Positions 1 to 64,000 of a stretch of DNA of 64,000 nt are shown in pieces. Source of the DNA: Pseudogymnoascus verrucosus (lineage: Eukaryota). The position numbers and the translations under genes were made by a program. Within the stretch, counting starts at the first letter, position 1; every line of letters starts with the position of its first letter. The stretch lies in NCBI GenBank assembly GCA_001662655.1, contig KV460246.1. The stretch is one strand, 5' to 3'. The notes under the pieces were generated by a model. The model saw only the letters and a program-made list of their open reading frames with translations. It made no database searches and was not told where the DNA came from.

Positions 1-296
1 GCAGAAAATACCTTGGAAAAGCTTGAAACTACTTCATGTGTTATGGATCTCTGATAACTTTGATCATTTGTGATATTTCAGTGCCAGTTAAAGCTTTGTC
101 TATTATTTCACCATATTCATCTTTAAATCGCCATGTTATATTGCAGAACAGTTGTAGTTTTAACTTTCAAATTTTGGAACAAATGATTCCACTTTATACC
201 AACATCCTATAATCTACATATACGGAGCGTAGCGCTCCAAGAGCAAACAAAAACACATCTAATGCCCCCTTTTTTACTTCAAAATAAACCATCCCT

Positions 297-2803
297 CTAA
301 GCAGACTTCTCCGCAGCAGCCTTAGCCAAAAGGTTCAACGCACTGCCAGCGATAACGAAGCTAGCCTGATCAGGGCTGAAAGTGTGCTTCGTCTCAATCA
401 CAAACTCCTTTCCACTGGGCTTGGTAACCTTCAGGCTCACCTCACCCTTACCTCCATTCTTCAACATCTCGTACAACCCCACGGTCTCAACCTCGTCACA
501 CGCATCAATGGCATCGTAGTCCGCCTCGTTCGCAAACGTCAACGGGACAACACCCTGCTTCTTCAGGTTGGTCTCGTGGATGCGCGCGAAGCTCTTGGAG
601 AGGATGACACGGCCACCGAGGTAACGCGGTTGCAGAGCGGCGTGCTCGCGTGCGGAACCCTCGCCGTAGTTGCTCTCAGCAACAACGAGCCACTCAACGC
701 CCTGGCTCCTCCACCTCTCAGCAAGCTCTGGGATACCGCTGGTGGAACCATCGACATCGTAAGCGACGTTGACCTCGCCGGTGGCCTTGTTGACGGCGGT
801 GATGAGGGTGTTGGCGGAGATGTTGGGGAGATGGCCCTTGTATTTCAGCCACGGGCCGGCCGCGGAGATCGTGTCGGTGGTGCACTTGCCGGTGACCTTG
901 TAGAGGACGCGGAGGCCCTTGAGGTTGCCCTCGGGGAAGGGTGCGAAGGGCTCGAGCAGGGCAAGGCGGTCGGACTTGGGGGATACGACGACGGGGGTCT
1001 CGGGGCTGGGGGCACCGGTTATGGGCTGGAAGTCGGGGTTTCCGGTCTCGAAGCCAGACTGGGGGAGCTCGGAGCCGGAGGGAGCGGAGAACTTGAATTC
1101 GGCGCCGGAGGGAGTGGTGATGGAGTCGGTGAGGGGGTTGAAGGATGTGGATCCGCCGTAAGCCATCGCGGTGACAATCTCAGGTGATGCGAGGAAGTTC
1201 ATGGTATCTGGGTTTCCATCGTTGCGGCCGCGGAAATTGCGGTTGTAAGAGGTGAAAATGGCATTCTCCTCGCCCTTAGCCGGGAGAGGAACCTCCTCAG
1301 TTGCGGTACGCTTCCACTGTCCGATACAGGGTCCGCATGCATTGGCAAGAACGATACCTCCGGATTCCTCGAAGGTGGCGAGGGTGGAGTCACGCTCGAG
1401 AGTGGCGCGAATCTGCTCAGACCCTGGGGTGATGAAGAATGGAACGCTGGGAGTGAGACCAGCTGCGGCGGCCTGTTTGACGAGATCCTCAGCGCGGGTC
1501 ATATCTTCGTATGAAGAGTTTGTGCACGACCCAATGAGGCCTGCCGAGACCTTCTTGGGCCAGCCATTGGCTTCGGAGGTGGCAGCGAATTGCGAAATAG
1601 GTGTCGAGAGATCAGGTGTGAAGGGACCATTCACATATGGCTCTAGCTCGGAAAGATTGATGGTAATAACTTGGTCGTAGTTAGCATTCTCATCAGGGGA
1701 CAGCAGGTTGCGGGCTGATGGGAACGAGGCGATCATCCTTGCTTGACGGGCAATGGAAGCTCGGTGTGTCGACTCGAGATATGGTACCATTCGCTGGGAG
1801 AAGGGGAACAGGGAAGTTGTCGCTCCAACCTCGGCACCCATGTTGCAGATGGTAGCCATGCCTGTGCAGCTTAGCGTATCAACGCCGGGGCCGTGGTATT
1901 CGATGATGAATCCGGTTCCACCCCTGACAGTAAGTTTGCCAGCTAGGTGCATGATGACGTCCTTTGGCGATGCCCAGCCACTGAGTTGGCCTTCCAGGCG
2001 CACACCGAGAACCTTTGGTGCCTTCAACTCCCAAGGCGCATCAACAAGAGCATCCACGGCGTCGGCACCACCCACACCAATTGCGATTGCTCCAAGTCCA
2101 CCACCGTTTGGTGTGTGACTATCGGTTCCGAGCATCATCAGGCCAGGGGCTGCATAGTTTTCCAACACAGTCTGGTGGATGATACCAGCTCCCGGTGGCC
2201 AGAACTCAATACCGTACTTCTTTGACGCCGACTCCAAAAAGTCGAAGACCTCCTTGTTGCCCTTGATGGACTCTGGCAGGTCAACATCCGCACCTCTCTG
2301 ACCCACAATCATATGGTCGCAGTGAATACTAGCTGGCACGGCAGTGGAAGGCAGTTTGCACGTCATGAATTGAAGAAGTGCCATCTGAGCAGATGCATCC
2401 TGCATAGCGACTCTGTCAGGCTTCAACTTCAGGTTGGCATTGCCACGGATATTCAGGCCATTGTCGGTTCCTGTAAGAAGGGACTCCTCCGGGTTGTCGA
2501 GATGGGAGTACAGGATCTTTTCCGACAGTGTGAGGGCGCGCTCAGCTCCAAGCACACGGCGCACCTCTGCCAGTCTCTTAAGAAGCTTGGGGTATGGAGG
2601 TGTTCGCGACGAAACATCAGGTTCTTGGGGTGTCGCACTGTTGACAGAGGCAAAGCCGCGCGAGAATTGAGCACGGGACAATCGTGAAGGGCAGGACACC
2701 TGGGGATTGGTTAGGTTAAAAGTTCTACTGACAATTGCGAGTGAGATTTTTGACTTACCCGCAGGGCAGACCTGCTGCTCTGCAATAGCCGGCCAGACGT
2801 CAT
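297..2803 (-). CDS. ACO2: Mitochondrial aconitase-family protein, Aco2/AcoB type; exons 2803-2759 and 2699-297
   Basis: Aconitase motifs DRVAMQDASAQMA, IHCDH, GTDSHTPN, IGSCTNSSYED, NACGPCIGQW and NYGEGSAREHAAL. A 45-nt first exon (MTSGRLLQSSRSALR, presequence-like) is followed by a GTAAGT...CTAAC...CAG intron. Confidence 0.9.
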
Positions 2804-3559
2804 TGTGGTGATATGAATTCTGTGGAGGATTGTATGGCGAAGCAACAGATTGAACGCAACTGCGGTCTCGGCGTTACTCAGAACTTTTTCCGGGGCTGCA
2901 GGGGACGATCCTGACGCTGGTTTAAGCTTTTATGGTCAGGGCCTTTGTTGCGACGCTGATTGGTTGAATAAATGTTGCCTTATATCGTGCACGGACCAAC
3001 TGAAATTGAGGTACGTGTAGTGGTGTACCTTCTGTTGAAGCTCGCACGAAATCAAATTCACCCACCGTCAGGGGGATTACATTCACAACGTGTAGTCACT
3101 GAACTTCCAAATCCAAGGTATGTTTGCCAGAGTTCATTTGTATCTGCTTCCGGTTGCTTTCCATGTAACTTCAGAACATACATTTACTCAGATCGGTCTT
3201 GGCAACGACGGTGTCGTTCTTGCCTTGTTCTCATATCCTGTGTTTACTTCTGGGCTTCACAACGTATCAAGGAAATAGCAAGTAGCCTCTACAACTCTTG
3301 TGGTTATGAGGTCTCATTGTGTTTCTTGTAGTCTGATGGAGTGGAATCACCTCAATTTTTTTTTTTTTTTCATCATCAATATTTTTGTTTTCTGTGTATT
3401 TTCCCTTTGCAAACGTAGAGGCAACGGTTGACGTGCAGGACCAGCAGATACCAACCACCTTCGACTTTGAAACTGGACACAGAACTCAGAGCCCGTACAC
3501 CGTGTGGGAGGTGATAAGGTCTGGAAGTATTCCAGGAACCTCCGAGAAATCTCGACATC

Positions 3560-6228
3560 ATGGAGAATGCACTTGAGCCACCGGGAGGCTCCCCATATGG
3601 CGATAACCCACCTCAGTTTCTCTTGGACGCAATGATGGTATGATTTAGTGACTCTCCAAGCTCACCACCTGGATAACTTTCATTTTGTTTGTCATACACA
3701 TGCTAATATTCTCCCAATATAGGAAGAACTTGGCATTGGCAGAATAAATGATCTTTCCTTGGAAGACAACCCAAAGGATAGAAGAAATGTCAACATAGCT
3801 GTGGGAGCTTCCCTGGCGAAACCCCCCACTAAGGAGATCAAGAAGATTACCAGCAAATATGGGAATGAGATCAACATGTGGAAATGTGAGGTCATTTTTA
3901 GACTACACACCAAATCTAGCAACTGACGATCGAACAGCTTTCAAACCCGATGATGTGGATCAAGATGCTCTCTTATTGGATGACTTGGGAAGCGGCCAGT
4001 CACATCGTCTTCGTATGCAAGCAACTCTTGCTGGATCTTCAAACCGAGGGGGAGGCGATCCAAGAGGTGCTCGAGGTGGTCATAGTGGCGCTAGTCACAC
4101 CAGTGGTAGTTCAAGAGGTGGTGGGGTTACTGGACAGAGGTAAGCCTTTCTTTGACAATATCACCTTTGATCTGCTAACTTTGAATACAGCAACAGAAGG
4201 AACAGAGCTCCCATTGAGGAAATTGCCAACCTACTCCGATTCTCGGATCCATTATCAGTTCTCCGTGGGGGAGGAGGTGGCGGACGAGGCGGCAATAATG
4301 GCCGTGCTGGTACAACTCACGGCCATTTTGTTCATGGTTTGCACAATAACCCACAAGTGAAGAACATTTCTTCTGGGCAAACGAGACAACAGACAACCAC
4401 ACCGCAAAAGACCACACAAAGAAGACCCCCACAACAGAGACCCGTACAACGCAATTCTTCTCCATTGTTGTCTTTGGCAACCCCAGAGTCCTTTTTCCCA
4501 AGTGCCAAAAGAGTTGAGAATACCCAACCTCAGCCAACTACCACACAACCAACCAAGAGACAGCCCGCTACCGGACAACTACCCCCTAAACCACCAACCA
4601 CGAAACAACCAGCCAGTGGGCAAGCAACTGCCAGACAACCAGCCGTTAAGTCACCAGTCGTTAAACCACCCGCCACTAAACCACCAGTCACCAAGACACC
4701 AGCCACTGGACAACCAACCGCAGGACCAGTGGCTCCGATTTCGAAGCCCAACAAACCCCCTCACATTAATTCACCCGCCAAAGTGCCCAAGGACATTGCG
4801 CCTGATAATACCAGGACAATACCAAGCAAAGACAATGACGAGGACCTTATCTTCTGTGATCTTATCTCTTTAGATAATGACGGATGGGTGTCTACAGCCA
4901 CATCCGCTGAAGTTATAGTGGAAGAGCCACCTTCAGCCTATATGCAAGACATGTGGACCTTGGAAGATAGTGCAAATGCGGTCTTCAACATAATGGTAGA
5001 AGTTACGATGAAAGGAATGGCCAAGGAGAGGGCAGTTCTCGTGGAAACTATTGCCAGTGGCGTGGTCCCAGATGGTCGGGGGATGGCATCATCTGTGTAT
5101 GCTTCGGATGAGCCTGTAACCAAAGAATCAATCAAAACCTACTGGGAGACTCAGGGCCCCTCGTTCCGAAAAGGCCTTGAAAACGAATCTATTTGCCTGA
5201 TTCTCGAAGGTGTCGCTGCCGAGATAGTCAGACGAGATGCGCCTACTTCAAGTGATTTAGGCCAGCAGGATGTATCGGGAAGCGTCTCCGAATACGATCA
5301 ATCTAACTCCGACGAGGCTATCAATCAAACCGAGCAGGCTGGCACCCCCGGCAGTGTGACTGGTGAGCCCCAAGGTGTTTCAGAACCCGTTGAGAACATT
5401 TCTGGTAGTCCAGAGACTGCGGGAGACGTGAAGGAGCCTGAAATTACTTTTGTACAATACGATGCCTCCGAGCTATTGCAGCTCAGGAGCAGAGCTTTGA
5501 CAGTGGATAAGAGCGCCTTCCCTGACGAGATCCGCCAGTTTGTTGTCAAGGATACCAATGATACCAATGTGTTGCTGCAGAAACCAAAGATTATAAAGGT
5601 GCTCGGAGGATTGGCGGACTCAAAATGGGCTAGTCCTTCTAAGACTAACGATGAGAATGTTGCTCCCAGCAAAACCAAGGCTGCCCCCATAAAAACTAAT
5701 GCTGCTCCCCTCAAAACTAATACCACTCCCGTCAAAACCAATGTTGCTTCGAGCAAAGTCAATTTCGACCCCAGCAAAGCCAGTTTCGTCCCCAGCAATA
5801 CCTCTCGGCCTTCTCCTACGGACAGCAGTGCATCTAACTTCTTTTCGGAGAAGCTCCTGCCTACCAAGGCTACGAACGGACTGGCAGATTCAAAATGGGC
5901 AGACGAGCCGAAGACCCCTGATACTTACACTCCACTAGATCTCGTTTCAGCCATTTTGAGCGTCACAGTGCCCGTCCGTCCCAAGCGTCCTGGCTTGAGT
6001 GATTCCATGTGGGCCGATAATCCTCCAAGCAAGGGATCACTGACTCGCCCTTCGATCAACAAAGAAGTTGTCGATAGGATGATTAACCCCCAACTGACCC
6101 ATTCAAGCAGAGATCGTCGCAAGAAGTCAATCGAGATCATCACTGAGGCGACGAAGAGGAGGACTGCTGTACTTGAGAAACAAGCGGCTGAGAAGGAAGC
6201 TGCGTTTGCTAACTATCCCCACTACTAA
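3560..6228 (+). CDS. Low-complexity RGG/Pro-rich hypothetical protein, 4 exons (approx. 3560-3637, 3723-3885, 3939-4139, 4191-6228)
   Basis: ATG at 3560 (MENALEPPGG...). Three GT..AG introns join the exons in frame to the 629-aa ORF. Contains RGG boxes, KPPxT repeats, a YDASELL motif and three GL(A/S)DS(K/M)WA motifs. Confidence 0.65.
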
Positions 6229-6739
6229 CTTTGACTCGTGGCGGGTTGAGGAGCTGACCTGTGAGACGGAGAATAAAGAGAAGGGCAGCAGCGATTAATA
6301 TGTTCGGAGCAGTCAACACTTCCAGGGCTCAACAAGGTTGGCGAAACGGGCTGAGGCAGTGAGAAACCAAAGAGATGGGCTGGAGATGAAGACCTTAGAT
6401 TATGACCCAATGAAGCTCATTCTCGCCGAGAACTAGCCCTCGTCGGCCCATGTTGAATGTGAATGTACTTATGATACAGTAATTCAGCCTTGAGTTATAC
6501 TCTTATGAAACTCCAGCAAAATAGCCGTGGAAAGAGTGTCATTCCACTCAGGGGAATACAAGTCAAGACACACTGGAACCATTATCCCGCCTTGATAGCC
6601 TTAATTGACCAACAATAAATATCAAATTAAAGGGTATATCGCAAGCGCCTAGGAACCTTTATAACAAAACCTCTCTGTACCGTCAATCGCCATAACATCT
6701 TCAAGTTCCCCGTAAATCACCAAATTTAATATCGCCCAC

Positions 6740-8545
6740 TCATATCGCCGCTTTCCCCAGATCTCTCCATGCCCCAGCTTGCGCCTCTGGATAACCCTGC
6801 TCTGTCCCGGTCCCGCCATCGCCATAACGCCATGTCCGTCGGGGTCCTTCATATTCTTCTCGCTGAGTGAGATGTAACTCGCCATCTACCACCGTCGGTA
6901 CCATATCTTTTGCATCGAATTCGCCGAATATCTTGTGTAGTGGCAAATCATCACGGCCCAGCACCGCAGGATTGATCTTAAATGGTTGGTTTTGATGTTT
7001 GCTCCACGTCGAGTCTACATCGAGTCTGCTGAATACTTCGCCAAATTGTCTCTTTCTGCCTCCTCTCGCAGCGATCTTGGCTTGGATGGATATGTATGAT
7101 GAATCTTCAGTACGCATGTCAAAGAGTGTTGTTGCTACAAACTCCTCGTCTGAACCGCGGTATTTTGAGAGTACATCATAGAAGCCTTGAGAGTTGGGCT
7201 CTGTGCCAAGAGGTTTTTTGGAGCGCCTAGCTTGCACCGAATTCGGGTTCAGGGTCGGTTCGATCGAATCGGGGCACACTCCGATAAAAGGAACGGACGA
7301 TTGGAATTTCACAATCCCATTATCCGTAAAGTCTCTGTCATCTGAAAGAATCGCCGGGGCTTCTGGTGGCTGCCTTAAAGCAGTATTGGAAGGAGACGTT
7401 GACTCGAGAATGGATAAAGGCTTTGTAGGCTGGTCATCTCTGCTCTTGTACGTGTTCTCAGGACCTCGGTTCGTACTATCCGTAGATGCGATGTATTCTG
7501 GATGCTGGGAGGGTTCGGGGACAAGAGTGTCCCCGAATAGAAAAGGAGAGTCTTCTGGTAGAGGAGAGCAGTCCAGCATAGAAAGAGAGCTATCTGATAG
7601 AAGAGGGTCCTCTAACAGAGAAAGGTTGTCATCTGATAGAAGAAGAAAATCCTCTGGTATATGGGAGCCTTCCGAAACAGAAAGAGCGCCTTTTGACTCA
7701 AGAACCAAGCCTTCTGATACGGGAAGAACATCCCCTGGGAAAAATGAATTGTTGGCGCTATTGTGGGCTCCATTTTTCGGCTCCGGAGGGGCTATGCGGC
7801 CATCTGAAAAACTCGGCTTTGAATGCGGAATCTGTATATCTGGCAAGGTCGACTTAAAGGACGGGTTGGAAGATGGCGGGGTAGCTAACCCAGTAGCATT
7901 GATTCCAGTTGACCTGGCTGCCTCGGAATGGATAATGCTGCGCGATCTTGTCATCATGGGTTCCAGAGGCATAATTCCCGTTCTCCTGGCATCTTTATCT
8001 GTCGAAACGTTCAAACTTTCAGCTCCCATTAGTACTTCCGGCGCATTTCCCACATGGTCAGATGACATGTGCAACCCCTGGCGGCCTATAGGCCCTGCAT
8101 CGGACTTCTGGCTCGCAAAACCTGACTCGGTATTTCCTTCAGTAATGCCTCCGACCTTTTGCGACTTGGGATTTCGCCAGTTTTCGATCTCATCTGCGGC
8201 ACTGTGTGTATCGTAGGGTTTCCGCTTCTTGCCTCCGTCATTAGGCCCCGCCGTTGGCGTCAGCGGTGAAAAATTCCGACGTCTCATAGTATCATTGCCG
8301 CTACCACTCATAGAACTGACTTCGGATCGCGGCGTCCAGAGGCCGCTTTCGGACCTTTTCGGTTTCAACCTCCTCGCTTTCAACTTGGATGTTGCGTACT
8401 TCGCAGCTTGTTTGCAAGAGGTACACACTTCATTCGAACTGTCCTCCTGCAGGACGGGTTTATTGCAAGTACTGACAATGCACCTTCTTCCATATAATGG
8501 CTCGCCGCTAGGATTAGCCGATGAAACATTTCCGGTAGCCACCAT
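6740..8545 (-). CDS. Hypothetical, largely disordered protein with an N-terminal 4-Cys cluster and basic, NLS-like patches
   Basis: 601-aa uninterrupted ORF containing CIVSTC...VCTSC, KKRKP and ARGGRKRQFG. Upstream exons cannot be excluded. Confidence 0.65.
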   Translation of the reverse strand: MVATGNVSSANPSGEPLYGRRCIVSTCNKPVLQEDSSNEVCTSCKQAAKYATSKLKARRLKPKRSESGLWTPRSEVSSMSGSGNDTMRRRNFSPLTPTAGPNDGGKKRKPYDTHSAADEIENWRNPKSQKVGGITEGNTESGFASQKSDAGPIGRQGLHMSSDHVGNAPEVLMGAESLNVSTDKDARRTGIMPLEPMMTRSRSIIHSEAARSTGINATGLATPPSSNPSFKSTLPDIQIPHSKPSFSDGRIAPPEPKNGAHNSANNSFFPGDVLPVSEGLVLESKGALSVSEGSHIPEDFLLLSDDNLSLLEDPLLSDSSLSMLDCSPLPEDSPFLFGDTLVPEPSQHPEYIASTDSTNRGPENTYKSRDDQPTKPLSILESTSPSNTALRQPPEAPAILSDDRDFTDNGIVKFQSSVPFIGVCPDSIEPTLNPNSVQARRSKKPLGTEPNSQGFYDVLSKYRGSDEEFVATTLFDMRTEDSSYISIQAKIAARGGRKRQFGEVFSRLDVDSTWSKHQNQPFKINPAVLGRDDLPLHKIFGEFDAKDMVPTVVDGELHLTQREEYEGPRRTWRYGDGGTGTEQGYPEAQAGAWRDLGKAAI

Positions 8546-9867
8546 TATATACTCTGTCCGAAAGCTTTAATGAAAAGGTCCTGATTGGGCCTACAAGGAA
8601 ACTTCCGCCAGCCTGGTTGACTGTTGGCCGCTTAACTGGTGGCCACCTGACTAGCAGTACCTGGGGCAGGTTGCCCCTAGCCTATGTCTGGCGTCTGACG
8701 TAGGTTGCATGTGGCAACACAACAGCGTTTGGATACAAGGAACTGCCTAAGGAAGTTCTAGGTGAAACATTAGCAGTGATTCTCCTAGGTAGTGTTGGAA
8801 AATAATTGCAATGGGTGCTATTTCAGGTCTTTTCAGTTATTATAGTCAGCATTCTGCGAGTTCAGCGGCTTCGAGCCCTTTCAACACCAAGGTAGCGACC
8901 TCGGATCGTCGCAACAAACTTATGCTGGCCCAACGCCCGCCGACCAACGTTTGTTAACACCCACTTTACACCATGCCTTTGGCTCTAAATCACTTGTTTG
9001 CAGATAGAGAGCTCCTGAATACAGTCACTTTGATGTATCCTCCAACTTCACTATGAATCCACTAACTTCTGTGAAACATAGTCTTGCCTTTGTTGAAGGA
9101 CGCGCCTAGACAGCACAGATACGATGTTGCGACGGATCTTCAGCCTTGCGCACATCCGATGTTGAAGGAAGCTGAAACCAGAAGAACTCCTTGCAGTCTG
9201 ACCTTTTACCAGGTTGGTCATCACCAATAGCGGTTAATGGAAAGATGATTGACAGTATAAAACGCTACACATACCGTATGATCTTGTGGCTTATCGTTTC
9301 CGCTGTGCCAAGTCGCAGGACGAGTAAAGGGTGAAAATAACCATCAGCTTTGGTGATCGTAATGTTTGTAATCACATCGATGTTTAGTCCGCTAGTAACT
9401 GGCTATGGTCGACAAACACAGTGTATTCTGTCATGAGGCTGCCAGATCCAACTGCTAGGAAACGTTGGACCTTCTTGACAAATGGGTTGATGGTCGGTCG
9501 TTTGATGTTAGGGACAGTGATATTAGGTATCGCTATGCATGAAATAAAACAACTAAATCAGACGCTGTTATAACAAAAACAGAAAAAAATAAACAAAAAA
9601 AACGTGAGGCCCTTTGAACTCTCTGCACCAAAGAAGTTAGGAGGGTTGTCGTTACAAAGGGAAGCACAGCGCGTGATGGAGTGAAACATTATAATTAAGG
9701 TTGGCGCTAACTAAAATACTGCCATCACCATCCGCTGCTATTATGGGACTAGCTTGTTATACCAGTGGTCCGCGAGGGGGGGCTCAATGAGGCCGATTCC
9801 ATGTGAAGAGGACACAGAGCACGGAATATTGTCGCGGGCAAACAACATACAGCAGCTAGAGTAGCCA

Positions 9868-12384
9868 ATGGATTTCTTAAAATCTGCTGTCGCCTCGGCG
9901 ATATCTGGGGGCCCTCCTTTTCCATATAGCTTTGGAGATCGTGTGGACGTGGACGACTCGATATGGACACTATATAACGGTACACGAAGAGTAAGTCAGC
10001 TCCAGGTCTTTGAGAGTTACATACTGACCACAATTTCAGGAGGATGGCTCGAACTGCAGCATCTTCTCTTTTGATGTGCCTGCAAACAAGTCCCGACTAC
10101 CTCTGGCAAGAAATGCTGTCAAGAAGCTGCGCACACTTCGACACCCGGGTGTCATAAAAGTGCTTGACACAGTTGAGACCGACTCATACATATACGTTGC
10201 TACGGAACGCCTGGTACCATTGCGATGGCACATAAAGCGAAAGAGCATGAGCGAGGAGACTATAAAATGGGGACTCTTTAGTATAGCGCAAACCGTTAAG
10301 TTCATCAACGACGATGCCTCATCGATACATGGGAGCCTCAAAGCCGCATCCGTATATACCAGTGAAAGCGGAGAATGGAAGCTGGGTGGTTTTGAGGTGC
10401 TGAGCAGTCTAAAAGATGACGAAGCAGTAATATACAGATATGGAAGTCTTGTACCCGAGTCAGCCCGGTACATGCCTCCTGAGCTCGCCAAATCTGGCTG
10501 GGAAACCATTAAGAAGAATCCAGCTACGGCCCTCGACGCATACAACTTCGGTATATTATTATTTGAAACATTCAATGGGGATTTCCTTGGCTCCGACCAG
10601 GTCGGCCAAACGAAGGGCATTCCTTCCAACATGCAACCGGGCTACAAACGACTCATCAATGCAAACCCAAAGTCCAGATCTAGTGTCGCGCATTTCTTGG
10701 ATCAAGGCCGACGGAATGGAGGATTCTTGGATACCCCTCTGATCAAACTGACTGAGGGAGTTGACAGCCTTGGAATGAAATCCGAGAATGAGAGAGAAGA
10801 GTTTTTGAGGTACTTATTCCTGGCTCTGCAATATCTGAGTCTCTCACTGACCCTCCACAGCGATTTAGACCAACTTTCGGATGATTTCCCGGAAGAATAC
10901 TTCAAGATGAAAATCCTCCCCGAACTGTTAAAATCAGTGGAATTTGGTGGAGGTGGTCCGAAGGTCTTCAGCGTCGTCATGAAAATCGCCCAGAAGCTAT
11001 CAGATGAGGATTTCGACGCCAAAGTAACTCCAGTTGTAGTGCGGCTTTTCCAGAGTCCCGATCGGGCTATTCGAGTCTGCCTTTTGGACAATCTACCCAT
11101 TATGATCGACCGCCTACCACAAAAAATTGTTAACGACAAAATTTATCCGCAGATGGTATGACTTTATGAGAATTTGATTGACCATTGTACTAATCGAGAT
11201 AGGTTACTGGTTTCACCGATGTCGCCCCCCTTATTCGCGAGCAAACCGTCAAAGCCGTTCTCACTATAATAACTAAGTTATCGGACCGTACAATCAACTC
11301 AGATCTCCTCAAGCAGCTCGCTCGTACCTCCAACGACGAGCAACCTGGCATCCGAACCAACACTACAATCTGTCTCGGGAAGATTGCCCGCTCCCTCGGA
11401 GTATCGACTCGTTCAAAAGTTCTCATCGCGGCCTTCACGCGATCGCTACGAGATCCATTCGTGCATGCCCGCAACGCTTCTTTGCAAGCACTGACGGCCA
11501 CTGCCGACTGTTTCACCGATGAAGATATAGCAGGGAAGATTCTACCCGCTGTGTGCCCGCTATTACTAGATAAAGAGAAGCTGGTGCGGGACCAGGCGAA
11601 CAAGAGCGTCGATACCTACCTCAGACAGGTCCGCAAAGCAGCGAGTCAGATGCCAGACACCGTCCTCCCACCACCAGCTCCAGACGCCGGCCGCACTAAC
11701 TCGAACTCCACTACCCCACGCATGGGCACGCCCCAACCCAGCGAAGCCGCATCGTGGACCGGCTGGGCCATTTCCTCATTTACCAATAAGATCTCCACAG
11801 CAGCGGGCGACATCGAGCCCTCCTCCCCATCCGCCAACACCCTCGCCCTCCCCCCGTCAACACTAGAGACAAGGCCAGTAAGCGCCCCTGTTCGCGCCTC
11901 CGCCTCAGCATCCGCCCTCCACCGCCAAGCCATTACATCCCCTCCACCAACCTCAACCCGAACCTCCACATCCTCAGCCTCCGCCTCCAACGCCGCAGAT
12001 TACTTCCAAGATGCGGGTGATGTTGGCGAGGACGACTTCGAGGCCTGGGGCGACATGGATGATGACGATACGGCGTTCAAGGACGCTGTAGATGAGCAAC
12101 CCAAGGCTCCTGCCAAGCCCACAGTTTCAGCAAAGCCATTCGAAGATGATGGCGAGCCTGACTTCGCAGGCTGGCTAGCAGCGCAGGCGGGGAAGAAGAC
12201 TGGTTCGAAGCCATTGCCGAAGGGGCTTGGGAAACCGGGGAGTGCAGGCGCGAGGCCGAATGCGTTGGGTGCCGGGTCGAGGAAGGTGAGCGCGGCGGCG
12301 CCGGCGAAGCCTATGGTGAAGAAGGTTATTGATACGAAGCCGAAGGAGGCGGGCGATGATGATGGATGGGGTGATGGGTGGTAG
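9868..12384 (+). CDS. CEX1: SCY1-family pseudokinase with HEAT repeats (Cex1/SCYL1-like); introns approx. 9991-10039, 10811-10860, 11156-11202
   Basis: ARNAVKKLRTLRHPGVIKVLD, IHGSLKAASVYTSESGEWKLGGFE, HEAT region IRTNTTICLGKIA, and an acidic C-terminus ending DDGWGDGW. Confidence 0.85.
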
Positions 12385-12862
12385 ATATTGTCGGGGGTGA
12401 GTTTATATGGGCAGATAGCGCATGAAGGATGCATTGCTGGGCGTTTCTGGATACCATTTTGCTTGGACGATGCATATATGATGTATAGAAGGCGCCGAAT
12501 TTGAATATTTCACGCTACCCCCTTTTTCTTTAGTGACATTAACGCCCCAATGTTCGTGAAGGTGTATCTATGTATCTACTCTATAAACCAAACGACAGCA
12601 TGGGCGGGGGACCATATTACTATTGGCTTGGAAAATGTCACTGCTCGCATACCTGAGCTATTAATATAGCGGAGATGTTGTTTAATTCTAAGAAGTCTTC
12701 GATAAGCGATTTGCTGCAACGTGCTTGCTCGATCATATAACTTCAATGTAAAACCAAGCTGTATAAAGCAGCCACCCATCTACCCAGGAACCAGCCAACC
12801 AGGCTTCCATACCAACCGTGGGCATATAGCCTCAAACTCCAAGCGCCTCGCATCGACAGCGT

Positions 12863-13954
12863 TTACAACTGGACATCATTATTAAGCAACCTGACCTCCT
12901 CTCCAGGCTTGAAGGCTGGCATTCCAATGTACGGACAGCCGTCACATCGGAAGGCATCGCCGAGACTGCAGCTTCCACACGACCCAACCGTGCCTTGGAC
13001 GGTGAAGTCAACCTCCGCTAGGTCCGACGAATCGAGCTTGAGAGCCTTGAGCTTATCGTCGGCAGAAGTGCGCTTCGCCTCGTCTTCGGCTGAAATCTTC
13101 TCTGCTAGGCCGCACGAGCAGTCCTTGCATGCGCGACGGCGCTTCCCGACTCTTGGGACACACTCCGGTGCTATGGGATGTTAGTCGTCTACGCTGGGAA
13201 GTAAAGGGGGGGGAGACATACGGATAACGATCATGCCGTTCAGGTCTTCCTCTGTGAGCAGGGTATCCTCGTCGATTAGATCGTCATCATCCTCATCCTC
13301 GCCTGTGATCTCCTCTCCAAAGTCGTCGCTGAAGTCCACGAACCCCACGCCATTTGGCTTGGCTTGGCTAGGAGTAATTTCCACACTCTTTCGCTTCAGA
13401 GTTACAATCGTCGCTGGAGGGCCTGCATCAGACACGGCGTCCTTCTTCTTGTTACGGCCGAAGCGTAGGGGCACTGCCTCGCTGGCACTGTAATCCGGCT
13501 TCATCATCCCCCCAGCGCTGTTGGCCACCAACCCAGCAAGGATAGCTTCGGTATATTCGCCACTGGTAGTGGTCTGTCCAAATGTGCCGTCCTGGGACTG
13601 TAGTTTTCCGCCCGCCTTGAGCGATTGCACGAGGCTGCTGTATACATCTCGGCTCAGCAACTTTCCGGACTCAATGCGCGTTCCGTCGACGTCGGTGAGG
13701 ATAATGATCAGGTCGTATGTTGCGAGGGGCAGTCTAGCGAGTCCCGCGGAGATGCGGTCGAGCATTTGGAGGTCGGTGACGGAGCGGTCGTGGATGGCGA
13801 GAACGCCGTGGAGTTTTTCCTCATGGCTGGCAATGGAGGGAGGCGCGATGAGGAGCGTGCGGGTAGTAGAGTCGACTGCCTTCTTGGTGGGCTGTGGTTG
13901 AGGCGTGAAATCGAAGTCTGGGGTGTTATCGATGGTAACGAATGAAGGCGCCAT
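12863..13954 (-). CDS. DRE2: Fe-S cluster assembly protein Dre2 (anamorsin); exons 13954-13222 and 13170-12863
   Basis: Acidic linker [10 protein letters not shown]. The spliced second exon gives the Cys motifs C...[12 protein letters not shown] and [31 protein letters not shown]. Confidence 0.95.
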
Positions 13955-14360
13955 CGAGACGGAGAGTGGCAACCGCCAAAAATCAGTCTCTGGATCCCTA
14001 CTCCTTGTTCAAAAATGTGACAATTATAGATTTGCAGAGCTGAGTATGCCGAAATCACTAGTTGTTGGAGTAAAGAGGTGCAGAGTTGACGATGTGGGAG
14101 CTGTGGGTTTTTGGGTTCTCTGTTTCCCCTCCCAAATTTATTAATCGCGTTGCTCAGTCATCACCCCGCTATCGGGCTGGGCGGCGGCGATAAGCTGCAA
14201 TGTCACGTGAAATGCCAAATTCTTATCAATGCGCTCACTCTGATACGATAAACAGTAAGCCTTGGCATTGAATGGGTCCTTCTCCAAGCCAAATTCTGAT
14301 CCTTCAAATATCTTTATTTGTAATCTACTACAATACCTCCGGCGTCACAAAAGTACACCG

Positions 14361-14717
14361 CTAGTTTTTGGGAGCCACCTGAGTCCGAAACCTCTTCCCA
14401 ACGAATTCTGTTATATCTAGTGGTGTCTCCAATGGCTGATCGACCTCGGCAGACCAGCTTTGCATCAACTCTAAGCAGCATAATGGCTCTCGCATAGCCT
14501 GGAGATACCAAAAGGTACCATTCTCATGTTGACTTCGCATCTGGTGAGAAAAGCCATGGTCTTTGCCCAATCTTGACTCTTCGTCCTGCAACACCTTTAT
14601 GAAGCTTGGAAACTGGACTTTAAAGGCACGTCTCTCTTCGGACGACCAGTCCCAGGGGTCTGGATTCGGTAACAACCAAGGAGGAGGGGATGGTTGTTTG
14701 AAACTTCTTCCTACCAC
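14361..14717 (-). pseudogene. C-terminal fragment resembling fungal APH/phosphotransferase-like proteins
   Basis: PPPWLL...FIKVLQDEE...MRSQHENGTFWY resembles the C-terminus of fungal APH-family kinases. No kinase core is visible upstream. Confidence 0.45.
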
Positions 14718-15091
14718 CTAATTTATGTTTTCTCATTTCACAAATACCTCTTGTAATATCCCCAATAAGCCATAATTGAGGCCGAAACCCCTCGAAAATA
14801 CATGACAATACCACAGCCACCAACACCGCCGCCAACACGACTACAAACACCATCACAAACATAGCCGCCAATATGGCTACACGGATGAATCCAGCGTTCT
14901 GCTCAAACCCATAAATTTCCCGCTAGGCACCAGTTTAGTTATTCTGAACTAATTGAAAGTTGAACGTGTACTTCGAGCGAAGCGAAATGTTGGTATGACT
15001 ATTAGCCTCATCCTTACCAACACACCTGACCTGGTAAGACTTCACTTCTACAAACCTACGCAGTTCACGGAACGGCAATATTAGCACTATC

Positions 15092-16336
15092 ATGGCGGAC
15101 CGCGATGTCAAACCCGATGAGTGTCTACTAACGCATATCTTTACTGATAATCAACCAAAGTCCATCTCTATCTTTCTTCAGGGGTGGGACAAATGTGTGT
15201 TTAAAGCAGAACTCCCGAATGACCCCCAGAACGATTACACTACATGTGTAGTCCGGTTGGAGAGCGAGGATGAGAAACCCAAAATTTCGCAATGATTGCC
15301 GCCATGCAACGCATCGCTGCGACTATAATTCCAGATCTCATCCCAAAGACCTATCAAATCGGCAAGGCAGTAAACGCGCAAGGGCGAATGTTCCACTTCT
15401 CAGTAGTTGAACTTGTGGAGGGTGATCTCTTGGAAGATGTCTGGCAGCTGATGAGCGCCGGTGAGCAAAACAGTGTTGTAGCTGACCTTGTTGAAGCGCT
15501 CGAAAAGCTACACTCTGTTCGGCTATGTGATAATATGGCCCAGGACGTTCTACGCAAGATGCTTCGTGAAGATGGCGAGGAGCTTCGGCCTTTTTTTGGA
15601 AACGCCTGGCGTCTTTGGTGGACCTCATACAGGAGTTTTAAACAGCGGGCATGGATTGCTATACTCTATCATGGAAAAGAGAAAGCTAAAGAAGTCATCA
15701 TTCTGTACTATGGACCCCGTGAATTATTCACAAGATGTCAGGATCCAGTCTAGTTTTGAAGACATGAGGTCGATGGTCATTAACAATTCCGACATTAGCA
15801 AATGGGCAGGAGAATCCGTACTTTGCCACAACGATCTCACACCACGCAACCTAATACTTCAACCACGCCCCTCAGCAGATGGTAAATCCAATTACAAGTT
15901 GGCCGGTATCATAGACTGGGAGATGGCTGGATTCTACCCGCCCTCATATGAGCTAGGTCTGCAGGATACATAGTTTTGTGCCGATCGACATGTGTCATTC
16001 TACCTGCTACCAAAGGAGCACATGAAAAACATTGTACCACGATCTTCATCACAGATTGCGCTTGTGAAAGCAAATGCGCTCATCTACGAATCACAACAGC
16101 GAAAACTGTCAAATGGTACTAATATTTCATCTCACATTCGAAAGAGGGTCATAGAGAACTCAAAGCTAACTCGGGATAATGATCCCTATGTCGGCTGGAC
16201 AAGAAGCTCACAGGATGGACTCCTTCCCGATTACTCTAGCGCTGCTTTCCAGAAATTAGAGGATGACCTGGTGGAGGAAATGCTTGCAAGGAGGAAATTA
16301 AAGGCCGAATTTAATTCAATGGCACGGTCACAGTAA
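15092..16336 (+). pseudogene. Disrupted aminoglycoside-phosphotransferase/choline-kinase-like gene
   Basis: Brenner motif CHNDLTPRNLIL and IIDWEMAGFYP. The frame is broken by a frameshift near 15285, a frameshift in the T7 run at 15591-15597, and an in-frame TAG at 15971-15973. Confidence 0.8.
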
Positions 16337-16520
16337 CCGCGCAATGATGGGTATGAAATTGTGTAACAAAAGAAGGGACAAGCAGTTTTCAGCAAAATAA
16401 AGCCCCCCATATGATAATGACCGAGTGGAAATATGTCTCTGTGAAATGTATAGTATAATACAGAAGCCTACTCAAAGACGCTAAGTGACGACATCACACC
16501 CCCACGAATAATGTATCTCC

Positions 16521-18599
16521 TCATGCCGCCGCAGCCTGGATAATAACGTCGCTCGCCTTTTCGCTCACGATATAGATTGGTAAGGAGATGTAAAACCCTG
16601 GGATCTTGGGGAAAACGCTAGCATCAACTACCCTCAGTCCCTCCACGCCCCTGACCTTGAAATTCGAGTCTAGCACCGCCATCGGGTCACCATCAGCTCC
16701 AATAGGACATGTGCAGCTAGCGTGATGTCCCCAGGCCTCGTCCTTAATGAATTCCTTCATATCCGCCTCCGTGGTGACATTTGGGCCCGGCCAGACCTCG
16801 TTGAAGCCGCCATCGAGGGGAATCAGGCCCTTGAAGATCTTACGCGAGAATTTCATCGCCTCGTAGACGGCCTGGAGATCCTTGTCAGCTGCGCCATTGG
16901 CGGTCACGCCCGTGTCAAAGTAGTTAAAGTTGATATTGGGCATGTCGCGCGGGTCGGTAGAACGGAGAGTGACGGCGCCGGCGTTGTTCCTGCTGTGCGC
17001 CTTGAGAACAATCCAAGCCCAGTGATGGGCATCGTGTAGGGAGTCACTCGAGTATCCAGGGAAGTAGCCCTTGAACTTGGCCGGTGCGCCAGATATAAGG
17101 AGGTCCGGTTCGCCCTCGGCCACAGAGGACTTCTGGACGATGGCGATGGCGATACCATTGGTGCCGTAGGTGCCTTTGGCGATTGGGCCGATGCCGTTAG
17201 TCCACCTTGTTAGGCACGGATCTGGCATAGTCTCCATGAAAGTACATTTTTTCGTGATGAAGAAATCAGTCGGGCTGTCGCCGATGATAGTGTTCTCGTA
17301 GCGATCTTGTAAGTTGGTGCCAACACCGGGAAGGTCGACGACGACGGGGATGTCGAAAGATTCGAGCTCAGCGGCTGGGCCGATACCACTGAGTTTGAGT
17401 AGTTGAGGGGTGTTGAAAGCTCCAGCTGCCAGAATAACCTCGCGTGTGGCATTCACGCTTCCAGAGCCAGTAACTGTAGCAGAACCAGATCGGGGATCGG
17501 CCCTGTAGAGGCTTTGACCATCGAGGAAATCAACTCCAACAGCTTTGGGGGTTGGTCCGTCATGCGAGAAGCGAACCTTGGTGACGAGAGTTGTGAGCTT
17601 GATATCGAGATGGTACTTCCGAGAACCGTCCTTGTTGACAGCATTGGCTGTATCTAGAACTAAGTTGCGAGGTCCATTTCGTTTTGAGTCAGCCATAGCG
17701 AGGGGTACTTGGTAGAGTCCGGCCTTGCTAGATTGTCCTGGGGCATTGATGTCGCGAAGCAAAACTTGACCAAGACCTCCAACAGTGTTGACCAAAAGTC
17801 CAAGTAGACCCTTACCCATTGCAGTGCCAGCGGCAATGATGAGCGAGAGGAGCTTTGGGTCTTCAATCACAAGCGACAGGTCTGTAAGAGCTGTCCCAAG
17901 CCATCCATCAAAGCCATGGCCAATGATGCTGCTGGGGAGGTAGCGGTTCCTCTCTAGCTTCATGAAATACTTTCTCATCTTGTCTGGGCTCCAGGAATTA
18001 TCTCCTGTAATGGTCGCAATATTTGTCCAGTCACTGTCGTGTGGATAGATCGTGATCAAAGCATTGTGAGCCGAGCAACCACCAAGTGTTCCAGCTCTTG
18101 GGTACAGAATCCCCAGAGGGGTTGAGCCGCTTGGGGGGTTCAGTCCAACATACTGCTCGCCAGAAGTAGTTTGGTACACCATTTTAGAATCCTTCTGTTG
18201 TCGTGCCTCATCGGAATAATGGTTGACAAAATAATCCCATCGCATCGGTTCGTATTCCGTTGCCTGCAGCTGGAGAGCAGGAACTTGGTACTGTAACGCG
18301 CCGCCTTGGTCGTCTCCAGCATCTATCAGGAGAACTTTAAAGCCTGCAATGGCTAAGTTGGCAGCAACTGGACCGCCGCCGGGTCCCGATCCAACGACGA
18401 CGTATTCATAATTTTCCAGCCATGTTGTGTTTGAATCTGCCTGGCGCTTAGAATGGCCTTCATGAGGGTGGTTATGGAGGGCACTGGGGCAGTTAGTTCC
18501 TGCTTCTTTTTTGAGTGTAACATTTTGAGGTATAACATACGCTGCGAGTACAGTGCTTGTAAAAGACAGAAACACGCTCAAAGGCAATAAGGAGAGCAT
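16521..18599 (-). CDS. Secreted GMC (AA3) FAD oxidoreductase, intronless
   Basis: Signal peptide MLSLLPLSVFLSFTSTVLA, KR propeptide site, YVVVGSGPGG Rossmann motif, RAGTLGGCSAHNA, AGAFNTPQLLKLSGIG, WGHHASCTCPIG and LRVVDASVFP. Confidence 0.93.
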   Translation of the reverse strand: MLSLLPLSVFLSFTSTVLAAYVIPQNVTLKKEAGTNCPSALHNHPHEGHSKRQADSNTTWLENYEYVVVGSGPGGGPVAANLAIAGFKVLLIDAGDDQGGALQYQVPALQLQATEYEPMRWDYFVNHYSDEARQQKDSKMVYQTTSGEQYVGLNPPSGSTPLGILYPRAGTLGGCSAHNALITIYPHDSDWTNIATITGDNSWSPDKMRKYFMKLERNRYLPSSIIGHGFDGWLGTALTDLSLVIEDPKLLSLIIAAGTAMGKGLLGLLVNTVGGLGQVLLRDINAPGQSSKAGLYQVPLAMADSKRNGPRNLVLDTANAVNKDGSRKYHLDIKLTTLVTKVRFSHDGPTPKAVGVDFLDGQSLYRADPRSGSATVTGSGSVNATREVILAAGAFNTPQLLKLSGIGPAAELESFDIPVVVDLPGVGTNLQDRYENTIIGDSPTDFFITKKCTFMETMPDPCLTRWTNGIGPIAKGTYGTNGIAIAIVQKSSVAEGEPDLLISGAPAKFKGYFPGYSSDSLHDAHHWAWIVLKAHSRNNAGAVTLRSTDPRDMPNINFNYFDTGVTANGAADKDLQAVYEAMKFSRKIFKGLIPLDGGFNEVWPGPNVTTEADMKEFIKDEAWGHHASCTCPIGADGDPMAVLDSNFKVRGVEGLRVVDASVFPKIPGFYISLPIYIVSEKASDVIIQAAAA

Positions 18600-19886
18600 C
18601 TTGCATAAAAAACAAAAGCTCTGATAAGAACAGCAAAATGAATGACTGCGCTCGATGCTTAAAAGCAAAACTGCGTACAACCACCAGCCTCTAGTATTAT
18701 TTATTTGAGAGGCACAGCTTGGTCCATCCCAACTCCCGCAATGAATGACAGGTACTCTGCCACCAGCCTCGCGGCTGTGCCATTTTGGTCCCCGTAAGTA
18801 CGAACCATGTCAGCGCGGCCTAGATGCCGCAGTCCAGGAAAGGTTTGCCCCCCACTTGGCTTGACCTGCGCCAAGTGATAGATCCATAAAGTACAGACGG
18901 CCAATAAATAACACGGGCCATAAACGGCAGTGGTCGTCATGATGAAAACTGGAGCACGGATGCTTTGTTCGAAATTGTCGCCCTCTGCATAGTCTTGTCA
19001 TGCAGGAACAACAACCTGATTGAGTATGATCGCTGATAGGTGCAATTTGAGCACTGCCGGTTCCTTGGAAGTTTTCAAGATGCCGTGAGCCCTAAGCTTT
19101 CTCGAGGGTAACATCGGCTTTATTTGAAAGTTCCTACATATCTAGTGGATCAAACCGAACAGATGGTATATTATTATAGGAGGTCGTGGGCAGGCATGAT
19201 CCACGAACTCCTATAACTCGAACCCCGAAGGATAATATAAATTTGTCTGAAATGCAAGCATACTCGTACTCCGTATGAACCGAACGAGGGTACAGGGAGC
19301 GAAATTTCAAGCTATGAAACAGTGGCGTCGTCCGGAAAGTTCGTAGTCGGTTATTTGAGCCATTATTGGCAGGGAAGTGGATATGTCGTGCGGGGAGAAG
19401 ATGACTATGAGCGTGGCCCGCACCGAGCCCTTGCCACGCCGTGTGCGGCAGGGATAGAAATTGCGGGGATTCTGACAATGGCGGCAAGACTTACATAAGT
19501 GTCATTTTGACAGAAAGTCACTAACCCAACAAACCTTACGCCTCCGAGTAGTCTCCACGCCGTAAGATTGCACAATTATAATGAGAACAAGGAGAATAAA
19601 GAGGATAATGTCATTCCCCACTTATATTTTAATATGACAGAAAGACCCGATTAGTCTACAGCAACGGGCTAATTTTTTTGTGGCGGAGCTAATCTGCACT
19701 CCACTCTACACTGGGACAAGCCCCTTTGGCCACCCGCTCCCACTAGTAATATGTCCCACAATCAATCAATACATATGTCTTGCCAATATTTACATCAGAA
19801 ATGATAAGCCCCGTATCCCTATCATACATACATAATCGAACAAGTTGAATGGCAATCGGTGGAGGGGTACCCCGTCCCTTTGCCCC

Positions 19887-21477
19887 TTAAACAGAATTCT
19901 TGTACCTTTCGTCCTCCTGACGATTGTCCACTGGTACGAGTCCGATCACCGACGAACTTCCCTCGTGCTTCGATAAATTGGCATAATCGGATCTGCTTTT
20001 GCTTTGTGGCGTCAATGTAGTTGATAGCCTTCCTGTGCTTGACTGGCCCTTCTGAGTTGTCCCGAAAATGCTGGGGAAGACATTGCGGAACAATGCTCGG
20101 ATCGAAGGCATGCAGGCGCATATCACGCCAACTGGAACCTCAATCGTACTCCAATAACCTAGTTCCACATAGTCCTCTGTAGTTGCGTTAGCTGTGAAAT
20201 ATCATTTGCGGGAGTTAGAAAACCTACGTGTCAGATTTGTCGTATTGGCATATTTGGTGAAAGCTCGAATGCGCACGACACTGACGATGGTGACGCTACG
20301 AAACAGGATTAGCAAAATGTTTGGGGTGAGAGGTTGGGGAAGCATACAAGACTCCGACGCTAAACATCATCATGATCTGAATCTTCTTCTTCATCGACAT
20401 GTCGAGTTTGTAGAGCGACGGCAACGGCAATATCAAAGTTAAAACATCGAGAATGATACTGAATGTGGCAGACATCCAGCCCTGTAGATTGACGTTGCGG
20501 CATTTCGCCGGATAGGTACCGTCCCACGCTCTCCATGCTCCCGGAATAGGCCAGCATTGGAAAATAGAGATTGCTTCAAATGCGAGGAGATAGGCCACGT
20601 TTGCAGCTATCAAGGCATAGGCAAAGTATAGGAAACTTTTCTCGCGAAAGATTCGGAGGTATAGAAAAATGATGGAGATCTTCGTGAGAGGTACAATTGC
20701 AACGTACATCAACTCGTCCCAGTAATATATCTATTTATTATCAGCGATATTTATTGAAGATTGTCCAACCTGGGTCTCACGTAAAGAATGGATGTAATGT
20801 CGTCAGGATGGACGTTCCACATGTCTCTGCCCAGGCCATGATTGGCAACTATTCGTATTAGTTGTCAGAGAATATATGCTATTACAACTCAGGTGTACTT
20901 ACGAAGGACTGAAAAGGCACAAAAAGGAATAGTGATGGCCTAAATTCAGTCAATATGCGTAGCCCCAAATATATATCAGGGTAGCCCTACCATGGTCACC
21001 ATGATAGTATAATCGTCTATGCCGAACTGCCCCCCAGCACGTAAAACCTTTGATAGGATCCGAAGACCAACTGTAATTAGAGCCAGGACGCCAAATGTGA
21101 CTCCAACGATAGAAATGATCTTGGTTCTATCTTGTGGTACAACACCGCAGTAGTCATTGGAATACTTTTTGGTTGCGAGTTGGTCTCTGATTGAACAACT
21201 GGTGCCAACGCAAATGGTGATGTCTTTATTTAACTGAGCGTTGGTGCAGATGCACGTTTTGTCGGTGAGCGAGCACTCTGAGGCAATTATCAATTCGGTG
21301 ATACATGTTAACTGTTCGTCCGAGTAAGTTTCTGAGCTTTTGATCGGAACTTGGTGTATATCTTACCCCACATGATGGCGGTGGTGTGCCTTTGGGCGGC
21401 AATTCCACACCAGCAGCCACCAGGTTCGCATTGTAGACTGACAAAAGAACAGTCACGGCTATGGTTAGAAACTTCAT
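19887..21477 (-). CDS. PTH11-like GPCR-type membrane protein with an N-terminal CFEM domain; multi-exon
   Basis: Signal peptide and an 8-Cys CFEM domain (PSCGLTC...C...TCIC...C...C...C). PTH11/rhodopsin-domain motifs GIDDY, GLGRDMW, TKISIIFLYLRIF, IFQCWP, DVLTLILPL and WSTIEVPVGVICACMPSIR. Confidence 0.92.
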
Positions 21478-22380
21478 GGCCACAAAGTCCGGTGTTGAAT
21501 TCAAACGCCAAAGAAAAGAAGAAAAGAATATAACATGGCAAACATATTTGCAAGGTAAGATGGTATATCTTGTAGGTGGGTGAGCAAGACATTCAATGGA
21601 CGGACTTAGCCTATCCAGTGACAGGGAGTACGAGCAGGCAGCATGTCTCTGGCCTCGACGTCAAGGGTCCCAAGTGCCGAGCATGAGTGGCTGGGACCGT
21701 GTCAGTCTGCTCCTGTACTCTACTCCCCACAAGTTCTATAGTTTGCCCAGCCCTACTGTGTAATAATTCTGTTTCTCATACGGGGCCGTGCATTGTAGCT
21801 TCCCCAGTTGTAAGCGGCAAGGATATTCATGGCCGCCCCAATGGCACCACCTGTGCAGTATCTATTGACGGGTAAACGAATATTTACTCTACGGGCGGGT
21901 GAGATAGATTCTTCAAGGAGTCCAACGGAAGACATGCCCTAATTCAAAACACTGGCCGTCATTTTTGTGGATCGAAGTAAGCCGTTGTGCAGGACGTCCT
22001 GTATGTCCAAGGGGCTGCCCCGCTTAAGGTTGCATGGCGGATTTTGTTGGTGGGTGCCGGACCAGTTCCCGCCAGCTTGAGTAGATCGGCACTGCAGAGT
22101 CTGGGGACCGTAGCGCGGTCCCCAGTAAACCAATTTCCAGGGGGCAGGGCCGAATTCCACATGCCCAGCTTCCACTGCGCATGGGGCAATTACAACGACG
22201 AAAAACGTGCACGATGATCCGGACTTTTGGGCTAACTCAATCGATTCGTGGCCGGAATTACGTGCTGGCTGCGCCAAAAGGACAGGCGCCGTCGATGTGT
22301 TTTGATATCTTCTGTTTGCTCTGGGCATTCACTCTTGTCATTCTTTTTTGAGGTCGCGATTGAATTGTTTTTGTTTCAAT

Positions 22381-24016
22381 ATGAAAATCATAAGCTCCCT
22401 CGTTTCGCTTTCCGCTTTCAGCAGTGTCGCCTCTGCGTTTCCCTCCGTGGCCGGGGATTCATTGCTACCAGCCGATGTAATTACCAAGTTGGCTGAAGGC
22501 CTACGTGGCGTTGCCCAAGAAAGCCATGAAAAGCGATTTCTGGTTGACCCGTTGAGTACGCCAATTGACGGTGAGCAATACCCTTCTGTGGCCTGGCCAA
22601 TATCTAACATATCAACAACAGTAACGGGAGACCATTCCTTCATCCCTCCTGACTTTTCAGCGGGTGACCAGCGTGGTCCTTGCCCAGGACTTAACGCCCT
22701 GGCGAATCATGGATATATCGGGCGCAATGGCGTCACAAATGTGGGTGTGGCTTTATCATATGCGACAGGTACTTTATCCTAACGAATTATGCAGGTGATA
22801 GAGGCAACTGCAGCAATCAATAAAGGTGAGTGCTGGCAATTGATTCCGGATTTATGCACCTACTGATACTAAAGCAGTGTTCGGGATGAGTGTTGAACTG
22901 GGTGGCCTTCTCGCCGTCATGGGGACGGTTTTTGTTGGCAACCCTCTCTCTTTGGATCCAGGATTCTCTATCGGAGGGGAATCGACTGCGGTGAGCAATC
23001 TCCTTGGCAATCTGCTTGGGTTGTTAGGTAAAGTTTCCTCTGGAGTTGCCATTACCCCTCGCACCACTAAGACGTTTTACAGGAAAGCCGCGGGGTCTGG
23101 TCGGCTCCCATAACATCATTGAGTCAGATTCGTCAAATACTCGCAACGACTTATATTTGACCGGTGATAATGCCAACCTAGAGCTTAACCAATTTTCAGA
23201 ATGGTTTAACATGTCCAATGATGCTGTCGGCGACTTTAACATCGATGTCATGGCTGAGAGAGCAAATGTACGCTTCCAGCAGTCGAAAGCTACCAACCCG
23301 AACTTCTACTATGGTCCATTCACCGGCATGATCGCTCGCAATGCCGGATTTATTTTCCCCACGAGGATGTTTGCCAATTACTCCAAGGAGAATCTTTCGG
23401 GCTCGTTTAGTAAGATTGTCCGCTGGACTCGGAGGGATTGTTACTAACTTCATCTAGCCAAGGATATCATCAAGAGTTTCTTCGCCGTCGAGGGAGAACC
23501 AGGCAATTTTACTTACAACCAGGGCTGGGAAAGGATTCCAGAGAATTGGTATCGCATTCCCGTCGACTATACTCTCGTCCAGTTGAACCTTGATATTCTC
23601 TACTTTGTTGCAAAGCACCCCGAGCTTGGCAGGTGAGATTTGACCCCTCCAATTATATCGCTTTTTATTCAGCTCTAACAACGCTGCGTAGCATTGGTGG
23701 CAACACTGGAACTGTGGATAGTTTCACGGGCGTTGACATGGACGACCTGACTGGTGGACTCTTGAATGCTCAGACTCTTCTTGAGGGCAACAACCTTCTC
23801 TGCTTCGTCTTCGAGGTCCTCAAGACTCTCTCACCCAACTCCCTGTCAACCGTCTTTGATATCATCGAAGTCCCTCTCCAGATGCTCTTTGATACCGTTG
23901 GTGCTGCACTTCTCGACTTGACTTGCCCAGCTTTCAAGGATTTGACGGTTGGTGGCCAGGGCTTGGGGGACGCCATAGAGTCTATGTTCCCAGGAGCTGC
24001 AAAGGGCAGCATCTAA
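22381..24016 (+). CDS. Secreted heme-thiolate peroxidase / unspecific peroxygenase (chloroperoxidase family), 7 exons
   Basis: Signal peptide, KR site, DQRGPCPGLNALANHG (proximal Cys PCP motif), SHNIIESDSSNTRND, NPNFYYGP and GWERIPENWYR. Six canonical introns. Confidence 0.92.
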
Positions 24017-24348
24017 GAGGCTGCCAGCAAAGATACTCGGAGTTTGGTTTTTCCCAAAGATTGATATATTGTCACATAGATTTGTCTCGCCGTGGACATC
24101 TAATATTGACGCGCAACGCTTCTATATGACGAGATAGTTACTGTTACATAGTGGTTCACATGCCCTGAGGTTCACCTATTACGCCTGATGGCATCGGCAA
24201 AACTGTTACTGTAGTATTGTATAATATAAAATAAATAAACATATAGCCCGAACTCCTTCTAGTACAAAATTGACAGCCCCGGACAAAAGAAAGAACTAGT
24301 TCATACAGACTCCCAAATTTCGCCGACTACAGATGCTGCCTTGGTATG

Positions 24349-24828
24349 CTATCTCGGACGAAAAGGGATAGCTGCTGGTCTCCCAGCCCGGCGATCGACC
24401 CCCCGAGGCTGGACCTTGATTATTATAGGCCGAAGGTTGTCGTCTTCGTCTTCAGAATGGTGCTGAATCACTATTCGGGGCTGTGGCGCCATCTCCCGTC
24501 GCGGACGGGGTGCGGACTCTCCTCGAGGCTGGGGTGCCGCGTCTCTTTGCGGCCGGGGCTCCCATCGTGGTTGAGGCACGGCTTCTCCTCGAAGCTGGTG
24601 TGCAGGCTCTCTTTGCTGCCGGGGTGCTACCTCTCGTCGAGGTTGGGGCGCGGCCGCTCTTGGCTGGTGTCGCTCATTGGTGTTGAGAGGATAGTCTTTC
24701 AAAAGATTGCGACGAGCGTCAGATGCCGTCGCCCGAAACTTTGGGTCTTGCTCCAGGACGCAATATAGACTCTTACAAACGAGTTTGTAGTCTATCAATG
24801 ACTGGATTCTAGAATGCCCGGGTTGCAT
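24349..24828 (-). CDS. Small hypothetical protein with ~8-aa PQPRxE repeats
   Basis: 159-aa ORF with about eight degenerate (A)PQPR(R/G/W)E units. True start is uncertain. Confidence 0.4.
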   Translation of the reverse strand: MQPGHSRIQSLIDYKLVCKSLYCVLEQDPKFRATASDARRNLLKDYPLNTNERHQPRAAAPQPRREVAPRQQREPAHQLRGEAVPQPRWEPRPQRDAAPQPRGESAPRPRREMAPQPRIVIQHHSEDEDDNLRPIIIKVQPRGVDRRAGRPAAIPFRPR

Positions 24829-25000
24829 GTCAGGCTACCGAGCACTGGAATCCGTCGTGTCTTCATAGTGGGCGTAGTTTTTAACATCGAAAGACATGTT
24901 TGAATCTCATGTTTATATAAGCCGAGAAGATGGCCTGTCGACTACTTTTTGCATCTTCAAATCTATCAACTCTCGCGATATTTAGCGGTCTTTTCAAAAC

Positions 25001-25519
25001 ATGCATTTCTTCAAGATTTTAATGCTTGTAGCTATCCATCTTGGGCTTGCGTCAGCTCAGAAGCATTTGGTTAGCATTACGCCCCTTGCACCCTTTGAAT
25101 GGGAAGTCTAATATATAATAACCCTCTAGGGTGATTTATACAAGGATGAATCTTGTGGTGGCAAGGGAGCCAGATCCCTCGACGAAAATGCCTGCACTAT
25201 TATGTCTGATATGAAGAGTAACCCCCCGCATCCAAACTCCATCTATCCAGTACCTTCACTAACGCAACCGACTACATATCTATTAATTTTGTGGGCAATA
25301 ACCTGCTGTGCTATTGCTACGGGTATGTTTCTTCTTAGTACCAGCATCCGCCACTCACCTTATTTGCCGACCTCGCTATACAGCAATGAGGATTGCACCG
25401 ATACTCTCGCCATTAGGCGTGAAGACGATATAGGTCAAGGATGTAATGACTTTGGAATAAACTGGGCGACAGTGCAACCCGAGTGGCCGTATAAGTCGCT
25501 CAAATGTTTTGGAAGCTAG
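25001..25519 (+). pseudogene. Small secreted Cys-rich protein, copy 1 (intron-2 splice sites degenerate)
   Basis: Signal peptide MHFFKILMLVAIHLGLASA. Exons are homologous to copy 4. The intron-2 donor reads GA (25216) and the acceptor reads CAT (25275-25277). Confidence 0.65.
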
Positions 25520-26162
25520 CATAGGGACAGCAATGAGCATAGACAATAGGTCTGGTCCACATCATGTGGATGGAGTTATGGTGGTGGTACTAGAAAGTTG
25601 AAGACTACAAGCTGAGATTATAGAAGAGCTATAGGTAGAATCTCAAATAACACAGTGGCTGTTCACTTTATGGAGACGGACCAACAACAGCGTGAAGTGA
25701 ACGATTCTTTGATGAAACAACCAGATCTTCTGGTGCACACCTTGGTTTTATAGGACAGACGTATGTGGTAGTTTCAGTTCAGTAGCAACGTTGCTGCTTG
25801 ATCTCAGAGATATTTCTTAGAGCGTCTCGTTATAGTCGTGCAATGTCACACGAGGAATCGCTAGGCTTCTCTTTGCGTCGCTACTGTCTTTAAGGAAATG
25901 GTAGGAGCGCGACATGATTAGTTGCGCTGAAACAAATTACCGCCTCTTCTAAGATTCAGCTTCTCCGGATGCAGTAGTTACGCAGCCAAATCCAAACCAA
26001 TTGTCAGTATTGTAGGTAAAACACGGTGGTATCTGGTGTCTACATAAGCTGAGACGATTTCCCATTGACATCTCTCTGCATCTCCAACTTGATCTATCAA
26101 CTCTCTGCATTTTCAACTCGATCTATACGTCCCTCTCAAATATTTGACTGACTTTTCCAAAC

Positions 26163-26659
26163 ATGCATTTCTTCAAGACGTCAATGCTCCTGGCCATCCC
26201 TCTTGGGCTTCTGTCAGCTGCACCGGGTGATTAGATCGTTAGTATCTAGCCGCCCCTCAACCATTTTAATAAGAAAGCCAATACAAACTCTACCAGGGCT
26301 ATCTGTATGATTATCTAAGATGCTTTGGAAGTAGCGCGACCATAATCGACTCAGGTTGCGTCACCTTTAAACCAACTACTCCCCAGTATGAACCCCTACA
26401 TAAAACTACTATTGACAAATCCTACTATCCTGGCTTATCGTTGGATATATCCAGTTTACTACAGCTGTCTATTGCGAACATTTCGCGTATGTTTTATCTC
26501 TAGCTATCTGCATTTCTGCTTTTTCTAATACAATCCCCCTCTAGTCTTGGCTGTTGCCCGCCAACTGATGGCTATACATTGAAGAAAATTGAAGGGTGCT
26601 ACGACGTTATACCCGAGTCAACTCCCCATTCGATTAGATGTCACAAGAGGGAAAACTAG
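26163..26659 (+). pseudogene. Small secreted Cys-rich protein, copy 2
   Basis: Signal peptide MHFFKTSMLLAIPLGLLSA. In-frame TAG at 26232-26234 and an intron-2 acceptor reading GG (26443-26444). The remaining exons align with copy 4. Confidence 0.75.
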
Positions 26660-27133
26660 GTTTATCTATGTACGCAGGCAGAAAGATGGTTAATGAAGAG
26701 GGGCTAAGTGCAGTGACAGCTATTACCATGGGGAGAAGGCAGCTAGGCTTACAGGGGAGTCATAGGGTCTAAAATGCCAGAATTTGCCAAGGCAAACGCC
26801 AAACGGGCCAACCAGCTCTTCTTTTTCATGTCTTAATTCAGTAGCACATGTCTACGCGTCAGTTTCACATCAGCAGCAAAGTTGCTAGTAGAATCGCAAA
26901 GACGTTACCAATAGCATCTCTCTTGCGGACCAACTCTAAAGCTGCTGATCTTTTGATACAACGTTGTTGGCTTCCGAAAACGTCAGAGTATAGATTCAGC
27001 TCCTCTACCACGTTTATATAACATATCGAGCAGAGATGGATATATAAGGTGGACTGGTGCCCCATCGACCCCTCTCCCATCTCCAAACTTTGCACCTCAA
27101 ACTTCTTAGTATTGAACGGATTTTCCAGACACG

Positions 27134-27625
27134 ATGCACTTCTCCAAGACTTTAATGGCTGTGGCTATCGTCCTTGGGCTTGCTTCGGCCGAGAAGAATC
27201 CGGTCAGTGCTGCGTCCCCCATACACTGTACATAAGAGGGCTAATATAGTTATCCATAGGCTTTTCTATACACCGAGGAAGATTGCACTTGGGTTTATAA
27301 CTGAAGTTGCCCGCCGCGGTGTCTGTACCACAATTGATGGTGCGAAGTATGGACGCTCTTGTCCCAACACCAATATACATATTGATCCCTACTAATGCAT
27401 CTAATCATAGATCTATTAGCCTCGATGGTGATGCGTTAACCTGCTTGGCTTACCCGTAAGTCTCTATCCCTCGACATTACTACCGGCCACGCAAACCCCA
27501 TCCTCTAATCCTAGTATAGCGGCAATGATTGCAGCTTCAGCCATATTAGTATCACAGTGGCAGAAGGATGTACTTCCTTGACGACGGATGACTGGCAAAC
27601 CGTTGGATCCATCTTATGCTCTTAA
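27134..27625 (+). pseudogene. Small secreted Cys-rich protein, copy 3 (single +1 frameshift)
   Basis: Signal peptide MHFSKTLMAVAIVLGLASA. All three introns are canonical. An extra T near 27289-27290 gives TGA at 27302-27304; removing it restores a six-Cys protein. Confidence 0.75.
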
Positions 27626-28195
27626 CTGGGTGGGTCGGATTAGGGGTGGATGTCAACAGATGGTGGTTGTGAACGGGCAGAGGAAGGTCATGATGGTCGT
27701 TGGTTTGTTTTCAGGGCTCGGAAGCTGGCAGGTGAGGTTGTGGAGGAGTCGCAGTTAGTATCTAAAATGCTAGGATTTACCGCGGAAAAAGCTAGACGGG
27801 GCGCTCAACTCCTCTCCTGTATGTTATTTGTATTTGGTCTCACAAGACAGGCTTGCGTGCTGGTTTCAGTTCAGCACCGAAGCTTCCGCCAGATCGCTAA
27901 AGGTATTGCTGAAAACGTCTTTTTATTGAGTAATTGTGATACTATATACTATCGATCTTTTGTTAGGGCGTTGACTTAAAGCAAATTTGCAGTCAGTAAG
28001 TCTTATTTGTAAGCACATTCAGCTGAGATGAGTATATAAAGTAGACCCGTGCCCCATTGACACCCTCTTCTCCTTCATCAACTTCTTCACTTTTACAACT
28101 ACTTCGCCTTTATCAACTTCTTTACTTTCATCATCTCCTTTGCCTTCATCTCCTTTGCCTTCATCAGCTTTAGTATTAAGCAAGCTTTCTACACT

Positions 28196-28708
28196 ATGCA
28201 TTTCCTTAAGATTTCAATGCTCTTGGCCATCCCCCTTGGGTTTGCGTCAGCTGCACCAGGTGATGATATAGTCAGTACTTCGCCTTACCAACCTTTTAAA
28301 ATAAGAATGCTATTATAAGCGCTATTAGGGCTTTTTACATGATAGTGGCTCTTGTAACGGAAACAACATCATCGTAAAGGACTCAGATTGCATTCCTTTC
28401 CCAAACACGACACCTACTACCAAGTATGAGCCCTACACGAAACCACTCGTCGACAAACTACCACTAACCTACTTAACTCTAGTTCCATTAATTTCACTAC
28501 AGATGTTTCTTGTACCTATTACCTGTAAGCCTCGCCTCACACTCAGCTGTCAATATATGGCTTTTGTTTGCTAAGACGCTCCTTATATAGTAATAGCGAC
28601 AACTGCACGTCAGACCAAACTATCGACTGGCAGGGAGGGGTTGCATGCTACGATGTGCCCTACAACACGGATCCTCTTTCGCTCAAGTGCACCAAGCTCA
28701 CAAACTAG
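28196..28708 (+). CDS. Small secreted six-Cys protein, copy 4 (intact, 109 aa); exons 28196-28270, 28329-28423, 28483-28524, 28591-28708
   Basis: Spliced product MHFLKISMLLAIPLGFASAAPGDDIGFLHDSGSCNGNNIIVKDSDCIPFPNTTPTTNSINFTTDVSCTYYLNSDNCTSDQTIDWQGGVACYDVPYNTDPLSLKCTKLTN. GT-AG introns lie at the same positions and phases as in the paralogs. TATATAAA near 28033. Confidence 0.82.
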
Positions 28709-31141
28709 CTCGGTGGTAGCCATTGTCAGTAGGAGAGGACAGATGAGACTATGGGGGATTCGTAGTTACTATCTCAAATAACAGAACTTGCAAGAGTTAA
28801 ATTCTCAACGTGGCAGCAAGCTGCCCTCTCCTATATGTTATTTGGTCTCACAAGACAGGCTTGCGTGCCGGTTTCAGTTCAGCACCGAAGTTTCAGCAAG
28901 ATCGCTACGGAATTACCTATACCGCTTCGCTGGGGTTCGCGAAATGTCTCACGAGAATTTGGTCTAGATGTCTATTCGTGATGTTTAATAAATAATAACT
29001 AGGAGTGCGGCGTGATTAGGTTTGATGAGGCCTGATTAGCGTAGGTTCTGATGTTCAGCCTGTCGAGATGCGATGCTATTGAGTGAGGTATGGTGGAACG
29101 TGGATTACTATAGCTGAGTGTAGAACCAATTGTTGGTATTGGATGTGAGACATTATTCTAGACGATATCTGTATGCTTCTCCTCAGACCCAGGTGAGGTT
29201 TATTGGTGCTTCGGAATCCATTGTGCAAATCACGAAGTAAGATAAAGGCAGGAAGGGTTCAACGATCCCGCTGTCGAATCGCAAACTGCCACAGTATTAA
29301 ATCTCAATTCAGACGATAAGGAGCAAAAAGATAGCCAGGTAAATCGATATCGTCAGAGTGGACCTCTCCTTATTACCCAGCCGGGTATTAGTGAGTGATT
29401 AATATCAATTTCCCCCTCGACACGTTGAGGTTCATTAACTATAACCACATGGAGACGTGTCGTGGTTGGGCTTGACGTCATCGCTGTTTGATCTTATCGA
29501 TCTTATCGCGATGGGGGAGAAGCTGAGCTATTTGTGCGACGACGACGGAAAGACATTGGGACGTGCTTCCAACGCTCATCAGCCATTGATCAGGCTCGTA
29601 TTGCAATTAGTAGATTGATGCTCAAGAATACATACTGTATATGCATCCCATTATACTCAAATGACTCCATCCCAACTCCTACACTCCGTGCCAAAACACC
29701 TCAAGCTCCAGCCCACCACACAGTCCCCAAGCACGCACCACCCGCGCACTCCCCTCTCACCCAAGCACTGCTCACCCACGTATCCGGGCCAAAGGTATAG
29801 TAAGGTGGGGCGGGGGAAAACGGCCCTAGAGCAGACGCGGTACAGTATACAAGGGTGCGAGGGTCCTCTTGGTCCTTTAGCGTCCTCAGGCAACAAAACA
29901 AGCGGTCATCGTGATTCAATACTGTCGATGCTGCTGGAGTGAGAGGGTTCTGAGTCAAGGTGGCTAATCCGAATGTGGGAAGGCGTAGGGAGTAGAGCTG
30001 GCGATTGGGACCCACTCTGCACCAGCACCCACCCCTCAATTTATGTGGGTCGCTGAGGTCGAAAAGGCGGGGGAGGGTCGTGTGCTTTGGTGAGCTGGGG
30101 ATGGGGGGGTTTGGGGGTTGAGGGTGTTTGTATGGGTGTTGTATGGTGATTGCGTGATGTTATAAGGGTGTTTGTATAGGTGTATATATAGGTGTCTATA
30201 TGGGTGATTGTACTGAAACAGTATTGCAACTGTACTGCCAGTAAATAGAATCCCATCAATGCGAACAAACGGCATAGAATTGACTGTACCGTACTAAACA
30301 GCATAACATCATCGCCACCCCACCCAATACACACATACATTCCAATGCACCCTCCCTTTGTCCCTCTGCACACCTACCTACTGGTGCCTCTCCTCCTCCC
30401 CCAATAATAACCAATTGACTCACACAAAACCGTGCTCACATGACCTCCCTACCTCCGTCCTTGCACCCAGACCTAATAGGTCTCAGGTACTTGAACAGGT
30501 ACAGGTTAAAGCTTTGTGGAGGTGTACGAGGGGGATTTTGGGTGGTTTGGTGCAGTTTGGTGCAGTTTGGTGGGGACATGTCATCACCTCGCTCTCTCAC
30601 GCGATCACTGTGATCACGGCCCCGGTCTGTATGGAGTCTGTATCCTTCCATCGGCTGTAACCCGGGAGGAGGTACTGGGGACTTTAGCTCAACAACCAAC
30701 GATAACCTCCAATAGAGCTTCAATCCGTTCCATGGTAACTTATAGTATATAGTATAAGTATATAACCGGCACTTCCTTCCCATTCGCAGTTGCTATCTCT
30801 ATAACCTCTTTTCTTTGTACCAATACACACATACAAGTATCCCATACCCAGACATACACACAACATACTCAGACATACCTCCAAAGGCGTCTTCCGCTCA
30901 ACCACCACCACCACCCCGGCTCGCCTCCACCTCCTATACACACGCAGCACCACCTCACCCCTCAACGTCAGCCTCCATAACTCATCCCCTCCTTCTTACC
31001 CTTCTACTGCTTCAATCAGAACAACTCCGACTAGAAACAATCAACATACATCAGACGAAGCGAATCCAATTGATTTTCCATCTCCACCCTGATACTATAC
31101 TCACAATACACGAAACAGATCTCCCAACACCCTTCTCAATC

Positions 31142-31905
31142 AGTAAGTTGCACCACGTTTGTCCTGATGAGTGAGCTGGGTGACACAACGCCGAGGAGTT
31201 CCACCTCATCTTGATCCCCAAGCAGCTTCATCGACATCCAGAGAAGTCTCGAGGAGTGCAGAGCTGTGCTTGAAACGAGAGTGGAAACAGGTAGCTAACA
31301 ACCTTATCAACAGTGACTCGATCCCACAAGCTCAACGACCGCGACCACGCGGGTCTCGCTGATGGCACTGCGAGTGCTGAGGAGCATCTACCACGCTACT
31401 TTGCCAAGGCAGGTCATGTTGATGCTGATCCGAAGAAGACGAAGAAGAATGGTGGTGGTAGAGGAAACTGGTAAGCTTATCCACATCCCTCTCTCTCTCT
31501 TGCCGTCCATCTCTCCCTCCTTTCAATCCCTCCCTGCCTCCCTCCCTTCCTCCCTCCAACCCAACCCACCTCCTTCGTCCTTCCCTCCAACTCCCCCTCC
31601 ATCTTCAAAAACCCCACACTAACACACCACCCACCCACAGGGGCATCGACGGCGAAGAAATCCAAGACGAAGGCTTCAACATCACCAACGCCCGCCGCCG
31701 CTCCAACAGCTCCTCCTACGCCGCCGGCCTCAAAGATTTCAAGACCAAATTCGAGCAATTCGAACCCGACCCAGTGTTCGAGGAGGACATCCACGGCGCG
31801 CGCCCCGAGGACGATATGGAGGGTGCGAGTCGGGTTACGACGGCTGAGAGCTCGGAGAGTGGAGGGAGTGTTGCGGATGAGGAGGGGGGAAAGAAGGGGA
31901 TTTAG
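31142..31905 (+). CDS. STF2/TMA10-like small hydrophilic stress protein; start codon split by intron 31143-31313, second intron approx. 31471-31640
   Basis: Spliced product begins MTRSHKLNDRDHAG and contains PRYFAKAG..DADPKKTKKNGGGRGNWG..G.E...NARRRSNSSS, the Stf2/Tma10 signature. Confidence 0.82.
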
Positions 31906-32446
31906 ATGAAGAGGTGGGCTGCTAGTCCTCACGCACATGTGGGAATGGGGTTCTCGCGTGTGTTTTTTCTGCTGGTCGGACTGGATGAATGGATATGTCT
32001 GCTGGTGGACGGGGGGCACGGCTTATAGCCTGGTTTTGAGTGATGGACAGAGAGGAAGCGGATGGATGAAGAGGAATTGTAACACTAGAACTACGTTGAT
32101 GATAGCTCTCAAAGCAAGATGCATTGCTCAGTAACCCGCCTGCCTCCCATCTCGCCATGAATCCGCGTGCTGCACTCCCACTTTCAACGGGGCTGGAAGG
32201 GGAATGACAGCTCGGTGTAACGATATGAAAATAACTCAACTCTCCTGTACCCTCTCACCCTCTCGTCATCTCCCGTCCACAACGGCCTGGTGCAATTGTG
32301 TTCCAAATAACCCCGCCTTCTCGAACTCGACCGCCTGGGCGTACAGAGGCACAAACACCGGCTTACCCCGCATCCAATACAGCTTTGTCGTTGCACCACC
32401 ACTGCTGTCTACTGGTGATACTGTAGTCGTACCGTATTATGCCATA

Positions 32447-32486
32447 CAATCCAATCCAATCCAATCCAATCCAATCCAATACAATC
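32447..32486 (+). repeat. (CCAAT)6 pentanucleotide microsatellite
   Basis: Six perfect CCAAT units at 32451-32480 with imperfect flanking units. Confidence 0.95.
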
Positions 32487-32743
32487 ACCTCCCCACACCC
32501 ACAGACCGACGTCCGTCGAGAACCGCCGCCTCCTCGGTCGGCTTAGGCTATGCCATTCGGGGATTGCGGAAGTGGGGCAAGGCTGACGAGCCGCGGTGTT
32601 CTCATATCCCCCCGCGTTTCCCCCCACTATATATGTTCCCCTATCTATATTTTAACAACAGCACAACACACAACTTCACATATACCGCATATACCGCATA
32701 ATTTACGCAGTTTGAAGGAATTGAAAAAGAGAGGATAGGAAAG

Positions 32744-34009
32744 ATGCCATATGAACTTAAGGGTCGTAACGTCCTCGTGACGGGGGGTTCGCGGTATGTT
32801 TTGTCATCTTTTTATCTCTCAGCTCGGGCCGGTGGTCGGCTGCGATTGTGACCTTGCGGGGTATCCAGCACCAGCACCTCCCTCTCAACACCACGATTTG
32901 GACTCACAACCCCAAACTGGACGTGGACTAATTACTACGCATGAACAAAAGTAGCTAACACCCCCCAAGCGGCCTAGGCGCACTCATCTGCGACAAATTC
33001 GCCAAAGAAGGCGCGAACCTAGTCATCAACTACGTGTCCAGCGCCGCGGCCGCTGAGGAGATCGCGAAGACGATTGAGAAGGAGTATGGAGTCAAGGCTT
33101 TTGTGGTGCAGGGGGATATGGGGCTCGAAGCCGATTGCGTGAGGGTTGTTGAGGAGTCGATTGCGAAGTTGGGGGGGTTGGATGTGATTATTTCGAATGC
33201 CGTTTGTCCTCCCATTCCCCCCCCCCCTTTTCCCCCTATCAACCGGGATCAAAACTGTAAGATTGTTTGCTGACCGTTGACATGGGATCCCACAGGGCTG
33301 GACGCGCTTCTCCTCCATCCACGACCTCCACGCCACCACCGCCGCCGACTGGGACACCTGCTACGCCGTCAACGTTAAAGCGCAGAACTACCTCCTTCGC
33401 ACCGCCTTGCCAACTTTCAACGCGAACCCCGAGGGCGGATCGTTCATCATGACCTCGTCGATTGCGGGGATGGCGGTGTCGGGGAGCAGCTTGCCGTATT
33501 GTGTGACGAAGGCGGCGCAGTTGCAGTTGATGAGGGTGTTTGCGGCGAGTCAGGGGCCGAAGGTTAGGTGTAATGCGGTTTGTCCCGGGTTGCTTTTGAC
33601 GGAGTGGGTGAGTAATGTGTTTTCTTTTTGCTTGGGTGGGGGCTGTTTGAAGGGGGGGAAGGTGGAGGAAGGGGTGGGGTGGAAAAGGGGGGAAGGATGT
33701 TATGATGCTAATATGTGAATGCAGGGCCAGAAATACCCTGAGGCGACAATCAAGTTCATGGAGGAGAGGGCGTACTTGAAGAAAGTGGTGAGTTATCCAA
33801 GATCAAGTCAGGAAGAAGCTGTGTTGATGAGTGGATAGACGGACCTTGAAGACTGCGCGCAGTCATTCATAGATACTGCACGGAACTCGTCCATGACGGG
33901 CCAGAAGATCGTTGTTGGTGAGTTTTCCCTTCCATTTCTGTGTCTGGGATGGGTGAAATGGGGACTTGAGCTGATGATGGTGGTAGATTCCGGGTTGTCG
34001 CAGTTATAA
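32744..34009 (+). CDS. Classical short-chain dehydrogenase/reductase, 6 exons
   Basis: VLVTGGSRGLG, DVIISNAG, TSSIAG, YCVTK (YxxxK), RCNAVCPG and MTGQKIVVDSG. Confidence 0.9.
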
Positions 34010-34524
34010 GGTGGGCGATGAGCTGGAAGGAGTGGACAGAGAGAGGAGATGATGAGAGGTGGATCGTTTTGGACGAAGGTAAAATACTAGACGTTTACAG
34101 AAAATGGAGACTTTCCAGCTCGAGTACGGCTCCATTCTCAAGAATGACGTGAAGGATGTGATTTCCAAAAATACCAATATAGAAAGAGTATATAAAACCC
34201 GTTTCCCTCCAATTCATCCCAGACCAACTTCATTACGATGGACTCCAATACTATACGGGAGCGGAGGTTCTTCGGCAGAACTTAGGGCGCGTGTTTACCC
34301 AGCACGTAGCAAACCGTTCGAGCCAAACCACAGAGTTGCCTAACACAATTTCGCCGCCGTAATTCCTGTTGTTGCCGTTGTTTCTCGTTAGCGCTTTACT
34401 GCTGCCGAGCTATTCTCGCCGTCGGCCGCCTGTTCTCACCGACCGCAGTTTCCACTACCATACAAGTATACGAGCCGTAAGATGCCAACTTGGAACCAAA
34501 GAGGAGTGCGGTCGTTGACCATGA

Positions 34525-34610
34525 AACGTAAAAGGAAGCATATGCCTGATGCCACCATCCGATCAGTCTGGATTGAGGAATTTATCCCTGTACAGATGGG
34601 GGTTTCTAAT
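34525..34610 (-). pseudogene. Relic of the 5' part of the F-box-like gene at 38796-40334
   Basis: Translates HLYRDKFLNPD*SDGGIRHMLPFTF, versus HLYRHIFLDSDCPDGGIRHMLPFAF in the intact gene. Confidence 0.8.
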
Positions 34611-35336
34611 ACATATATAGTTGGTGATGTAAAAATCCAATCATCGCCCTGATCTTCCGAGTCTGAAATCTGCTTGGCCGCTCGACTTAGTATATATTCA
34701 AAAATATGCGATCATTATAGAGCTGAAACATTTAAAAATTGTTTATTAACACACTTCACAATACTAGTCCTTGCGACTTACGATACCACATCGAAGAAAA
34801 GCTTAATATAATAATACACCTCTCGCATTCGTATTATAAGTGTGAATCAAAGAATGAATACACCAAAATACAGTGCAGAAAGAAACCCAGCCTGTTTATC
34901 TATCGGCCAGACACTATCAAATTCGTCCAAATACTCTGGTTGATAATGCCCCAATTGGGAATACCCCTGTTGGAAATACCCCAATCGAGAACACCCGCGT
35001 TGATGTGGGGTCTTTCGCGCCGATGAACCCCGACAACACCGAAGCGGATCTGCAGTAGTACGATTGGGAGCACCAGGTCGCGGAAATGTTCCACGACGCG
35101 TCAAGCAAGCTTGCGAAAGGGGAGGTGGGATGTGGGGATGGCACTCTTCCGACCCCACACATGCCATTCCTTCGGCAGATATTGCTCGACTCCATCACCT
35201 GCGCTCCACCTCAACAATAATCCCAGCTGCACGCGAGATAACATATGCCACATGCTTCCCCTCATTTCAGCATCGCTGGAGCTTCTGACATAAATCCTGA
35301 CCAGTTTTCAGTCTTATCGCTGACATTACTATCAAT

Positions 35337-37077
35337 ATGGCCACATTTGTCGACGAAAAGGCCTCACCGGAGCCTGCCGCCACAAGTGATAACGATGGCC
35401 TGGAAGAGAACGCCACCGGAATTATCGAGGCTCCTGTCGCAAAAACAGCCGCAGACAAAGCACTCATTTTCAAGCAGGATTTGCGCATTGTACCTCTATC
35501 TGCGGGGATTTACCTGCTCTGCTACCTTGACAGATCAAATATTGGTAAAACATCCTCACTACCATCTTCTGATCATGTGCTGACTTCTGAAAGGCAATGC
35601 CAAAACATTGAATTCCAACGTCCACCATGATCTTCTTTCCGACACAGGAATGACTTCGTATCAGTTCACGTGAGTAGTTTAACCCTCCTCGATTTGATGA
35701 CTTGTCTCTAACAAGGCGAAAGAATCGCACTAATGGTCTTCCTTGTCGCCTATGCCGTTTTCGAAGTCCCATCCAACTACTTCTTGAAAAAGTTCAGCCC
35801 GAGCAAATGGATTGCCTTTCTCATGTTCTCCTGGGGAGTCATGACCGTTGGTCTCGGTGGAGCCCAATCATACGCCTCCGTCACTGCAGTGCGGTTCCTA
35901 CTCGGCGTTTTCGAAGCAGGTCTCTTCCCTGGATTAGTGTACTATCTGACCTTCTGGTATCGAACTGAAGAAAGATCGATGAGAGTTGCCATTATCCTAG
36001 CATCTGCAACCTTGGCTGGAGCCTTCGGTGGTGCATTGGCATATGGTATCGGCCACATGGATCAGGCTGGTGGTCTCTCCGCCTGGAGGTGGCTGTTTAT
36101 CATCGAGGGCATCCCGAGTGTTTTGTCCTCCGTAGCCGTCTTCTTCTTCCTGCCCGACTATCCCGAGACCGCTACATGGCTCACGGTCGAGGAACGTGCT
36201 CTTGCCGTTGAGCGCCTCCGTGTTGAAGGATCCCACAGTCACGGTGAGAGCTTGACTTGGGCTCAAGCTAAGTCTACATTGACCGACTGGCGCCTGTATG
36301 CTCATTTCGCGGTAAGAATTCTAATTCGCATCCTCTCGAATCGCTCTGACTGGAAGTAGATCTACTTCGGCATTTCTGTCCCATTCTCGTCACTATCTCT
36401 GTTTACGCCAAGTATTACCGCTGGACTGGGTTATGCCAACCTTGAGGCCCAGCTGATGACTGTGTCGCCATACGCTGTTGCTTGTAAGTCTCTTCTGCAT
36501 TTGGCAATCCACCCAAGAAACAGTAACTGACGGTTGATTCAGATGTCGTGACGATTTTCGTCTCATGGTCTGCCGACCATTACAACGCCCGCGGCCTCCA
36601 CACCGCTGGCGCTGCCCTCGTCGGCGCATGCGCTTTCATGGCTAGCGCTCTCCTCCCCGCCACTGCCTACCAAGTACGTGCCTGCCCAATTATAATAATA
36701 CCCCCATTCCAACCACCTAACCTCCAAACCAGAAACGGTACGGCTGCCTCATCGTCGCCTGTTCGGGAGCATTTGCCACCATCCCGCCCCTGCTTGGCTG
36801 GCTCTCCTCGAACGTACAAAGCACAGCCGCGACCGGTCTCGCCATCGCTCTCAACATCTCGTTTGGTGCTCCGGGTCAGATCACGGGGGTTTGGATCTAT
36901 ACTGCGGATGAGGCGAAAAGGGGGTATCCAACTGGTCACTGGGTTAATGCTGGGATGTTGTTCTTTGTTGCGGTGGGATCTGTGGCTCTTGGGCTTTACT
37001 ATAGGATGCTGAATCGCAGGATTTTGAAGAGGGGGGCTGTTGGTGGGCAGACTGTTGAGAAGTTGTATAGGTATTAG
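35337..37077 (+). CDS. MFS transporter, anion:cation symporter (Dal5/Tna1-like) family; multi-exon
   Basis: KQDLRIVP, YLDRSNIGNAK, FEVPSN, RFLLGVFEAGLFPG, LTFWY and WRWLFIIEG. Confidence 0.92.
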
Positions 37078-37229
37078 AATCAGAATTTGACTGATTCGAC
37101 AGATAGATAGCTCTCCATCCTTTTTGGGCGGATAGCTCTAACGATGTTAATGACTCCTACAAGAATATGGATCAGTGAAAGGAACTTTCTGCACAACCAC
37201 AACTTTCCCATTGACAAACCCCGTCACTA

Positions 37230-38165
37230 CGCACAGTCATTTGTGGATATCGCACAGAACTCGTCGAAGACGGGGCAGAAGATTGTTGTTGGGGTATATT
37301 TGAGGCTATCGCAAATATAGGTTGCACTGGGATTGGGCGGGGAGGAAGTTGTTGCTGACAGGAGGAAAGTGAGATAAGAAGAGGGGACTTTACCCGAAAG
37401 GGAATACCAGAAGTTTATTGAGAATGAACATCTCCCAGCTGCCGCTCCTCACACTCGTATTGGAATCGTGGAATGACGGATGCGTCGCCCAGACACAAAT
37501 ATATAAGTCTAACTACCCTCTGACTTGTCTCACAAGGCCACTGGATATCAAATCCTGCTTGAGATACCCGCAACTGTAGTTCAAGCCGTTATCAGCGGCA
37601 ATCATCCGGACATTGCTCAGCACCCCGATGTTCGAGCTTTCCAAGAATACCAGGTAGCAATCCAGAGATTCGTGATCCGGACGTGGAAATTCCTTTCGTT
37701 GTTGTTGCTTCTTGTCGGTGCTTCATTTGCTGCCAGGCTATTCTCACTGTCAGCTACTTACTATTACCACCAGCTGCTCCCACCACCTTTCAAGCCAACT
37801 GCGAGCCAAAGGCGAGTGTCACCGTTGATCACGCAGCGTAAATGAAAGCATGTATCTGTTGCCATCATCCAGGCAGTTTGAGCCGAGGAATACCGGCACA
37901 GATGGGGCGTTGCCAAAGAGTTTGAGTTCTAAGATATAAAGAGTCTCTAAAAATCCAGTCCGCGCACTCTTCTTCCGAGTCCAAAGCTTCCTTTGCCGTG
38001 ATATCATATTTTTTGTTTGAGAAATTTTTAATCAAACACTTCACTATACAAGTCCTTGCAACCTATCATATCACATCGAAGAAAAGTCAAATAAGTTTAT
38101 CTCATTCGTATCGCAATCATGAAGTAGAGGATGTGATCGCCAAAATGCAAGTACAGAAAGAGAAT
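37230..38165 (+). repeat. Degenerate direct duplicate of approx. 33855-34885 (SDR 3' end, F-box relic and flank)
   Basis: Collinear matches. gcacagtcatttgtggatatcgcacagaactcgtcgaagacggggcagaagattgttgttg matches the SDR penultimate exon. F-box relic at approx. 37835-37925. The block cacttcac...agtccttgc...cacatcgaagaaaag is present in both copies. Confidence 0.8.
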
Positions 38166-38795
38166 ATAACTCCCGTCTCCCTTCCATATCGTACACAGTC
38201 AAAATCAAATCCCCATACTCCAACTCTGCGGCAAAATCGCTAGCATCATAAAACCCCATCCAACCTTCCCACTTCCTCGATATCCCCAGCCTAGAATTTA
38301 GAAACACGGGTTCTGAGTTCGTTCGCACCATTCACCATCCCGTCTGTCTTCTACCACCTCCCAAAAACCATAGTAACAAAACCAACATGCTGAAGTTATT
38401 CAAGAAATACAGGACGAAGTGTCGATGCCAAGTAAAAAAGCAGACTGACGGGCACTACTGGCCACAACCAAAGTCGATGTAGGAGCAAGCAAGCCGGGAT
38501 ATCACGATCTCGGAGAGGGAAATCGTGATGGGATTAAGAGTGCGACACACCACATAACCCTCGATGGCGTATTGGCTAGGAAAGACATGCTCTTCTCGGA
38601 AGTCGGCTTCAGCGTTAAACCATATGAGCGCATGAGCAACCACCGGAACCATACAGCGAGCACCTGTGTGATGAACTTGGCCGAGGCTTGCGCGCTCAAA
38701 ACGATTGTTGCCGTTGATTGCCGTTGATTCTCGTTGTCATAGCTCTTATTATATTATCGTTGCTTCTTGTTCTCACCACTTTCTTCTCTTTGCCG

Positions 38796-40334
38796 TTACT
38801 TATTCCCGCTATCACCCCCTCCCGTCGCCACTACAGTCTTTGGCAATACCTGTACCCTCTCCCCCATTCTGTTGTGCACGCACATTTCGAAGCTCACCTC
38901 CTCATCCCACCCCCACCCTCTCTCTTTCACATATGAATTTTCTTGAAGGGACACTGCGCTGGCACTCACTCCCACCTCCTCGGCAAGGCTTATCAACTGC
39001 CCCACACGTCGGATACTCTCTTTGTCTGCAAATGGACCCTCGAATACCAGCTCATGTAGGTTGGGAATGCATTCCTTGTGACGAAGTAGTATTTCGAACG
39101 CCCTCTCCATCCCATCTTGCGCACCGAGGAACATATAACCTGCATGGGTAACGTATAGACTCTTCAGATTCGGAGGGAATGCCACCCGTAGAATATTTAA
39201 CATCTGGTCCTCCTCTAGAGACCCAGGCTCAATATAATCTATAAGGACCGTACGTCCGAAGAGGAAGACAGGAGCCACACGCAAGTGAGTGAGGGCAGTA
39301 AAGCCGACGAAAGAGAGTGGCTCGGCGCGGTCGCCGCTGTCGGCCTCCGGATAAAAGTAGAATGGATGTTCATCCTCGTGATCAATGGCAAGGCGACGGA
39401 GGGAGGTGGCGTGGATTGCAAATGCAGAGAGGATATCGCGCGTGCGAACAGTAGTTCTAGCATAAGGGTTTCCAATGTGGTATATAAGTGTTTGTAGGGA
39501 CTTCAGAGGTCTAAGTATGACATGGAGGTCATCATCGTGTAGTTTCGAGTGGCGGAGCTCCAACGTCTCGATTGTAGTGGCGCCAGTGAGCGTACGTAGC
39601 TGAGCTCGGTCATCCTCAACTCCAAGTCGGTTCCCGTAGAGCCTCTTAATCGATGGTAGTCTACAACATGCTGTGAAAAGAACATATTGCGCTGGATAAA
39701 TATCATCACTCCCGGTCAACATAATGTCCGTAAGACGGGCGAAAGGCGGGTCGGTGATAAATGGCGCCTGTGAGGAGGCAACCCTGTTGAAGGTGCGTGC
39801 AAGGAAGTTGAGCTGAAAGGTGGTGATTTCCAAGTCGAGCAGACGTAGGTTTGGTAAAGATATCAGTAGTAGTGACAAGATAGCATCGTCGACAGGTGCG
39901 TATTGAGATAGAACGGCTTCATTCCATTCTTCCTCTTCATCTTGTGAATGGGAAATTCTCTTAATAAGTCCCCTGAGGAGATCACTGCGCTCTACATGGT
40001 TGGGCCACGGCAGCCGTCTGTCGTCTTCCTCCTCGTTGTTAGGAGCAAACGTAAGATTCTCTTCATCGTGAAAATGCCCACGGAATGTGAACGTTCTGAC
40101 AAGAGACGCAATGTGCGGCTTTTGCAGAATAATAAACGCGAAGGGAAGCATATGCCTGATGCCACCGTCCGGGCAGTCTGAGTCCAGGAATATATGACGG
40201 TAAAGATGGGATGTCGCTAACGAGTTGTATTTCTTAGAAACTAGCGCAAGCTGGAACAGAGCTGAACGGGGCTCTATGGAGCTGACGATATTGTCTAGTA
40301 GCTCAACGCTCAGAGATTCCAGGGATGGAGCCAT
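38796..40334 (-). CDS. F-box-like / LRR (RNI-like) protein, intronless
   Basis: N-terminal LESLSVELLDNIVSSI...LFQLALVSKKYNSLATSHLYR F-box pattern, followed by LxxLxL repeats (LPNLRLLDL, LKSLQTL, LRRLAI, LTHLRV). Confidence 0.8.
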   Translation of the reverse strand: MAPSLESLSVELLDNIVSSIEPRSALFQLALVSKKYNSLATSHLYRHIFLDSDCPDGGIRHMLPFAFIILQKPHIASLVRTFTFRGHFHDEENLTFAPNNEEEDDRRLPWPNHVERSDLLRGLIKRISHSQDEEEEWNEAVLSQYAPVDDAILSLLLISLPNLRLLDLEITTFQLNFLARTFNRVASSQAPFITDPPFARLTDIMLTGSDDIYPAQYVLFTACCRLPSIKRLYGNRLGVEDDRAQLRTLTGATTIETLELRHSKLHDDDLHVILRPLKSLQTLIYHIGNPYARTTVRTRDILSAFAIHATSLRRLAIDHEDEHPFYFYPEADSGDRAEPLSFVGFTALTHLRVAPVFLFGRTVLIDYIEPGSLEEDQMLNILRVAFPPNLKSLYVTHAGYMFLGAQDGMERAFEILLRHKECIPNLHELVFEGPFADKESIRRVGQLISLAEEVGVSASAVSLQENSYVKERGWGWDEEVSFEMCVHNRMGERVQVLPKTVVATGGGDSGNK

Positions 40335-41231
40335 CTTAGACAGAGAATAGAGAGTCTTGGCTATGGTTGATAGCTGGGTTTGTATCGATCGGTTTGTGCT
40401 GATAGGTTGTAGGTTTAGTAGCGTATTCTGCTACTTAAATTTTGAGGATAGGATTGTAAATAGTAGCTAATTAGAGGTTCAGAGCATACTCTGCCGCTTG
40501 AGAGTTGGAACGGGGAGTGAATTATTACCCATTAGCGGCTCAGAGCAGCCTATAAATCCTATTGGTTCCCGAGCTGTCCACAGCAACTATAAATAGCTCA
40601 GAAACTATTAGAGTCATTCAATTCCTTAGTTACTAGGGATTTTAGGTAGTGGAATAGGATTTATAAGCTTTAACTACAGGTAGGAAGCCTTTGCCGGGTA
40701 TAGTCGATTTGGGGGATTTTAGCACAACCGCCAGTAACGAAGAATTAATACCAGCATTTAAGATTACAGAAATTATAATTTTGCTATTATTTTCAATAAC
40801 CATGGCAATACAACCCCGAGTAATAAAGATAGTTTATTTTTCTTATAGTTATTGTAAGTAGTGCTATCATGAACAATCTCCTCGGATTTTTTGAGCGGGA
40901 GGAGTACTGGTGGGGTCGCTCTGCCAAGAGTCCCCTGGGCCTTCCTTCCCGCGTTTGTGGTCCGTGCCCAGGCCGCCTTATGTGGCTGAGGGGCTGGTTT
41001 TGGAGGCACTGTGGCTTTAATACCAGACGACCCAAGCGTGCGTCGTATGCTGTCCTTTCTAGACATTTTTTGATTGCCATCCTCCGACGACAACGAAACA
41101 ACAATTTCCCGAGAATAATATTGGGAACACAACTTCGCACACCGATGATATCTCGCTGCCAGAAGAGACATTAGTCGCGTTATCGACAGAAACGACATTG
41201 GAAGCTGCGATACCTGCCGCTGGGCGCAAGG

Positions 41232-43255
41232 ATGCGTCTCTCCTCGATGCCGCTTGGGGGGCTAAGGGGCACAGGTCTATCGATATGCGCGATTCTATCA
41301 ATGCTGTCGCTGCCCTCAACAGCAGTGGCAGAAAAGTCAGCTGGGGATTACTTTGTTCATTCGTTGCCTGGGGCGCCAGAGGGCCCCTTGTTGAAGATGC
41401 ACGCTGGGTATGTCTCCCAAGGTGTCTGCCTACTTCGTTGCTAATTGTTCGCCTTGCAGCTTTGTTGAAGTCGACCCCGAACACAATGGCAATCTATTCT
41501 TTTGGCATTACCAAAACCGACACATTGCGAATAGGCAACGGACGGTGATCTGGCTCAATGGTGGCCCCGGGTGCAGTTCTGAGGACGGTGCTTTGATGGA
41601 AATTGGCCCTTACAGACTGAAGGACGATAAGACCCTCGAATACAATGAAGGATCTTGGGATGAGTTTGCAAATATTATGTTTGTCGATAACCCAGTGGGC
41701 ACAGGGTTCAGTTACGCCGATACGGACAGTTACGTCCAGAGCTTGCAGGAAATGGCAGATCAGTTTATTATCTTTCTGGAGAAGTGGTACAAGCTGTTTC
41801 CAGAGTATGAGCACGACGATGTAAGTTGATGACACTTTGCATGACTATTCAATGGGGGTTGGAGGCTAATAACAATAGCTATATATCGCTGGCGAGTCAT
41901 ACGCCGGTCAGCACATCCCATACATTGCCAAAGCTATCATGGACCGCAACAAGAAGTCTCCGGTTCACAAATGGATCCTCAAAGGATTGCTCATCGGAAA
42001 TGGCTGGATCTCGCCCATCGACCAATACCCGGCATACTTGTCCTATGCATACAAATCCGGCCTCATAACCGGAGGCACTGAGATTGCCAAACAAGTCGAG
42101 GCTCAGCAGAAAACCTGTATTGAGGCCCTCGACAAGAATGACGGCGCAAACCGCATCGACACAATGCAATGCGAGAGGATACTGCAGGAGATCCTGAGGT
42201 TAACCCAGGTCAAAGGCGCGAACGGCGAGATGGAATGCGTGAACATGTACGACATTCGCCTGAAAGACTCCTACCCAAGCTGTGGCATGAACTGGCCTCC
42301 GGACCTCAAGTACGTGGAGCCATACCTTGCTCGGCCAGACGTCCTCCAAGCGCTCAATATGGGCGAGATCCAGCAACCCGCCTGGACCGAATGCAACAGC
42401 GTTGTCGGCGGTGCCATCCGCCTCAAGGAATCCAAGCCATCCTACCAGATTCTACCAGAAATCCTCACCGAGGTCCCAATCGTCCTCTTCTCCGGCGAAC
42501 AGGACTTGATCTGCAACCACATTGGTACTGAGGACCTCATCAACAACATGGAATGGAACGGCGGCAAGGGCTTCGAAGTCTCCCCCGGCACGTGGGCTCC
42601 GCGTCGCTCCTGGACCTTTGAGGGCGAAACCGCGGGCTTCTACCAGGAGGCGCGCAACCTCACTTACGTCTTGTTCCACAACAGCAGCCACATGGTCCCC
42701 TTCGACTACGCACGCCGCACACGCGACATGCTCGACCGTTTCATGAAGGTCGACATTGCGAACATCGGCGGCAAACCCACCGATAGCCGCATCGACGGCG
42801 AGAAAGGCCTCGAGACGAGCGTTGGCGCACACCCGAACAGCACGCTCGCGCAGGAGACTGAGAAGGAGAAGCTCAACGCAGCGAAGTGGAGCGCGTACTA
42901 CAAGTCTGGCGAGGTGGCGCTGGTGGTCGTCGTGATTATGGCCGCGGCGTGGGGATGGTATATCTGGCGCGACAGGAGGAAGCGGGCTGGGTATACGGGG
43001 TTGTTTGGCGGGTCGATGGAGGGGAGCTCGGAGAGGTTGAGGGGCGCGATGGGGTTGGAAAATTCGAGGCATAAGAGGGCGGATGTGGAGACGGGGAGTT
43101 TTGAGGATGAGGAATTGGAGGAGCTGCATTTGAGACCGCCGGGGGAGAGGCATGCGACGGTTGAGGAGAGCTTTGATATGGGGAGTGATAGTGAGGATGA
43201 TGATGAGAGGGTCAATGGGAATGGTATGGATAAAGGGAAGGGGGTAGAGAAATGA
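41232..43255 (+). CDS. KEX1: Pheromone/killer-toxin processing serine carboxypeptidase Kex1; introns 41408-41459 and 41821-41878
   Basis: [24 protein letters not shown] and SHMVPFD. C-terminal TM helix and acidic cytosolic tail. Confidence 0.93.
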
Positions 43256-44357
43256 TGAAGGGCGAGTATTCATACGGATGTCAGAGCCGCATGTCCGAGC
43301 TACGAGTATTTTTTTTATCTGTTATATATCATGGCGGCGCGGAATGTACCACTACTTAGCATAGACCTTTCTTTAATGTGATATGATGAAATCCAGCGAA
43401 GAACATACACAGAAAAGTGGCCGGTAGAAAATATCTGGGGAGGAATTCGCCTCTCGCTACAAGACCAAAAACCCCCAAAAGGAGAACTGCAGCCAAATGT
43501 AGGTGCTGCTGAGTAGATCGTCCGACCGTTCAAACCGAAAATCCAGGCATTCACACGTGTTTCTACACGTCCCTACACACTACGTTTCCTCGTTCGATCT
43601 GTTCTCGCAGGAAACGTGGATATGTTCAATCAGGTCGGCTGGCGGTAGGAGGAAGGACGATAGTGAGGTGAAGCGACGGCGAAAAGATAACAACAACGAG
43701 AAGCAACGATAACAGCAGGAACTACGACAGTGAAACATCCAGGGCAAAATACTTAGTTCAGCTTGAGCATAGTGTCTGCGCGGTCGTCGTGGTCAACGGC
43801 TCCCACAACGCGATGTACATTCGGATATTTTCCAAAAGGTGACTGATGGACTCCTCCGTCAGCTTTCCTGTTTTTTTTTTATCTACGTATGGAAGAGAAG
43901 TCCACCCTTGGCGTCGGGTTTGCAGGTGAACTTCCTGGTGGCGGTGTTGGTAGTATACTATTTTGAAATTGGCATTTGGTCATCACGCCCTTCACGATGT
44001 GCACACAATAAGGGTGTGTGAGAGAAATAGTAGCTGTGGAAATGCTTAGAGGACGCATGTATATATGTCTATCAGGCCGACCCTCTTCACATGTGTTGTG
44101 CTTTCGATATCCAAGACAGCAGTTCAGTCTTCAGTACAAGTGAGCTCCCAAAGCTATCCAATGCATAGGTTACGGGGCCATAAATATACCAAGGCTACTT
44201 TAGTCCATGGGTCTCTGCTGCCTCTCAACATACCCTCTCCGTTGGCTTCGGCATTCGTAACTGACCCTTCTATATCCAATTGGGCCAACCTGGCCAATAA
44301 AAGCAGGCACGTGCCTATGATATCTAACTTGGAAATAGCATCATAGAGTTATATATC

Positions 44358-45144
44358 TCAAAAGAGATCTCCAAAGCCCTTTTCAGAATCTGCCTTGATC
44401 AGATCGATCATTCCCTAGGCATGGTCAGCTAGGTTCAGTGATAGCAACGAGAGGATAAGGCTGTCTCGACTTACCTCAGGCACCGTAATCTCTCCGTTCT
44501 TCCCCTTGACGTAGCGGAACGGCATTTCAACGCTCTCAACTCTGCTAACCTTGATCTCGGGGTTGTCTATCCATGGGATTTCCTCCAGAGGAGCTGCGCA
44601 GCAATCAGCAATTGATCTCGTCAACACGTGAACGAGTAGGACTTACTTCTATCTTGGGTAACGATTCTCGTCACTCTGACGGCAGTATCGGTAGTCATCT
44701 GCATAGCGCCCAAACGGCGTCCCTCAAACCCTTTTTTTCTGAGCTCAGAAGTCCGATCTCTTGGCGGATCGTCACCTTGTATAGTCAGTAACCTATCAAC
44801 CCCCACCAAAATCTAAATGTAGCCATACCGAGGATACCACCAAACAGAAACACATCAAACGTATCCCCATCCTCAGGAGCCAACTCCTTCGTCGCCGACG
44901 GATCCAAAAGACACACCCTGCTCTTCTCAGGGTACAGCTCCTCCACGCTCTCCGGCTTCGCCACAAACCCAGGCAGCGTTTTTAGCCGCTCCGGCAGCTC
45001 CAGTGATGCTGGGACTGACGTAAGGAAGAAGGATGCGCCGTTCTCGTGGGACTCCTTGGCAATGGTCATATACTCCAACTCTGACCAGGCGCCGAGCTCA
45101 TCGTCGAGGTGCTCGACGATGTACGTCTTTCCCGTGGACGCCAT
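44358..45144 (-). CDS. SFM1: SPOUT-family protein arginine methyltransferase Sfm1 (DUF431), 4 exons
   Basis: YIVEHLD...WSELEY, VCLLDP, FLFGGILGDDPPRDRTSELR, RRLGAMQMTTDTAVRVT and EMPFRYV. Confidence 0.92.
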
Positions 45145-46247
45145 TGGCGCGCGTATATAAGCAAGAGTGCTCGGGGTTTGGTTCCGAGGGTTTGGCGAGT
45201 GGTTTGCCTCGCGGGATTTATCTGCTAGAAATGGTAGGGCAGATGCAAAGGTGATGATGGCGGTGATGGTGGCAATTATGGCTTCAAATATATGAAAAAG
45301 CGTGCAAGTCCCGTGAGCTGAAGATTCTATGCTACTATGCAATCATTAGCCCGTGACAAAACGAATAGGTGAAATCCTGTCTGTTCAATGGGCAAACTGC
45401 ATGGGAGAGATAAAAATGCCTCTTACTCTTGATCCGGCTTCAAGCTAGAAGGTATTCCGTCCCGTTCCTTGCTCCTATTTTCCCTTAAACTTGATGTAAT
45501 CCCGCGTCAATGGGCTGTTCACTGAGCTTTTTTAGCAATATATCGGCAATTCGTCTCCACACAATGATCCCGCCTGGCTCACCAGCCTCAGTGGCTGAAT
45601 TTTTCCCCCTCCAACGGCGAGGGACCAAACCACCGGCAAACAACCCACTAACCACCGCCCACCACACTTTCCCATCCCACCAGCCAGTTAACTCCCAGTA
45701 ACGCCTCCCTGTCCCCCATCAACCACCCACTTACACCACTCCCACTCCCACTTCCACCACTCCCACCCACTCCCGAGAGAGCCCAAACGTCTCGACTTTA
45801 ACCCCTCTTCTACTTCCATCCTCATGCATAACGAACCAAAAAGTCATACAAAACCTCCCACCTCATCTATATCTCCAAAACTCCATTTAAATTCTCCGAA
45901 TAAAAAGAGGTTTCCGGTCACTTAAGCCCAAAATTCCCATTGTTTCACTTTGAAGCGAAATCACGCCAGAAATAGACCCCTTCGTACTCTCTATCATTTC
46001 ATTCTGCTACAAACTTGGGCACTAATCCCTGGTTGGTGGCCGAGCGATTTGTTTGGACGGGACCATCCATCATCGTCAACGACTCCACAACAACCGACAG
46101 GGCATCGAAGTGTCGTAACACCCAATCCGACTTACAAAACAAATTTGGCCTGCAACTAAAACAAGTAAACCGTTATAAATCAGTCATCTGAACCCCTTCG
46201 ATATCCTCTGCTCCGATAAACCAACTCGCAACGAACAAACAGCAGCC

Positions 46248-46847
46248 ATGAATCCCCACCAGAAGAACAAAGTCGACATCGCCGTAAGTTCACCCCGCTA
46301 CAATCGACAAACAACACCCCACCTCACCACACAATCCATACTCCCTCACCTCCCTCACCTCCCTCACCCCACTCACTCTCCTCACTTTGCGGTATACATC
46401 CACTAACACTCCCTCCCTCTCCAGTCCCTCACCCCCGACGAGCAACGCCTCTTCCGCCTCTACGGCAAGCTCCCCTCCAAAGCCGACCACCTCGCCAAGC
46501 AACTCAAAGAGCGCAAATACTTCGACAGCGGCGACTACGCGCTCTCCAAAGCCGGCAAGGCCTCCAGCGTCGACACCGGCAGCGTCGGCTCCGAGCACCC
46601 CCTCCCGGAGAACATCCCGCACCTCACGTCCCCCGGCGTCAGTGGTGTGAATGGCGGGTCGGGAAATGGGAATGTGCAGATGGGTGTTGCGGGGGGGTTG
46701 GCGAGCGGGAGCCCGGTGAAGGAGAGTAGTTTCTTGAATAGGGAGACTAGTGTTGATGATGCGGAGGGGAAGGAGAATTTGCCGAGGGGGCAGACGAAGA
46801 GTGTTTCGCCGCCGATGGAGGGGGAGGGGATCCCGATTAGGGGATGA
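46248..46847 (+). CDS. IGO1: Endosulfine / Igo1-family PP2A inhibitor; one intron approx. 46284-46423
   Basis: RLYGKLP...KERKYFDSGDYAL, the Greatwall/Rim15 phosphorylation motif. Confidence 0.92.
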
Positions 46848-47861
46848 GCTGGGAAGTCCGTTGATGAGAAGAGTGGTGTGAATGATGGGCTGAGGAGGGA
46901 TTTCACCTGTAACTTGGTCCTGAAGCCTGGATTACCAGATCCGAAGCAAAAGAATTGGCGAACGGAACAAACCAAAAAAAACACACACACAAAGTCGAGA
47001 CGGGGGAAGCAGTGTGGTCGGGGAAGGGGGGACGTCATTTGTAAACTCGCCGGTTTTTTACGGGTTCCGAAAGCCTTTTTTGTTTGTTTGTGGAAATGAT
47101 GGATGGATGAATAGTTGCGGAATGGAAATGATGCGAGGGATGGATTGGGAGGAAGGGAAGGGAGGAACGGCGGGGCGTAGTCTGGAGTTCTTTACGCAGA
47201 CCGCGATGACGGCTGCTGCTGCTGTGTCTACTTGATTCATGATGACTTTACTTTTGCTTTTCGCGCCATTACTGGCTCTTTTTCTGACTTCACTCACTCT
47301 TTCTTTTTTCCTTGTATATCGGTTTTACCCCGTCGCCAGGTGACAAGAAACACACACGCATGGCAAGACACGGGCTTCAGAAAGCTTTGTAATGGCTTTT
47401 TCCTTTCTACTTGCCTGAATGAGAACTTCAACGGTTGGTTTTACAATGTTTTGAATTATGGGGGGGTTTTCATGCGTTGTCGCGTGTTCAGCGGGTCGGA
47501 TTGGGTGGGCGTTAGTTTATAGTCACAAGACTGAATTCATGCAACGAAACGAACGGGTCTTCTTAGTCGCGAAATAAACAGGGTGTTATTAATGTGCTAG
47601 TACTCTATGGGACTGCGATGATCGCTGTAATGCTCTACTAAATGTGAACCTTCAATATGGGGGGTCAAAGTATTTCGTCGCGATTTTGGGGCTTCGTTTT
47701 TATGATGAACTATCAAGAGTTCTACTTTTTGCCAGAGCCCAACGCCATACAATAATTATATCCCAAACGCCCCTCAACCCATGATTGTTTTGATACGTTA
47801 TATAGCTTTTTAACCCCATAGCATCAACTACACCACCCCCTCCATTTCCCCATCCCCACAT

Positions 47862-48908
47862 CTACTCCAACGCCTTCCTCGCCATCTCCATCGCCCCCTC
47901 AAACGTCTTATTCCCCCCAATAAACCCCGCAGCATGCACAAACACCCCCCCGGGCACCCCCGTAATCTCATCCAGCTTCTCATCCCTGAACCCCCTCCAC
48001 CCCTCCGGCAGCGGCTTGCGGCTCTCAAACGAATCCGTCGTCACGCTCACAGCCTGGATACGCCACTTCGCGCCCGCCGCCGGACTCTCGGGGTACAGCA
48101 CGTACACGACCTTCGAGTCGCCTCCCTGCTCCGATTCGAGTCTGTATAGGTGGTCTTTCCAGGGCACGGATTGGCCGTCGAATACGAGGATCCTGCCTTG
48201 GGAATCGTGGTCGAGGCGCTTGGAGAAAGCGGTGCGGACGATTTCGCGGGCGGGGAGCCAGGAAGTGGTGAGGTAGGAGAGGGTGCTGCTGAACTCGGCG
48301 CCGATCTTGGTGGATGCCTTGGAGAACTTCTCATCTTCGATTGCTTGCCAGGCGGCCGGGTCGGAGGGGCGGGGGTCGTTCCAGTTGGGGTTCAGACGAC
48401 CGACCATGGCGCCGAGTGTGAAGCCGCCGTCGGAGAAGCGCTTCTCGATGCCTGCCGCCTGGAGGGCCTTGGTGTCATACGCGCTGATGCCGTTGTCATG
48501 AGCGTCGAGGGCCTCAATGAAGTCCTCATAGATCTTATTCCAAAGAATCGTGACCTCATCCGCCGACTCCTCAACACCAAGGCTCTGCGCAATAATCGCC
48601 TTCCCGAAGTGCATATACACCAGCCCCGCGGAGGAGAGTTTGGTGGGGCGGTTGGGGAAGGTGGTGGTGAAGGTGCGCTGGTGGTGGTCGTAGAGGTTGC
48701 GGGTGGCGTCGTATTCGCCGCCGACGTCGACGACGGTGTGGCAGGTTGCGAGGAGGGCGGGGTCGCGCGTGCGGATCAGGCTGGCGGATTGGTAGGCGGG
48801 GAGGAGGCGGAGCATGTAGACTGCGAGGGCTTCGTCGGCGTGGAAGTGCCCGTTGTGGGTGCCGATGGTGATGTCGGTCTTGAGACGCTTTGCGGTTGTT
48901 TCGGCCAT
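47862..48908 (-). CDS. MYG1: MYG1 exonuclease (UPF0160, DHH family)
   Basis: IGTHNGHFHADEALA, VVDVGGEYD, DHHQR, KLSSAGLVY and FVHAAGFIGG. An in-frame upstream ATG lies at 48929. Confidence 0.93.
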   Translation of the reverse strand: MAETTAKRLKTDITIGTHNGHFHADEALAVYMLRLLPAYQSASLIRTRDPALLATCHTVVDVGGEYDATRNLYDHHQRTFTTTFPNRPTKLSSAGLVYMHFGKAIIAQSLGVEESADEVTILWNKIYEDFIEALDAHDNGISAYDTKALQAAGIEKRFSDGGFTLGAMVGRLNPNWNDPRPSDPAAWQAIEDEKFSKASTKIGAEFSSTLSYLTTSWLPAREIVRTAFSKRLDHDSQGRILVFDGQSVPWKDHLYRLESEQGGDSKVVYVLYPESPAAGAKWRIQAVSVTTDSFESRKPLPEGWRGFRDEKLDEITGVPGGVFVHAAGFIGGNKTFEGAMEMARKALE

Positions 48909-50139
48909 TTTGAGGGCGTTCCGGAGCATACACGTCAGGTGGGAAGTTGGAGGTGGTGTATTGATTGCTTGTATGTTGTGGGTAGTGGGTGGAAGTGAGG
49001 AGGTTACTTGGAATGGAAGGAAGAGTATATTATTTTTGAGCTTCGAGGAGCTTGTAAAGATACCCCGCCAAACACCTACTACGCACAAAGCGTCTGATCA
49101 TAGGTGCCTTATAATTCAGGTAATTATATAGCATTTCGCCTTATATTCCAGGCCATTATGTAGCATTTCAGAGTAATTCTCGAGCTTGGCGCACTTAAAA
49201 ACTACGGAGCTTGGTGCGCATAGCTGTCAAATTCATAACGGAGCTTCGAAGCTCCTTGTACAGTCGTAATAATAGTAAATAAAATAAGAACCTCCATCGT
49301 AAATTTCGGAGGATTTATTAAAGATATACCATGTACCCCCTCGAATCGGAAAATTGATGCTCACCTGTCCCAGCCCATCCCCGCCTATCCAGCCTATTTT
49401 CTGTGTGGCGGCCATACAAAGAAAACAAGGGTCGACAATCTCGATTAAACCAGGTTGTTATCCCAGTTATCCAGTTATCCCAAGAGTTATCCCAGGAACA
49501 ACGAACGAACACGCGACTTGTATTGGACGAGAACCTTCATCTGGCCCCCCAAGGCGGCTCACCACCACCATCACAATCAAATCATCAAATCACAATCAAA
49601 TCACAACACACAGACAACAAACACACTCCACCACGCCTTCTTCTTCTTTCCCATATCCCATAAAGAAATGGTACCTTATTAGCCACCAACGACGCGACCG
49701 ACACAAGACCGACAGACCGCATCTTTCTTCTCTTCATCTATCCATCTCCACAACGCCGCTTTTTGTTGTTGGCGCACACGCACAAAAAAGAGAGCCAAGC
49801 CCACGCGCCTGAAACCTTTGATCCCTTTCACCGACAACACGGACTTCAACATCCCCTGTCCCCAGATAAAGCTTGATAAGAGGGGGGAGCTACTCCAAGA
49901 ACGAGAAAAAATATTTCCACACCACACCACACCACCAGGCCTAACTGCCTCCCACTCAACCCACCGCCAACACACCGACACCACGCTCACCCGCGTCGTC
50001 CCCAGGTCCCCGAAAATCTCTTTTCCACCGAGCTGCCCAGTGACCGACGACAGCACGGCGGCTTCCACCTCGAAACACCACCCAACCCTCCACATCCAGC
50101 TGGGCGCGCTTCAACGCACGCTCGGCGCCACAGCGCGCT

Positions 50140-51539
50140 ATGTGGTTAATCTTCCGGCTCATCGCGTCGATCGTCTTCCTCCTCTCGATCATCCTCTCCA
50201 TCCCCATCGCCTTCGATGTCGGCGGTCGCGACAGCGGGCTCGCGCACTCGCTGGCGCTGTTCTGCTTCTACTTCGCGTACTCGACGCTACGGATCGTGAC
50301 GCCGAAGAAGTCGTGGTTCCGGTATGCGCTGGTGCAGATCGTGGGGGTGTCGCAGTGGGTGATCATCCCGGCGCTGTTGATCTGGAGTTTGAATCGGTTT
50401 ACGGTGGATTCGAATACGGGGGGGGATTGGCTGGCGAAGACGTTTGGGGGGAAGAGGTCGAAGGAGACGAGTATTACGGAGTGGATCTTTGGGCCGGGGG
50501 GGTTCTATGATGTGATGACGGTTGGGACTTGGGATAAGGTGTTGACGTATTCGACGCCGTTCTTTCAGCTTGCGGAGGGGTTTTGCAGCTTGTTGGTGAT
50601 TCAGGCCGCGGGCCAGATTACGAGGTGGCTTGTTAATAGAGGACGCAGTGATACGTGGATGGTAAGTCCCTCGCTCTACCAGTTCTCGACTGAACAACGC
50701 TGACTGACATACCACAGATCGGACTCCTCATAGTCTCCGCCTCGATCATCTCGAGCTCAGTCTACTTCCTCTGGCGCATCACGAACTTCCCCGAGATCGG
50801 CAACGTCGACGCCACCCTCATCGGCGTCACGATCACAACCGCAGTCTTCCTCTGCGCCTGGGGCATCGGCAGCGGTCGCGGCAACCCAGTCGAGAGCTCC
50901 CTCCTCTTCGCCTACGTCGTCCTGTGCATATACCAGATCTTCACCGACTACCTCCCTTCCCCCGAAGCCGCCGCGGCCGCCGCAGCAGCAGCCGCGGAAT
51001 CATCACAGCCCGAGTTTCCCCCCTTCCCACCTATCATCATGGCTTCCTACTCAACCCTCATCCACCTCCTCTCCACCCTCCCCTCCGCCGTCCACTCAAG
51101 CTTCACCTTCCTCCACGCAGCCTTCCAGACCATCACCCCCTCCGTCATCATCTCCCTCGCCTACCGCATCTTCGTCTTCTACGCCGCAACCCGCATCATC
51201 CCGTCTGTACGGGACTCCGGCGCCCGCGGCCTCTCGCGCGAACCCACTCTCGAAGATGACGATGGCGCAGGCTGGTTCTTGGGCGTGCTCAGCTGGTTCA
51301 GCCCGTCGATCCTGGTGGCGGTGTACACGAGCCTGCTGATGCAGCACTTCTCGACGCTGTCGGAGAACGGGCAGGCGGCGGCGTGGTGGACGTTGCAGCA
51401 GGGGGGAAACGCGGCGGGGGGGAATAATGTGTGGAGGTGGGTTAATGTGGCGGCGACGATGGCGTTGTATGCGTTTGAGCTGTATTTGGGGAAGGAGGAT
51501 ACGGATGGGAGTTTGACGGGGCATTGGAAGACGGATTGA
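50140..51539 (+). CDS. ICE2: ER membrane protein Ice2; intron approx. 50662-50717
   Basis: LSIPIAFDVGGRDSGLA, YSTPFFQLAEGFCSLLVIQA, GNPVESSLLFAY and FSPSILVAVYTSLLMQH. Confidence 0.92.
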
Positions 51540-53138
51540 GGGGGGTAGTGGTGGGATGCTGTGCTTGGTTAGTTCGGGTGTCGGTTGCGCAGTTGGTTTG
51601 AGGAACTGCGAGCAGGAGAACAGACGGATAGTGAGTGGTTGGAGATGAAGGGAAAGGGATGACATCGTGCATGCCTGAAGCAAAATGGATCTGGAAATGA
51701 ACAGCGGGCAGCCCATCCCAGCATACTTCTCTAATAGAGAGAAGCACACGAGGAGAGAAGGGAATGCAGCGTCGATTGCATGTTGTGAGCCACCGCCATC
51801 TCGATAAGAGAAGAGAGAGAGGAAGAGAAAGAGAACGATAGATACCCTCGGGATGGCCCTTTTTTTTTATAGGTATATATATATATTTGCAGGTGGGATT
51901 GATTATAACAATAAATACGGATTCTACTCTCTAGGAGTACAAACAAACCAGTTGAGTCCGGCGTGTGCTCAACAAACAAACACATGACTTGATATCTCAA
52001 CTCAACTATATAGCGTCGTCCTATAGTGTTCCTCCGTAGTAGTGTACCCTTTTCCTTTTCCCCCCAAGATCGTTGAGTCCACTCCCTCCCCGCCCTCAAG
52101 TCCCTGGAGCTACTTACTACTCCCCCTTTCTCCCCCCGGTCAGCCCTGCCCTGTCCCCTTCCCCGTTCGTTGAACCCGTGACCACAACAACCTCTCCTCG
52201 GATCCCTCCCCCAATTCCTCCCGCCAAGACCCATCACGCCCATCACTGTGGGGTCCCCCCCCCCCCGATACCGCACGCTACTCGCCCAGTCTAACTCGTC
52301 TAACGCCCAGAACGTCCCCCCATCCCTCCTATAAGCAACTGCACTCTTACTATAAGCCTACCGTAGCGACTCCACACAAGCTCCGACGCCCTGTAACCTG
52401 TGTTCCAATCCCTGGCGCTTCCTCAACGGGAGGAGCATCCCGGGTCTGGTCTCACTGAGGCGTCGTCTGGGCGGTGGTGGTCGTGCGCGAGGGTAGTTTT
52501 TTGTTGAGATGAGTGAGATGGCGGTCTGGGTACTGTACGTCGCCGAGGATGGGAGGGAGGAGGCGGTCTAGAATGGAGGCGTAGGGGGAGGGAAAGTGCA
52601 TCCCCGGAGTACTGTACACTACACTACCTACTTCAGCCAGTGTGGTATGGGTACACACATCTCTCCTCCTCTCACCCTCGAGAAAGTAAGGTAAGTTACT
52701 TCTACGACTTCACCCGCCCCCCTCGGAGTTTAGGACGGTGTACTGTGTACCTCGGTGTATGGGTGTTGTGGTTGTACTGTACATACATCCCGCCCGCTCC
52801 AGATCTTCGGTGGTGACTGAGGTAAGTCAAGTGGGCTCAACGAATCAGATGGGGCCGGAAGGGGAATACACACCCCTCACCATTGGGGACTCACCATGGG
52901 GATGTATATGGTGGTTTGTAAACCTGCTGTGTTACAAAGTCTAGGTCCATCTCCCACATCTGCTTCTGCTTCTCCTTCTTCTTCCTTTCCTACTCTGGTT
53001 TATTCATCGAATTCATCGGATTCTATACTACGAAGTATCACAATCGTCGTTGCCGTTATCACAGTCATCATTGCCGTTATCATCAGAATAGTATCACTCA
53101 CTCACCAACCTCTCAACAACCTTACACAACCACAAATC

Positions 53139-53821
53139 ATGTCATCACGCATCACTCCCCGAGCCATCCGCTCCCTCACCAACACCACCGCCTCCCCCGC
53201 CGTACGCAGACAATTGGCAGCTTCAACTTCAAAAGCAGAGGTATGCTCTTCCAATCCCCCATCCCCCCTTCCTCCCATACTCCCACAATCCGTCCCAACC
53301 AACTAACACTCTCCTAGCAAACCACTCGCTCCTCCAGCACCACCACCACACGCCCTACCCCCTCTTCCAGCATTCCAACCCTGAGGCCGTTGATGCAAGG
53401 CTTCCACTCCACCACCTCCTCCCCCGCCCCCTCCGCCGCGCCCTCAATCGATTTCGTATTCTTCCCCACCCAAGACGCCATATCCACTCCCCACGTCTCC
53501 GCCCTCCGCGTCCCCCTCCTCCCCGACAACTACACCCCCGACCGCTCTGTGGGCTCCGCACACGCACCAGAGGCAGAGGTGATGCCCTTGGAGAGGAGTG
53601 AGATTAGTATTATTGCTGCGAGGCCCGAGACGGTGGCGAGTGCGTTGACGGAGGTGGTGGGGTTGGGGAGGGAGATGGGGTTGGGGGAGTTGACGAGGGC
53701 GTTTGGGGAGGAGGTGGCGAGGGTGGAGGGGGAGGTGGTGGGGGGGTTGAGGGGGTTGTGGGGGGATTTGTTGGATGATGTTTTGGGGGAGAAGACGGTG
53801 GCTACTATTAGGGCTACTTAG
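53139..53821 (+). CDS. Conserved fungal hypothetical protein, probably mitochondrial; intron 53241-53317
   Basis: Arg/Ser/Thr-rich presequence-like N-terminus, SIDFVFFP...LRVPLLPDNY, and C-terminal LRGLWGDLLDDVLG. Confidence 0.75.
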
Positions 53822-54535
53822 GTGGGGTGGCTGACTGGGAGGGGGGGATGGGGGAGGAGGGGTTATTCTTGTACTTGATGATTGGGGGGGTGATGAGTGG
53901 TATTAGCTTTTAATGATATGAATATATGACAGGATTTTATGTACGCAGTAAGGCTTTGAGCGAGTCCCGGGAGTACGAACCAGGAACGAGTTTGTTATGC
54001 TCGGACTGAAATTGTGCCAGTGTAGAAGACGGAGCTTTTGAGGGATCGGTGCATAAGAATACCGTCATGCGAATTACTCAGAGCGTACTCGTAACAGCAG
54101 GACGGTCGACAGTGAGATATTGTGGTGACAATCGAAGTGCGGTGACAAGAATATATCGACGGCAGGTAAGGGAGTGGGCAAGAACAGGCACGTAAGAACG
54201 GCAGCAGCAGCGGCAGTTCCCTCTTCGTCAATCCTCGGGAAATTCGTTGGGCCACGGGTTACCAGAAAACGTATCGGGATCTTGATTTCACGGTTTGCTC
54301 TTGTGGAATGAATAATGAGAGTGAGGGCCTATTTATAACAAAAATAATCCCATGTTTGAGCGACTGCATGGGGATAATATCACTTTAGCAATGATTAAAG
54401 TAGTGAATGCAAATGCCTTCATCCAGCGTGTTCAATTTACGCCATTCCTATGGCTACAACTCCGTCCTATTCATATTATACTCAAAGAAACACCACAAGA
54501 CCGTAGAACCACACAACCCCGTCTCACCCTCTCCC

Positions 54536-55306
54536 TCACGCCTTCATAGCCTCAACAAACAACTCCCTCATCCCCTTCAACAACCCCCCCAACTCCCTAT
54601 TCTCATTCAACCTCTCCACCACCGCCTCGACCCTCTCCCTATCCACCACCGGAAAGCACCCCCCAACCTCATAATCCCTCCTCTCCGTACACAGCTCAAA
54701 CCACGCCTCCCTCTCCCAATCCCTCTCATCCACACACGTAAACACAAACTTAAGCCTATCACTCATTCCCGCCCCCTCAATCCTCAACCCCAAATTACTC
54801 GTCCAGAAATCAAGCTCCGGAATATCATGCACCGCCATCCCAGCAATCCTCTCCGCATACTCCATCTGCCCCTCCCTCCTCTCCCTTATCATCGCCTCCA
54901 CCCTCTCGATCTCCCCCACCAGCCCCTCCCTCTCCCTAACCTTCGCCTCCCTCTGCCTCTCCAACCTCGCCACCGCACCTTCCATCTCCTTCGCCTCCGC
55001 CTCCTCCTTCTGCAGCGCCTGTGCGTGTCCTGCGGCTTTGAGTTGCAGAATCTCGATGTCCTTTTTGCGCATGCGACGGTCTTCGTGCGCTTCGGCGACG
55101 GTGGAGCGGAATTGGTTGCGTTCTTCTAGGACGCGCTTGCGGCCGGTTTCGATGAAGGCGTCGAAGCGCTGGGTGAATTGGGACATGCGCGTGCGCAGCT
55201 CGTCGAAGCCGAAGTTGATGGGGGGGAGGGAGTCGGCCATGGAGGGGGCGAGGGCGGAGGTGAGGGGGGGGCGGAGGGAGAGAGTTGGTTCGAAGGTTGT
55301 GTTCAT
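54536..55306 (-). CDS. SPC25: Kinetochore Ndc80-complex subunit Spc25
   Basis: LPPINFGFDELRTRMSQFTQRFDAFIE, a coiled coil, and an RWD-like C-terminus LGLRIEGAG..DRLKFVF...DWEREAWFEL. Confidence 0.9.
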   Translation of the reverse strand: MNTTFEPTLSLRPPLTSALAPSMADSLPPINFGFDELRTRMSQFTQRFDAFIETGRKRVLEERNQFRSTVAEAHEDRRMRKKDIEILQLKAAGHAQALQKEEAEAKEMEGAVARLERQREAKVREREGLVGEIERVEAMIRERREGQMEYAERIAGMAVHDIPELDFWTSNLGLRIEGAGMSDRLKFVFTCVDERDWEREAWFELCTERRDYEVGGCFPVVDRERVEAVVERLNENRELGGLLKGMRELFVEAMKA

Positions 55307-55758
55307 GGTTGCGGTTGTTGGTTTGTTGGTTTGTCGCGCGGTGATGTTTGTATGCGCGCAATGGGTGTTTATATGCTTGAACGCTTTGAGGGTTTGCTTA
55401 GGTTGCTTTTTTGTAGCTGGTATTTTCTTTGGTGAGGGTTGAGAGTTGTTGCGACAGATGCGCGCGAAATGTGACAGTTGGTGTGTTGACGTTTCCCAGG
55501 GTCTCAGTTGCCGAAGCAACCCCGCGACCCAGCTCCCGATAAAGTGGGCTACATTAGCGCGAATATCTTTATCGCTGACGAAAGATAAACCAAAGCTTCG
55601 CCAAAAAATTTATATATAATTCTTCTGCGGCCCCTTTGAAGGACATTTACTTGTTCGGATATTCCCGTGCTGAAGTACAGTACTCGCCGAAAGTAGCAGT
55701 ATCGAAATGTTGGCGCGATTTATTACGGCCTTAGGAAGACGGATTCATCGCTGCCCAG

Positions 55759-58700
55759 ATGACTGACCGGCGATCGACTGACCATACGTACGGTCACCTT
55801 GGGGAAGCTACTTATGATACTGTTGAGAAGAAATGGAGTTTCTCACGTATTCCTGTTTTATGTACGTTGCTCGGGATATTTAGTCTTTCTGTTTGCAGTT
55901 GCTAACAGTGCTCCAGCAAGCATAATCCGACCAATCCAACCATTACAACCATGCATTCCGCCATCTGCGCAATCGAAGCCCGAGGCACAAAGGAATGCTA
56001 CAGATAGAGCATCTAACAGAGCTCGCGACCAGAAGAGGTCGCTCATCCGAGAGATCCCCCAAATAGGAGCTGCGGCTTCCGTGTTAGGGCCTCTTGTACG
56101 AACTGCGGCAGTCGGGGCCTCCAAGACACGTCCGACGGGCGGTGACCTGGTCGCCAGCGGGACTGCCAAAGTACTGTCGAAACACCACAGTGACCGCTCC
56201 ATCAACGTGCTAGCCGTTGCGCATGGCGAAGCCGGACATGTCCTGCGACTGATTAAACCCCGGCTTGAGGACCACACCTGGGATGGCGACGATTCCGTGA
56301 AGCTGCGTTTGCTGAACCCCAGCACCTCAGAGGATGGCTACTGGCTTGACGGCGCCGGATCGATTGAACAAATCGTATTCTCGTCAGGTATAGAAGGCGA
56401 TAGGTCTTGGTTGGCTGTGCGGAAACTGGCATCGACGACTATACTACAACCGGTATATCAGAGAACACCAGGTCCAGCACGAGTGCCGCCGGGGTTTCAA
56501 GATAAATATAGACCGTCGCTCTTGGATCCGAATCCAGCGGTTACTATCACGAGCGTGATGACGAATGGGAGGAATCATGCTGATGTGGCGTTTAATCCTT
56601 GGTATCCGCGCCAGTTTGCAGTTCTGGATGAGGAAGGGTACTGGAGCGCTTGGGATATTGAGGGTCGGAAACGCGCTGGGTCAAAGATGGCTACTCCAGG
56701 AAAGTCGGGGTATATACTCGATGACAGGGCGGAGAGTGATCTTTCGTTGGATATTGCTTCGAATGGATGGGGCAGGATACTCTGGGCTGGAAATGTCAGT
56801 ACGATAGTGGTGTGCAACGACCGTCACCTAGCGGTGTTTGATCTCAAAGCTCATCCCATACGACTGCGGAGCCCGGACTTGGTGCCCAGTGGGTCGTTTG
56901 GGCGTATTCTGGAGGTCAAGCGCAGCCCGCTTCAGCATGACAAAGTTTTTGTTCTCACGAACAGTCGATTATTCCTCCTTCAGATAAACACAGCGGGAGA
57001 GTGGCTCGATGACACCGATAGGACGGCCGGAGCGAAGATTATCATGTCTTGTTTGCATTATCGGGAGGCGCAGGGGAATTTGCTTAAATTGGAGTTGCAT
57101 GAGGAAGGCGATGTGTGTACGGCGTTTTTGGTTTCTTCGGGGATGTTTTTGGTTAATGTGTATAAATTCACGACGACGCCTGATGCGGCAACACCGGTGA
57201 CGTGGTCGACAGATGCGTTCTCCTTAGAACGTGGGGCAGACGAAGATACGCTGTCAAAGATTGTGGGATTTTGTGTCCTTCCAGCACCTCTTGAACGAAG
57301 TGATGAGCGGCGCGCGTCTCGTATGGAGAGAAATTATCTGGACCATGGGAATTTCCTGCAGGCCTTCGCTCTTGGAGAGAATTTGGAGATGTCACAAACC
57401 CTGCTTGCCGAGTGCCGCATGGTGGCTGCGCCTGTGCCTGGAAAGCCGGCAATATACGAACGGATATCGCCACCTTCGGAGAGTCAAGCTGCACCACCTG
57501 AGGCCCATTTTCTCTCTTCTCGGACAATTGATGACTTTGTCGTTCCTGATGGGTTTGAAGACTACGAATCTGGAAGCGAACGAAAGGCACCAGTCGTGAG
57601 GCTCTCGATAGAAGATGATTTACCCGAAGAGCCAGCGCCGAAAGTAATCGACGCCCAGCGCTGGTATGAGCTGGCGACTAAAGGAAAAACTACGGAACCG
57701 CCTAGTCAGGAAGACTATCACGATGTAGAAATTGAGATGGCAGACTATATCCAGAATATTGTCGGCGGGATTCAGCACAGGAGACAAGTTGGGCTGGAGG
57801 GTCTATCTAGCTTTCACGATTTAGCGGGCTTTGAGAAATTTACTGAAGACGTCGATGATGGAGCTGCGTTGCTACAGGATTTCATCAATAACTTCGAGGA
57901 CAATTATGCGGAAAGTAGCATGGCGGTTACTTTACAATCCTCAGGCCTACTCAGAATGCTAGACCTAGAACCGGATGAGTCTTCCACCAACAACTTGCCG
58001 AACCTCTCAAACGTCTACGACAAGCTCGTCAACCTCTGGGTTACATCTCTCCCCCAAAACACCCCCGGCATGGCACGAATCGCCAAAGAGAAGGTCGTCC
58101 GAAATGTAGCGACAGAATTATGTCTAAGTTCCATCCACGTCTCCATCCGCGACAAATCCGTTCCTCTACCTACCACCGCAGCACCCCAGGACCTTGAAGA
58201 GGGACCAAGCCTCACCCTACCCATCCACGGCGGCCGACCACCTCTTTCACCACGAACACCCTCCCGTTCGCGCTTCAGCAGCCAACCCCTGCAAGACCAC
58301 GGCTTCGAGCCCACCTCCAGTTATGCCACTCCTGCGCCCTCGGAATCTGCTCTCTCCGGTGAACCTGCTGAGGATGCCGCCGTGTCGCGTCTCCGCGGGT
58401 ACGCTCTCTCTATCAAGTCACTAAAACCCCTCGGGCGGACATGCGCATCCATCCTCGCGCAGTGGCCCGAGACACCCGGTTCCGACCCATCAACATACAT
58501 CTGGCGCCCCGACCAAATCTCCGGCGCCGCAGATGAAGAAGGAGACAGCGGCGAAGAAGCCGCGCGGCAGCGAGAAGAGAAGCGACGGCGACGAACAGAG
58601 AAATTCCTCAAGCGCCAAAAGGGGGTAGCGAGTCCGCGACTGGCAACAGCAGTGCAGAGTAGCCAGCCGCCGCCGGTGGTGGAGAGCCAGCCGGCGTATA

Positions 58701-58840
58701 GGTTCGCGGCGTCGTCGCAGGTGATGGTTCAGAGCTCGAGTCAGGTGGAGGGGGGGTTGTCGATGACGCAGCCGAGTGCGGGGGCGTTTGGGAGTAGGGC
58801 GGGGGTGGGGAAGAAGAAGAAGAGGAAGACGGGGTTTTAA
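55759..58840 (+). CDS. RRN6: RNA polymerase I core factor subunit Rrn6-like; intron approx. 55862-55917
   Basis: Exon 1 YGHLGEATYD...WSFSR, HADVAFNPWYPRQFAVLD.EG.W..WDI, WPETPGSDP.TY.W, and C-terminal MTQP..GAFG.R...KKKKRKTGF. Confidence 0.85.
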
Positions 58841-58937
58841 TGGTGGAGGTGGGTGGGTTTTGGATATGTAATGATAATGATAGGTTTTTGGAAACATTAT
58901 TAATATCTTGAGGAAATCGTACAACAGTGACCCCAGT

Positions 58938-59939
58938 TCATAAATATGGCCCGAGAACTTTCTGGGTATGCTCCCAAACCTTTCCTTGTGCTTTTTCTCG
59001 GAGCACGGGCATGACCTTCGCATTTGGCGTAGTGTCGCACTTAGAAGTGACGAGAAACAACCCATCCTCCCCTGTCTTCATCTGACTATTCACACCCGCC
59101 TTCCCCTTCCAGGGCACCCCACGCCCCCCAAACGCAGCACTCGTACTCTGGAACAAATATCTCTGCCCTGACTCCTCGTCACTAAACGAAAACAACCCAA
59201 TAAGCGGCTCCAAAAACAGCCAGACCAGCCAACTCTTAATCGTCAAACTCGCATCCAAGCCCCTATTCACATTCCCCGTGTTCACCCACCCGGGACACGA
59301 GTGAATGAACGTCACCCCCTGATTCTCAGCAGCCAGCTTCTCCATCGTCGTGGAGAGCATAGCCACATACTGCACATGCGTGTTCACCAACCCGAAATTC
59401 CCGGGTTTCTTGAGATCCATGTCCTCCAGGTCGACAGTCGTGCGTTCCATCCCGCCGCCTTGGACGCTGACGATTTTAGGGGCTTCTGATAGGCGGAGGA
59501 GGGGGAGGAGGTGCTGGATGAAGAGGATCCGGGAGTAGTATATCAGGCTTTGGGTGATTTCTATGCCCTCTGCCGTCTCGTTGCGGGCGCCGAAGGGGGC
59601 GTAGCCAGTGGTGAGGAAGAGGAGGTCGATGCGGGACTCCTTGCTTTTGATGATCTCGCATACTCTCTTCGTTTCTGACAAAAGCGAGATTTCGCCTTCT
59701 ACCCAGATGATTTCGGCTTTGGGATTTATGGCATTCAGCTCCTGGATGAAAATCCGCGAGCGCTCTTCAGAGCTTTTGCGGCCGATGAGGTGGATTCTCA
59801 CGCTGGCGCCGGTGGATACTAAGGCGCGGACGGTGAGTTGCCCGATGCCAGAGGTACCGCCGGCGAAGACGGCGACACGGGGGGTTGTGGCGTCGTTGAG
59901 GAGGGCGTTGGAGGCGCGGATTTCTTTGTAGGATACCAT
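58938..59939 (-). CDS. Atypical SDR-like NAD(P)-binding oxidoreductase
   Basis: VAVFAGGTSGIG, IDLLFLTTG, ETAEG...YYSRILFI..LLPLL and FIHSCPGWVNT. Confidence 0.88.
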   Translation of the reverse strand: MVSYKEIRASNALLNDATTPRVAVFAGGTSGIGQLTVRALVSTGASVRIHLIGRKSSEERSRIFIQELNAINPKAEIIWVEGEISLLSETKRVCEIIKSKESRIDLLFLTTGYAPFGARNETAEGIEITQSLIYYSRILFIQHLLPLLRLSEAPKIVSVQGGGMERTTVDLEDMDLKKPGNFGLVNTHVQYVAMLSTTMEKLAAENQGVTFIHSCPGWVNTGNVNRGLDASLTIKSWLVWLFLEPLIGLFSFSDEESGQRYLFQSTSAAFGGRGVPWKGKAGVNSQMKTGEDGLFLVTSKCDTTPNAKVMPVLREKAQGKVWEHTQKVLGPYL

Positions 59940-60244
59940 TGTAGGCGATGAGGGTTATAATGGTTATTAAATTTTACATGTTGAATTTGGAATCATGCTG
60001 TACTCAAGAATATGTAGTTGCAGATATGTGGTCGGAGCTATGTAGTCGGTCGGAGCTCTTTCAACGTCCGAAGGACCCCGCTAAGCACCCTGGGTTACAC
60101 GCTGACGTCGCGCTCCCGTGCCTACAGCGACGACGGAATACTCGAGGGTTTATTTATATTACGCGGTTAATTTGTGTTTAACACAGATAATATGCGTTTT
60201 ACCCCATATGGTAAGTTACGTTGTAACTATCATATTCCACCAAG

Positions 60245-62242
60245 TTATAGATCTTTATTATAAACATAAACCGGCATCGAGTCCTCCCACATGCTGTCAG
60301 TGACCAACGTCTTATTCGACCCATCCGCATTCATCACCACGATCTGTCCATACGGCTGGAAGGTATTATCGTAATTGACGCACTCTTCACGGAATCCGTA
60401 CATGCCACTGGTATACATGATGCGCCCGTCCGCAGACCAAGCGGCATGTGCATCATTCGCACCGCTCGTGGTGAGCTGCGTGAGACCCGTTCCGTCAGGG
60501 GCGATGGTATAGATGTCGAAGCTATCAGTCGCTCCAAGATCCTCCCAGTTAATGTGATTGCGGCGGGTAAAGACGATGCGCTCTCCGTCTGGTGACCAGC
60601 CTGGGTTGTTGTCCCAGTCTTCTGTGAGATTCCTGGTCATCCTGTCAGCGAGATTCAGTATGCGTAGTCCCAGACCTCCCTCTGGCCCGAAATCACGGTA
60701 TACGAGCTGTGTTCCATCGGGTGAGAAGCTGGGGAAGCCGGAATTCACCTCGCCGGGGATGCCGAAGGTGAGTTGTTCTGAATAGGAGCCGTTCGCAGCA
60801 GCTCTGTAGATCCATCCACCAGAGAAAGCACGCTGGAAAAACCAACTTCCTGCACCGACAGCAATCCATTCGCCGTCTGGTGACCATGTAGGCTGGAAGG
60901 CACCAGCTAAACCCTTAGCAGTATCATCAGGATCAATGTTGTCTGTCGAGAAGACAAGCTTTAAGTCTGTTCCGTCAGGATTCATAGTCACAACAGACGA
61001 ATTGCCAAGCTGCTTTTGCGTAATAGCTAAGATGCCCTGGTTTGATAGGGTTGGAAACACATCAGTGAAGCGGTATTCCCAGTCGCCATCCCAGCTGTAT
61101 AGTGGCTTCTCCATGGGACGATTGGGCGCTTCGAGCTGCTTCTCGTAGACTACTGTTGAGCCGTCTGGTGACCAGGAGGGATTGCGCATTGCACCCAGCA
61201 CGGCAGTGTAGTTTTCGTTGGTAGAGGTATATTTAAGCCCTTCATTTGTGCCACCTTTGGCGCCGAAGCCAACAACATCCGCTGTAACCCATTGTGCAGA
61301 AACTTTGCATCCAGAGCCCGAGGTGTGGTAGATATAATCAGTTCCAGTGGCGACGTCGACAGATGCAATCTGCGAGGTAGTATCGCCTACCGACTGGGTG
61401 TGAGAATTGTATGTGTCTTCTCTCGTTATTTCATAAAAGAGGATGCGCGAGCAATCTGGAGACCATTTTGGCGAACCGAGAGAGTAGTTTTCCTTGGTAA
61501 CAAGCTGCTTGAAGTCTGTCCCGTCGGGCCTTATAAGATAGATTGAAAGGGTTTGTGTATGCTCCCAGCCAGTTCCGTTGCTATGTCCTGTCCAGCCTGT
61601 ATTGCGATCGGAGGAAAAGGCGATCCATTCTCCATTTGGTGACCAGCTGGGACGGAAATGGCCAGTTGGACTAGTGGTATCTGCAGCGGTAGAAGCTGTA
61701 TTCGTCAGGTTGAAGGCTTCCCCAGTCTCGATATTCTTCAGCCATATATTTGTTGTAAAGTTTCCCCGTGTAGACACATAGGCCAGCAGGCGGCCGTCTG
61801 GAGAAAGCACACCGGCATCCTCAAAGGAGGGTGTTGCAACCAGTTCCTCTAACCCAGAGCCGTCCTTCCGAACGCGATATATATCCGACTGACCATCTCC
61901 ACCGCGCTCACTAGTGAAGGTGATCCATTCACCGTCGGGAGAGAAAGACGCATGGTACTCAAACGCAGCGTCACTATCGGATAGCAGCTGGCGTTCGTTG
62001 CTGCCGTTTGCGTCAGCTAGATACAAGACCGAACTTGAAGGAGCGATCCTGTTCATGAACATGACACCCAACTTTCCCCCAGTAGCCGGGCCGCGATGAA
62101 AGGAGGCTCCCGAAGCCACGTGAGAGGTTTCTCTCTCCGCATACGGGCAACCTCCTTTCTTGGTCGACGTTGACGCATAGGGGCAGATAGCCAGGGCTTG
62201 TCCCACGGCAAAGCCAAGAAGTGACACTGTGGAAAGACGCAT
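60245..62242 (-). CDS. Secreted TolB-like PD40 beta-propeller protein, intronless
   Basis: Signal peptide and about nine (P)xWSPDGxxIxF repeats. Confidence 0.88.
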   Translation of the reverse strand: MRLSTVSLLGFAVGQALAICPYASTSTKKGGCPYAERETSHVASGASFHRGPATGGKLGVMFMNRIAPSSSVLYLADANGSNERQLLSDSDAAFEYHASFSPDGEWITFTSERGGDGQSDIYRVRKDGSGLEELVATPSFEDAGVLSPDGRLLAYVSTRGNFTTNIWLKNIETGEAFNLTNTASTAADTTSPTGHFRPSWSPNGEWIAFSSDRNTGWTGHSNGTGWEHTQTLSIYLIRPDGTDFKQLVTKENYSLGSPKWSPDCSRILFYEITREDTYNSHTQSVGDTTSQIASVDVATGTDYIYHTSGSGCKVSAQWVTADVVGFGAKGGTNEGLKYTSTNENYTAVLGAMRNPSWSPDGSTVVYEKQLEAPNRPMEKPLYSWDGDWEYRFTDVFPTLSNQGILAITQKQLGNSSVVTMNPDGTDLKLVFSTDNIDPDDTAKGLAGAFQPTWSPDGEWIAVGAGSWFFQRAFSGGWIYRAAANGSYSEQLTFGIPGEVNSGFPSFSPDGTQLVYRDFGPEGGLGLRILNLADRMTRNLTEDWDNNPGWSPDGERIVFTRRNHINWEDLGATDSFDIYTIAPDGTGLTQLTTSGANDAHAAWSADGRIMYTSGMYGFREECVNYDNTFQPYGQIVVMNADGSNKTLVTDSMWEDSMPVYVYNKDL

Positions 62243-63436
62243 TTTCTTTCTCCGAGTGATGCAACAAGAACGAGAGACGAGGTCTACTTACTAGCAATAG
62301 AGGTCCAATGGATCTCATATATACTCCGTATGCGCTTAAACAAGAAACCCCCACCAGACGCGTGGATGTTAGACCCTGCGCTTTATATGGCCAAATATTC
62401 ATGTAGCGTCCGGAGTATTGCCAAGTAAGGAAGTTATCTGCCGATCGAAGGGAGGTGTTTTAGCAAAGATGGCACTATAGTATGCAAGGCACTTTAAACC
62501 AGACAGGGCTAAGCATTTCTACTAAGCCTATAGCATTGCGCAAAAACTAAACGCTGCATTAACTGCACTTTTAAACCTAGAACGCGATTTGTGGTCCGCT
62601 GTATTACCAGGACATATCGCCGAAAATTAGCTCATTTTAGGGTCCAAGGGTCCAAGGGTCCACTGGGAATGCGCTATTATTTAGAGTTCAAGGTTAGCTC
62701 CCCACAGTGGCTATTGTGGAGAGCTAAGGACACTGGCTGTTTTACATATCGTAGTTGTGTGGGGACGATGGTTATTGGCCTCCAGCAATTAGCCATAGTG
62801 TTGGAAATTCTAAGGAGCGCCGTGGGATTTCAGCATAACTGTATAAATTTGATGTTGTTCCCGTAATTCGGTATTTGCCTAATTGGTAGGCATCTGTGAT
62901 CTAGGTATGTGGCGAGTTTCGGGTTACAGCTCGCTGGCGTTGATATCCATAACAACTAGGTCATCAGCAGCACGTAGTGTAAGCTCCTATTCATTAACCA
63001 AGGCAACATATAGGCAGGCACCTCGCTGAAATGTATATAGATAGAACTCCATCTCTATGCAGTACTATTTCGGGCCCGATTCATAGGTGGAAGGAATAGC
63101 TGTCGGAGATAATATTACGATCAGATCCATGACAAGTGGGCGACAAGCAATTGCCATAACAAAGGCAGTTGGCGGAGCTGCTGTTCGAAGGGAAAGACTC
63201 CAAAACACTCAGAGTACGAATCATTATTGCTATCACTTTTAAGGGAAGCCTCGGCGTGGATATCTGTTGTTATTTCGTCGATCAGCTTCCAAGGCAGGGG
63301 CAATGAACCCTAAACACTCCTGATATTTATCATATTTGAGAGACGTCCCCAAGGCACGTTCTTTCTAGCTACTACTGTACGAATCCCAAAGGTTCTCGTT
63401 AAGCCTACGTACCAACTACAGCATGCAAGTACTCTA

Positions 63437-64000
63437 TCACCACACTCGGTCTCTGATCCATCCCTTAATCCCCTCGACATTCACCCCTATAGACTCTCTT
63501 GCCTCCAAAAACGGCAGAAAGACTTCCTTCACAATAACCTCAGGATCTAACTTAGTCAGCCATCCTCCTTCTTGGTTGGGGATTATAGGCTGAACCACCA
63601 ATGGCTGTCCTACTAAAATATTATGCTCGCTAGTTAGAACTTGAGAGAACTGATCTGTCAGGTTCTGCGACGCGGACTTTGCAGCAGACAGCGACGAGTA
63701 CGACGGCATTGGGTTTTTATCCAAAACTCCTCCTGTCACGAGGAGTAGTGGATACTCCCCTGTTGGGATATGGTCTTTGTTGGCGTGCTTTGGGAACCAT
63801 TGGCCAGCGACCAATAGACCGACAGCGGCGATCTTGAAGTCGGCTGTCAGGACTTCAGGAGTAAGACTCATAAGGTCAGTTGGTCCGACGACAGCAGCGT
63901 TGTATCATAGGACGTCAACTTTGCCATCTAATTGAGACGCTGCCCAGTCGAGAGCTGAGAGGATGCTCGAGGGGTCCGATGCGTCGGTTGTGCGGATGAG
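63437..64000 (-). pseudogene. SDR-like gene, 5'-truncated by the window edge, with an in-frame TGA
   Basis: The frame reads ...DASDPSSILSALDWAASQLDGKVDVL*YNAAVV...LLLVTGG...YSSLSAAKSASQNL, with TGA at 63905-63907. Confidence 0.7.

Follow-up and report, generated by a model that had tools for sequence, protein, structure and literature searches.

A conserved trio of GMC flavoprotein, CFEM/7TM protein, and heme-thiolate peroxidase genes in Pseudogymnoascus and distantly related moulds

Introduction

Long (group II) unspecific peroxygenases (UPOs) such as AaeUPO (PDB 2YOR) have the Peroxidase_2 domain with PCP, E-x-D-x-S, S-I-G, and SxxRxD motifs; forming Compound I is reported to depend crucially on the R189/E196 pair of AaeUPO (PMC6417270). 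Aryl-alcohol oxidases (AAOs) and other AA3 GMC oxidases are secreted FAD enzymes with the GMC fold and a catalytic His; GMC aryl-alcohol oxidases are reported as peroxide suppliers, and AAO+UPO cascades run in vitro (PMC7358221, PMC5880071). The rice blast protein Pth11 and other class 14 (Pth11-like) fungal GPCRs join an eight-cysteine N-terminal CFEM domain to seven helices (Fung_rhodopsin), and a preprint finds no family larger or more dynamic than the Pth11-like receptors, whose loops vary and whose genes number 37 to 95 per genome (bioRxiv 10.64898/2026.06.16.732702). Heme-thiolate genes are also listed in toxin clusters, among them FscJ (fusarochromene), DotB (dothistromin), and StcC (sterigmatocystin). 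Finally, backbone-less fungal clusters (catabolic or “cryptic,” the type targeted by CLOCI) consist of non-homologous genes that stay adjacent over taxa while their flanks change.

Here, we analyzed 64,000 nucleotides of Pseudogymnoascus verrucosus (contig KV460246.1 of GCA_001662655.1; “the window”), in which three intact genes at 16521-24016 encode a GMC flavoprotein, a CFEM + 7TM protein of the PTH11 class, and a heme-thiolate peroxidase. Like a backbone-less cluster, the trio stays together while its flanks change, but it combines two secreted enzymes with a receptor-like membrane protein and includes neither a transporter nor a transcription factor. We found no description in the literature of these genes as a natural conserved pairing, and the words peroxidase, GMC, CFEM, and rhodopsin are all absent from the main text of the CLOCI paper.

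Results and discussion

Pfam matches and gene models place the three genes where the initial annotation had put them, and its description of the trio as intact holds, since all models align end to end with annotated Pseudogymnoascus proteins. The peroxidase (UPO-like) gene (22381..24016, plus strand) has seven exons (22381-22570, 22622-22740, 22795-22825, 22878-23027, 23083-23409, 23458-23632, and 23692-24016) and encodes 438 amino acids; Peroxidase_2 was matched on plus-strand ORFs at 22306-23447 (2.8e-14 and 1.1e-15), and the product is 97.7% identical to protein P0122 over 438/438 residues, free of gaps. The CFEM/7TM protein gene (19887..21477, minus strand) also has seven exons (21367-21477, 20991-21311, 20903-20939, 20781-20848, 20348-20730, 20228-20295, and 19887-20176) and encodes 425 amino acids with seven hydrophobic segments; minus-strand ORFs at 19887-21362 match CFEM (9.6e-11) and Fung_rhodopsin (3.2e-38 and 5.1e-09), and identity to P0232 is 96.7%. 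The GMC flavin oxidoreductase gene (16521..18599, minus strand), matched over 16524-18599 by GMC_oxred_C (1.5e-28) and GMC_oxred_N (1.3e-15), had been read as unspliced, which overlooked a 57-nt in-frame intron (18484-18540) between exon 1 (18541-18599) and exon 2 (16521-18483, stop codon included). Because this intron is spliced out, with the joint 18483->18541 present in three runs (X1, X2, and X4), the protein has 673 rather than 692 amino acids; it is 91.6% identical to P0001.

The start codons of the receptor (21477) and peroxidase (22381) genes confirm the proposed head-to-head arrangement across exactly 903 bp (21478..22380), a putative shared promoter whose arrangement is also present in five other loci. 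No conserved promoter word was found. The gene models likewise bear out a tandem placement of the receptor and GMC genes on one strand, with 1287 bp (18600..19886) from the receptor stop to the GMC start, a region in which no word was common to the loci beyond what shuffled sequences gave. The pseudogene-rich island that the initial annotation saw around the trio is a candidate reading: the APH-like gene at 15038-16333 has overlapping frames, with 1-nt indels relative to DNA of a related strain, and the 24- to 33-kb interval contains no Pfam-recognizable ORF.

Expression was judged from RNA contigs, by presence and exon joints rather than by levels. Joints at GT..AG borders were found in all three genes over three runs. 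X1 and X2, from one study, contain the whole trio transcribed and spliced, while X4, from a second study, contains spliced GMC and peroxidase transcripts together with receptor contigs that lack joints. These joints confirm five of the six receptor introns and four of the six peroxidase introns; one 2107-nt contig represents the whole GMC mRNA (span 16498-18661), and the DNA run X6 is continuous over the introns of the trio. Both enzymes have secretion-type N-termini. The signal peptides proposed for all three proteins stand insofar as each begins with a hydrophobic stretch; the assignment stays putative, its basis being hydropathy (12-residue Kyte-Doolittle maxima of 2.07, 1.78, and 2.57 for the three proteins). 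KR sites are present in both enzymes, as had been noted, at residues 31-32 of the GMC protein and 50-51 of the peroxidase. The peroxidase site is conserved, with R52 invariant and K51 shared by 90% or more of the 26 orthologues; by their sequence, both sites may be cleaved by Kex2.

Rather than being unlinked in other fungi, the orthologues recur together. We examined the neighbors of 80 GMC loci on metagenome contigs, and five (L003, L009, L018, L025, and L035) have all three genes arranged and oriented as they are here; at a sixth (L010), receptor and GMC genes are present and the contig stops before the peroxidase position. The trio contigs are Eurotiales-like, Chaetothyriales-like, and Leotiomycete, and their closest named GMC proteins are from Penicillium oxalicum (79-84%), Exophiala (90%), and Scytalidium (85%). 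Named genomes also point to linkage, in Fusarium, Neonectria, Colletotrichum, and Rhexocercosporidium, through locus tags, contigs in common, and a single fused model, with tags and contigs as the link in the Sordariomycete cases. In Neonectria punicea, the peroxidase is QQX98_007146 and the GMC is QQX98_007148; Fusarium nematophilum has the linked tags ACJ41O_005785 and ACJ41O_005787, N0V84_009698 adjoins N0V84_009699 in F. piperis, and the peroxidase J7337_013136 adjoins the receptor J7337_013137 in F. musae. A single Rhexocercosporidium model (P0021) fuses receptor (53% identity) and GMC (74%). Furthermore, GMC and peroxidase records give contigs of equal size in 12 of the 17 species having both, an indirect criterion that is weak for megabase contigs; the two genes are on different contigs in F. 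zealandicum, Coleophoma cylindrospora, and Fusarium sp. DS 682. We place the trio, arranged alike, in this Pseudogymnoascus, in Eurotiomycetes, in other Leotiomycetes, and in Sordariomycetes. The microsynteny check proposed earlier is positive.

Since the trio keeps its order and orientation in such distantly related moulds, the three genes probably act together. We favor, at a probability of roughly 60%, an ancient module kept together by selection. The layout is heme-thiolate peroxidase <- 903 bp -> CFEM/7TM protein -> GMC flavoprotein. In such a module, one divergent promoter would drive the receptor and peroxidase genes, and the two secreted redox enzymes would work extracellularly, either sharing a single small molecule or handling consecutive intermediates, with the GMC flavoenzyme presumably oxidizing a hydroxyl group and the heme-thiolate enzyme transferring oxygen. 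At the plasma membrane, the CFEM/7TM protein might sense substrate or product, or otherwise partner the enzymes. That the flavoenzyme's role is to supply peroxide seems doubtful to us.

The initial annotation had gone further, proposing an H2O2-producing GMC oxidase that fuels a true peroxygenase, with the receptor as a sensor of substrate, product, or redox state. Its core, that the three genes form one unit, is borne out by conserved linkage among unshared flanks. In favor of the cascade are the linkage kept between genes for two secreted enzymes, one flavin-dependent and one heme-thiolate, the expression of all three genes in the same runs, and the AAO+UPO cascades known in vitro. The peroxidase resembles AaeUPO in its secretion signal, propeptide-like KR, S-I-G and SxxRxD motifs, and profile match to 2yor (E = 5.3e-20). 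Its PCP motif (22678..22686, plus strand), with the Cys as proximal heme ligand, aligns with that of AaeUPO and was found in 102 of 111 relatives; E-S-D-S-S (23121..23135, plus strand) corresponds to the AaeUPO Mg site E122-G123-D124-x-S126, and 110 of the 111 have the E..D..S pattern. However, phmmer and profile alignments of the stretch T244...R249...G252 (23322..23348, plus strand) set Thr opposite R189 and Gly opposite E196 of AaeUPO, so the canonical acid-base pair, to which H2O2 splitting is attributed (PMC6417270), is absent; none of the 109 relatives covering the site has Asp or Glu at positions 238-262. The trio peroxidase further differs from AaeUPO at its C-terminus, where about 100 additional amino acids are conserved and have no Pfam match.

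The GMC protein departs from its models in a similar way. Its GSGPGGG dinucleotide (FAD)-binding motif (18372..18392, minus strand) is invariant in 23 sequences, and the catalytic His of WGHHA (16722..16724, minus strand; His607 of the spliced protein, His626 in read-through numbering), aligned to that of PDB GMC enzymes, is His in 121 of 121 sequences. Yet matches to solved GMC enzymes are weak (best E = 1.8e-35, mostly the C-terminal domain), and at the second catalytic position, His in 8rpf and Asn in 9lq0, the protein has Tyr (16590..16592, minus strand; Tyr651 spliced, Tyr670 read-through), as do all 121 sequences; at metagenome GMC loci the residue is Tyr or Phe, never His/Asn. Both enzymes belong to strongly conserved, uncharacterized subfamilies, and we found no biochemically characterized member of the peroxidase clade in the literature. 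With catalytic residues unlike those of characterized relatives, analogies to AAO and UPO are weak. Sequence, moreover, cannot tell an oxidase from a dehydrogenase, and we consider the peroxide-fueled cascade with its redox-sensing receptor unlikely, although it survives better than the explanations that follow.

Less likely still is a small pathway fragment through which one metabolite is made or degraded, with the enzymes in tailoring or catabolic roles and a 7TM protein of the toxin-cluster, non-receptor type, which would be SAT4-like. Automatic annotation gives Colletotrichum orthologues names like “dothistromin biosynthesis peroxidase dotB,” and the fusarochromene cluster listed for Fusarium equiseti (PMC10967133) includes FscJ, which is 55.6% identical to the window peroxidase over 435 amino acids and belongs to the same clade. 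The role given there to FscJ is predicted from homology and position only (PMC10967133), and the authors who described DotB themselves doubt its pathway membership (PMC3153176). The F. musae orthologue lies beside the receptor gene, and FscJ may accordingly be no more than the trio peroxidase located at a cluster border. Unlike FscJ, DotB, and StcC, the trio has no accompanying pathway genes: neither a backbone nor any other gene is conserved beside it in any of six lineages. The claim that no PKS/NRPS gene is nearby also held, for no such domain was detected among ORFs of >=110 amino acids in the whole window or among those of 55 to 109 amino acids at 14-16.5 kb and 24-41 kb.

Linkage might instead persist through a common promoter, a chromatin domain, or slow decay of ancestral synteny, with no shared biochemistry. 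The retained divergent promoter arrangement would fit, as would the loss or dispersal of the cluster in many lineages: among 15 GMC lineages with sufficient upstream sequence, the neighbors are absent in 8 (the JAABU clade, L007/L022, L020/L021, L038, L039, L047, L006, and L062; at L006 and L062 there is just a weak PTH11-like gene, on the opposite strand), and in another, L004/L008, the GMC alone survives of a decayed trio. This patchiness, like the split contigs in three named species, also counts against a selected module. But the flanks have turned over fully while order and orientation stayed constant over three classes, and the GMC gene sits behind the receptor, off the shared promoter; we hold this explanation to be somewhat more improbable than the last. 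Chance adjacency of three secretome and membrane families that are multicopy in Pezizomycotina is highly improbable and contradicted by the ordered linkage in metagenomes and named genomes, because with 37-95 Pth11-like genes per genome repeated meeting of the same orthologues is very unlikely, yet they keep order and orientation in at least six separate lineages, and 70 other GMC loci (702 kb), including 33 paralogue loci (300 kb), contain no receptor-like or peroxidase-like match.

Returning to a selected module, its wide occurrence over lifestyles and a GMC protein so highly conserved (66-80% identity outside Pseudogymnoascus, 89% inside) point to a common rather than host-specific substrate. 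The membrane protein differs from the dynamic Pth11-like family in being a stable orthologue over classes, tied to two enzyme genes, and its loop residues are near-invariant among orthologues. Its eight-cysteine CFEM domain (21147..21372, minus strand; Pfam, end Cys codons checked) encloses the intron 21312-21366, and, counting against the initially proposed wiring, 15 of 23 orthologues have Asn in place of the Asp to which heme binding by CFEM domains is ascribed.

Gene models and transcripts

Three intact genes at 16521-24016 of the window encode a GMC flavoprotein (16521-18599, minus strand), a CFEM/seven-transmembrane (7TM) receptor (19887-21477, minus strand), and a heme-thiolate peroxidase (22381-24016, plus strand). 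Pfam searches of the window's open reading frames (ORFs) placed GMC oxidoreductase at 16524-18599 (minus), CFEM and Fung_rhodopsin at 19887-21362 (minus), and Peroxidase_2 at 22306-23447 (plus). Splice models of the receptor and peroxidase were drawn from GT..AG sites and gave a receptor of 425 aa from 7 exons, in which a signal-like N-terminus precedes a CFEM domain with eight Cys and seven hydrophobic helices, and a peroxidase of 438 aa, also from 7 exons. All three models match annotated Pseudogymnoascus proteins end to end: the peroxidase at 97.7% identity with zero gaps (P0122), the receptor at 96.7% (P0232), and the GMC protein at 91.6% (P0001). In a database search, the nearest sequences to all three proteins were likewise from Pseudogymnoascus species (peroxidase exon, 100% identity to sp. 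24MN13; receptor exon, 97% to sp. 05NY08; GMC, 89% to sp. VKM F-4281). The families and layout read in the initial annotation therefore stand: the start codons of the receptor and peroxidase genes lie head to head with 903 bp between them, and the GMC gene follows the receptor gene on the same strand after 1287 bp.

Contigs of four sequencing runs were compared with the window. X1 and X2 (from one study) and X4 (from another) are presumed to be RNA runs, as spliced contigs were seen, with exons joined at GT..AG borders; X6 is a DNA run whose contigs continue through the introns. Contig joints confirmed 5 of the 6 receptor introns and 4 of the 6 peroxidase introns. The GMC gene, previously read as intron-free, has a 57-nt in-frame intron at 18484-18540 that is spliced out in X1, X2, and X4, so its protein is 673 aa long; a single 2107-nt contig covers the whole mRNA (16498-18661). 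A second in-frame, stop-free intron (22571-22621, 51 nt) is spliced out of the peroxidase gene in run contigs. Because both introns are in frame and free of stops, the read-through ORFs look intact and mislead an ORF-based reading. Spliced contigs of all three genes occur in X1 and in X2; in X4, those of the GMC and peroxidase genes are spliced and those of the receptor have no joints. Contigs carry no levels, and they thus show expression, not co-regulation. Contig cover in X1 and X2 is absent at 14368-16235 and beyond ~24642, where these runs are uninformative on expression.

Conservation of the gene trio

Metagenome contigs were scanned with an aligned set of 23 GMC orthologues, and the 80 loci recovered, with up to 10 kb of flank each, were searched by tblastn using the window's ORF pieces and the Pseudogymnoascus orthologues as queries. 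The full trio recurs in exactly the window's arrangement (here peroxidase minus, receptor plus, GMC plus) in five loci. Four of these (L003, L009, L018, and L025) cover 385-427 of 438 peroxidase residues, and in the fifth, L035, the contig end truncates the peroxidase (279/438 residues covered); receptor coverage is 285-367 of 424 residues. Another locus, L010, has the receptor and GMC genes on a contig that stops before the peroxidase's place. Judged by their GMC genes, the trio contigs are nearest to Penicillium oxalicum (79-84%), Exophiala (90%), and Scytalidium (85%), and a GMC tree, in broad agreement with taxonomy, places them among Eurotiales, Chaetothyriales, and Leotiomycetes. An all-against-all ORF comparison of the trio loci found no further gene common to these lineages, and no receptor-like or peroxidase-like match came from the remaining 70 loci (702 kb), of which 33 (300 kb) are paralogue loci. 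The microsynteny check proposed in the initial annotation thus returned the same order and orientation at five loci with no common flanks, and adjacent locus tags in Nectriaceae.

These locus tags come from four species. The tags of the peroxidase and GMC genes differ by two in Neonectria punicea (007146, 007148) and in Fusarium nematophilum (005785, 005787), and those of the peroxidase and receptor genes are consecutive in F. musae (013136, 013137) and in F. piperis (009698, 009699). In Rhexocercosporidium, P0021 is a fused model of receptor (53% identity) and GMC (74%), and the peroxidase is reported from the same contig. Among 17 species with GMC and peroxidase matches, 12 have both on a contig of equal reported size, an indirect sign of linkage that is weak for megabase contigs; two are ambiguous, and three (F. 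zealandicum, Coleophoma cylindrospora, and Fusarium sp. DS 682) have them on different contigs.

Loci whose GMC gene had ≥57% identity and at least ~3 kb of sequence upstream of it were grouped into 15 lineages, of which 5 have the full trio, 1 has receptor and GMC, 1 has a decayed copy (L004/L008), and 8 have neither neighbor (2 of these have nothing more than a weak PTH11-like gene, on the other strand). From this mixture of trio, decayed, and absent states, the arrangement appears to go back to the ancestor of a large part of Pezizomycotina and to have been lost or dispersed repeatedly. Because order and orientation are conserved amid complete turnover of the flanks, and because the genes are jointly expressed, we consider the trio a selectively maintained functional module, with a probability of about 0.6.

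Two loci, L006 and L062, were rejected as cluster carriers; their PTH11-like gene, on the opposite strand at 28-34% identity, was treated as a paralogue. The decayed cluster lies beside an intact GMC gene (L004 5772-8647, L008 7232-8629) and retains, on the opposite strand, receptor-like sequence interrupted by 15-16 stops; a stop-containing relic of the peroxidase C-terminus, 76 residues long, survives in L004 only. In Neopestalotiopsis clavispora, P0083 (998 aa) is a GMC orthologue fused to a C-terminal region of ~300 residues that has several hydrophobic stretches, differs from the CFEM receptor, and is probably a merged neighbor gene.

Active sites and receptor features

Peroxidase_2 was recognized on two exons of the peroxidase gene (54.5 and 59.1 bits; cut-off, 26.9). 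The protein resembles the long unspecific peroxygenase AaeUPO in its proximal Cys ligand, with GPCPG at 22675-22689 aligning to the AaeUPO PCP motif, and in its Mg site, with E-S-D-S-S aligning to E122-G123-D124-x-S126; it also retains the S-I-G and SxxRxD motifs. Among 111 relatives found with one exon as query, 102 have the PCP motif and 110 the E..D..S pattern. Unlike AaeUPO, it has Thr244 at the place of R189 and Gly252 at that of E196, in both single-sequence and profile alignments (AaeUPO PDB numbering was checked by counting along the printed alignment). Positions 238-262 are covered by 109 relatives, none of which has Asp or Glu there; Thr244 is present in all 109, Arg249 in 107, and Gly252 in 104. 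As aligned, the clade is apparently without the canonical Arg189/Glu196 acid-base pair of long unspecific peroxygenases (PCP-EGD-R-E), a pair that an excerpt of PMC6417270 describes as crucial for Compound I formation. An AlphaFold model of P0122 (26 sequences; mean pLDDT, 53.9, with the C-terminal region below 50) was too poor for a fold search or for locating a substitute acid, and the R189/E196 reading comes from the alignment alone. The conserved C-terminal region of ~100 residues had no Pfam match, and in the ESM Atlas it matched its own family alone (0.78).

The GMC protein scored 58.2 bits for GMC_oxred_N (cut-off, 23) and 100.6 bits for GMC_oxred_C (cut-off, 24.6). It shares the FAD motif and catalytic His of solved GMC enzymes of the CAZy AA3 type: GSGPGGG, the N-terminal GxGxxG motif, is invariant in the GMC alignment, and His607 of the spliced protein (His626 when numbered on the read-through) falls in alignment at the catalytic His of 8rpf and 9lq0 and is found in 121/121 GMC sequences. 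The protein differs from the solved enzymes at the second catalytic position, where Tyr651 (read-through Tyr670) aligns to His in 8rpf and Asn in 9lq0; Tyr occupies this position in all 121 sequences. At the metagenome loci, the residue is Tyr in 39 and Phe in 3 of the orthologue-level GMC genes, and Phe in 28 and Tyr in 4 of the paralogues; His or Asn occurs in none. The database matches listed, at least 120 from four classes, have 66-89% identity (89% within Pseudogymnoascus, 66-80% in other genera), a conservation that appears unusually high for a secreted enzyme.

These sites bear on the wiring put forward in the initial annotation, in which the GMC oxidase supplies H2O2 to the heme-thiolate enzyme. 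The conserved linkage upholds its view of the trio as a unit, but such a peroxide shuttle is weakened by active-site departures in both enzymes, namely, the apparent lack of the R189/E196 pair in the peroxidase and Tyr in the GMC protein, and we now rate it as a possible though unlikely account.

The receptor combines a CFEM domain (Pfam, 9.6e-11; eight Cys between residues 36 and 92) with Fung_rhodopsin (3.2e-38), seven hydrophobic segments following the CFEM domain, as in Pth11-like (class 14) fungal G protein-coupled receptors. The idea that the CFEM domain binds heme depends on an Asp before Cys-x-Cys, the heme ligand in Candida Csa2/Rbt5-type CFEM proteins; the window has Asp at this position (TDKTCIC), but 15 of 23 orthologues have Asn. 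The helix 4-5 loop (residues ~229-262 of P0232; FQC.PI.GAW..WDG....C) hardly varies among orthologues of three classes. Such near-invariance is unusual for the Pth11-like family, which is described with variable loops in sections of a recent preprint (bioRxiv 10.64898/2026.06.16.732702). Across the two intergenic regions of 6-7 loci, no 8-mer or 9-mer was common; 19 7-mers were (shuffle mean, 10.2; maximum, 18), an excess that is not convincing as a shared promoter signal. A complex prediction for the peroxidase and 7TM protein (residues 22-375 with 53-438), run without controls, scored 0.00 and favors neither side.

Function and related genes

In a maintained module, both secreted redox enzymes would work outside the cell, either on a single small molecule or on intermediates that follow one another; the CFEM/7TM protein may serve as a sensor or membrane partner, and one divergent promoter would drive both the peroxidase gene and the receptor gene. 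No description of the trio turned up in open PubMed Central or bioRxiv, and the main text of the CLOCI paper has none of the relevant words (peroxidase, GMC, CFEM, rhodopsin). In this literature, "PTH11" and "peroxygenase" occur together in a single paper, a transcriptome study of Fusarium verticillioides (PMC10512309). Its table has FVEG_08767 (glucose 1-dehydrogenase 2), FVEG_08768 (cercosporin resistance protein), and FVEG_08769 (aromatic peroxygenase) in a row; these genes may be the trio and were uninduced by 2-oxindole although their neighbors were induced (PMC10512309).

Alternatively, the trio could be a fragment of a pathway. FscJ of Fusarium equiseti (P0171; Swiss-Prot "aromatic peroxidase fscJ") belongs to the peroxidase clade at 55.6% identity and stands at the end of the fusarochromene cluster list, assigned there by homology and position according to the relevant portion of PMC10967133. 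The F. musae orthologue of FscJ adjoins the receptor gene, so that FscJ may instead be the trio's peroxidase gene bordering the fusarochromene cluster. DotB, whose name has been copied onto Colletotrichum peroxidase orthologues, is also without a shown role in the part of PMC3153176 that concerns it. We regard the pathway fragment as improbable. Linkage without shared chemistry is slightly more doubtful, chance adjacency is scarcely credible, and both are less likely than a module kept by selection.

The boldest form of the module would be a new kind of extracellular oxygenase system, secreted, P450-like, and two-component, with direct delivery between partners, which we consider a long shot. 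The heme-thiolate protein, having lost the acid-base pair for splitting free H2O2, would rely on a dedicated flavoprotein, itself carrying an unusual His/Tyr site, to hand over electrons or peroxide directly at the cell surface, and the CFEM/7TM protein would organize or sense the enzyme pair. If it exists, such a system has been conserved since before the Eurotiomycetes, Leotiomycetes, and Sordariomycetes split.

To our knowledge, almost no Pth11-like protein has a known ligand. A receptor whose linkage to this one pair of secreted redox enzymes holds in three classes offers a route to such a ligand, namely, the enzymes' substrate or product, in what passages of the same preprint call the largest receptor family of filamentous ascomycetes (bioRxiv 10.64898/2026.06.16.732702). 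The trio also singles out two large, strongly conserved enzyme subfamilies, heme-thiolate proteins without the Arg/Glu pair and GMC proteins with Tyr, whose chemistry may differ from that of current biocatalytic peroxygenases and oxidases. Another implication is that FscJ and other heme-thiolate genes assigned by position to toxin clusters may instead be part of the trio module.

Surroundings of the trio

Standard cluster finders look for backbone enzymes and would pass over the trio; as previously noted, no PKS or NRPS gene is nearby, Pfam having found no such domain in the window's ORFs of 110 aa or more, nor in those of 55-109 aa at 14-16.5 kb and 24-41 kb. Housekeeping genes border the region at ~14-41 kb on both sides (Pfam on window ORFs), with aconitase, a kinase/HEAT protein, and DRE2 on one flank and S10 carboxypeptidase, SFM1, endosulfine, MYG1, ICE2, Spc25, and Rrn6 on the other. 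Within it, an APH/choline-kinase-like phosphotransferase gene lies in overlapping frames at 15038-16333. The DNA of a related strain (X6) carries an extra T at 15284 and lacks a single base at 15591, the latter also missing in X4, so either the window's copy is frameshifted relative to X6/X4 or the reverse. A short-chain dehydrogenase (SDR) split over two ORFs and an MFS fragment of 215 aa, at 32959-33715 and 35712-36356, could be intron-bearing genes or pseudogenes. Pfam on 128 short flank ORFs recognized a single SDR fragment and nothing more, and the 9 kb at 24-33 kb have no Pfam-recognizable ORF. The description of the surroundings as a pseudogene-rich island is plausible.

RIP indices at 24-32 kb gave no RIP signal (TpA/ApT, 0.8-0.97). 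Three diverged copies of a unit (25001-25089, 26163-26251, and 28196-28284; 63-81% identity) open with ATG and a hydrophobic, signal-peptide-like stretch (MHFFK...), and these repeats have more blocks in common at 25610/27730/28741 and 25739/27831/28839. Their sequence looks like that of a small tandem family of secreted-protein genes or relics thereof. The X6 contig tracks the window over 14487-24893 and then continues in unlike sequence, which places a strain-specific breakpoint ~0.9 kb past the peroxidase stop codon.

What the first reader, a model, noticed from the sequence alone, without database searches (positions are those of the whole stretch)
25001..28708. Hidden tandem family of four intron-rich small secreted six-Cys proteins (effector/antimicrobial-like)
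Seen: four genes about 1 kb apart, absent from the ORF track because three introns (phases 0, 2, 2) split each approx. 110-aa CDS. Signal peptides (MHFxKxxMLxAIxLGxASA) and non-coding flanks are well conserved. Mature regions have diverged almost completely except for the skeleton L(Y/H)xxxxCxG-x7-10-C...SI...CxxY...C...(G)C...S(I/L)xC. This looks like two internal repeats of (Y/F)xxxxC...C...S. Known: a conserved signal peptide with a hypervariable Cys-scaffolded mature domain typifies effectors and toxins under diversifying selection, and Y/FxxxxY/FxG...S is the beta/gamma-crystallin Greek-key signature. Inference: an undescribed, rapidly diversifying disulfide-stabilised family, possibly crystallin/killer-toxin-like, acting in host or microbial conflict.
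Basis: partly seen in the sequence, partly recalled or inferred. Interest (0 to 1): 0.85.

Follow-up and report, generated by a model that had tools for sequence, protein, structure and literature searches.

The report
Mostly dead fungal secreted-protein gene array
A soil fungus carries four old side-by-side copies of a gene for a small secreted six-cysteine protein, three of them broken, which probably belongs to a widespread class of crystallin-like fungal proteins rather than being something new.

Summary
The array is real: four paralogous three-intron units (phases 0, 2, 2) with signal peptides and six invariant cysteines, in a Pseudogymnoascus genome (genus from flanking genes). But it is not four working genes. 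Copy 1 has lost both splice sites of intron 2, copy 2 has a stop and a dead acceptor, copy 3 a frameshift. Only copy 4 (109 aa) has an intact frame, and its intron-1 branch point is degenerate. A fifth promoter without a gene follows. Mature exons are no more diverged than intron interiors (both near shuffled level), so diversifying selection is not shown; the unusual part is the slow signal exon and patches of flank. No homologue was found in 1.84 and 5.8 billion proteins except an unspliced copy-1 allele, but the search only reaches about 55-60% identity. Cysteine spacing resembles that of Ecp4 (beta/gamma-crystallin, MiAMP1-type), a class already reported in most fungal secretomes surveyed; the fold itself could not be tested. 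Copy 4 is acidic, which argues against a cationic membrane-lysing peptide. Verdict: probably a new, lineage-restricted member of a known class, in birth-and-death decay.

The parts
25001..25519 (+). Copy 1, probable pseudogene; homologous exons 25001-25069, 25130-25215, 25278-25322, 25384-25519; intron 2 (25216-25277) has non-canonical ends GA..AT; frame stays open if introns 2 and 3 are both retained (152 aa)
   Evidence: allele P0001 also lacks the acceptor and is frameshifted in exon 4
26163..26659 (+). Copy 2, pseudogene; exons 26163-26237, 26297-26385, 26445-26486, 26545-26659; in-frame TAG at codon 24 and intron-2 acceptor reads GG
27134..27625 (+). Copy 3, pseudogene; exons 27134-27202, 27260-27346, 27411-27455, 27520-27625; all splice signals canonical, frameshift in exon 2 near 27290
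28196..28708 (+). Copy 4, only intact frame; exons 28196-28270, 28329-28423, 28483-28524, 28591-28708; 109 aa, Cys at 34, 46, 67, 76, 90, 104; mature part pI 4.05; intron-1 branch point degenerate (best 4 of 6)
24889..25000 (+). Promoter of copy 1 with TATA-like TATATAAG at 24914; homologous TATA-like sites at 26041, 27041, 28033
25739..25807 (+). Conserved 3' flank block after copy 1 (64% to the copy-3 block)
27831..27899 (+). Conserved 3' flank block after copy 3; 94% identical to the block after copy 4
28839..28907 (+). Conserved 3' flank block after copy 4
28712..29182 (+). DNA after copy 4 that aligns with the whole copy-1/copy-2 spacer up to a decayed TATA region: remnant of a fifth promoter with no coding sequence behind it
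   Evidence: score 182, best of 30 shuffles 71; no exon match there

Best explanation
An old tandem array of small secreted proteins, now in birth-and-death decay. Shown: gene anatomy, leaders, six fixed cysteines, three broken copies, a leftover fifth promoter. Inferred: the roughly 90-residue mature protein folds as a double Greek-key (beta/gamma-crystallin, MiAMP1/Ecp4/WmKT-type) beta-barrel locked by three disulfides, by analogy with the Ecp4 model C1-C5, C2-C4, C3-C6. Inferred, weaker: it is secreted into soil or substrate and binds a cell-surface target, most likely fungal wall beta-1,3-glucan or a wall-building or wall-degrading enzyme, either to hinder competing microbes or to shield the fungus's own wall; loops between the cysteines set the specificity. 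The copies diverged long ago (neutral sites saturated), stayed functional for most of that time (all six Cys kept) and three were lost recently (one or two clear lesions each). Leader exon and flank patches were kept alike by selection plus local gene conversion.
For: Anatomy and lesions. Six invariant Cys. Copy-4 Cys gaps 12, 21, 9, 14, 14 against Ecp4 19, 22, 10, 17, 15 (Ecp4 positions read in 10.1101/127746); 228 of 200,000 random placements, and 339 of 50,000 under a stricter null, are as close (comparison chosen after looking, null is not real proteins). Y/F-x4-C motifs are the ones highlighted for MiAMP1 and BadA (PMC7886984). The crystallin fold is among families found in over 80% of 20 fungal secretomes (PMC10462633), with 18 members in M. 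oryzae (PMC9447291). The MiAMP1 homologue Sp-AMP3 binds beta-1,3-glucan and is antifungal. Atlas neighbours of exon 4 are 93-111 aa fungal hypothetical proteins, scores 0.77-0.81, lead only. Silent third positions at unchanged residues: 50 of 70 identical in leaders, 51 of 112 in mature exons (pairs not independent); copy-3/4 flank 58 of 62 identical.
Against: No fold was obtained: the two models were of unspliced pieces, pLDDT 55 and 57, and the one structure search gave 0 of 48,161 chains at Z>=2. No Pfam family at E<=0.1 for 8 pieces, no PDB sequence match. The half-against-half test did not recover the two-motif repeat. The second aromatic of the Y/F-x4-Y/F-x-G signature is Cys in every copy and the Gly is kept only in the first motif. 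Copy 4 is acidic (3 K+R, 11 D+E), unlike a cationic antimicrobial peptide. No activity or expression data.
Confidence: 0.55

Rival explanations
1. Same gene history, different fold: a six-Cys small secreted protein of another beta-rich effector-like class (for example NIP2/SIX9/SIX11-type, MAX/ToxB-type or an unclassified fold), with an unknown extracellular partner.
For: Six conserved Cys, paralogues and pseudogenes also describe NIP2/NLP of the Leotiomycete Rhynchosporium, whose predicted fold is a five-stranded sheet with a helix (10.1101/2024.10.15.618441). Internal repeat not significant. No fold evidence.
Against: NIP2 genes mostly have only a 3' UTR intron and a CRS motif; these have three coding introns and no CRS. 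Cys spacing and doubled Y/F-x4-C fit the Ecp4/MiAMP1 pattern.
Confidence: 0.25
2. The whole array is silent: copy 4 too is no longer spliced or expressed, and the locus is a set of recent pseudogenes. Compatible with either fold.
For: Copy 4 intron 1 has no branch point better than 4 of 6 to RCTRAY, where copies 1 and 3 have CTAAT at the homologous place. Three neighbours are dead and a fifth unit is gone. No annotated product in the protein collections although flanking genes are annotated.
Against: Copy 4 keeps an open 109-codon frame, six canonical splice ends, a TATA box and all six Cys. Gene finders often miss short intron-rich genes (established knowledge).
Confidence: 0.3
3. One reading: an actively diversifying toxin or effector family under positive selection in a host or microbial arms race, in the manner of conotoxins.
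For: Leaders 63-79% identical against 25-39% for mature parts; leader DNA 77% against 51%; fixed Cys scaffold.
Against: Mature exons are no more diverged than intron interiors, both near shuffled level; pN<pS in 6 of 6 pairs with pS saturated; three of four copies are dead; the organism is not the bat pathogen of the genus (its proteins differ from the P. destructans entries in the same clusters).
Confidence: 0.2
4. Copy 1 has been reborn as a different protein by retaining introns 2 and 3 (152 aa, with a hydrophobic helix from exon 3 read out of frame).
For: The frame is open over 57 extra codons; a 90% identical allele with the same read-through exists in another sample; the model gives that helix pLDDT up to 91.
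Against: 1,891 of 20,000 shuffles of that stretch are also stop-free; intron 3 keeps canonical signals; the allele is frameshifted in exon 4 (compared with frames; an assembly error is not excluded).
Confidence: 0.04

Closest known systems
Cladosporium fulvum Ecp4 / Ecp7 / CfCE72-CTR (predicted beta/gamma-crystallin, MiAMP1-like small secreted proteins)
   Same: Small secreted, six conserved Cys with similar spacing (against positions); no Ca-binding double-clamp motif in either.
   Different: No sequence match could be tested or was found; first gap shorter (12-14 against 19); saprotrophic host genus; tandem array with three pseudogenes; Ecp4 fold is itself a prediction in that paper.
MiAMP1 / Sp-AMP3 (plant) and WmKT yeast killer toxin
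   Same: Y/F-x4-C motifs, six Cys, secreted, about 80-90 residues.
   Different: MiAMP1 has a close Cys21/Cys23 pair that these lack; copy 4 is acidic; no PDB sequence match; activity untested.
Fungal 'Crystallin' orphan candidate effector family (PMC10462633), M. oryzae cluster 14 (PMC9447291), Z. passerinii G.03 (PMC13525658)
   Same: Sequence-divergent small secreted proteins on a fixed scaffold, lineage-specific presence and absence.
   Different: Those families are defined by predicted structure, which could not be obtained here; none of the passages read names Pseudogymnoascus.
Rhynchosporium NIP2/NLP family
   Same: Leotiomycete six-Cys secreted paralogues with pseudogenes.
   Different: Intron layout, CRS motif and predicted alpha/beta fold differ.
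IGY proteins (PMC4367982)
   Same: An I-G-aromatic word straddles intron 1 just after the leader in copies 2 and 4 (I|GY, I|GF); P. destructans has an IGYP.
   Different: IGYPs are 187-268 aa, three exons, two conserved Cys, with a QMxIP motif; these are about 110 aa, four exons, six Cys, no QMxIP.

Membership tests
beta/gamma-crystallin (MiAMP1/Ecp4/WmKT-type) secreted proteins | Double Greek-key eight-stranded fold | tested here: inconclusive
   Only unspliced pieces could be folded; pLDDT 55 and 57, no structural match
beta/gamma-crystallin (MiAMP1/Ecp4/WmKT-type) secreted proteins | Six Cys with Ecp4-like spacing | tested here: met
   Gaps 12,21,9,14,14 against 19,22,10,17,15; 339 of 50,000 strict-null placements as close; post hoc
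beta/gamma-crystallin (MiAMP1/Ecp4/WmKT-type) secreted proteins | Two internal repeats of the motif | tested here: inconclusive
   Y/F-x4-C at 6 of 8 places by eye; hhalign of halves not significant and off register
   Second aromatic is Cys in all copies; Gly only in the first motif; no Pfam crystallin match
Canonical microbial beta/gamma-crystallins | N/D-N/D-x-x-S/T-S calcium double clamp | tested here: not met
   No match in mature copy 4; also absent from Ecp4/Ecp7
beta/gamma-crystallin (MiAMP1/Ecp4/WmKT-type) secreted proteins | Profile-level homology to members | tested here: inconclusive
   No hit in Pfam, PDB or 1.84 billion representatives, but only exon-fragment queries were possible and sensitivity is near zero at 40% identity
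MiAMP1/WmKT-type antimicrobials | Antimicrobial activity or beta-1,3-glucan binding | not testable with these tools
   Needs protein
IGY proteins | 187-268 aa, three exons, two conserved Cys, C-terminal QMxIP | tested here: not met
   109 aa, four exons, six Cys, no QMxIP
NIP2/NLP | 3' UTR intron, no coding introns in most members, CRS motif | tested here: not met
   Three coding introns, no CRS; a 3' UTR intron was not looked for
Hypervariable toxin/effector families under positive selection | Mature region evolves faster than neutral DNA (dN above dS or above introns) | tested here: inconclusive
   Mature exons 51%, intron interiors 54%, both near shuffled; pN<pS with saturated pS

The most novel reading that the evidence does not exclude
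Copy 4 is an expressed, acidic, crystallin-fold antifungal of cold-soil Pseudogymnoascus with a target not seen in the cationic plant peptides, and the array works as a cassette system in which gene conversion keeps promoter, leader exon and 3' flank alike while mature exons turn over, with different strains keeping different copies alive. It would be a first characterisable member of the fungal crystallin-like class from a saprotroph that shares habitats with the bat pathogen P. destructans.
Probability: 0.12. Interest if true: 0.6.

Novelty: new member of a known kind. Interest (0 to 1): 0.3.

Why it matters
It shows that effector-style tandem arrays of Cys-rich secreted genes, unannotated in public protein sets, also arise and decay in non-pathogenic soil fungi. 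If copy 4 is expressed it offers a simple way to ask what the widespread fungal crystallin-like proteins do outside plant infection, a question the papers read leave open. With three of four copies dead, no demonstrated selection and no tested fold, the finding is a modest annotation gain rather than a new system.

Tried and rejected
Homologue searches: exon-4 profile, 1 hit of 22 candidates; leader profile, 0 of 1,116; exon-2/exon-4 fragment profile, 1 of 206 and 1 in 1.84 billion representatives; the one hit is always P0001, an unspliced copy-1 allele. Control: spliced copy 4 scores E 2.9e-18 against that profile; simulated relatives found 50, 49, 40, 15, 1 and 0 of 50 at 90, 70, 60, 50, 40 and 30%, so distant homologues are out of reach. 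Leader DNA pattern: 0 matches in JGI metagenomes. Synteny via the upstream peroxidase: 20 loci, all 35-63% identical (other fungi), only chance 4-14 residue matches to the exons in the 40 rows shown, and no DNA match to the array. RNA: no RNA holder listed; one run (X1, probably DNA) gave 3 short contigs and no joints; no evidence either way. Atlas: read-through of copy 1, scores 0.77; exon 4 of copy 4, 0.77-0.81, top cluster with LysM14_C on 11% of members, lead only; a paper search for LysM14 gave one listing, not read. Folding of unspliced pieces and one structure search: uninformative. Viral and prokaryotic locus scans did not run. RIP: composite index -0.30 to 0.08 over the array, slightly above the window average but no clear RIP signature. 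IGYP and NIP2 considered and rejected. Earlier scan notes: nothing returned. No whole genome held, so copies elsewhere in this genome are unknown.
Full report
Setting. The window is from a filamentous ascomycete: aconitase, DRE2, GMC oxidoreductase, heme-thiolate peroxidase, MFS, RRN6 and others. Of 9 flanking proteins looked up exactly, 7 were in the collection and all 7 fall in 90% clusters whose named members are Pseudogymnoascus (a first try with stop-to-stop coordinates found 0 of 6). Where P. destructans appears in those clusters it is a different sequence from the window's, so this is another member of the genus, soil and cave saprotrophs by established knowledge. The array lies between a peroxidase gene (about 22.3-24.0 kb) and genes from about 31 kb on. 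No whole genome was held.

Observation. Four units start at 25001, 26163, 27134 and 28196 and no fifth coding copy exists in the window. Each has a TATA-like site 87-163 nt upstream, a 19-residue hydrophobic leader and three introns of 57-66 nt at homologous places with phases 0, 2, 2; 10 of 12 have canonical ends. Six Cys columns are invariant and mature identity is 25-39%. This is far beyond chance.

Gene status. Copy 4 gives a 109-aa protein with six Cys. Copy 1 has non-canonical ends at both sides of intron 2; its frame stays open if introns 2 and 3 are retained, but 1,891 of 20,000 shuffles do the same, and the only database relative, P0001, is an unspliced allele (84 of 93 identical) that also lacks the acceptor and is frameshifted in exon 4 (against frames). 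Copy 2 has a stop at codon 24 and a dead intron-2 acceptor. Copy 3 has perfect splice signals but a frameshift in exon 2. Copy 4 itself has a weak point: no intron-1 branch site better than 4 of 6 to RCTRAY, while the other 11 introns reach 5 or 6. DNA after copy 4 aligns with the whole copy-1/copy-2 spacer up to a decayed TATA region (score 182, best of 30 shuffles 71): a fifth promoter without a gene. A single-base assembly error in copy 3 cannot be excluded, as no reads covered it.

Evolution. DNA identity over the six pairs is 77% in leaders, 67% in a 3' flank block, 54% in intron interiors and 51% in mature exons, with shuffled baselines of 47-49%. So mature exons are not faster than introns; both are saturated, meaning the duplications are old. 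pN is below pS in all six pairs, but pS is 0.69-0.91, so the test has little power. Third positions at unchanged residues are identical in 50 of 70 leader codons but 51 of 112 mature codons, and the copy-3/4 flank block is 58 of 62 identical although those two proteins are 26% identical. This points to nucleotide-level constraint or local gene conversion at leaders and flanks (inference). Retention of all six Cys with only one or two clear lesions per dead copy implies recent loss after long function (inference). No clear RIP signature.

Relatives. Three word-based searches and one full HMMER search of 1.84 billion representatives returned only P0001. The control shows an annotated copy 4 would have been found (E 2.9e-18) and relatives down to about 55-60% identity, but 1 of 50 at 40%. 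So the genes are unannotated and have no close annotated kin, but distant homology is untested because only exon fragments could be used as queries. Pfam, PDB sequences, a leader DNA pattern in JGI metagenomes and 20 peroxidase-anchored loci from other fungi gave nothing. The Atlas gave 93-111 aa fungal hypothetical clusters at 0.77-0.81, a lead only. Expression is unknown.

Fold and mechanism. The fold argument is indirect. Ecp4 of Cladosporium fulvum has Cys at 16, 35, 57, 67, 84, 99 and was modelled on MiAMP1 with pairs 16/84, 35/67 and probably 57/99 (10.1101/127746). Copy 4 has gaps 12, 21, 9, 14, 14 against 19, 22, 10, 17, 15; 339 of 50,000 placements under a strict null are as close (post hoc, and the null is not real proteins). 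Y/F-x4-C occurs at 6 of 8 expected places, the motif marked in MiAMP1 and BadA (PMC7886984). Against: the two halves did not align significantly, the canonical crystallin signature and calcium clamp are absent, and mature copy 4 is acidic (pI 4.05). I put the crystallin-type fold at about 0.6-0.65. The most likely function is binding a microbial cell-wall target, as the MiAMP1 homologue Sp-AMP3 binds beta-1,3-glucan and is antifungal, in competition or self-protection; this step is analogy only, and the same paper warns that shared folds may not extend to function.

Comparison with what is known. Crystallin-fold small secreted proteins are among families found in over 80% of 20 fungal genomes (PMC10462633), form an 18-member cluster in M. 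oryzae (PMC9447291) and an effector-enriched cluster in Z. passerinii (PMC13525658). Tandem expansion of diverged secreted paralogues, also in non-pathogens, is described (PMC9816061), and six-Cys paralogue families with pseudogenes occur in Leotiomycetes (NIP2). IGYP and NIP2 fail membership. Nine literature searches listed no paper on this Pseudogymnoascus family; most listings were seen only as titles and abstract starts, and subscription journals are largely missing.

What was read. 10.1101/127746: passages and part 1 of section 5; its supplementary alignments of Ecp4 with MiAMP1 were not seen and bear on the spacing argument. PMC4367982: parts 1-3 of 6. PMC10462633: passages, supplement list and two supplement passages; the large data archive was not readable. 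PMC9447291, PMC7886984, PMC13525658, PMC9816061 and 10.1101/2024.10.15.618441: passages only. The signal-peptide cleavage rule, the RCTRAY branch consensus, the crystallin signature and the conotoxin comparison are recalled, not from a call.

Verdict. A real, unannotated, old tandem array of small secreted six-Cys genes, three dead and one possibly alive; probably a lineage-restricted member of the known crystallin/MiAMP1-type fungal class; diversifying selection and any activity not shown. Interest 0.3.

Noticed in passing
window 24469-24672: GC-rich repeat with 24-nt period (six overlapping 66-nt copies, 62-77% alike) inside a minus-strand ORF 24352-24834 rich in PQPR; no Pfam match; sits between the peroxidase gene and copy 1.
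   Followed up: no
window 28712-29182: Remnant of a fifth promoter unit after copy 4 with no coding sequence behind it.
   Followed up: yes
window 27831-27899 and 28839-28907: 69-nt 3' flank block 94% identical between copies 3 and 4, possible recent gene conversion or a conserved regulatory element.
   Followed up: partly
window 28057-28180: Pyrimidine-rich short direct repeats lengthen the 5' UTR of copy 4; a 29-nt duplication does the same in copy 2 (26069-26126).
   Followed up: no
window 25375-25384, 27512-27520, 28580-28591: The intron-3 acceptors of copies 1, 3 and 4 translate in frame as (L)YS just before exon 4, mimicking the protein's own Y-x4-C motif; can mislead motif reading on unspliced DNA.
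   Followed up: partly
window 16521-18809 and 20296-24016: GMC oxidoreductase, fungal rhodopsin-domain (PTH11-like) gene and heme-thiolate peroxidase lie together just upstream of the array; no link to it tested.
   Followed up: no
window 4171-6228 and 6740-8566: Two long ORFs (685 and 608 aa) without Pfam match; the second clusters only with a few Pseudogymnoascus proteins (6 members).
   Followed up: partly
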